From: a virus | Taxonomy: Duplodnaviria; Heunggongvirae; Uroviricota; Caudoviricetes | Length of the DNA: 26,266 bases | Strand: one strand, 5' to 3' | Virus record (IMG/VR): IMGVR_UViG_2563366988_000001 | Shown: in pieces, positions 1 to 26,266 of the stretch | How positions within the stretch are numbered: the stretch's first letter is position 1 | How the letters are laid out: each line of letters opens with the position of its first letter | Notes under the pieces: generated by a model | What the model saw: the letters and a program-made list of their open reading frames with translations, nothing else | Told to the model about the DNA's origin: nothing | Database searches by the model: none | Program-made: the position numbers and the translations under genes

Positions 1-717
1 CTGGAGAAACAGGGCGTGGAAATCACGCTGATTTACAGCGGCAGCCATAAGGTGGATGGCAATCCTTACAGCCATCTTCCGGATGACGTCCGGGAGACAC
101 TGCAGTCCCGGATGGACGCAACCCGCCGGATGTTTGCGCAGAAGGTGTCGGCATATACCGGCCTGTCTGTGCAGGCTGTGCTGGATACCGAGGCTGCAGT
201 GTACAGCGGTCAGGAGGCCATTGATGCCGGACTGGCTGATGAACTTGTTAACAGCACCGATGCGATCACCGTCATGCGTGATGCACTGGATGCACATAAA
301 TCCCGTCTCTCAGGAGGGCGAATGACCAAAGAGACTCAATCAACAACTGTTTCAGCCACTGCTTCGCAGGCTGACGTTACTGAGGTGGTGCCAGCGACGG
401 AGGGCGAAAACGCCAGCGCGGCGCAGCCGGACGTGAACGCGCAGATCACTGCAGCGGTTGCGGCAGAAAACAGCCGCATTATGGGGATCCTCAACTGTGA
501 GGAGGCTCACGGACGCGAAGAACAGGCGCGCGTTCTGGCAGAAACCCCCGGTATGACCGTGGAAACGGCCCGCCGCATTCTGGCCGCAGCACCACAGAGT
601 GCACAGGCGCGCAGTGACACTGCGCTGGATCGTCTGATGCAGGGTGCACCGGCACCGCTGGCTGCAGGTAACCCGGCATCTGATGCCGTTAACGATTTGC
701 TGAACACACCAGTGTAA
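1..717 (+). CDS. C: Head maturation protease / scaffold, lambda C-like (5' partial, continues upstream of window)
   Basis: Open frame from base 1 to stop at 717; C-terminal 132 aa match lambda Nu3/C C-terminus from memory (MTKETQSTTVSATASQADVT...NDLLNTPV). Confidence 0.85.
   Translation: MEKQGVEITLIYSGSHKVDGNPYSHLPDDVRETLQSRMDATRRMFAQKVSAYTGLSVQAVLDTEAAVYSGQEAIDAGLADELVNSTDAITVMRDALDAHKSRLSGGRMTKETQSTTVSATASQADVTEVVPATEGENASAAQPDVNAQITAAVAAENSRIMGILNCEEAHGREEQARVLAETPGMTVETARRILAAAPQSAQARSDTALDRLMQGAPAPLAAGNPASDAVNDLLNTPV
322..717 (+). CDS. Nu3: Scaffolding protein Nu3 (in-frame internal start within C)
   Basis: ATG at 322 preceded by AGGAGG at 313-318; same frame as C, as in lambda. Confidence 0.75.
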   Translation: MTKETQSTTVSATASQADVTEVVPATEGENASAAQPDVNAQITAAVAAENSRIMGILNCEEAHGREEQARVLAETPGMTVETARRILAAAPQSAQARSDTALDRLMQGAPAPLAAGNPASDAVNDLLNTPV

Positions 718-726
718 GGGATGTTT

Positions 727-1059
727 ATGACGAGCAAAGAAACCTTTACCCATTACCAGCCGCTGGGCAACAGTGACCCGGCTCATACCGCAACCGCGCC
801 AGGCGGATTGAGTGCGAAAGCGCCTGCAATGACCCCGCTGATGCTGGACACCTCCACCCGTAAGCTGGTTGCGTGGGATGGCACCACCGACGGTGCTGCC
901 GTTGGCATTCTTGCTGTTGCTGCTGACCAGACCAGCACCACGCTGACGTTCTACAAGTCCGGCACGTTCCGTTATGAGGATGTGCTCTGGCCGGAGGCTG
1001 CCAGCGACGAGACGAAAAAACGGACCGCGTTTGCCGGAACGGCAATCAGCATCGTTTAA
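727..1059 (+). CDS. D: Head decoration protein D
   Basis: 110 aa, [27 protein letters not shown]... matches lambda gpD from memory; ATG at 727 (an upstream in-frame ATG at 721 is also possible). Confidence 0.93.
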
Positions 1060-1079
1060 CCTTACCCTTCATCACTAAA

Positions 1080-1101
1080 GGCCGCCTGTGCGGCTTTTTT
1101 T
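1080..1101 (+). terminator. Short GC hairpin (GCCGC-ctgt-GCGGC) plus T7 run between D and E; putative attenuator
   Basis: Read directly from sequence; weak 5-bp stem followed by TTTTTTT. Confidence 0.35.
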
Positions 1102-1114
1102 ACGGGATTTTTTT

Positions 1115-2140
1115 ATGTCGATGTACACAACCGCCCAGCTGCTGGCGGCAAATGAGCAGAAATTTAAGTTTGATCCGCTGTTTCTGCGTCTCTTTTTCCG
1201 TGAGAGCTATCCCTTCACCACGGAGAAAGTCTATCTCTCACAAATTCCGGGGCTGGTAAACATGGCGCTGTACGTTTCGCCGATTGTTTCCGGTGAGGTT
1301 ATCCGCTCCCGTGGCGGCTCCACCTCTGAATTTACGCCGGGATATGTCAAGCCGAAGCATGAGGTGAATCCGCAGATGACCCTGCGTCGCCTGCCGGATG
1401 AAGATCCGCAGAATCTGGCGGACCCGGCTTACCGCCGCCGTCGCATCATTATGCAGAACATGCGTGACGAAGAGCTGGCCATTGCCCAGGTCGAAGAGAT
1501 GCAGGCAGTTTCTGCCGTGCTTAAGGGCAAATACACCATGACCGGTGAAGCTTTCGATCCGGTTGAGGTGGATATGGGCCGCAGTGCGGCCAACAACATC
1601 ACGCAGTCCGGCGGCACGGAGTGGAGCAAGCGTGACAAGTCCACGTATGACCCGACCGACGATATCGAAGCCTACGCGCTGAACGCCAGCGGAGTGGTGA
1701 ATATCATCGTGTTTGATCCGAAAGGCTGGGCGCTGTTCCGTTCCTTCAAAGCCGTCAAGGAGAAGCTGGATACTCGTCGCGGCTCTCATTCCGAGCTGGA
1801 GACAGCGGTGAAAGACCTGGGCAAAGCGGTGTCCTACAAGGGGATGTATGGCGATGTGGCCATCGTCGTGTATTCCGGACAGTACGTGGAAAACGGCGTC
1901 AAAAAGAACTTCCTGCCGGACAACACGATGGTGCTGGGGAACACTCAGGCACGCGGTCTGCGCACCTATGGCTGCATTCAGGATGCGGACGCACAGCGCG
2001 AAGGCATTAACGCCTCTGCCCGTTACCCGAAAAACTGGGTGACCACCGGCGATCCGGCGCGTGAGTTCACCATGATTCAGTCAGCACCGCTGATGCTGCT
2101 GGCTGATCCTGATGAGTTCGTGTCTGTACAACTGGCGTAA
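1115..2140 (+). CDS. E: Major capsid protein E
   Basis: 341 aa starting MSMYTTAQLLAANEQKFKFDPLFLRLFF, matches lambda gpE; the ORF-track start at 1088 is an upstream extension. Confidence 0.95.
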   Translation: MSMYTTAQLLAANEQKFKFDPLFLRLFFRESYPFTTEKVYLSQIPGLVNMALYVSPIVSGEVIRSRGGSTSEFTPGYVKPKHEVNPQMTLRRLPDEDPQNLADPAYRRRRIIMQNMRDEELAIAQVEEMQAVSAVLKGKYTMTGEAFDPVEVDMGRSAANNITQSGGTEWSKRDKSTYDPTDDIEAYALNASGVVNIIVFDPKGWALFRSFKAVKEKLDTRRGSHSELETAVKDLGKAVSYKGMYGDVAIVVYSGQYVENGVKKNFLPDNTMVLGNTQARGLRTYGCIQDADAQREGINASARYPKNWVTTGDPAREFTMIQSAPLMLLADPDEFVSVQLA

Positions 2141-2142
2141 TC

Positions 2143-2169
2143 ATGGCCCTTCGGGGCCATTTTCTCTCT
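2143..2169 (+). terminator. Intrinsic terminator-like hairpin after E (ATGGCCC-ttcg-GGGCCAT then TTTCTCTCT)
   Basis: 7-bp GC-rich stem with tetraloop and a T-rich tail, immediately after the E stop codon. Confidence 0.5.
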
Positions 2170-2181
2170 GTGGAGGAGTTC

Positions 2182-2580
2182 ATGACGAAAGATGAACTGA
2201 TTGCCCGTCTTCAGGAGCTGGGTGAGCAACTGAACCGTGATGTCAGCCTGACGGGGACGAAAGAAGAACTGGCGCTTCGTGTGGCAGAGCTGGAAGAAGA
2301 GCTTGATGACACGGATGAAACTGCCGGTCAGGACACCCCTCTCAGCCGGGAAAATGTGCTGACCGGGCATGAAAATGAGGTGGTATCAGCGCAGCCGGAT
2401 ACCGTGATTCAGGATACGGCTGAACTGGTCACGGTTGTGGCACTGGTGACGCTGCATACTGATGCACTTCACGCCACGCGGGATGAACCTGTGGCATTTG
2501 TGCTGCCGGGAACGGCGTTCCGTGTCTCTGCCGGTGTGGCAGCTGAAATGACAGAGCGCGGCCTGGCCAGAATGCAATAA
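2182..2580 (+). CDS. FI: DNA packaging / head completion protein FI
   Basis: 132 aa MTKDELIARLQELGEQLNRDVSLTGTKEELALRVAEL... matches lambda gpFI; GGAGG RBS at 2173-2177. Confidence 0.92.
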   Translation: MTKDELIARLQELGEQLNRDVSLTGTKEELALRVAELEEELDDTDETAGQDTPLSRENVLTGHENEVVSAQPDTVIQDTAELVTVVALVTLHTDALHATRDEPVAFVLPGTAFRVSAGVAAEMTERGLARMQ

Positions 2581-2591
2581 CGGGAGGCGCT

Positions 2592-2945
2592 GTGGCTGAT
2601 TTCGATAACCTGTTCGATGCTGCCATTGCCCGCGCCGATGAAACGATACGCGGGTACATGGGAACGTCAGCCACCATGACATCCGGTGAGCAGTCCGGTG
2701 CTGTGATACGTGGTGTTTTTGATGACCCTGAAAATATCAGCTATGCCGGACAGGGCGTGCGCGTTGAAGGCTCCAGCCCGTCCCTGTTTGTCCGGACTGA
2801 TGATGTGCGGCAGCTGCGGCGCGGCGACACGCTGACCATCGGTGAGGAAAACTTCTGGATAGACCGGATTTCGCCGGATGATGGCGGAAGCTGTCATCTC
2901 TGGCTTGGGCGGGGCGTACCGCCTGCCGTTAACCGTCGCCGCTGA
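2592..2945 (+). CDS. FII: Head-tail joining protein FII
   Basis: 117 aa MADFDNLFDAAIARADETIRGYMGTSAT... near-identical to lambda gpFII; GTG start with GGGAGG RBS. Confidence 0.93.
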   Translation: MADFDNLFDAAIARADETIRGYMGTSATMTSGEQSGAVIRGVFDDPENISYAGQGVRVEGSSPSLFVRTDDVRQLRRGDTLTIGEENFWIDRISPDDGGSCHLWLGRGVPPAVNRRR

Positions 2946-2956
2946 AAGGGGGATGT

Positions 2957-3535
2957 ATGGCCATAAAAGGTCTTGAGCAGGCCGTTGAAAACCTCAGCCG
3001 TATCAGCAGAACGGCGGTGCCCGGTGCCGCCGCAATGGCCATTAACCGCGTTGCTTCATCCGCGATATCGCAGTCGGCGTCACAGGTTGCCCGTGAGACA
3101 AAGGTACGCCGGAAACTGGTAAAGGAAAGGGCCAGGCTGAAAAGGGCCACGGTCAAAAATCCGCAGGCCAGAATCAAGGTTAACCGGGGGGATTTGCCCG
3201 TAATCAGGCTGGGTAACGCGCGGGTTGTCCTGTCCCGACGCAGGCGTCGTAAAAAGGGGCAGCGTTCATCCCTGAAAGGTGGCGGCAGCGTGCTTGTGGT
3301 GGGAAACCGTCGTATTCCCGGCGCGTTTATTCAGCAACTGAAAAATGGCCGGTGGCATGTCATGCAGCGTGTGGCCGGGAAAAACCGTTACCCCATTGAT
3401 GTGGTGAAAATCCCGATGGCGGTGCCGCTGACCACGGCGTTTAAACAGAATATTGAGCGGATACGGCGTGAGCGTCTTCCGAAAGAGCTGGGCTATGCGC
3501 TGCAGCATCAACTGAGAATGGTAATAAAGCGATGA
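2957..3535 (+). CDS. Z: Minor tail protein Z
   Basis: 192 aa, matches lambda gpZ in length and sequence (MAIKGLEQAVENLSRISRTAVPGAAAMAINRV...). Confidence 0.93.
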   Translation: MAIKGLEQAVENLSRISRTAVPGAAAMAINRVASSAISQSASQVARETKVRRKLVKERARLKRATVKNPQARIKVNRGDLPVIRLGNARVVLSRRRRRKKGQRSSLKGGGSVLVVGNRRIPGAFIQQLKNGRWHVMQRVAGKNRYPIDVVKIPMAVPLTTAFKQNIERIRRERLPKELGYALQHQLRMVIKR

Positions 3536-3927
3536 AACATACTGAACTCCGTGCAGCCGTACTGGATGCACTGGAGAAGCATGACACCGGGGCGACGCTT
3601 TTTGATGGTCGCCCTGCTGTTTTTGATGAGGAAGATTTTCCGGCAATTGCCGTTTATCTCACCGGCGCTGAATACACGGGCGAAGAGCTGGACAGCGATA
3701 CCTGGCAGGCGGAGCTGCATATTGAAGTTTTCCTGCCTGCTCAGGTGCCGGATTCAGAGCTGGATTCGTGGATGGAGTCCCGGATTTATCCGGTGATGAG
3801 CGATATCCCGGCACTGTCAGATTTGATCACCAGTATGGTGGCCAGTGGCTATGACTACCGGCGCGACGATGATGCGGGCCTGTGGAGTTCAGCCGATCTG
3901 ACTTATGTCATTACCTATGAAATGTGA
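3532..3927 (+). CDS. U: Tail terminator protein U
   Basis: 131 aa [50 protein letters not shown]... matches lambda gpU; ATGA start/stop overlap with Z. Confidence 0.93.
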
Positions 3928-3934
3928 GGACGAT

Positions 3935-4675
3935 ATGCCAACACCAAATCCTCTGGCACCGGTGAAAGGGGCCGGGACCACACTGTGGGTTTATAACGGG
4001 AGCGGCGACCCTTATGCAAACCCGCTTTCAGACAATGACTGGTCGCGTCTGGCAAAGGTTAAAGACCTGACGCCCGGCGAACTGACCGCTGAGTCCTATG
4101 ACGACAGTTATCTCGATGATGAAGATGCGGACTGGACCGCGACCGGACAGGGGCAGAAATCTGCCGGAGATACCAGCTTCACGCTGGCGTGGATGCCCGG
4201 AGAGCAGGGGCAGCAGGCGCTGCTGGCGTGGTTTAATGAAGGTGATACCCGTGCCTATAAAATCCGCTTCCCGAACGGCACGATCGATGTGTTCCGCGGC
4301 TGGGTCAGCAGTATCGGTAAGGCGGTGACGGCGAAGGAAGTGATCACCCGCACGGTGAAAGTCACCAATGTGGGACGTCCGTCGATGGCAGAAGATCGCA
4401 GCACGGTAACAGCGGCAACCGGCATGACCGTGACGCCTGCCAGCACCTCGGTGGTGAAAGGGAAGAGCACGACGCTGACCGTGGCATTCCAGCCGGAAGG
4501 CGCAACCGACAAGAGCTTCCGTGCGGTGTCTGCGGATAAAACAAAAGCCACCGTGTCGGTCAGTGGTATGACCATCACCGTGAAAGGTGTTGCTGCAGGC
4601 AAGGTCAACATTCCGGTCGTATCCGGTAATGGTGAACTTGCTGCGGTTGCAGAAATCAACGTCACCGCCAGTTAA
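3935..4675 (+). CDS. V: Major tail tube protein V (with C-terminal Ig-like domain)
   Basis: 246 aa starting [31 protein letters not shown], matches lambda gpV; GAGGA RBS at 3926-3930. The ORF-track start at 3905 is an upstream extension. Confidence 0.93.
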
Positions 4676-4690
4676 TCCGGAGAGTCAGCG

Positions 4691-5113
4691 ATGTTCCTGA
4701 AAACCGAATCATTTGAACATAACGGTGTGACCGTCACGCTTTCTGAACTGTCAGCCCTGCAGCGTATTGAGCATCTCGCCCTGATGAAACGGCAGGCAGA
4801 ACAGGCGGAGTCAGACAGCAACCGGAAGTTTACTGTGGAAGACGCCATCAGAACCGGTGCTTTTGTGGTGGCGATGTCCCTGTGGCATAACCATCCGCAG
4901 AAGACAAAGCTGCCTTCCATGAATGAAGCCGTTAAACAGATTGAGCAGGAAGTGCTTACCACCTGGCCCACGGAGGCAATTTCTCATGCTGAAAACGTGG
5001 TGTACCGGCTGTCCGGTATGTATGAGTTTGTGGTGAATGATGCCCCTGAACAGGCAGAGGACTCCGGGCCTGCAGAGCCTGTTTCTGCGGGAAAGCGTTC
5101 GACGGTGAGCTGA
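4691..5113 (+). CDS. G: Tail assembly chaperone G
   Basis: 140 aa MFLKTESFEHNGVTVTLSELSALQRIEHLALMKRQAEQ... matches lambda gpG. Confidence 0.93.
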   Translation: MFLKTESFEHNGVTVTLSELSALQRIEHLALMKRQAEQAESDSNRKFTVEDAIRTGAFVVAMSLWHNHPQKTKLPSMNEAVKQIEQEVLTTWPTEAISHAENVVYRLSGMYEFVVNDAPEQAEDSGPAEPVSAGKRSTVS

Positions 5114-5529
5114 GTTTTGCCCTGAAACTGGCGCGTGAGATGGGGCGACCCGACTGGCGTGCCATGCTTGCCGGGATGTCATCCACGGAGTATGCCGACT
5201 GGCACCGCTTTTACAGTACCCATTATTTTCATGATGTTCTGCTGGATATGCACTTTTCCGGGCTGACGTACACCGTGCTCAGCCTGTTTTTCAGCGATCC
5301 GGATATGCATCCGCTGGATTTCAGTCTGCTGAACCGGCGCGAGGCTGACGAAGAGCCTGAAGATGATGTGCTGATGCAGAAAGCGGCAGGGCTTGCCGGA
5401 GGTGTCCGCTTTGGCCCGGACGGGAATGAAGTTATCCCTACTTCCACGGATGTGGCGGACATGACGGAGGATGACGTAATGCTGATGACAGTATCAGAAG
5501 GGATCGCAGGAGGAGTCCGGTATGGCTGA
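4691..5529 (+). CDS. G-T: Tail assembly chaperone G-T fusion made by programmed -1 ribosomal frameshift
   Basis: Slippery heptamer G GGA AAG at 5089-5095 in the G frame; the -1 frame is open from there to the stop at 5527-5529 and encodes lambda gpT-like sequence (ORF 5140..5529). Confidence 0.85.
5089..5095 (+). promoter_or_regulatory. -1 frameshift slippery site GGGAAAG (G to G-T)
   Basis: Heptamer positioned X XXY YYZ relative to the G reading frame; conserved mechanism in lambda-like tail chaperone genes. Confidence 0.85.
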
Positions 5530-8083
5530 ACCGGTAGGCGATCTGGTCGTTGATTTGAGTCTGGATGCGGCCAGATTTGACGAGCAGATGGCCAGAGTCA
5601 GGCGTCATTTTTCCGGTACGGAAAGTGATGCGAAAAAAACAGCGGCAGTCGTTGAACAGTCGCTGAGCCGACAGGCGCTGGCTGCACAGAAAGCGGGGAT
5701 TTCCGTTGGGCAGTATAAAGCTGCCATGCGTATGCTGCCTGCGCAGTTCACTGACGTGGCCACGCAGCTTGCAGGCGGGCAAAGTCCGTGGCTGATCCTG
5801 CTGCAACAGGGTGGTCAGGTGAAGGACTCCTTCGGCGGGATGATCCCCATGTTCAGGGGGCTTGCCGGTGCGCTCACCCTGCCGATGGTCGGGGCCACCT
5901 CGCTGGCGGTGGCGACCGGTGCGCTGGCGTATGCCTGGTATCAGGGCAACTCAACCCTGTCCGATTTCAACAAAACGCTGGTCCTTTCCGGCAATCAGTC
6001 GGGGCTGACGGCAGATCGCATGCTGGTCCTGTCCAGAGCCGGGCAGGCGGCAGGGCTGACGTTTGACCAGACCAGCGAGTCACTCAGCGCACTGGTTAAG
6101 GCGGGGGTAAGCGGTGAGGCTCAGATTGCGTCCATCAGCCAGAGTGTGGCGCGTTTCTCCTCTGCATCCAGCGTGGAGGTGGACAAGGTCGCTGAAGCCT
6201 TCGGGAAGCTGACCACAGACCCGACGTCGGGGCTGACGGCGATGGCACGCCAGTTCCATAACGTGACGGCGGAGCAGATTGCGTATGTTGCTCAGTTGCA
6301 GCGTTCCGGCGATGAAGCCGGGGCATTGCAGGCGGCGAACGAGGCCGCAACGAAAGGGTTTGATGACCAGACCCGCCGCCTGAAAGAGAACATGGGCACG
6401 CTGGAGACCTGGGCAGACAGGACTGCGCGGGCATTCAAATCCATGTGGGATGCGGTGCTGGATATTGGTCGTCCTGATACCGCGCAGGAGATGCTGATTA
6501 AGGCAGAGGCTGCGTTTAAGAAAGCAGACGACATCTGGAATCTGCGCAAGGATGATTATTTTGTTAACGATGAAGCGCGGGCGCGTTACTGGGATGACCG
6601 TGAAAAGGCCCGTCTTGCGCTTGAAGCCGCCCGAAAGAAGGCTGAGCAGCAGACTCAACAGGACAAAAATGCGCAGCAGCAGAGCGATACCGAAGCGTCA
6701 CGGCTGAAATATACCGAAGAGGCGCAGAAGGCTTACGAACGGCTGCAGACGCCGCTGGAGAAATATACCGCCCGTCAGGAAGAACTGAACAAGGCACTGA
6801 AAGACGGGAAAATCCTGCAGGCGGATTACAACACGCTGATGGCGGCGGCGAAAAAGGATTATGAAGCGACGCTGAAAAAGCCGAAACAGTCCGGCGTGAA
6901 GGTGTCTGCGGGCGATCGTCAGGAAGACAGTGCTCATGCTGCTCTGCTGACGCTTCAGGCAGAACTCCGGACGCTGGAGAAGCATGCCGGAGCAAATGAG
7001 AAAATCAGCCAGCAGCGCCGGGATTTGTGGAAGGCGGAGAGTCAGTTCGCGGTACTGGAGGAGGCGGCGCAACGTCGCCAGCTGTCTGCACAGGAGAAAT
7101 CCCTGCTGGCGCATAAAGATGAGACGCTGGAGTACAAACGCCAGCTGGCTGCGCTTGGCGACAAGGTTACGTATCAGGAGCGCCTGAACGCGCTGGCGCA
7201 GCAGGCGGATAAATTCGCACAGCAGCAACGGGCAAAACGGGCCGCCATTGATGCGAAAAGCCGGGGGCTGACTGACCGGCAGGCAGAACGGGAAGCCACG
7301 GAACAGCGCCTGAAGGAACAGTATGGCGATAATCCGCTGGCGCTGAATAACGTCATGTCAGAGCAGAAAAAGACCTGGGCGGCTGAAGACCAGCTTCGCG
7401 GGAACTGGATGGCAGGCCTGAAGTCCGGCTGGAGTGAGTGGGAAGAGAGCGCCACGGACAGTATGTCGCAGGTAAAAAGTGCAGCCACGCAGACCTTTGA
7501 TGGTATTGCACAGAATATGGCGGCGATGCTGACCGGCAGTGAGCAGAACTGGCGCAGCTTCACCCGTTCCGTGCTGTCCATGATGACAGAAATTCTGCTT
7601 AAGCAGGCAATGGTGGGGATTGTCGGGAGTATCGGCAGCGCCATTGGCGGGGCTGTTGGTGGCGGCGCATCCGCGTCAGGCGGTACAGCCATTCAGGCCG
7701 CTGCGGCGAAATTCCATTTTGCAACCGGAGGATTTACGGGAACCGGCGGCAAATATGAGCCAGCGGGGATTGTTCACCGTGGTGAGTTTGTCTTCACGAA
7801 GGAGGCAACCAGCCGGATTGGCGTGGGGAATCTTTACCGGCTGATGCGCGGCTATGCCACCGGCGGTTATGTCGGTACACCGGGCAGCATGGCAGACAGC
7901 CGGTCGCAGGCGTCCGGGACGTTTGAGCAGAATAACCATGTGGTGATTAACAACGACGGCACGAACGGGCAGATAGGTCCGGCCGCTCTGAAGGCGGTGT
8001 ATGACATGGCCCGCAAGGGTGCCCGTGATGAAATTCAGACACAGATGCGTGATGGTGGCCTGTTCTCCGGAGGTGGACGATGA
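5522..8083 (+). CDS. H: Tail tape measure protein H
   Basis: 853 aa, same length as lambda gpH; coiled-coil-rich central region; start overlaps the T stop. Confidence 0.95.
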   Translation: MAEPVGDLVVDLSLDAARFDEQMARVRRHFSGTESDAKKTAAVVEQSLSRQALAAQKAGISVGQYKAAMRMLPAQFTDVATQLAGGQSPWLILLQQGGQVKDSFGGMIPMFRGLAGALTLPMVGATSLAVATGALAYAWYQGNSTLSDFNKTLVLSGNQSGLTADRMLVLSRAGQAAGLTFDQTSESLSALVKAGVSGEAQIASISQSVARFSSASSVEVDKVAEAFGKLTTDPTSGLTAMARQFHNVTAEQIAYVAQLQRSGDEAGALQAANEAATKGFDDQTRRLKENMGTLETWADRTARAFKSMWDAVLDIGRPDTAQEMLIKAEAAFKKADDIWNLRKDDYFVNDEARARYWDDREKARLALEAARKKAEQQTQQDKNAQQQSDTEASRLKYTEEAQKAYERLQTPLEKYTARQEELNKALKDGKILQADYNTLMAAAKKDYEATLKKPKQSGVKVSAGDRQEDSAHAALLTLQAELRTLEKHAGANEKISQQRRDLWKAESQFAVLEEAAQRRQLSAQEKSLLAHKDETLEYKRQLAALGDKVTYQERLNALAQQADKFAQQQRAKRAAIDAKSRGLTDRQAEREATEQRLKEQYGDNPLALNNVMSEQKKTWAAEDQLRGNWMAGLKSGWSEWEESATDSMSQVKSAATQTFDGIAQNMAAMLTGSEQNWRSFTRSVLSMMTEILLKQAMVGIVGSIGSAIGGAVGGGASASGGTAIQAAAAKFHFATGGFTGTGGKYEPAGIVHRGEFVFTKEATSRIGVGNLYRLMRGYATGGYVGTPGSMADSRSQASGTFEQNNHVVINNDGTNGQIGPAALKAVYDMARKGARDEIQTQMRDGGLFSGGGR

Positions 8084-8409
8084 AGACCTTCCGCTGGAAA
8101 GTGAAACCCGGTATGGATGTGACATCGGCTCCTTCCGTCAGGGAGGTGCGCTTTGGTGATGGCTATTCCCAGCGTGCGCCTGCCGGGCTGAACGCTGACC
8201 TGAAAACGTACAGCGTGACGCTGTCTGTCTCCCGTGAGGAGGCCACGGCGCTGGAGTCGTTTCTGGCTGAGCACGGGGGCTGGAAGGCCTTTCTGTGGAC
8301 GCCGCCTTATGGTTACAGGCAGATAAAGGTGACCTGCGCAAAATGGTCGTCGCAGGTCAGTATGTTGCGTGTTGAGTTCAGCGCAGAGTTTAAACAGGTG
8401 GTGAACTGA
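8080..8409 (+). CDS. M: Minor tail protein M
   Basis: 109 aa MKTFRWKVKPGMDVTSAPSVREVRFGDGYSQRAPAGLNADLKTYSVTL... matches lambda gpM; ATGA overlap with H. Confidence 0.93.
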   Translation: MKTFRWKVKPGMDVTSAPSVREVRFGDGYSQRAPAGLNADLKTYSVTLSVSREEATALESFLAEHGGWKAFLWTPPYGYRQIKVTCAKWSSQVSMLRVEFSAEFKQVVN

Positions 8410-9107
8410 TGCAGGATATCCGGCAGGAAACACTGAATGAATGCACCCGTGCGGAGCAGTCGGCCAGCGTGGTGCTCTGGGAAATCGATCTGACAGAGGT
8501 TGGTGGAGAACGTTATTTTTTCTGTAATGAGCAGAACGAAAAAGGTGAGCCGGTCACCTGGCAGGGGCGGCAGTATCAGGCGTATCCCATTCAGGGGAGT
8601 GGTTTTGAACTGAATGGCAAAGGCACCAGTACGCGCCCCACGCTGACGGTTTCTAACCTGTACGGCATGGTCACCGGGATGGCGGAAGATCTGCAGAGTC
8701 TGGTCGGCGGAACGGTGGTCAGGCGTAAGGTTTACGCCCGTTTTCTGGATGCGGTGAACTTCGTCAACGGAAACAGAGACGCCGATTCGGAGCAGGAGGT
8801 GATCAGCCGCTGGCGCATTGAGCAGTGCAGCGAACTGAGCGCGGTCAGTGCCTCCTTTGTACTGTCCACGCCGACGGAAACGGACGGCGCTGTTTTTCCG
8901 GGACGTATCATGCTGGCCAACACCTGCACCTGGACCTATCGCGGCGATGAGTGCGGTTATCACGGTCCGGCGGTCGCGGATGAATATGACCAGCCAACGT
9001 CCGATATCACGAAGGATAAATGCAGCAAATGCCTGAGCGGTTGTAAGTTCCGCAATAACGTCGGCAACTTTGGCGGCTTCCTTTCCATTAACAAACTTTC
9101 GCAGTAA
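8409..9107 (+). CDS. L: Minor tail protein L
   Basis: 232 aa, matches lambda gpL (MQDIRQETLNECTRAEQSASVVLWEIDLTEVGGERYFFCNE...); cysteine cluster near the C-terminus. Confidence 0.93.
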   Translation: MQDIRQETLNECTRAEQSASVVLWEIDLTEVGGERYFFCNEQNEKGEPVTWQGRQYQAYPIQGSGFELNGKGTSTRPTLTVSNLYGMVTGMAEDLQSLVGGTVVRRKVYARFLDAVNFVNGNRDADSEQEVISRWRIEQCSELSAVSASFVLSTPTETDGAVFPGRIMLANTCTWTYRGDECGYHGPAVADEYDQPTSDITKDKCSKCLSGCKFRNNVGNFGGFLSINKLSQ

Positions 9108-9111
9108 TCCC

Positions 9112-9855
9112 ATGACAGAGACAGAATCAGCGATTCTGGCGCACGCCCGGCGATGTGCGCCAGCGGAGTCGTGCGGCTTCGTGGTAAGCACGCCGGAGGG
9201 GGAAAGATATTTCCCCTGCGTGAATATCTCCGGTGAGCCGGAGGATTATTTCCGGATGGCTCCGGAGGACTGGCTGCAGGCAGAAATGCAGGGTGAGATT
9301 GTGGCGCTGGTCCACAGCCACCCCGGTGGTCTGCCCTGGCTGAGTGAGGCTGACCGGCGGCTGCAGGTGCAGAGTGATTTGCCGTGGTTGCTGGTCTGCC
9401 GGGGGGCGATTCATAAGTTCCGCTGTGTGCCGCATCTCACCGGGCGGCGCTTTGAGCACGGGGTGACGGACTGTTACACGCTGTTCCGGGATGCTTATCA
9501 TCTGGCGGGGATTGAGATGCCGGATTTTCATCGCGAGGATGACTGGTGGCGTCACGGTCAGAATCTCTATCTGGATAATCTGGAGGCCACAGGGCTGTAT
9601 CAGGTGCCGTTGTCATCAGCACAACCGGGCGATGTGCTGCTGTGCTGTTTTGGTTCATCGGTGCCGAATCATGCCGCCATTTACTGTGGTGATGGCGAGC
9701 TGCTGCACCATATTCCTGAACAACTGAGCAAACGAGAGAGGTATACCGACAAATGGCAGCGACGCACACACTCCCTCTGGCGTCACCGGGCATGGCGCGC
9801 ATCTGCCTTTACGGGGATTTACAACGATTTGGTCGCCGCATCGACCTTCGTGTGA
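9112..9855 (+). CDS. K: Tail assembly protein K (MPN/JAMM plus NlpC/P60-like domains)
   Basis: ATG at 9112 directly after the L stop; JAMM-type motif HSHPGG...SEAD present. The last 199 codons (from ATG 9256) equal the classical lambda K annotation; the longer start is my inference. Confidence 0.8.
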   Translation: MTETESAILAHARRCAPAESCGFVVSTPEGERYFPCVNISGEPEDYFRMAPEDWLQAEMQGEIVALVHSHPGGLPWLSEADRRLQVQSDLPWLLVCRGAIHKFRCVPHLTGRRFEHGVTDCYTLFRDAYHLAGIEMPDFHREDDWWRHGQNLYLDNLEATGLYQVPLSSAQPGDVLLCCFGSSVPNHAAIYCGDGELLHHIPEQLSKRERYTDKWQRRTHSLWRHRAWRASAFTGIYNDLVAASTFV

Positions 9856-10394
9856 AAACGGGGGCTGAAGCCATCCGGGCGCTGGCCACACAGCTCCCGG
9901 CGTTTCGTCAGAAACTGAGCGACGGCTGGTATCAGGTACGGATTGCCGGGCGTGATACAGGTGAAACGGAATTATCAGCCCGTCTTAATGAACCGCTGGC
10001 AAATGGTGCTGTGATCCATATCGTGCCGCGTCTGGCAGGAGCCAAAAGTGGCGGTGTGTTTCAGGCTGTGCTGGGGGCGGCTGTTATGGCGGTTGCTATA
10101 TGGATGCCGGGGGTAGGAATTATGGCGAGTAATCTGCTGTTTTCTCTCGGTGCCAGTATGACGCTTGGCGGTGTTGCACAGATGCTGGCCCCTAAACCCA
10201 AAACCCCCCGCACACAGACAACGGATAACGGCAAACAGAACACCTATTTTTCTTCACTGGATAATATGGTTGCCCAGGGCAATGTTCTGCCCGTTCTGTA
10301 CGGTGAAATGCGCGTGGGATCACGTGTGGTATCTCAGGAGATCAGCACAGCAGATGAAGGTGATGGTGGTCAGGTTGTGGTGATTGGTCGCTGA
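9753..10394 (+). CDS. I: Tail assembly protein I
   Basis: 213 aa MAATHTLPLASPGMARICLYGDLQRFGRRIDLRVKTGAEAIRALATQL... matches lambda gpI; overlaps the K 3' end in another frame as in lambda. Confidence 0.92.
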   Translation: MAATHTLPLASPGMARICLYGDLQRFGRRIDLRVKTGAEAIRALATQLPAFRQKLSDGWYQVRIAGRDTGETELSARLNEPLANGAVIHIVPRLAGAKSGGVFQAVLGAAVMAVAIWMPGVGIMASNLLFSLGASMTLGGVAQMLAPKPKTPRTQTTDNGKQNTYFSSLDNMVAQGNVLPVLYGEMRVGSRVVSQEISTADEGDGGQVVVIGR

Positions 10395-10413
10395 TGAAAA
10401 ACGTTTTATGTGA

Positions 10414-10440
10414 AACCGCCTCCGGGCGGTTTTATCGTTT
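10414..10440 (+). terminator. Hairpin AACCGCC-tccg-GGCGGTT followed by TTATCGTTT between I and J
   Basis: 7-bp stem and U-rich tail read from sequence; likely a partial terminator or RNA-stabilising element. Confidence 0.4.
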
Positions 10441-10454
10441 ATGGAGCATGACGA

Positions 10455-13400
10455 ATGGGTAAAGGCAGCAGTAAGGGGCATACCCCGCGCGAAGCGAAGG
10501 ACAACCTGAAGTCCACGCAGCTGCTGAGTGTGATCGATGCCATCAGCGAAGGGCCGGTTGAAGGTCCGGTGGATGGATTAAAAAGCGTGCTGCTGAACAG
10601 TACGCCGGTGCTGGACAGTGAGGGGAATACCAATATATCCGGCGTCACGGTGGTGTTCCGGGCCGGTGAGCAGGAGCAGACTCCGCCGGAGGGATTTGAA
10701 TCCTCCGGTTCCGAGACGGTGCTGGGTACGGAAGTGAAATATGACACGCCGATCACCCGCACCATCACGTCGGCAAACATCGACCGTCTGCGCTTTACCT
10801 TCGGTGTGCAGGCACTGGTGGAAACCACCTCAAAGGGGGACAGGAATCCATCGGAAGTCCGCCTGCTGGTTCAGATACAACGTAACGGTGGCTGGGTGAC
10901 GGAAAAAGACATCACCATTAAGGGTAAAACCACCTCGCAGTATCTGGCCTCAGTGGTGGTGGATAACCTGCCGCCGCGCCCGTTTAATATCCGGATGCGC
11001 AGGATGACGCCGGACAGCACCACAGACCAGCTGCAGAACAAAACGCTCTGGTCGTCATACACCGAAATCATCGATGTGAAACAGTGCTACCCGAACACGG
11101 CACTGGTCGGCGTGCAGGTGGACTCGGAGCAGTTCGGCAGCCAGCAGGTGAGCCGTAATTATCATCTGCGCGGGCGTATTCTGCAGGTGCCGTCGAACTA
11201 TAACCCGCAGACGCGGCAATACAGCGGTATCTGGGACGGGACGTTTAAACCGGCATACAGCAACAACATGGCCTGGTGTCTGTGGGATATGCTGACCCAT
11301 CCGCGCTACGGCATGGGGAAGCGTCTCGGTGCGGCGGATGTGGACAAATGGGCGCTGTATGTCATCGGCCAGAATTGCGACCAGTCGGTGCCGGATGGCT
11401 TTGGTGGCACGGAGCCGCGCATCACCTGTAATGCCTGGCTGACCACGCAGCGCAAGGCGTGGGATGTGCTCAGTGATTTCTGCTCGGCGATGCGCTGTAT
11501 GCCGGTATGGAACGGGCAGACGCTGACGTTCGTGCAGGACCGGCCATCGGATAAGGTGTGGACCTATAACCGTAGTAATGTGGTGATGCCGGATGATGGC
11601 GCGCCGTTCCGCTACAGCTTCAGCGCCCTGAAGGACCGTCATAATGCCGTTGAGGTGAACTGGATTGACCCGAATAACGGCTGGGAGACGGCGACAGAGC
11701 TTGTGGAGGACACGCAGGCCATTGCCCGTTACGGTCGTAACGTCACGAAGATGGATGCCTTTGGCTGTACCAGCCGGGGGCAGGCACACCGCGCCGGGCT
11801 GTGGCTGATTAAAACAGAACTGCTGGAAACGCAGACCGTGGATTTCAGCGTCGGCGCAGAAGGGCTTCGCCATGTACCGGGTGATGTTATTGAAATCTGC
11901 GATGATGACTATGCGGGGATCAGCATTGGCGGGCGCGTGCTGGCGGTGAACAGCCAGACCCGGACGCTGACGCTCGACCGTGAAATCACGCTGCCATCCT
12001 CCGGTACCACGCTGATAAGCCTGGTTGACGGGCAGGGGAGTCCGGTCAGCGTGGAGGTTCAGTCCGTCACCGACGGCGTGAAGGTGAAAGTGAGTCGGGT
12101 TCCTGACGGCGTTGCCGGATACAGCGTGTGGGGGCTGAAGCTGCCGACGCTGCGCCAGCGCCTGTTCCGCTGTGTGAGTATCCGTGAGAACGATGACGGC
12201 ACGTATGCCATCACTGCCGTGCAGCATGTACCGGAAAAAGAAGCCATCGTGGATAACGGGGCGCACTTTGACGGCGACCAGAGCGGCACGGTGAATGGTG
12301 TCACGCCGCCAGCGGTGCAGCACCTGACCGCCGAAGTCACCGCAGACAGCGGGGAATACCAGGTGCTGGCGCGCTGGGATACGCCGAAGGTGGTGAAGGG
12401 CGTGAGCTTTATGCTTCGCCTGACCGTGGCAGCGGATGACGGCAGTGAGCGGCTGGTCAGCACGGCCCGGACGACGGAAACCACATACCGCTTCAGGCAG
12501 CTGGCTCTGGGAAATTACAGTCTGACAGTCCGGGCGGTAAATGCGTGGGGGCAGCAGGGCGATCCGGCGTCGGTATCGTTCCGGATTGCCGCACCGGCAG
12601 CGCCATCGCGGATTGAGCTGACGCCGGGCTATTTTCAGATAACCGCCACGCCGCATCTTGCGGTTTATGATCCGACGGTACAGTTTGAGTTCTGGTTCTC
12701 GGAAAATCGGATTGCGGATATCAGGCAGGTTGAAACCAGCGCGCGTTATCTTGGCACGGCGCTGTACTGGATAGCCGCCAGTATCAATATCAAACCGGGC
12801 CATGATTATTATTTTTACGTTCGCAGTGTGAACACCGTCGGCAAATCGACATTCGTGGAGGCTGTCGGTCGGGCGAGCGATGATGCGGAAGGTTACCTGG
12901 ATTTTTTCAAAGGCAAGATAACCGAATCCCATCTCGGCAAGGAGCTGCTGGAAAAAGTCGAGCTGACGGAGGATAACGCCAGCAGACTGGAGGAGTTTTC
13001 GAAAGAGTGGAAGGACGCCAACGATAAGTGGAATGCCATGTGGGCTGTCAAAATTGAGCAGACCAAAGACGGCAAACATTATGTCGCGGGGCTTGGCCTC
13101 AGCATGGAGGACACGGAGGAAGGCAAACTGAGCCAGTTCCTGGTTGCCGCTAACCGTATCGCATTTATTGACCCGGCAAACGGGAATGAAACGCCGATGT
13201 TTGTGGCGCAGGGCAATCAGATATTCATGAACGAAGTGTTCCTGAAATATCTGACGGCTCCCACCATTACCAGCGGCGGTAATCCTCCGGCATTTTCCCT
13301 GACACCGGACGGGCGGCTGACGGCGAAAAATGCCGATATCAGCGGTAACGTGAATGCGAACTCCGGGACGCTCAACAACGTCACGATTAACGAGAACTGC

Positions 13401-13850
13401 CGGGTTCTGGGAAAACTGTCCGCGAACCAGATTGAAGGCGATCTCGTTAAAACAGTGGGCAAAGCTTTCCCCCGTGACTCCCGAGCACCGGAGCGGTGGC
13501 CATCAGGGACCATTACCGTCAGGGTTTATGACGATCAGCCGTTTGACCGGCAAATTGTTATTCCGGCGGTGGCATTCAGTGGCGCTAAGCATGAGAGAGA
13601 GCATACTGATATTTACTCCTCATGCCGTCTGATAGTGCGGAAAAACGGTGCTGAAATTTATAACCGTACCGCGCTGGATAATACGCTGATTTACAGTGGC
13701 GTTATTGATATGCCTGCCGGTCACGGTCACATGACACTGGAGTTTTCGGTGTCAGCATGGCTGGTAAATGGCTGGTATCCCACAGCAAGTATCAGCGATT
13801 TGCTGGTTGTTGTGATGAAGAAAGCCACTGCAGGCATCACGATTAGCTGA
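10455..13850 (+). CDS. J: Central tail fibre / host specificity protein J
   Basis: 1131 aa starting [54 protein letters not shown], matches lambda gpJ (1132 aa). Confidence 0.95.
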
Positions 13851-13869
13851 ATTTTATAACCCAGATACG

Positions 13870-13895
13870 GGCACCAGAAATGGTGCCTTTTTTAT
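13870..13895 (+). terminator. Intrinsic terminator after J (GGCACC-agaaat-GGTGCC then TTTTTTATT)
   Basis: Perfect 6-bp GC stem followed by a T6 run, 20 nt after the J stop. Confidence 0.6.
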
Positions 13896-13917
13896 TGCAG
13901 AAAAGCGAGAGGTAATT

Positions 13918-14517
13918 ATGCGTAAATTATGTGCTGTTATTCTGTCCGCAGTAGTCTGGCTGGTTGCCGCTGGTACGCCAGCGAGCGCAGCAGAGCATCA
14001 GTCCACACTAAGCGCCGGGTATCTTCAGACCCATACTGATATGCCAGGCAGTGATGACCTGAAGGGCATTAACGTGAAATACCGTTATGAATTTACGGAC
14101 ACGCTGGGGCTGGTGACGTCATTCAGTTATGCCAATGCCAAAGATGAGCAAAGAACGCATTACAGCGATACCCGCTGGCATGAAGATTCAGTGCGTAACC
14201 GCTGGTTCAGCATGATGGCGGGGCCATCTGTACGCGTGAATGAATGGTTCAGTGCTTATGCGATGGCAGGTGTGGCTTACAGCCGTGTTTCGACGTTCTC
14301 CGGGGATTATCTCCGCGTAACTGACAACAAGGGGAAAACGCACGATGTGCTGACCGGAAGTGATGACGATCGCCACAGCAACACGTCTCTGGCGTGGGGA
14401 GCTGGCGTGCAGTTTAACCCGACCGAATCCGTGGCCATTGATATTGCTTATGAAGGCTCCGGCAGTGGCGACTGGCGCACTGACGGTTTCATCGTGGGTG
14501 TCGGTTATAAGTTCTGA
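13918..14517 (+). CDS. lom: Outer membrane protein Lom (Ail/Lom/PagC family beta-barrel)
   Basis: 199 aa with signal peptide MRKLCAVILSAVVWLVAAGTPASAAEH and C-terminal GYKF; matches lambda Lom from memory. Confidence 0.92.
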   Translation: MRKLCAVILSAVVWLVAAGTPASAAEHQSTLSAGYLQTHTDMPGSDDLKGINVKYRYEFTDTLGLVTSFSYANAKDEQRTHYSDTRWHEDSVRNRWFSMMAGPSVRVNEWFSAYAMAGVAYSRVSTFSGDYLRVTDNKGKTHDVLTGSDDDRHSNTSLAWGAGVQFNPTESVAIDIAYEGSGSGDWRTDGFIVGVGYKF

Positions 14518-14543
14518 TTAGCCAGGTAACACAGTGTTATGAC

Positions 14544-14571
14544 AGCCCGCCGGTTCAGGCGGGCTTTTTTG
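14544..14571 (+). terminator. Intrinsic terminator after lom (AGCCCGCC-ggttca-GGCGGGCT then TTTTTT)
   Basis: 8-bp perfect GC-rich stem followed by a T-run. Confidence 0.7.
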
Positions 14572-14581
14572 TGGAGTGGAT

Positions 14582-16957
14582 ATGGCAGCAGTAAAAATCT
14601 CAGGTGTGCTGAAAGATGGTGCGGGAAAACCAATACAGAACTGCACTATTCAACTGAAGGCAAAGCGTAACAGCACCACGGTACTGGTGAACACGGTGGC
14701 TTCTGAAAATCCGGATGAAGCCGGACGTTACAGCATGGATGTTGAGTATGGCCAGTACAGCGTCACCCTGCTGGTTGAAGGTTTTCCGCCTTCACATGCC
14801 GGGACCATTACCGTCTATGAAGGCTCCAGACCAGGTACGCTGAATGATTTTCTCGGTGCCATGACGGAAGATGATGTCATGCCGGAGGCATTGCGTCGTT
14901 TTGAGGAAATGGTGGAAGAAGCGGCACGCAACGCTGAAGCCGCCTCTCAGAGCGCAGCGGCGGCAAAGAAATCCGAAACTGCAGCGGCATCATCGAAGAA
15001 CGCGGCGAAAACCTCAGAAACGAATGCAGCTAATAGTGCACAGGCGGCAGCGACCTCAAAGACTGCATCGGCAAACTCCGCGACAGCAGCCAAAAAATCA
15101 GAAACCAACGCGAAAAATAGCGAGACAGCCGCAAAGACGAGCGAAACCAACGCAAAGTCCAGCCAGACGGCAGCGAAAACCAGCGAAACGAATGCCAAAG
15201 CCAGTGAAACTGCGGCAAAAAACAGCCAGGTTGCAGCAGCCCAAATCGAGAGCGCGGCAGCCGGTTCTGCGACTTCAGCAGCTGGATCAGCAACTGCTGC
15301 GGCTAACAGCCAGAAAGCTGCGAAGACGAGTGAAACTAACGCAAAGTTCAGCCAGACGGCAGCGAAGACCAGCGAAACGAATGCCAAAGCCAGCGAAACT
15401 GCGGCGAAAAACAGTCAGGATGCAGCAGCCCAAAGCGAGAGTGCTGCAGCTGGTTCTGCAAGCGCGGCGGCTGCTTCTGCCACTGCATCAGCCAACAGTC
15501 AAAAAGCAGCAAAAACCAGTGAAACCAATGCAAAGACAAGCGAGACTGCAGCGGCGAACTCGGCGAAAGCATCGGCAGCAAGCCAGACAGCAGCTAAAGC
15601 AAGTGAAGACGCAGCCAGAGAGTATGCAAGTCAGGCAGCAGAGCCGTATAAATATGTCTTACAGCCGCTGCCTGATGTGTGGATACCATTTAACGATTCG
15701 CTGGATATGATTACGGGCTTTTCGCCATCATATAAAAAAATTGTTATTGGTGACGATGAAATAACGATGCCTGGCGACAAGATTGTTAAGTTTAAACGTG
15801 CATCGAAAGCAACCTATATTAACAAATCTGGTGTGCTGACAGAGGCTGCCATTGACGAGCCACGATTTGAACGTGATGGCCTGCTTATTGAGGGGCAAAG
15901 AACAAACTACATGCTCAATTCGGAAAGCCCTGCAAGTTGGGGGCGATCATCAAATATGGATGTGCCCGAAACAGGGACGGATAATTTTGGTTTTACCTAT
16001 GGAAAGTTTGTCTGCAACGATTCTCTGATTGGGCAAACCTCAGCCATTAATATGGCATCAATTGCTGCAACAAAGTCAGTTGATGTCTCAGGCGATAATA
16101 AACACGTGACAACCTCATGTCGTTTTAAAACAGAACTGCAGGTAAGGTTGCGTATCCGGTTTGATAAATATGACGGTAGCACAACAACTTTTCTTGGTGA
16201 TGCGTATATTGATACACAAACGCTTGAAATTAATATGACAGGCGGTGCTGCCTCAAGAATTACAGCGAGAGTCAGAAAGGACGAAGCTACCGGATGGATT
16301 TTTGCAGAGGCAACAATTCAGGCAATTGATGGGGAGTTAAAAATAGGCTCTCAGATACAGTATTCTCCTAAGCAGAGCGGGGCAACCGTATCTGGTGACT
16401 ATATTTATCTGGCCACCCCACAAGTAGAAGATGGGCCTTGTGTATCATCTTTTATTATATCAGGAGCGACGGCGGCGACCCGCGCAAGCGATATAGTTAC
16501 AGTTCCAATTAAGAATAATCTTTATAATCTTCCTTTTACGGTTCTTTGTGAGGTACATAAGAACTGGTATAAAACGCCAAATGCAGCGCCACGTGTTTTT
16601 GATACCGGCGGTCATCAAACCGGAGCGGCTATTATTCTTGGCTTCGGTCGTTCAACAGATTACGACGGATTTCCTTATTGCGATATTGGAGGAGCTAACA
16701 GACGGGTAAACGAAAACGCATCGCTTGAAAAAATGGTTATGGGGATGCGTGTAAAGTCAGAGCAGTCTACGTGCTCAGTAAGTAACGGGCATATATCCAG
16801 CGAAACAAAAACCACATGGTCCTGTATTCAGAACACCGCAATTATCCGTATTGGAGGCCAGACTACAGCCGGGTTACGTCATTTATTTGGTCATGTCAGG
16901 AATTTTAGAATATGGCACAAGGCATTGACTGATGCTCAGGTGGGGGAGTCAATCTAA
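14582..16957 (+). CDS. stf: Side tail fibre protein (lambda Stf-like N-terminal half with alanine-rich repeats; divergent lower-GC C-terminal receptor-binding region with LamG-like features)
   Basis: N-terminus MAAVKISGVLKDGAGKPIQNCTIQLKAKRNSTT matches lambda Stf; AAKTSETNAK-type repeats; base composition visibly drops from about 15650; C-terminal ...RHLFGHVRNFRIWHKALTDAQV resembles a LamG-like jelly-roll tail. Confidence 0.88.
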   Translation: MAAVKISGVLKDGAGKPIQNCTIQLKAKRNSTTVLVNTVASENPDEAGRYSMDVEYGQYSVTLLVEGFPPSHAGTITVYEGSRPGTLNDFLGAMTEDDVMPEALRRFEEMVEEAARNAEAASQSAAAAKKSETAAASSKNAAKTSETNAANSAQAAATSKTASANSATAAKKSETNAKNSETAAKTSETNAKSSQTAAKTSETNAKASETAAKNSQVAAAQIESAAAGSATSAAGSATAAANSQKAAKTSETNAKFSQTAAKTSETNAKASETAAKNSQDAAAQSESAAAGSASAAAASATASANSQKAAKTSETNAKTSETAAANSAKASAASQTAAKASEDAAREYASQAAEPYKYVLQPLPDVWIPFNDSLDMITGFSPSYKKIVIGDDEITMPGDKIVKFKRASKATYINKSGVLTEAAIDEPRFERDGLLIEGQRTNYMLNSESPASWGRSSNMDVPETGTDNFGFTYGKFVCNDSLIGQTSAINMASIAATKSVDVSGDNKHVTTSCRFKTELQVRLRIRFDKYDGSTTTFLGDAYIDTQTLEINMTGGAASRITARVRKDEATGWIFAEATIQAIDGELKIGSQIQYSPKQSGATVSGDYIYLATPQVEDGPCVSSFIISGATAATRASDIVTVPIKNNLYNLPFTVLCEVHKNWYKTPNAAPRVFDTGGHQTGAAIILGFGRSTDYDGFPYCDIGGANRRVNENASLEKMVMGMRVKSEQSTCSVSNGHISSETKTTWSCIQNTAIIRIGGQTTAGLRHLFGHVRNFRIWHKALTDAQVGESI
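15161..15538 (+). repeat. Tandem direct repeat, 2 x 189 bp (63-aa unit), inside stf
   Basis: Unit 1 at 15161-15349 and unit 2 at 15350-15538 encode SQTAAKTSETNAKASETAAKNSQ[V/D]AAAQ[I/S]ESAAAGSA... with few substitutions; shorter 13-14 aa sub-repeats on either side. Confidence 0.85.
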
Positions 16958-17238
16958 TGAAAGATTTAACACTCAAATTTGCCGACAGGGCCGACTTTTC
17001 GGCCTTTATGGAGAGTATTGGCTATTATGATGACGAGTCGATGCAGGATGATATTCTTATTGACGTGATAGGTAACGCGTACAAAGAAACCGGAGAACTG
17101 ACTGAAGATGGCGAACCGGTATGTGTTAAGGAAGACGGATATTTTGTAAACGTGCGCATCATTAATGATTCGCAAATATCGTCATTATTCGATGAATACG
17201 TGGTTGCTGTTGAGCATCAACTTCGTGGCTGGATGTGA
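16957..17238 (+). CDS. Hypothetical acidic 93-aa protein, translationally coupled to stf; possible fibre chaperone
   Basis: ATG overlaps the stf stop (TAATG); no homolog recognised from memory; lower-GC segment. Confidence 0.6.
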   Translation: MKDLTLKFADRADFSAFMESIGYYDDESMQDDILIDVIGNAYKETGELTEDGEPVCVKEDGYFVNVRIINDSQISSLFDEYVVAVEHQLRGWM

Positions 17239-17247
17239 GGAAGAAAA

Positions 17248-18285
17248 ATGGCTACATCGACAGTAATTCCTGATGACATCAAAACGCTAAAATCCGACGT
17301 TAGCAAATTAAAAAACGATCAAGGAAGCTACGCAACAAAATTATATGTAGACAGCAAAGATGAAATCGTTGGTGACTGGTCTGCTTCATGGTATCAGCAG
17401 GTATTGCCAACTAGCGGAGCTATATTTGGGAGAAAACTCCGCTCAACTCACAGGACGGCAGGTGTTGAGGATGCGTATTGCGAACTATACCTCAAAAAAT
17501 GGATAGACAGTCCAGGTAACGCAATGGCGCGCCTTAACCTGAACGATAACGGGACAAACATTTGCTGGGACTCTACCAACCTTTATGGCGGTACGATGAT
17601 TTTTCCCGGTGACAGCGGATACCTCAAAATGGGTAACTGCCTTATGTCATACAGCAAGCGTGGAAGTAACGCGCTTATTAAATTTGATTACACCGACACA
17701 TTACAGATCAAATATGCCAATCATGGGTCAACCATGACATTAAACACACAGGGAACCGCTTATGCTGGTGTTACTGCTCAATTGTGGGGCAACTCCAGCC
17801 GTCCTGTTGTTTATGAAGTCGGTGTTGATGGTGGCGCTTATATGTTCTATGCGCAGAAAAATACCGATAACACCTATATGTTAAGCGTTAATGGTGCATG
17901 TCATGCCACCACATTTAACCAGCATTCCGACCGGGATCTGAAAGACAACATTCAGGTGATCGATAATGCAACCGACCGCATCCGTAAAATGAACGGCTAT
18001 ACATACACGCTTAAAGAAAACGGTATCCCCTATGCTGGTGTCATTGCACAGGAAGCTCTGGAAGCAATCCCAGAAGTTGTAGGTTCCGCAATGAAATATC
18101 AGGACGGTGCAAGCGGATCGGAAGGTGAAGAAGGTGAACGTTATTACACAGTAGATTATTCTGGTGTTACTGGCTTGCTTGTTCAGGTAGCCAGAGAGTC
18201 AGACGACAGGATAACAGCACTGGAAGAAGAAAACGCAGAATTAAGACAAAGATTATCTGCAATTGAGGCGGCGCTTGCGTCTTAA
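17248..18285 (+). CDS. Tail fibre/spike protein with C-terminal peptidase S74 intramolecular chaperone domain
   Basis: C-terminal motif HSDRDLKDNIQVIDNATDRIRKMNGYTYTLKENGIPYAGVIAQEALEAIPEVV matches the self-cleaving chaperone domain of endosialidases and T5 pb1 (Ser...Lys dyad, SDRxLK), followed by a coiled-coil tail. Confidence 0.8.
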   Translation: MATSTVIPDDIKTLKSDVSKLKNDQGSYATKLYVDSKDEIVGDWSASWYQQVLPTSGAIFGRKLRSTHRTAGVEDAYCELYLKKWIDSPGNAMARLNLNDNGTNICWDSTNLYGGTMIFPGDSGYLKMGNCLMSYSKRGSNALIKFDYTDTLQIKYANHGSTMTLNTQGTAYAGVTAQLWGNSSRPVVYEVGVDGGAYMFYAQKNTDNTYMLSVNGACHATTFNQHSDRDLKDNIQVIDNATDRIRKMNGYTYTLKENGIPYAGVIAQEALEAIPEVVGSAMKYQDGASGSEGEEGERYYTVDYSGVTGLLVQVARESDDRITALEEENAELRQRLSAIEAALAS

Positions 18286-18294
18286 TAATATTAA

Positions 18295-18317
18295 GGGGTC
18301 GAGCGCCCCGTTTTATT
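18295..18317 (+). terminator. Weak terminator-like hairpin (GGGGtcgagcGCCCC) plus GTTTTATT after the S74 fibre gene
   Basis: Short GC stem and T-run; overlaps the approach to the next gene's RBS. Confidence 0.3.
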
Positions 18318-18330
18318 GGGTAGGATGAAA

Positions 18331-18624
18331 ATGGATATAACACCTTTCCTTCATGCGCTTTGTGCTGTGGCTGCGCAGCTACTGATTGGTCTTTTTACCG
18401 GGAACTGGGCTTACGGGGCGATAGCCGGTTGTACGTTCTTCATTGCGCGTGAACACACCCAGGCAGAATATCGCTGGATTGAAATGTTCGGGCATGGCAA
18501 GCGAATGAATATGCCGTGGTGGGGCGGTTTTGATCCGCGCGCGTGGGATGTAGCAAGTCTGATGGATTTTGCTGTGCCGGTGGTGGCGTGTCTGCTGGTC
18601 TGGCTGTTGGTTAATCGTGGGTGA
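18331..18624 (+). CDS. Small integral membrane protein (about 97 aa, three predicted TM segments), unknown function
   Basis: ATG at 18331 with AGGA at 18322-18325; the ORF-track frame opens at 18316 (TTG). Hydrophobic stretches FLHALCAVAAQLLIGLF, AYGAIAGCTFFIA, FAVPVVACLLVWLLV. Confidence 0.6.
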   Translation: MDITPFLHALCAVAAQLLIGLFTGNWAYGAIAGCTFFIAREHTQAEYRWIEMFGHGKRMNMPWWGGFDPRAWDVASLMDFAVPVVACLLVWLLVNRG

Positions 18625-18634
18625 AAAAAGGTGA

Positions 18635-18763
18635 GCTGTATATGCAACGGAGGAAGAAACCTCGTTGCTGGAAGCCTGGAAGAAGTATCGGGTGTTGCTG
18701 AACCGTGTTGATACATCAACTGCACCTGATATTGAGTGGCCTACGAACCCTGTCAGGGAGTAA
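18635..18763 (+). pseudogene. tfa: Tail fibre assembly protein Tfa, 3' remnant (last about 40 codons, no start codon)
   Basis: Frame encodes ...[39 protein letters not shown], matching the lambda Tfa C-terminus; in-frame TGA immediately upstream at 18632-18634. Confidence 0.8.
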
Positions 18764-18777
18764 TCATTGGGATTATG

Positions 18778-18826
18778 CCGCAGCACGTCTTAAGCAAGAA
18801 CGTGCTGCGGTTGGATGCTATTTTTT
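18778..18826. terminator. Hairpin (CCGCAGCACGT-loop-ACGTGCTGCGG) plus T-run between convergent tfa remnant and methyltransferase gene; candidate bidirectional terminator
   Basis: 11-bp stem at 18778-18788 / 18800-18810, then TATTTTTT at 18819-18826; a second copy at 26089-26123 carries compensatory changes. Confidence 0.5.

Positions 18827-26266: not shown

Follow-up and report, generated by a model that had tools for sequence, protein, structure and literature searches.

What does the region between the lambda-type start of stf and the end of tfa encode in this prophage, and how was it put together? In the window, i.e. the whole stretch of 26,266 nucleotides that was analysed, the earlier note had seen one imported low-GC host-range cassette at this place. 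We consider it likely that the region is the side-tail-fibre locus, and hence the host recognition locus, of a lambdoid prophage of the 2G7b type, organized as a two-slot exchangeable system. In this mosaic locus of a lambda-like E. coli prophage, a sugar-binding fibre end, a 93-aa partner and a second short fibre have probably taken the place of the customary fibre tip and helper gene.

Genes, domains and occurrence of the locus

All four genes described earlier (stf and those for the 93-aa, the 345-aa and the membrane protein) are present as open reading frames. The features, in window positions, are as follows.

14576..16957, + strand: stf, side tail fibre protein, the proximal fibre (open reading frame; full-length match to phrog_1419 'tail protein'; annotated 'prophage tail fiber N-terminal domain-containing protein')
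14588..14977, + strand: lambda-type tail-attachment domain, Stf aa 5-134 (PF08400 phage_tail_N, E=7.3e-67)
15119..15553, + strand: Ala/Ser/Thr/Lys-rich Stf shaft (189-nt, i.e. 63-aa, tandem repeat x2.3; Tandem Repeats Finder and repeat-family search)
15646..15662, no strand: left breakpoint in composition and homology, Stf residue ~358-362 (GC change point at 15646, ESCO3 homology from 15662)
15884..16486, + strand: Stf domain D1, aa 437-637, carbohydrate-binding-module-like beta-sandwich, first half of variable slot 1
16487..16954, + strand: Stf domain D2, aa 638-793, probably LamG/ConA-like, second half of variable slot 1
16957..17238, + strand: 93-aa acidic protein, part of the conserved middle arm (phrog_1361, E=1e-45)
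17248..18285, + strand: 345-aa putative second (distal) short fibre (open reading frame; full-length phrog_4563 match)
17248..17352, + strand: N-terminal anchor of the second fibre, ~35 aa, M[AV]T[SK]T.IP.DI..LK... (motif common to several second-fibre genes)
17926..18282, + strand: Peptidase_S74 intramolecular chaperone domain, aa 227-345 (PF13884, E=7e-14, matched residues 227-278)
18295..18309, + strand: terminator-like hairpin and T-run between the second-fibre and membrane genes (consensus scan; weak evidence, as the number of such sites in the region is not above shuffle expectation)
18331..18624, + strand: membrane protein, 97 aa, 'Ybl63' in UniRef, part of the conserved right arm (phrog_1443, E=7e-59)
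18644..18763, + strand: tfa 3' remnant, last 40 codons and stop, right recombination arm (98% identical to the end of the intact PhiR29_1 tfa)
19686..19760, + strand: second copy of the tfa 3' segment (88% direct repeat of 18644-18718; repeat search and blastn)

From stf to the tfa remnant, the region is 100% identical to the sequenced temperate phage 2G7b, and the complete 5.3-kb arrangement is found in 148 of 5426 complete E. coli genomes. All four genes are under purifying selection (dN/dS 0.06-0.23). The view of this region as the least-characterised part of the window is contradicted by the identity with 2G7b and by the architecture already modelled for phage IrisVonRoten.

Stf comprises 793 aa when read from the GTG at 14576 and 791 aa from the RefSeq ATG at 14582. 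Its tail-attachment domain is 83-98% identical to that of lambdoid relatives, among them PhiR29_1 with its classic stf/tfa pair. The shaft repeat is made of 21/42-nt (7/14-aa) units, and it is at the shaft that Stf homologues vary in length, from 685 to 793 aa. From residue ~362 onwards, Stf carries a module of linker, D1 and D2, which we read as one that is widespread in coliphage lateral fibres. The proposed LamG-like fold of the fibre end gains consistent, sub-threshold support: D2 matches Laminin_G_3 in 8 of 8 homologues, all under the gathering score (best E=8e-6; 18.7 bits for the prophage Stf at a cut-off of 27.6 bits), while AF2 yields no confident model (pLDDT below 35). The last domain of Stf is thus probably LamG-like. 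Its C-terminus is the motif GGQT.G.RH..H.....W..L.D.Q, the columns of which are invariant in the homologue alignment.

Base composition and the left breakpoint

A single-change-point likelihood scan of 14576-18766 places a GC break at 15646, inside stf (0.543 before it, 0.450 after it; gain in log-likelihood, 13.9), and the sliding-window profile shows the same step. The drop from about 15650 in mid-stf that had been noticed earlier, from GC 0.54 to 0.45, is therefore real. Codon usage is not uniform either: GC/GC3 amount to 0.540/0.483 in the N-terminal part of stf, 0.439/0.372 in its C-terminal part, 0.422/0.436 in the 93-aa gene, 0.447/0.419 in the 345-aa gene and 0.537/0.541 in the membrane-protein gene, and the tfa remnant has a GC of 0.504. 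Hence, low GC through three downstream genes holds for the 93-aa and 345-aa genes and fails for the membrane gene (0.54). As this gene and the tfa remnant are not low in GC, the low-GC block stops near 18300 instead of 18630. To the right of the remnant, GC is low again in a ybcY-like methyltransferase (0.407) and a hydrolase (0.424), so that low GC is also a property of the prophage's whole accessory arm.

The homology with ESCO3 starts at 15662, in agreement with a left boundary at ~15650, and the conserved 'PLPDVWIPFNDSL' linker begins at this breakpoint of 15646..15662; against PhiR29_1, however, the left breakpoint lies near 14934. It may be asked whether the drop is merely the usual edge at which, in lambdoids, the GC-rich late-gene arm gives way to the AT-richer accessory arm, located in stf by chance and providing no evidence of a foreign cassette. 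Such an edge would fit the GC of 0.39-0.48 that 1-kb windows maintain from 16001 up to the end of the stretch, except for an IS21-family element (0.53), while head and tail genes have 0.55-0.59; it would also fit PhiR29_1, whose alternative stf C-terminal part has a GC of 0.55, although its tfa has 0.49. Yet the change point falls within 16 bases of the homology start to an unrelated virulent phage, and GC returns to 0.50-0.54 in two members of the supposedly low arm, the membrane gene and the tfa remnant, which coincide with a separately conserved segment. Composition thus follows mosaic segments, and we regard the chance edge as improbable. The arm-boundary and foreign-cassette readings of the drop are not mutually exclusive.

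Slots and arms of module exchange

PhiR29_1 shares the backbone of the prophage, but has another Stf C-terminus and an intact 194-aa tfa, with homology resuming exactly at 18644. On the same backbone, ev243 carries stf, the small gene and the membrane gene without a second fibre, and PhiR49_1 carries stf, the small gene, a different 234-aa second fibre and the membrane gene. The ybcY-like gene comes next in all of these as in the prophage. PhiR49_1 is 99-100% identical to the prophage up to ~15775, then 50-60% across D1-D2 and 94-98% across the small gene; the second fibres diverge again beyond roughly codon 30, and the membrane proteins have 94% identity. The virulent Nonagvirus ESCO3 has 15662-18224 in common with the prophage, with 94% identity across the whole span and 97-100% across most of it. 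D2 is 42-100% identical to that of homologues and varies independently of D1: relative to the prophage Stf, phage 21 has 92% in D1 and 42% in D2, and IrisVonRoten 49% and 74%.

These alignments show two variable slots, flanked by conserved segments that act as arms for homologous recombination. Slot 1 consists of the two C-terminal beta-sandwich domains of Stf (D1-D2) and slot 2 of the second-fibre body; the arms are the shaft/linker, the stf 3' end with the 93-aa gene and the ~35-residue anchor, and the membrane gene with the tfa 3' remnant. Experiments have shown that lambda swaps stf/tfa DNA with prophages via relaxed homologous recombination (De Paepe et al. 2014, PMC3945230). The idea of a receptor-binding module exchanged between arms in the stf N-terminus and tfa C-terminus keeps its lambda-type N-terminus and its right junction in the last 40 tfa codons. 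Its single cassette gives way to nested mosaic segments, among which two or more slots have been exchanged independently.

On the right, as had been supposed, an intact tfa is absent from the locus. The 40 codons reported for the return of lambda-like sequence are confirmed, with the position shifted by 9 bases, from 18635 to 18644, as mapped against PhiR29_1; the stop codon lies at 18761-18763, and this span is a tfa pseudogene in the RefSeq annotation. The two tfa 3' copies flank the ybcY-like methyltransferase gene. The junction of membrane gene and tfa remnant is old, being common to phage 21, Tritos, ev243 and PhiR49_1. Since, in addition, the composition of the membrane gene is lambda-like, we assign this gene to the arm and not, as had been thought, to the imported low-GC block.

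The membrane protein is 97-102 aa long and hydrophobic at about residues 5-38 and 76-94; its counterparts in phage 21, Tritos, PhiR11_1 and PhiR49_1 are 94-100% identical. Rather than a mere passenger of the right arm, it could be a functional part of the fibre system, acting in fibre export or assembly or in receptor blocking in the lysogen. Indeed, its gene is under purifying selection (dN/dS 0.09-0.21) and always comes last in a receptor-binding operon: behind Stf modules in lambdoids, overlapping the end of the tailspike gene in P22-like JEP4, and behind a tail fibre assembly gene in Halomonas phage phiHAP-1. However, it accompanies receptor-binding proteins as unrelated as a tailspike, a P2-type fibre and Stf, and is thus not specific to one receptor or fibre fold; it is missing from virulent phages that have the three-gene unit of fibre C-terminus, small protein and second fibre (ESCO3, JenP1, IrisVonRoten), and the protein has no match in Pfam, NCBIfam or PADLOC. 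We thus find such a function doubtful and treat the gene as part of the right arm.

The small protein and the second fibre

The 93-aa protein has a pI of 4.05 (21 D+E versus 7 K+R), and its start codon shares one base with the stop codon of stf, to which the gene is translationally coupled. Homologues are found in 181 phage records; of the listed rows that carry annotation, nearly all place them at or beside a tail fibre gene. Among 1.8 billion representatives there are only 49 clusters. The gene has a dN/dS of 0.06-0.13 where measurable. We propose that the protein is a fibre assembly or joint factor. More specifically, it might be a structural connector that resides in the virion on the Stf C-terminus and offers a docking surface for the anchor of the second fibre, instead of a transient assembly factor. 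In all phage groups examined, the anchor follows directly on the small gene, beginning 9-19 nt past it in about 20 listed records; both belong, with the stf 3' end, to a single conserved block that separates the two variable slots, and BASEL annotators named gp23 of IrisVonRoten 'tail fiber protein'. However, phage 21, ev243 and many infant-gut lambdoids keep Stf and the small protein without a second fibre, so that the second fibre is optional and the small protein is not solely its adaptor. Furthermore, among homologues its divergence showed no co-variation with D1, D2 or the anchor that would back a specific partner: in PhiR49_1 the small protein is 98% identical versus 55/43% for D1/D2, and in PhiR11_1 32% versus 86% for the anchor. 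Its predicted structure (AF2, pLDDT 88) gave no informative fold match and thereby no hint for or against a connector. We hold this narrower role to be possible but rather unlikely, and retain that of an assembly or joint factor.

The 345-aa protein has homologues in JenP1 and PhiR11_1 (68-75% aa identity) and resembles the C-terminus of S16 gp37 (6F45; phmmer E=1.3e-3). Its anchor motif is also present in the second fibres of JenP1, PhiR11_1 and PhiR49_1, in IrisVonRoten gp24 and KarlBarth gp30, and in 107 phage records altogether (tblastn). The S74 domain contains SDRDLK (S-x4-K) at residue 227, predicting Ser227 as the self-cleavage site. S74 domains are intramolecular chaperones that act on their own chain only; hence, this domain cannot stand in for Tfa on Stf, and the suggested aid to Stf folding is not borne out. 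Could the gene be an orphan, namely the 3' part left over from an ancestral, longer stf with an S74 tip, severed by insertion of the lectin-type end and the small gene and no longer part of the virion? The family phrog_6578 (1210-aa fibres) matches Stf residues 36-224 as well as residues 131-341 of the 345-aa protein, so a single-chain Stf with this S74 tip exists, and loci without the 345-aa gene are common. Residues 1-130, however, have no match to phrog_6578; genes of this type have their own conserved start and anchor in the same 107 records, compact virulent genomes included; dN/dS against the above homologues is 0.20-0.23; and the S74 motif is intact. An orphan is thus very improbable, and we continue to regard the protein as a second fibre.

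A proposed two-slot fibre and its counterparts

From these elements we infer the following assembly. Stf retains the lambda-type tail-attachment domain and heptad-repeat shaft, followed by the linker-D1-D2 module, the globular lectin-type end of which may take the place of the Tfa-dependent lambda fibre tip; this replacement would explain why tfa was lost. The 93-aa protein would act at the conserved Stf C-terminus. The 345-aa protein would form a second, distal receptor-binding fibre, whose trimerisation is assisted by its own S74 chaperone; the latter would be cleaved off at Ser227 to leave a mature fibre of ~226 aa, docking on the Stf end via its conserved ~35-residue N-terminus. The outcome would be a fibre with lectin-type domains and a T5-type tip, most likely a glycan-recognition device directed at surface glycans such as O-antigen.

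Module exchange at the stf locus is of an ordinary, largely known kind, and the three-gene unit is common to many unrelated coliphages. A fibre C-terminus, a ~90-aa protein and an anchored second fibre recur in T1-like and T5-like phages, Dhillonvirus, Nonagvirus and Seuratvirus, at 39-55% aa identity in Nonagvirus JenP1, Seuratvirus KurtStettler, Drexlerviridae swan01, Dhillonvirus KarlBarth and Tequintavirus IrisVonRoten. Distal subunits of such lateral fibres are conserved at the far N-terminus only (Maffei et al. 2021, PMC8594841). The unit of the prophage matches the proximal/distal lateral fibre modelled for IrisVonRoten, where Gp22 is the proximal fibre with a C-terminal galectin-like domain and Gp24, joined to Gp22, is the distal receptor-binding protein with a T5-like domain and an intramolecular chaperone (Humolli et al. 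2025, PMC11990801).

Setting and composition of the side-fibre locus

The window consists of late genes of a lambdoid prophage, in which J, lom and stf occur in this order and lead into a group of short genes:

10455-13850: J
13918-14517: lom
14576-16957: stf, encoding the lambda-type side tail fibre Stf
15119-15553: repeat of the Stf shaft within stf (189-nt tandem repeat, 2.3 copies, 82% matches, 21/42-nt units)
16957-17238: gene of a 93-aa protein (phrog_1361)
17248-18285: gene of a 345-aa second, presumably distal fibre
18331-18624: gene of a 97-aa membrane protein (phrog_1443, 'Ybl63' in UniRef)
18644-18763: remnant of tfa

Between 14500 and 19800 the sequence does not differ from that of Escherichia phage 2G7b (100% identity; NC_049954, genus Nesevirus), a name for which our literature search found no publication, and the full 5.3-kb arrangement is present at a coverage of at least 80% in 148 of 5426 complete E. 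coli genomes. In a matching chromosome the prophage adjoins ompT, ybcH and nfrA, beside a DLP12-like remnant. The locus belongs to the composite, exchangeable lateral fibres of known kind and is identical to that of an already sequenced phage. Further to the right, an IS21-family element (IstA with rve and HTH domains, IstB; 20785-22586) interrupts an alpha/beta-hydrolase gene that is uninterrupted in 2G7b; the two halves (Abhydrolase_4, Abhydrolase_1) flank the element at 20025-20732 and 22596-23468 on the minus strand. As in 2G7b, the prophage carries between hydrolase and integrase another gene:

23655-24608, minus strand: omptin (OmpT-family) protease

A second ompT lies nearby in the host chromosome of a matching strain.

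The earlier note had described a host-range cassette of low GC content, inserted between the lambda Stf N-terminus and a C-terminal remnant of Tfa. A single-change-point likelihood scan of GC over 14576-18766 placed the change at 15646 (0.543 to the left, 0.450 to the right; log-likelihood gain 13.9), four bases from the drop noted at about 15650 within stf, and GC3 declines from 0.48 in the N-part of stf to 0.37 in its C-part. The three downstream genes are all present as described, i.e. an acidic 93-aa protein, a 345-aa protein with a Peptidase_S74 domain and a membrane protein; the claim that GC stays low through all three holds for the 93-aa gene (0.42) and the 345-aa gene (0.45), but not for the membrane-protein gene (0.537), and the tfa remnant (0.504) is not low either. 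To the right of this remnant GC falls again, in the methyltransferase (0.41) and hydrolase (0.42) genes; hence, the whole accessory arm is AT-richer than the head and tail genes (0.55-0.59).

Variable slots, conserved arms and the tfa remnant

Four phages have common flanks, formed by lom and the stf N-terminus on the left and a ybcY-like methyltransferase on the right, beyond which follow a second tfa remnant and then the alpha/beta hydrolase, where the fetched loci reach that far.

Genes between the common flanks in the phages compared

PhiR29_1: 966-aa Stf, intact 194-aa Tfa
ev243: 689-aa Stf, 92-aa protein, membrane protein
PhiR49_1: 812-aa Stf, 93-aa protein, 234-aa second fibre, membrane protein
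Window and 2G7b: 791-aa Stf, 93-aa protein, 345-aa S74 fibre, membrane protein

Homology between PhiR29_1 and the window is lost near 14934 and is back at 18644, and this comparison on a common backbone, of the kind that the earlier note had called for, supports the proposed exchange of a receptor-binding module. That the module is a single cassette, in contrast, does not survive fine mapping, which found two separate variable slots. PhiR49_1 is 99-100% identical to the window at the nucleotide level up to about 15775, 50-60% identical over 15800-16900 and 94-98% identical in the small gene; its second fibre departs from that of the window after about codon 30, and its membrane protein again shows 94% identity. 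The two C-terminal domains of Stf, D1 and D2, behave differently in other relatives, with identities to the window of 92% for D1 and only 42% for D2 in phage 21, and of 49-50% for D1 and 74% for D2 in phages IrisVonRoten and KarlBarth. Together, these patterns define two variable slots: the first is the pair of C-terminal Stf domains, exchangeable even singly, and the second the body of the second fibre. The slots are set apart by three conserved segments:

Segment 1: shaft and linker
Segment 2: stf 3' end, small gene and first ~35 codons of the second fibre
Segment 3: membrane gene and tfa 3' remnant

The earlier interpretation was thus right in outline, yet too simple. For lambda, De Paepe et al. 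2014 demonstrated experimentally that stf/tfa DNA is gained from prophages by relaxed homologous recombination (PMC3945230). Relaxed homologous recombination through the conserved arms is the likely mechanism here as well.

The virulent Nonagvirus ESCO3 is homologous to the window over 15662-18224, mostly at 97-100% identity; only 73-86% is found at 17700-18100, which encodes the outer head of the second fibre and the start of its chaperone domain. This divergent stretch lies where the receptor-contact surface would be expected.

An intact tfa of ~194 aa directly downstream of stf is absent from the window. Alignment to the tfa of PhiR29_1 starts at 18644 and confirms that just the last 40 codons are left, over the same span that RefSeq annotates as a pseudogene. 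We looked for a relative that pairs the window's Stf type with an intact tfa and found none. The junction of membrane gene and tfa remnant is also present in phage 21 (to 18700) and phage Tritos (to 18741), and the right-hand gene order of ev243 and PhiR49_1 is that of the window, which indicates that the truncation of tfa is older than this prophage.

The tfa 3' segment is present in two direct copies, 88% identical (18644-18718 and 19686-19760), with the ybcY-like methyltransferase gene between them. A search for RNA elements in Rfam gave only sub-threshold IS009 matches on both tfa remnants (72 and 80 bits vs a gathering score of 117). Strain FDAARGOS_1267 has another tfa/methyltransferase/ompT set immediately past the prophage integrase. 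Tritos carries a PinR-type invertase gene after the tfa remnant (7286-7876 of its locus, L005), replacing the ybcY region, which hints that an invertible fibre segment is or was present at this position in some relatives.

The two fibres and the two small proteins

Stf begins with a PF08400 attachment domain (residues 5-134, E=7.3e-67), followed by a shaft built as a 63-aa tandem repeat of heptads. Otherwise near-identical Stf proteins of 685, 709, 727/728, 742 and 791 aa are found in databases, suggesting that shaft length varies through gain and loss of repeats. A conserved linker, PLPDVWIPFNDSL..., starts at residue ~362 and leads to D1 (residues 437-637), which matches the NCBIfam 'GTA spike fiber' domain NF048003 (50.3 bits vs a cut-off of 36) and, by sequence, the head spike fibre of the Rhodobacter capsulatus gene transfer agent (PDB 6TB9, E=1.1e-7); its predicted fold resembles beta-sandwiches of the CBM4/22/61 type. 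The AF2 model of the C-terminal 429 residues, computed from an alignment of 21 sequences with 75-96% identity, is confident in D1 alone, and linker and D2 (pLDDT 22-35 in the latter) are unusable. The reading of D2 as a LamG domain therefore leans on Pfam matches to Laminin_G_3 (PF13385) below the gathering cut-off of 27.6, namely 18.7 bits in the window protein and sub-threshold matches in 8 of 8 homologues (best E=8.2e-6). An invariant motif closes D2.

The second fibre starts with the ~35 conserved residues of the anchor. Its C-terminal Peptidase_S74 domain (PF13884, residues 227-278) scores 52.3 bits vs a cut-off of 22 (E=7e-14) and begins with S227-D-R-D-L-K232, placing a lysine five residues after the serine, a spacing taken, from work on endoNF, to be that of the catalytic dyad. 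In the long fibres of phrog_6578 and phrog_5668, relatives of the head occupy the C-terminal tip. We also considered the 345-aa gene as a simple 3' fragment of a 1210-aa Stf; we rejected this, as its first 130 residues are unmatched to that family and its own conserved anchor also speaks against it.

The same unit, consisting of the fibre C-terminus, a ~90-aa protein and the anchored second fibre, occurs in this order in Nonagvirus JenP1, Seuratvirus KurtStettler, Drexlerviridae swan01, Dhillonvirus KarlBarth and Tequintavirus IrisVonRoten. Identities to the window are 45-55% over the C-terminal 430 residues of Stf and 38-46% for the small protein, and the third gene starts with M[AV]T[SK]T.IP.DI..LK. 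Vequintavirus EmilHeitz has only the first two genes of the unit. The anchor motif was found in 107 records and starts 9-19 nt past the small gene in about 20 records among those listed. All four genes are under purifying selection (dN/dS 0.06-0.23).

The 93-aa protein and the membrane protein are both very common, each being present on about 1000 or more contigs; the rest of the locus confirms known principles and does not alter them. The 93-aa protein is acidic, with a pI of 4.05; its start and the stf stop share one base. The family is small, with 49 clusters among 1.8 billion representatives in an exhaustive search. It is found in 181 phage records, and in almost every annotated record listed it lies at or beside a gene annotated as tail fibre. 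The AF2 model is confident (pLDDT 88) with a beta-alpha-alpha-beta-beta-alpha topology, for which a structural-neighbour search returned nothing informative; likewise, no match was found in PDB, Pfam, NCBIfam or PADLOC. In a partner search by domain-wise identities across nine phages, nothing co-varied with the small protein. An assembly or joint factor acting at the end of Stf seems more likely than an adaptor that serves the second fibre alone, since the small protein is retained in phage 21 and ev243, which lack a second fibre, and since one allele of it serves D1/D2 alleles just 43-55% identical.

Between the window and ESCO3 (5296-5577 of its locus, L003), the small gene shows a dN of 0.041 and a dS of 0, with essentially no synonymous differences; the changes lie mostly at residues ~72-78 (SQISSL vs VKTPSI). 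The alternative patch is also present in the E. coli prophage alleles P0060 and P0105 and looks like a micro-mosaic or a selected surface.

Both ends of the membrane protein contain hydrophobic stretches. Its gene is the last of the receptor-binding operon in lambdoids, in the P22-like phage JEP4, where it follows the tailspike gene and overlaps its end, and in Halomonas phage phiHAP-1, where it comes after the tail fibre assembly gene. Partial matches were found in Aeromonas jumbo phages. In two of the comparison loci the family has these positions:

L013, 3489-3788: membrane-protein family copy
L014, 3501-3806: membrane-protein family copy

The last position in unrelated temperate operons, and the absence from virulent carriers of the unit, argue that the membrane protein travels with temperate receptor-binding operons of any fibre type. 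PADLOC, Pfam and NCBIfam contained nothing for it, and a defence-system role for the small proteins was rejected, as PADLOC gave no match. That it takes part in modifying the surface or in exclusion is no more than a guess. As a pair, the broader readings, phrog_1361 as a new class of fibre accessory or universal joint and Ybl63-type proteins as general surface-modifying or exclusion factors, strike us as rather doubtful. Such an accessory class would be unrelated to Tfa, gp38, gp57A and intramolecular chaperones, and in six or more lineages of coliphages it would join lectin-tipped proximal fibres to distal ones that can be interchanged.

Proposed working and relation to known systems

The analysis shows gene and domain content, mosaic boundaries, conservation, selection and the presence of the locus in sequenced, named phages; the working of the fibre is proposed as follows. 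Stf trimers would carry lectin-type domains at their end and bind a surface glycan with them, and this globular end would be independent of Tfa; within the model, an end that has no need of Tfa would explain the decay of tfa to a 40-codon arm. The second fibre would fold with its own chaperone, be cut at Ser227 and attach itself N-terminally to the end of Stf. The 93-aa protein would act at the conserved Stf C-terminus as assembly or joint factor.

The range of E. coli surface types open to a temperate phage depends on its side tail fibres, which are also exchanged by engineers in order to retarget lambda-based delivery particles. Natural cut points lie after the shaft, after the lectin domains, after the ~35-residue anchor and within the last 40 tfa codons, and the same parts, 97-100% identical in nucleotide sequence, move between virulent and temperate phages. 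The mapped junctions amount to practical design rules for chimeric fibres. The Stf-chimera paper of Brodel et al. 2024 mentions neither this fibre type nor any accessory protein.

With the lambda Stf/Tfa system the locus has in common the PF08400 N-terminus and the position after J and lom, whereas the receptor-binding C-terminus is unrelated and tfa is cut down. Phage 21 (OL657228: stf, 92-aa protein, 'putative membrane protein') has the same Stf type and tfa-remnant junction, with 54% identity in the small protein and 96% in the membrane protein; unlike the window, it has a shorter shaft, a diverged D2 and no second fibre gene. D1 is similar to Rcc01080, the spike fibre of 6TB9, at low sequence identity, yet the context differs, since Rcc01080 is a capsid spike of a gene transfer agent and D1 a siphovirus side-fibre tip.

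In the branched L-shaped tail fibres of the T5-like phages DT57C and DT571/2, as would be the case here, a first fibre (LtfA) sits on the tail and a second (LtfB) is attached via the first, adding specificity (PMC4728585; PMC10713586), and the second protein has an S74 self-cleaving chaperone end, like that of the window (Golomidova 2016, PMC4728585; Ayala 2023, PMC10713586). However, DT57C has S74 on both fibres (PMC4728585), whereas in the window only the 345-aa protein has it and Stf ends in lectin-type beta-sandwich domains. We therefore rejected LtfA/LtfB as the matching family and consider them a functional analogue only. The searched passages on the DT57C and DT571/2 fibres mention no small intervening gene.

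By blastp, the window contains all three genes of the composite lateral fibre in the same order, including the distal anchor. The counterpart in IrisVonRoten (Bas32) is Gp22-Gp23-Gp24, where a ~92-aa protein likewise stands between the long and the second fibre, with 53% identity between Gp22 and the C-terminal 430 residues of Stf and 39% between Gp23 and the 93-aa protein. Based on AlphaFold-Multimer, Humolli et al. 2025 modelled Gp22 as the proximal fibre, from which a galectin-like C-terminal domain protrudes, and Gp24, which has a T5-like domain and an intramolecular chaperone, as the distal receptor-binding protein attached to Gp22; Gp23 is not discussed there (PMC11990801). In Maffei et al. 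2021 (PMC8594841), conservation among the distal subunits of such lateral fibres is described as confined to the far N-terminus. The second fibres of both phages combine the N-terminal MxTxTxIPxDIxxLK with a T5-like tip and an intramolecular chaperone, although the window's has 345 aa and a single head, whereas that of IrisVonRoten is a T-shaped protein of 574 aa with an extra gp12-like domain. The N-terminal attachment domain is lambda-type (PF08400) in the window and T5-type in IrisVonRoten. Finally, the host phage of the lambdoid version is temperate, and this version adds the terminal membrane-protein gene and the tfa remnant.

What the first reader, a model, noticed from the sequence alone, without database searches (positions are those of the whole stretch)
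17248..18285. Second, short tail fibre with peptidase S74 intramolecular chaperone domain in a lambda-type tail gene set
The C-terminus carries the conserved SDRDLKDNIQ...GYTYTLKENGIPYAGVIAQE block characteristic of the self-cleaving chaperone domain (cleavage before the Ser, with a Ser/Lys dyad 5 residues apart). The mature product would be only about 235 aa. Lambda itself has no such protein, so this phage may carry two different receptor-binding fibres (Stf-like plus an S74-matured fibre), implying dual adhesins or a branched fibre.
Basis: partly seen in the sequence, partly recalled or inferred. Interest (0 to 1): 0.45.

Follow-up and report, generated by a model that had tools for sequence, protein, structure and literature searches.

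The report
Add-on tip of lambdoid side fibre
This gene encodes a short, probably self-trimming tail-fibre protein that most likely plugs onto the phage's main side tail fibre as an exchangeable second host-binding part, a module already common and annotated in E. coli phages, so it is ordinary.

Summary
ORF 17248-18285 (+) encodes 345 aa with a clear Peptidase_S74 intramolecular-chaperone domain (PF13884, E=7e-14, residues 227-278). The SDRDLK Ser227/Lys232 pair is invariant in homologues. Cleavage would leave 226 aa (24.9 kDa), not about 235.

It is not an isolated oddity. It is the third gene of a compact three-gene side-fibre cassette:
- a proximal Stf-like fibre with a galectin-like C-terminal domain;
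- a 93-aa protein;
- this short distal fibre.

The same cassette occurs in lambdoid, T1-like, T5-like, 9g-like and Dhillonvirus phages, whose fibres start with different N-terminal anchors. Distal proteins that are otherwise unrelated all share only the first ~16 residues (M-A/V-T-x-T-x-I-P-x-D-I-x-x-L-K). In 78 of 78 prophage loci with this small-protein allele, such an ORF follows directly. A sister lambdoid haplotype lacks it (46 of 47).

This argues that the protein docks on the Stf or the small protein as an optional, swappable second receptor-binding module, rather than being a separate fibre on the tail. AlphaFold-Multimer work on the homologous T5-like phage IrisVonRoten (PLoS Biol 2025) predicted this architecture.

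The protein is 100% identical to an annotated tail fibre of phage 2G7b, and near-full-length copies sit in about 430 of 5426 complete E. coli genomes. Attachment and processing remain untested. Low interest.

The parts
14582..16957 (+). Proximal side tail fibre (Stf-like, 791-793 aa). It has an N-terminal phage_tail_N anchor, an Ala/Ser/Thr-rich repeat shaft, a highly conserved junction (QPLPDVWIPFNDSLDM..., from residue 363) and a ~430-aa C-terminal galectin-like / 'head spike fibre' domain. It has no S74 domain.
   Evidence: PF08400 E=7e-67. NF048003 GTA_spike_fiber E=4e-13 at residues 437-637. The C-terminal half is shared with the fibres of JenP1, a T5-like contig, T1-like contigs and IrisVonRoten Gp22, while the N-termini differ. 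The RefSeq start corresponds to window 14582.
16957..17238 (+). 93-aa protein of unknown role (phrog_1361). Its start overlaps the Stf stop. It is a candidate assembly factor or connector of the cassette.
17237..17243 (+). Ribosome-binding site (GAGGAAG) of the S74 fibre gene
   Evidence: Read directly from the sequence.
17248..17322 (+). Residues 1-25: conserved N-terminal peptide (MATSTVIPDDIKTLKSDVSKLKNDQ). This is the inferred docking element, followed by a short predicted helix.
   Evidence: It is the only segment shared with IrisVonRoten Gp24, tonn gp60, the BL21 234-aa allele and KarlBarth gp30. Residues 1-15 are 66-72% identical even in 40%-identity homologues. Helix 9-29 appears in the model.
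17248..17925 (+). Predicted mature fibre polypeptide, residues 1-226 (24.9 kDa). It has a variable beta-rich region (31-165), then a T4 gp34-like fibre repeat (175-224).
17926..18282 (+). C-terminal S74 intramolecular chaperone domain, residues 227-345, with Ser227/Lys232 and a terminal helix (305-344). It is predicted to be cut off after trimer folding.
   Evidence: PF13884 E=7e-14. Ser227 and Lys232 are invariant. Profile hits to the S16 gp37 chaperone 6f45 (E=4e-8) and the MYRF ICA domain 7dc3 (E=2e-3). Helix.
18295..18319 (+). Terminator-like hairpin (GGGGTCGAGCGCCCC) plus T-run, 10 nt after the stop codon; it closes the three-gene block
   Evidence: A matching hairpin at 14544-14565 precedes the Stf gene. 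The number of such sites in the region is not above shuffles, so the evidence is positional only.

Best explanation
ORF 17248-18285 encodes the distal, exchangeable subunit of a multi-protein side (lateral) tail fibre.

Shown:
- It is a 345-aa tail-fibre protein under purifying selection.
- It has a bona fide C-terminal S74 intramolecular-chaperone domain with an invariant Ser227/Lys232 dyad.
- It is the last gene of a tightly packed Stf / 93-aa / fibre cassette that is shared, as a cassette, by five siphovirus groups.

Inferred:
- Three chains fold into a short trimer, templated by the C-terminal chaperone.
- Once the trimer is correct, each chain cuts itself before Ser227. This releases the 13-kDa chaperone and exposes the tip of a 226-residue mature fibre.
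- The conserved N-terminal ~16-25 residues fasten this short fibre to the C-terminal region of the proximal Stf-like fibre and/or to the 93-aa protein.
- Each side fibre then carries two binding modules: the galectin-like domain of Stf and the variable beta-rich part of the short fibre.
- The likely targets are surface glycans such as O-antigen, by analogy with other lateral fibres.
- The distal subunit is optional and swappable. The same slot holds alleles of 346, 234, 224, 574 and 98 aa, and one lambdoid haplotype has none.
For: S74 membership:
- PF13884 E=7e-14.
- The dyad is invariant in 29 sequences.
- Profile hits to the S16 gp37 chaperone and MYRF ICA.
- The mechanism and cleavage position follow T5 pb1.

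Tail-fibre identity:
- Full-length phrog_4563 'tail fiber protein', E=2e-217.
- T4 gp34 repeat.

Real gene:
- dN/dS is 0.12-0.44.
- It has its own RBS.
- Full-length orthologues occur in lytic phages.

Cassette conservation:
- JenP1 and ESCO3.
- A T5-like contig, located after pb4 and LtfC.
- T1-like contigs, located between primase and Erf.
- IrisVonRoten Gp22-24.
- KarlBarth.
- The proximal fibres share only their C-terminal ~430 aa; their N-termini are lineage-specific.

Docking peptide:
- Only the first ~16 residues are shared among otherwise unrelated distal proteins.

Linkage:
- 78 of 78 evaluable prophage loci with the window-type small protein have a motif-bearing ORF within 60 nt downstream.
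- 46 of 47 loci with the ev207-type small protein go straight to the membrane-protein gene.
- ev207 Stf is 83% identical to the window Stf.

Published precedents:
- AlphaFold-Multimer models place IrisVonRoten Gp24 on the proximal fibre Gp22, whose galectin-like domain is proposed as an extra binding domain (PMC11990801).
- Branched lateral fibres are genetically established in DT57C (PMC4728585 and PMC10713586).
Against: - No direct evidence of attachment, processing or virion incorporation exists for this protein or any close homologue.
- I could not run a multimer prediction.
- A suspected docking segment in Stf co-varied with the distal type in 12 loci, but this did not hold in 90 loci.
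- The perfect association of small-protein allele with distal gene may only reflect two clonal haplotypes.
- The role of the 93-aa protein is unresolved: it persists where no distal gene exists, and its fold gives no clue.
- The receptor is unknown.
Confidence: 0.7

Rival explanations
1. It is an independent second fibre. The short S74-matured trimer binds directly to the tail tip or baseplate (J, L or another protein), separately from Stf.
For: It is a separate gene with its own RBS. Some phages do carry separate short and long fibres (PMC11990801).
Against: It has no recognisable tail-attachment domain: the only Pfam hit is S74. The same N-terminal peptide is used in lambdoid, T1-like, T5-like, 9g-like and Dhillonvirus phages, whose fibres start with different N-terminal anchors. 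The only partners conserved alongside it at this locus are the proximal-fibre C-terminal domain and the ~92-aa protein. It never occurred without them in the loci examined.
Confidence: 0.1
2. It is a trans-acting assembly factor. The protein, or its S74 domain, acts as a chaperone or cap for folding of the Stf galectin-like tip and is not retained in the virion. Some records annotate homologues as 'endosialidase chaperone' or 'putative lateral tail fiber chaperone'.
For: Those annotations appear in ESCO3 and KurtStettler. The cassette has no Tfa gene, only Tfa pseudogene remnants downstream.
Against: In T5 pb1 the S74 chaperone is part of the chain it folds and is cut off that same chain. From my own knowledge, not checked here, the same holds for the K1F endosialidase and the GA-1/phi29 appendages. 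The 226-residue N-terminal part is fibre-like, hypervariable in its middle like a receptor-binding domain, and carries a T4 gp34 fibre repeat. ev207-type phages keep an 83%-identical Stf without this gene, so Stf does not need it. The 93-aa protein is the better chaperone candidate.
Confidence: 0.08
3. It is an inert recombination leftover: a C-terminal fragment of a once longer S74-ended Stf (as in phrog_6578, 1210 aa) that happens to keep an ATG.
For: Both the Stf N-terminus and the C-terminal 210 residues of this protein match the single-chain family phrog_6578. Tfa pseudogene scars lie just downstream. Truncated copies exist: 254, 294 and 194 aa.
Against: Full-length 345-351-aa orthologues with the same start occur in lytic phages. 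dN/dS is well below 1. The N-terminal peptide is conserved and specific. A full-length PHROG family matches.
Confidence: 0.03

Closest known systems
Lateral tail fibre Gp22-Gp23-Gp24 of Tequintavirus IrisVonRoten (Bas32), modelled in PLoS Biol 2025 (PMC11990801)
   Same: It is a homologous three-gene cassette. The proximal fibre has the same junction and galectin-like C-terminal domain (53% identity over 744 aa). The ~92-aa middle protein is 39% identical (E=3e-26). The distal protein starts with the same peptide (MVTKTVIPTDITKLK against MATSTVIPDDIKTLK) and ends in a PF13884 domain. The published models attach the distal fibre to the proximal fibre.
   Different: Gp24 is 574 aa and T-shaped, with a Gp12-like domain plus a T5-like domain. 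The window protein is 229 aa shorter and shares no detectable similarity between the N-terminal peptide and the chaperone region. The proximal anchor there is T5 LtfA-type; here it is lambda phage_tail_N. The host phage here is temperate.
Branched L-shaped tail fibres LtfA/LtfB of T5-like phages DT57C and DT571/2 (PMC4728585; PMC10713586)
   Same: The working principle matches: a second fibre protein with its own receptor specificity and its own S74 chaperone rides on the first fibre rather than on the tail.
   Different: There is no homology in the docking parts. The LtfB N-terminus (MSRPLMPKSG...) is unrelated, and LtfA/LtfB give only marginal matches to the window proteins. In DT57C both subunits end in S74; here Stf has none. 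DT57C has no ~92-aa middle gene.
T5 pb1 L-shaped fibre and other S74 intramolecular-chaperone proteins (K1F endosialidase, GA-1/phi29 appendages, S16/T2-type gp37, eukaryotic MYRF)
   Same: It has a C-terminal PF13884 domain, a Ser/Lys dyad five residues apart, and predicted self-cleavage before the Ser once the trimer is folded.
Phage lambda Stf/Tfa side tail fibre
   Same: It occupies the same genomic position after J and lom, and the Stf N-terminal domain is the same.
   Different: The C-terminal half of Stf is replaced, and no functional Tfa is present; only remnants remain. Two extra genes, the 93-aa protein and the S74 fibre, take its place.

Membership tests
Peptidase S74 / intramolecular chaperone domain (PF13884) | Match to the family HMM above the curated threshold | tested here: met
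   E=7e-14, 52.3 bits against a cut-off of 22, model positions 1-57 of 58.
Peptidase S74 / intramolecular chaperone domain (PF13884) | Catalytic Ser and Lys five residues apart (S-D-x-x-x-K) at the start of the domain | tested here: met
   Ser227 and Lys232 in SDRDLK, invariant in 29 homologues. This matches T5 Ser1264/Lys1269.
Peptidase S74 / intramolecular chaperone domain (PF13884) | C-terminal location, ending in a helix able to form a trimeric coiled coil, downstream of a trimeric fibre or beta-helix domain | tested here: met
   The domain spans 227-345 and is the C-terminus. Helix 305-344 appears in the model. A T4 gp34 fibre repeat lies directly upstream at 175-224. The trimeric state itself was not modelled.
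Peptidase S74 / intramolecular chaperone domain (PF13884) | Autoproteolytic release of the domain | not testable with these tools
   Needs protein expression, or mass spectrometry of virions plus an S227A mutant.
IrisVonRoten-type two-part lateral fibre cassette (proximal galectin-type fibre + ~92-aa protein + distal S74 fibre) | Proximal fibre with the conserved QPLPDVW junction and galectin-like C-terminal domain | tested here: met
   NF048003 hit.
IrisVonRoten-type two-part lateral fibre cassette (proximal galectin-type fibre + ~92-aa protein + distal S74 fibre) | Homologous ~92-aa gene between the two fibre genes | tested here: met
   39% identity, E=3e-26 to bas32_0023; alignment A4.
IrisVonRoten-type two-part lateral fibre cassette (proximal galectin-type fibre + ~92-aa protein + distal S74 fibre) | Distal protein with the shared N-terminal peptide and a C-terminal S74 domain | tested here: met
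IrisVonRoten-type two-part lateral fibre cassette (proximal galectin-type fibre + ~92-aa protein + distal S74 fibre) | T-shaped distal fibre with a Gp12-like first binding domain | tested here: not met
   No similarity outside the N-terminal peptide and chaperone region, and the protein is 229 aa shorter. The window protein is therefore a different, shorter allele of the distal slot.
IrisVonRoten-type two-part lateral fibre cassette (proximal galectin-type fibre + ~92-aa protein + distal S74 fibre) | Physical attachment of the distal fibre to the proximal fibre | not testable with these tools
   Only monomer prediction was available. Even in the literature this is a prediction (PMC11990801).
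DT57C LtfA/LtfB branched fibre | LtfB-type (phiEco32 gp15-like) N-terminal docking region and matching LtfA region | tested here: not met
   No similarity of the window proteins to the LtfB N-terminus or the LtfA docking region. It works alike but is not a member.
Lambda Stf/Tfa system | Tfa chaperone gene directly downstream of stf | tested here: not met
   Only N-terminally truncated or frameshifted tfa pseudogenes are annotated, in the 99.96%-identical RefSeq locus.

The most novel reading that the evidence does not exclude
The conserved N-terminal ~16-residue peptide, the ~92-aa protein and the conserved junction/galectin module of the proximal fibre together form a universal 'socket'. This socket would let lambdoid, T1-like, T5-like, 9g-like and Dhillonvirus phages, temperate and lytic alike, swap S74-matured distal receptor-binding fibres. 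The allele of the small protein would decide whether a distal fibre can be mounted at all: window-type alleles always have one, ev207-type alleles never do.
Probability: 0.3. Interest if true: 0.5.

Novelty: new member of a known kind. Interest (0 to 1): 0.25.

Why it matters
If the docking model is right, many E. coli lambdoid prophages carry two-headed side fibres. About 8% of complete genomes hold a near-full-length copy of this allele by megablast, and more hold the 234-aa allele. The outer head of such a fibre would be a small, self-contained, self-folding cassette. The 16-residue plug and the S74 chaperone would then form a natural plug-and-play unit for retargeting lambda-based delivery particles or phages without redesigning the whole Stf. 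This would also explain very recent fibre exchange between lytic and temperate coliphages. It does not reveal a new principle: S74 chaperones, branched lateral fibres and this particular cassette have all been described or predicted elsewhere.

Tried and rejected
1. Docking-site covariation. In 12 diverse loci a 30-residue Stf segment after QPLPDVWIPFNDSLDM seemed to track the distal-protein type. In 90 loci the same junction variant occurs with the 346-aa allele, the 234-aa allele and no distal gene. Rejected.
4. Homology to DT57C LtfA/LtfB docking regions: none.
5. NCBIfam gave nothing for the S74 protein, the 93-aa protein or the 102-aa protein. Single-sequence PDB search gave only S16 gp37 at E=1e-3.
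6. The search for related loci with the tonn small protein found nothing, and with the IrisVonRoten one only 3 loci. The large-sample statistics therefore come almost entirely from E. coli prophages and are phylogenetically non-independent.
7. Literature: the Hf4s preprint turned out to be irrelevant, as it is a P22-like phage. I found no virion proteomics for 9g-like homologues.
No multimer prediction was possible.

Full report
**1. Observation**

A GAGG ribosome-binding site lies 7 nt upstream, and the stop of the preceding gene is 9 nt upstream.

Pfam gives one hit, PF13884 Peptidase_S74 ('chaperone of endosialidase'). It scores E=7e-14 and 52.3 bits against a gathering score of 22, and covers residues 227-278 and model positions 1-57 of 58. 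SDRDLK begins at residue 227 and GYTYTLKENGIPYAGVIAQE spans 250-269.

In an alignment of 29 homologues down to 39% identity, Ser227, Asp228, Leu231 and Lys232 are invariant. A profile of the family also matches three solved proteins:
- the chaperone region of Salmonella phage S16 gp37 (6f45, E=4e-8);
- the MYRF ICA domain (7dc3, E=2e-3);
- a T4 gp34 fibre repeat, at residues 175-224 (E=4e-6).

Cleavage before Ser227 leaves 226 residues (24.9 kDa) and releases 119 residues (13.0 kDa), not about 235. In T5 pb1 the mature fibre ends at residue 1263. Ser1264 leaves with the chaperone, and Lys1269 activates it. The uncleaved protein does not compete for the receptor (PMC4690869).

**2. Where the window comes from**

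The region is 100% identical to Escherichia phage 2G7b (Nesevirus) gp22-gp25. There the gene is annotated 'tail fiber protein'.

It is 99.96% identical to a prophage beside ompT in E. coli FDAARGOS_1268. There PGAP calls it 'tail fiber domain-containing protein'.

The gene matches over at least 80% of its length in 431 of 5426 complete E. coli genomes. Its 90% cluster holds 2132 sequences. The whole protein matches phrog_4563 'tail fiber protein' end to end (E=2e-217). It is therefore a common, annotated gene.

**3. Gene context**

The upstream genes are a lambda-type tail set:
- J (1131 aa), with all its GpJ domains;
- lom;
- a 791-793-aa Stf-like protein with the PF08400 phage_tail_N anchor, a long Ala/Ser/Thr repeat shaft and a ~430-aa C-terminal domain that hits NCBIfam 'phage head spike fiber domain' (E=4e-13).

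The Stf stop overlaps the start of a 93-aa gene (phrog_1361, unknown function). The S74 gene follows 9 nt later. Terminator-like hairpins lie at 14544-14565 and 18295-18309. These are positional evidence only, because the count of such sites is not above shuffles.

There is no functional Tfa gene; only tfa pseudogene scars lie downstream.

**4. The same three-gene cassette occurs in unrelated siphoviruses**

| Phage group | Example | Arrangement |
|---|---|---|
| Nonagvirus | JenP1 gp23-25 | 45%, 46% and 68% identity to the three window proteins |
| Nonagvirus | ESCO3 | same cassette |
| T5-like | metagenomic contig | pb4, LtfC, then 783 + 92 + 326 aa |
| T1-like | contigs and phage tonn | between primase and Erf: about 650 + 92 + 224-338 aa |
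| Dhillonvirus | KarlBarth | same cassette, distal protein 98 aa |
| Tequintavirus | IrisVonRoten bas32_0022-24 | same cassette, distal protein 574 aa |

In an alignment of five of the large proteins (window, JenP1, the T5-like contig and two T1-like contigs), the N-termini are lineage-specific. From 'LQPLPDVWIPFNDSLDMITGFSPSYKKI...' onward the sequences are strongly conserved. IrisVonRoten Gp22 shows the same junction and C-terminal domain in a pairwise comparison, and the junction motif is also present in tonn, KarlBarth and BL21.

The third-gene products differ widely:
- 345-351 aa of the present type;
- a 574-aa T-shaped fibre in IrisVonRoten;
- 224- and 234-aa proteins that still carry a weaker PF13884 match;
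- a 98-aa protein in KarlBarth.

All of them begin M-(A/V)-T-x-T-x-I-P-x-D-I-x-x-L-K.

Within the family, residues 1-30 and the chaperone (226-330) are conserved. Residues 31-165 are hypervariable. This is the usual signature of anchor, receptor-binding part and chaperone. dN/dS is 0.12-0.44 wherever it can be measured.

**5. Linkage statistics**

I examined IMG/VR prophage loci retrieved with the small protein as query.
- Window-type small-protein allele: 78 of 78 evaluable loci have a motif-bearing ORF within 60 nt downstream. About half are the ~346-aa S74 allele and about 40% are the ~234-aa allele.
- ev207-type small-protein allele (53% identical): 46 of 47 evaluable loci go straight to the downstream membrane-protein gene.

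The ev207 Stf is 83% identical to the window Stf. The distal fibre is therefore an optional add-on to an otherwise complete Stf. These loci are closely related, so the association may reflect two haplotypes rather than independent events.

**6. Interpretation**

The protein has no attachment domain of its own. Its only conserved non-chaperone element is a short N-terminal peptide. This peptide is shared across phages whose fibres start with different N-terminal anchors. It is always accompanied by the same proximal-fibre C-terminal module and the ~92-aa protein.

The most economical reading is that the short trimer docks on that module. The result would be a branched or two-headed side fibre, with the galectin-like domain of Stf as one head and the variable part of the short fibre as the other.

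The BASEL-II paper predicts exactly this by AlphaFold-Multimer for the homologous IrisVonRoten Gp22/Gp24 pair. It also proposes the galectin-like domain as an additional binding domain (PMC11990801). The principle of a second S74-ended fibre riding on the first was established genetically for DT57C LtfA/LtfB (PMC4728585, PMC10713586).

The DT57C system is not homologous in its docking parts, and its LtfB N-terminus is unrelated. The present cassette works like it but is not a member.

The steps still inferred rather than shown are trimerisation, self-cleavage, attachment, virion incorporation and receptor.

**7. What did not work**

- The 93-aa protein models well (pLDDT 84.5) as a small alpha/beta fold but has no informative structural neighbour. 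I cannot say whether it is a chaperone for the galectin-like domain or a connector. It persists where the distal gene is absent, which favours an Stf-linked role.
- An apparent covariation between a Stf junction segment and the distal type (n=12) disappeared in 90 loci.

**8. Rival readings**

- An independently attached second fibre (0.10) conflicts with the cross-lineage sharing of the N-terminal peptide.
- A trans-acting chaperone (0.08) is suggested by some database annotations. It conflicts with the cis action shown for the T5 pb1 chaperone and, from my own knowledge, for other S74 domains. It also conflicts with the fibre-like, hypervariable N-terminal part, and with ev207-type phages keeping the same Stf without this gene.
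- A dead recombination remnant (0.03) conflicts with purifying selection and with full-length orthologues in lytic phages.

**9. Novelty and score**

The S74 domain, the protein family and the cassette architecture are all already in databases or the literature. S74-ended side fibres also occur as single chains in other lambdoids (phrog_6578; PhiR70_1).

What is modestly new is the recognition that many E. coli lambdoid prophages carry the IrisVonRoten-type two-part fibre with a minimal 226-residue distal head. Also new is the observation that a ~16-residue peptide marks an exchangeable slot across five siphovirus groups. This is a new member of a known kind, with interest about 0.25.

Noticed in passing
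window 20699-22652 (istA 20785-21807, istB 21804-22586); flanks 20025-20732 and 22596-23468 (- strand): An IS21-family element (rve transposase plus IstB ATPase) is inserted in an alpha/beta-hydrolase cargo gene. That gene is intact in phage 2G7b and in E. coli FDAARGOS_1268.
   Followed up: partly
window 25083-25820 (- strand); homology break at 25673: The prophage integrase ORF is cut short at its N-terminal end. Similarity to the 2G7b integrase stops at 25673, so this prophage copy may be unable to excise.
   Followed up: partly
window 25959-26266 versus about 18647-18954: The last 308 bases of the window match (96% identity) the stretch of phage 2G7b and of the FDAARGOS_1268 prophage that corresponds to window ~18647-18954, the tfa-remnant / methyltransferase-end region downstream of the fibre cassette. 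This suggests a second, adjacent lambdoid prophage end or a rearrangement.
   Followed up: partly
window 18644-18763 and 19636-19841: N-terminally truncated or frameshifted tfa (tail fibre assembly) pseudogenes and a DinI fragment are annotated in the 99.96%-identical RefSeq locus. They look like scars of a replaced lambda-type stf-tfa module.
   Followed up: no
window 17338-17607 (residues 31-120) versus L003 (Nonagvirus ESCO3): This block of the fibre gene has dS=0 between the temperate prophage and a lytic Nonagvirus, while the adjacent blocks have dS 0.4-0.75. This indicates very recent mosaic exchange between lytic and temperate phages.
   Followed up: partly
L020-L152 (IMG/VR prophage loci): The small-protein allele predicts the presence of a distal fibre gene almost perfectly: window-type 78/78 with one, ev207-type 46/47 without. 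A second common distal allele of ~234 aa has only a weak S74 match at 116-172, so its mature part would be about 115 residues.
   Followed up: yes
window 18316-18624 (+), probable start 18331: A ~97-aa predicted membrane protein (phrog_1443) directly follows the terminator-like hairpin. It is about 95-98% conserved in many lambdoids (ev207, phage 21, Lambda_2E9), whether or not the distal fibre gene is present. Its function is unknown.
   Followed up: no
window 18818-19486 (- strand) and 23655-24608 (- strand): Cargo genes lie at the prophage arm: a class I SAM-dependent methyltransferase and an OmpT-family outer-membrane protease.
   Followed up: no
L017 (Vequintavirus EmilHeitz) 5001-5333: A longer (110-aa) homologue of the 93-aa protein follows a 1478-aa lateral fibre in rV5-like myoviruses. 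The next gene lacks the N-terminal docking motif, so the small protein tracks the proximal-fibre C-terminal domain rather than the distal fibre.
   Followed up: partly

Follow-up and report, generated by a model that had tools for sequence, protein, structure and literature searches.

The last gene of the tail fibre cassette in a viral sequence of 26,266 nucleotides (Caudoviricetes; IMG/VR record IMGVR_UViG_2563366988_000001; hereafter the window) encodes a 97-residue, predicted three-helix inner-membrane protein of the PHROG 1443 family. The gene is highly conserved, recurs behind the receptor-binding genes of unrelated phages, and is silent or transcribed in lysogens according to the context in which it is inserted. 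We tentatively favour an account in which it provides a portable accessory inner-membrane protein, produced in this context by antiterminated late transcription, with an exclusion-type block of genome entry as the leading guess for its action. The gene lacks a Pfam family, a solved structure and an assigned function despite its presence in about a third of complete E. coli genomes, and the AIEC strain LF82 alone carries three copies.

A sequence-only reading of the window had singled out an open reading frame at 18316-18624, coding for 97-102 residues, and had proposed that the product is a superinfection-exclusion or moron protein. The frame is confirmed on the plus strand at 18316..18624 by the list of open reading frames of the window, and homologues, the PHROG 1443 profile and purifying selection among the E. 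coli copies compared all bear it out as a gene. Indeed, since it has 575 homologues in a 90%-clustered database (every one named 'hypothetical protein'), since the PHROG 1443 family comprises about 444 clusters at 50% identity, and since dN/dS is 0.08-0.17, the frame at 18331..18624 is not a chance one. The true start is almost certainly the ATG at 18331, which gives 97 residues, rather than the TTG at 18316, and the 102-residue version of the protein is thus set aside. Three features of the sequence point to this start. PHROG 1443 profile positions 1-96/97 align to residues 6-101 of the TTG version; similarity between the window, Tritos, phage 21 and a Qin-site prophage, i.e., four aligned upstream contexts, sets in 1-2 nt ahead of the ATG; and the AGGA at 18322-18325, already proposed as the ribosome binding site, lies 5 nt upstream of it. 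Each of the four upstream contexts brings its own Shine-Dalgarno sequence, which is AAGGAGG in phage 21 and the Qin-site prophage versus AGGA in the window. The in-frame upstream extension at 18316..18330 (plus strand), which contains the TTG at 18316, the AGGA and a further ATG at 18325, is probably untranslated, as suggested by the different stretch found at this place in phage 21 and the Qin-site prophage. The coding sequence at 18331..18624 (plus strand, stop included) is supported by the frame itself, the family profile, the structural model and dN/dS. The overlapping minus-strand frames at 18379-18786 and 18411-18725 have no comparable homologue or selection support, and an Rfam scan of the whole window found no RNA family.

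The protein matches PHROG 1443, annotated as 'unknown function', over its full length (E=6.9e-59, 197 bits). The 150 best representatives of the 444 clusters are all 58-146 residues long and carry no added domains or fusions. Scans of the 97-residue protein against Pfam, NCBIfam and PADLOC gave no match, a Pfam scan of 49 distant members returned noise only (e.g., PhoR at E=0.003 and VirB3), and a sequence profile search of the PDB with the 97-residue protein found no relative. A 451-nt query with the gene at its centre is present to at least 80% in 1749 of 5426 complete E. coli genomes, and the gene is often present in several copies in the genomes that carry it. Identity is about 60% among the proteins of Escherichia, Salmonella, Leclercia, Citrobacter, Aeromonas and Comamonas, which have in common the near-invariant core AREHTQAEYRWI..FG.GKR.NMPWWGGFD.R.W. 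In an alignment of 49 distant members (28-55% identity), E41 and W72 are invariant, and H8, R40, Q44, A45, E46 and P83 are retained in at least 90%. The motif ranks among the most conserved of phage 'hypothetical' proteins. Conservation of the 97-residue protein is 80-100% even where the fibre or tailspike upstream is entirely different. A literature search covering phage 21 and sit, superinfection exclusion and morons, DUF5658, Jouyvirus and Stf chaperones found no functional study of the gene, and the gene goes unmentioned in a CRISPRi screen of LF82 in the gut. The sequence is already public as a 'hypothetical protein', and the family fits a known kind, that of small phage accessory membrane proteins encoded in the cargo slot that follows receptor-binding genes.

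An AlphaFold2 model built on a 28-sequence alignment (mean pLDDT 92.4) comprises three helices (residues 4-23, 26-53 and 74-96), the last two of which are joined by a structured loop (54-73). Kyte-Doolittle maxima at about 7-24 and 76-93, with a weaker maximum at 25-39, agree with the three hydrophobic segments noticed initially, and the protein would thus sit in the cytoplasmic membrane as three helices. The distribution of positive charges was assessed over 218 members. The 36-residue loop between helices 2 and 3 contains on average 5.7 K+R, as compared to 0.5 in the N-terminus, 0.06 in the turn between helices 1 and 2, and 0.5 in the C-tail. By the positive-inside rule, which is the only basis of the topology call, this near-invariant K/R-rich loop would lie on the cytoplasmic side, and the parts predicted to face the periplasm amount to a 3-residue turn and a C-tail of about 3 residues. 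The TMHMM call made by the depositors of phage 21 differs, with two transmembrane segments and both termini inside. The conserved loop motif, GRE.AQAEYRWI ... G.R...PW..GF..R.W, is flanked by the membrane-embedded His8 and Asp79/Pro83, and the loop would be the functional surface of the protein. Foldseek searches of the PDB and BFVD with the model gave no match at E<0.5. The presence of His8, Glu41/46 and Asp79 brought to mind an intramembrane metalloprotease of the CPBP type, an idea that is speculation, as there is neither an HExxH motif nor a PF02517 match. The initial remark that the protein has no lipobox holds for the family, in which Cys34 is unconserved; residues 31-34 of the E. coli protein (IAGC) loosely fit one. 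A lipoprotein was considered on account of these four residues and rejected, given the lack of conservation of Cys34 in the 49-member alignment and an N-terminus devoid of positive charge.

The gene closes a fibre cassette whose order is known from lambda-like phages. The 451-nt region at 18250-18700 is 100% identical to phage 2G7b, which also has the gene order of the window. This order starts with J and lom (Ail_Lom), the latter located between two strong hairpins, and the cassette itself opens with the side tail fibre gene, Stf (14576..16957, plus strand; Pfam phage_tail_N, E=7e-67), as it does in both 2G7b and Tritos. Stf is followed by a 93-residue frame of PHROG 1361, of unknown function (16957..17238, plus strand), which occupies this position in all six Escherichia and coliphage lambda-like contexts examined. 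In Comamonas kerstersii, a distant analogue of this 93-residue frame precedes a homologue of the 97-residue protein. Next comes a second fibre gene of 345 codons (17248..18285, plus strand), assigned to PHROG 4563, 'tail fiber protein' (E=2e-217), and ending in a Peptidase_S74 intramolecular chaperone domain (PF13884, E=7e-14). The six lambda-like contexts all run from Stf through the 93-residue frame and an optional fibre of 234-346 residues to the 97-residue frame, and differ in the 3′ neighbour of the latter, which is a tfa remnant, sitABCD (in phage 21 and Perceval) or pinQ. In the window, the right flank is the 3′ remnant of a tfa (tail-fibre-assembly) gene at 18644..18763 (plus strand), recognised from its translation and from an equivalent labelled by PGAP as 'tail fiber assembly protein, missing N-terminus'. 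This remnant is conserved together with the gene in other contexts and is repeated in the window at 19686-19760. Beyond the first remnant lie a minus-strand SAM methyltransferase gene and the second remnant, followed by an alpha/beta-hydrolase gene split by IS21, an omptin gene and an integrase fragment; no lysis gene was found around the gene in the window. The first description, of a small polytopic membrane protein encoded immediately 3′ of the receptor-binding genes, is therefore accurate.

The junction between the second fibre gene and the 97-residue frame contains the terminator-like hairpin that the sequence-only reading had reported, a 5-bp stem with a 5-nt loop and a U-rich tail (18295..18317, plus strand). 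The hairpin proper, GGGGTCGAGCGCCCC, occupies 18295-18309 and is followed by GTTTTATT. It is the sole plus-strand match to such a structure within 17800-19600, and is modest, having 5 pairs and being thermodynamically unremarkable (z = -1.2 for the whole segment). One of its pairs is G-U in the window versus G-C in Tritos, which makes the Tritos hairpin one base stronger; judging by this pair, the window hairpin may be leakier. No sigma-70-like promoter site was found between the fibre gene and the frame. The joints of the cassette are well defined: the left recombination joint falls exactly on the ATG at 18331 and the right joint lies within the leftover 3′ end of tfa, the similarity between the four contexts running from 1-2 nt before the ATG into the tfa remnant. 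The GC content of the frame is about 0.53 (0.52-0.54), against about 0.44 (0.41-0.47) for its flanks, i.e., the distal parts of the fibre genes and the methyltransferase gene. The window copy thus has the base composition, unlike that of its neighbours, expected of a moron, and does not have the promoter of its own that also characterises morons, homology between contexts starting at the ATG.

Transcription in lysogens could be followed in E. coli LF82, whose three copies encode proteins 100% (TRITO_22), 96% (PERCE_24) and 80% (GALLYPH_17) identical to that of the window. TRITO_22, in prophage Tritos, has the same four-gene order as the window. Expression values, in log2(fpkm+5) and for five conditions, were taken from the S1 and S4 tables of Misson et al. 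2023 (PMC9928086). TRITO_22 does not rise above background in any of them, with 2.8-3.8 in overnight LB, 3.0-3.6 in DMEM (1 h and 6 h) and 3.2-3.8 in macrophages (1 h and 6 h), raw counts of 1-17 and a log2FC of 0.21 that is not significant (PMC9928086). The three fibre-cassette genes upstream, TRITO_19-21, go from 2.3-2.9 in LB to 2.8-5.0 in DMEM and 5-8.3 in macrophages, a rise of 30-200-fold, and the signal drops across the hairpin from a log2 value of about 7 (TRITO_21) to about 3.3-3.5 (TRITO_22) (PMC9928086). Tritos transcription stops at the hairpin. PERCE_24, which lies directly 3′ of the 93-residue frame with no hairpin in between, rises together with the Perceval Stf gene and PERCE_23, from 3.2-3.8 in LB to about 4.2-4.4 in DMEM and about 6 in macrophages (log2FC 3) (PMC9928086); reads may partly cross-map between the Tritos and Perceval copies, which are about 95% identical in DNA, TRITO_22 still receiving about 10-fold fewer than PERCE_24. 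The Gally copy is preceded by a 9-bp terminator and then by an AT-rich spacer of 190 nt that contains a promoter-like site, and has its own Shine-Dalgarno sequence. GALLYPH_17 increases from about 4 in LB to 6.0 (1 h) and 7.0 (6 h) in DMEM, and reaches 8.0 (1 h) and 8.4-8.7 (6 h) in macrophages, above the upstream tailspike gene (7.8) (PMC9928086). The morons listed for LB include none of the three LF82 copies (PMC9928086).

Altogether, these data show that expression is dictated by the context rather than by the cassette, and that the context of the window is silent in the lysogen, as seen from the identical Tritos copy. The expectation that the gene would be expressed in the prophage state, for which RNA-seq had been suggested as a check, thus fails for a gene encoding the identical protein in an identical gene order in LB, DMEM and macrophages; this absence of lysogenic expression is one half of the joint finding named beforehand as speaking against the proposal. 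Moron status is divided accordingly: the Gally copy is laid out like a moron and its transcription in the lysogen is seen in DMEM and macrophages, and the GC content of the gene differs from that of its flanks, whereas the window has no promoter and a joint at the ATG, and transcription from a repressed prophage is not seen for TRITO_22. Adjacency to fibre genes and a hairpin are therefore insufficient to make a moron. In the proposed mechanism, the window copy would be promoterless and preceded by a terminator that is active as long as the prophage is repressed. The lambda-type Q-modified polymerase passes intrinsic terminators, from which late lytic production is inferred; the protein would then be made together with the tail fibres, and only when Q-antiterminated transcription reads through the hairpin.

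Outside lambda-like phages, the same placement, behind a fibre, tailspike or tfa gene, recurs in unrelated phages, among them P22-like, epsilon15-like and P2-like ones and DGR prophages. The gene separates tailspike from integrase in the P22-like Gally and tail fibre from lysis cassette in the epsilon15-like phiv142-3, and lies downstream of tail-fibre genes in prophages of Comamonas and Pantoea. The Halomonas myophage phiHAP-1 has it overlapping the tfa end and ahead of the sheath gene. Prophages of Comamonas nitrativorans, Pigmentiphaga and Ideonella carry it between a DGR target gene and avd, and phage HC6 keeps a decayed, frameshifted remnant of it after an S74 fibre gene. Other locations have no such link: a run of small overlapping genes in Aeromonas phage 62AhydR11PP, an interval flanked by DarB-like and HNH genes in the jumbo phage PS1, and a group of small accessory genes in a P1-like phage-plasmid. 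Chromosomal copies also exist. Four Aeromonas genomes have one at a single syntenic locus, flanked by pirin on the upstream side and by lipid A acyltransferases and TehA on the other, and Sphingomonadales have single copies next to ligA, ftsZ/SPOR, PBP1A, KpsF, Wza, PNPase, M13 peptidase, MFS or HerA genes. The ftsZ/SPOR neighbours, seen in two Sphingomicrobium MAGs, suggested a link with cell division that is not general, other sphingomonad loci having different neighbours. Neighbour clustering revealed no conserved neighbour or partner gene across 62 loci, and PADLOC run on 141 neighbours (55 loci) showed no enrichment in defence genes, the only hits being two DGR reverse transcriptases. Since its left joint is at the ATG, a tfa stub lies on its right, the receptor-binding proteins upstream are varied and chromosomal copies exist, the gene would be a portable accessory, the last gene of exchangeable receptor-binding-protein cassettes, and neither a virion nor a fibre-assembly component. 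Homology to a structural or assembly protein, named beforehand as a finding that would speak against exclusion, was not detected, neither Pfam nor PHROG giving a Tfa match and Foldseek finding no relative.

With regard to known systems, T4 Imm, P22 SieA and HK97 gp15 are small stand-alone phage inner-membrane proteins that act without a partner on the entry of incoming DNA, and HK97 gp15 is a moron inside the tail gene region. They are the nearest in working principle, by their size, location and stand-alone action and, for gp15, also by its place in the tail region; the 97-residue protein is likewise a small integral protein with three predicted helices and no partner gene. The exclusion exerted by SieA and Imm has been summarised (PMC11436027). 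From its place in the inner membrane, the protein would act alone and on a target shared by Proteobacteria, which, given the high conservation and the absence of a conserved partner, is probably a conserved host membrane component. Its action would be an Imm/SieA/gp15-type block of the incoming phage genome, or a related exclusion at the level of the membrane, rather than a mask on an outer-membrane receptor. Taken by itself, an Imm/SieA/gp15-type mechanism, which is drawn by analogy, is possible and still doubtful. In contrast to these three proteins, the PHROG 1443 family is also chromosomal outside prophages, an identical copy is silent in the lysogen, and there is neither sequence nor fold similarity; more generally, PHROG, PADLOC, PDB profile and Foldseek searches detected no similarity to characterised exclusion or defence proteins. 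Several further observations go against exclusion. The identity of about 60% between E. coli and Aeromonas or Comamonas members is unusually high for an arms-race protein, the lone chromosomal copies of Aeromonas and Sphingomonadales lie among housekeeping genes, the neighbours of the 55 loci scanned show no enrichment in defence genes beyond two DGR reverse transcriptases, and production restricted to late lytic growth is an odd place for an exclusion protein, few late-acting examples being known. A bolder version, which we regard as unlikely, would make the family a new and ancient class of single-gene inner-membrane exclusion or immunity proteins, kept at receptor-binding cassettes, with the joint at the ATG, by phages of at least five architectures, whose conserved loop acts from the cytoplasmic face on a host inner-membrane component needed by most phages of Proteobacteria for genome entry, and whose chromosomal copies have been domesticated.

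The specific proposal of the sequence-only reading, a moron expressed in lysogens and blocking the receptor of the neighbouring fibres, or injection through that receptor, in the manner of T5 Llp or phi80/N15 Cor, now appears improbable, and the superinfection-exclusion and moron interpretation as a whole is partly supported. T5 Llp is a receptor-blocking lipoprotein, encoded beside the receptor-binding gene, that acts on FhuA. FhuA is also the target of Cor (PMC11436027). Each of these genes, like that of the 97-residue protein, adjoins a phage receptor-binding gene, and the divergent GC content, the hairpin, the Shine-Dalgarno sequence of the gene itself and the layout and lysogenic transcription of the Gally copy in DMEM and macrophages are as expected of such a moron. 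However, the identical Tritos copy is silent under five lysogen conditions, no promoter-like site accompanies the joint at the ATG, and annotated exclusion PHROGs show no similarity. Moreover, Llp and Cor are exported lipoproteins that act at the outer membrane, while the 97-residue protein is a three-helix integral protein in which the 49-member alignment reveals no lipoprotein signal with a conserved lipobox Cys, and for which the charge counts of 218 members predict almost no periplasmic residues, hence no functional part in the periplasm or outer membrane. If the topology prediction is right, the cytoplasmic loop thus makes receptor masking unlikely. Because the same protein stands behind unrelated fibres and tailspikes, and also behind DGR targets, it is unmatched to any one receptor and is not tied to one fibre type. 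Somewhat unlikely, and yet deserving more weight than receptor blocking, is a host-type membrane protein working in cell physiology (envelope, or ion or metal homeostasis through its His, Glu and Asp residues), carried by phages as cargo that helps the lysogen in host-like environments and having no anti-phage role. The syntenic Aeromonas copies beside pirin, lipid A acyltransferase and TehA genes, the lone Sphingomonadales copies by ligA, ftsZ, PBP1A, KpsF, Wza and PNPase, the very high conservation without a defence-island signal, the induction of the Gally and Perceval copies in DMEM and macrophages and the adjoining sitABCD of phage 21 and Perceval are all in line with this. Yet no conserved operon partner or neighbourhood suggests a pathway, the gene occurs in the likely virulent phages PS1 and 62AhydR11PP, to which a benefit for the lysogen is irrelevant, the Tritos copy is silent, and the recurrent slot after receptor-binding genes would have to be a coincidence.

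The late production proposed for the window is also compatible with a role confined to the lytic cycle, in which an accessory of the fibre cassette would adjust lysis timing, or spare progeny or incoming genomes from being wasted on infected or lysed cells, replacing tfa in position only. Cotranscription with the fibre genes in Perceval, the phiHAP-1 late operon, in which the gene overlaps tfa ahead of the sheath gene, its place directly before the lysis cassette in phiv142-3, its occupation of the site of the deleted tfa body and its silence in the Tritos lysogen would all follow. Such a role is nonetheless rather unlikely, in view of chromosomal copies with no phage genes nearby, of the promoter-like site and lysogenic expression in Gally, of the pseudogene in HC6, a phage that was not lost, and of the lack of linkage to holin and endolysin genes in lambda-like phages. 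A holin is disfavoured on similar grounds, no endolysin or spanin partner being found near the frame in the window and a lysis cassette adjoining it only in phiv142-3; one of the 49 members gave a sub-threshold match to Phage_holin_8 (E=0.0036). As for Tfa, its absence from the Pfam and PHROG matches goes along with the membrane nature of the 97-residue protein and with the separate tfa 3′ remnant downstream. Immunity proteins against membrane-acting toxins are often inner-membrane proteins of about 100 residues with three transmembrane segments, so that the size and three-helix architecture of the protein, and the scattering of single copies over chromosomes and mobile elements, would suit an orphan immunity protein, directed at a colicin or pyocin that forms pores or at an effector of a T6SS. 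This is highly improbable, as no toxin gene was found beside any copy, no neighbour is conserved across the 62 loci, the 49 members match no Pfam immunity family, and the conservation is far above that usual for immunity proteins. The portable accessory made late and possibly acting in exclusion is kept as the preferred, if tentative, account.

Cargo slots of the kind used by this gene hold conversion and exclusion genes in several well-known phages, e.g., Z/fun between G and FI in P2, gtrABC or oac after the tailspike gene in P22 and Sf6, and the conversion genes after the tailspike gene in epsilon15. The 97-residue protein is encoded in the same slots in phiHAP-1 (between tfa and sheath), Gally (between tailspike and int) and phiv142-3 (after the tail fibre). 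The known cargo genes modify the O-antigen or block T5, are unrelated in sequence to the 97-residue protein, and are for the most part much larger or organised in multi-gene sets. Recurrence in this slot of receptor-linked conversion and exclusion genes, together with the sharply conserved motif, gives the family its interest. Should it exclude phages, phage therapy of E. coli would have one more widespread resistance determinant to reckon with; otherwise, the family would be a conserved small membrane protein of Proteobacteria repeatedly borrowed by phages. DUF5658 (PF18902) also occurs in such a slot. Its profile matches neither the window protein nor 48 relatives, and tblastn found no phage homologue of it; in the Ideonella DGR prophage, where the gene again lies between DGR target and avd, a DUF5658 membrane domain (residues 108-189) is joined to the C-terminal side of the family domain.

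The fibre cassette of the window (14576-18285), composed of the side tail fibre gene (Stf), a 93-aa ORF and a fibre gene with a Peptidase_S74 chaperone domain (S74), is the counterpart of TRITO_19-21 and PERCE_22-23 in the prophages Tritos and Perceval of E. coli LF82. RNA-seq of LF82 has shown that these three genes are induced approximately 30-200-fold within macrophages, while J, lom and the other late genes stay at background level (PMC9928086). Because the fibre genes are induced while these late genes are not, the fibre cassette is transcribed independently in lysogens. A search of the lom-stf interval for a sigma-70-like promoter found none. The lom gene itself (13918-14517; Ail_Lom, E=6e-127) lies between two strong terminator-like hairpins (13869-13888 and 14544-14565), which is the textbook moron layout, unlike that of the target ORF encoding the three-helix inner-membrane protein of PHROG 1443.

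Within the cassette, the 93-aa ORF (16957-17238; PHROG 1361, unknown function) overlaps the stop codon of Stf, and in each of the six lambda-like contexts from Escherichia and coliphages that were examined it comes after Stf. Where it does so, the tail-fibre-assembly gene (tfa) is a mere stub, and the ORF may serve as a chaperone for Stf of this type. A distant look-alike is found in Comamonas kerstersii, upstream of a PHROG 1443 homologue.

Where the structural module of Escherichia phage HC6 ends, immediately 3′ of a gene for an S74-type fibre of 859 aa, lies a frameshifted remnant of the PHROG 1443 family (L076 2965-3120; ..RRRANIPWWGGFDWRAWDLPSLLD), which carries no annotation. In three prophages bearing a DGR, the family gene has the DGR variable target gene on one side and avd on the other; it is found at 4001-4594 of locus L080 in the Ideonella dechloratans plasmid prophage and at approximately 5947-6300 of loci L031 and L032 in the other two. 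The Ideonella protein is a fusion whose C-terminal part, residues 108-189, is a DUF5658 membrane domain (E=2.7e-10).

A 75-nt direct repeat with 88% identity (18644-18718 and 19686-19760), both copies of which correspond to the 3′ end of tfa, flanks a SAM methyltransferase gene (18818-19486, minus strand; PHROG 2132) on either side. The tfa 3′ end seems to be a recombination joint at which cargo cassettes were inserted one after another. At 20025-23468, an alpha/beta-hydrolase gene is interrupted by an IS21-family element encoding istA (20785-21807) and istB (21804-22586), which leaves an Abhydrolase_4 half (20025-20732) and an Abhydrolase_1 half (22596-23468), both on the minus strand; in phage 2G7b, whose gene order matches, the gene is uninterrupted (1395 nt). 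The prophage end carries genes for an omptin-family outer-membrane protease and a truncated phage integrase (23655-24608 and 25083-25820, both minus strand), as it does in phage 2G7b.
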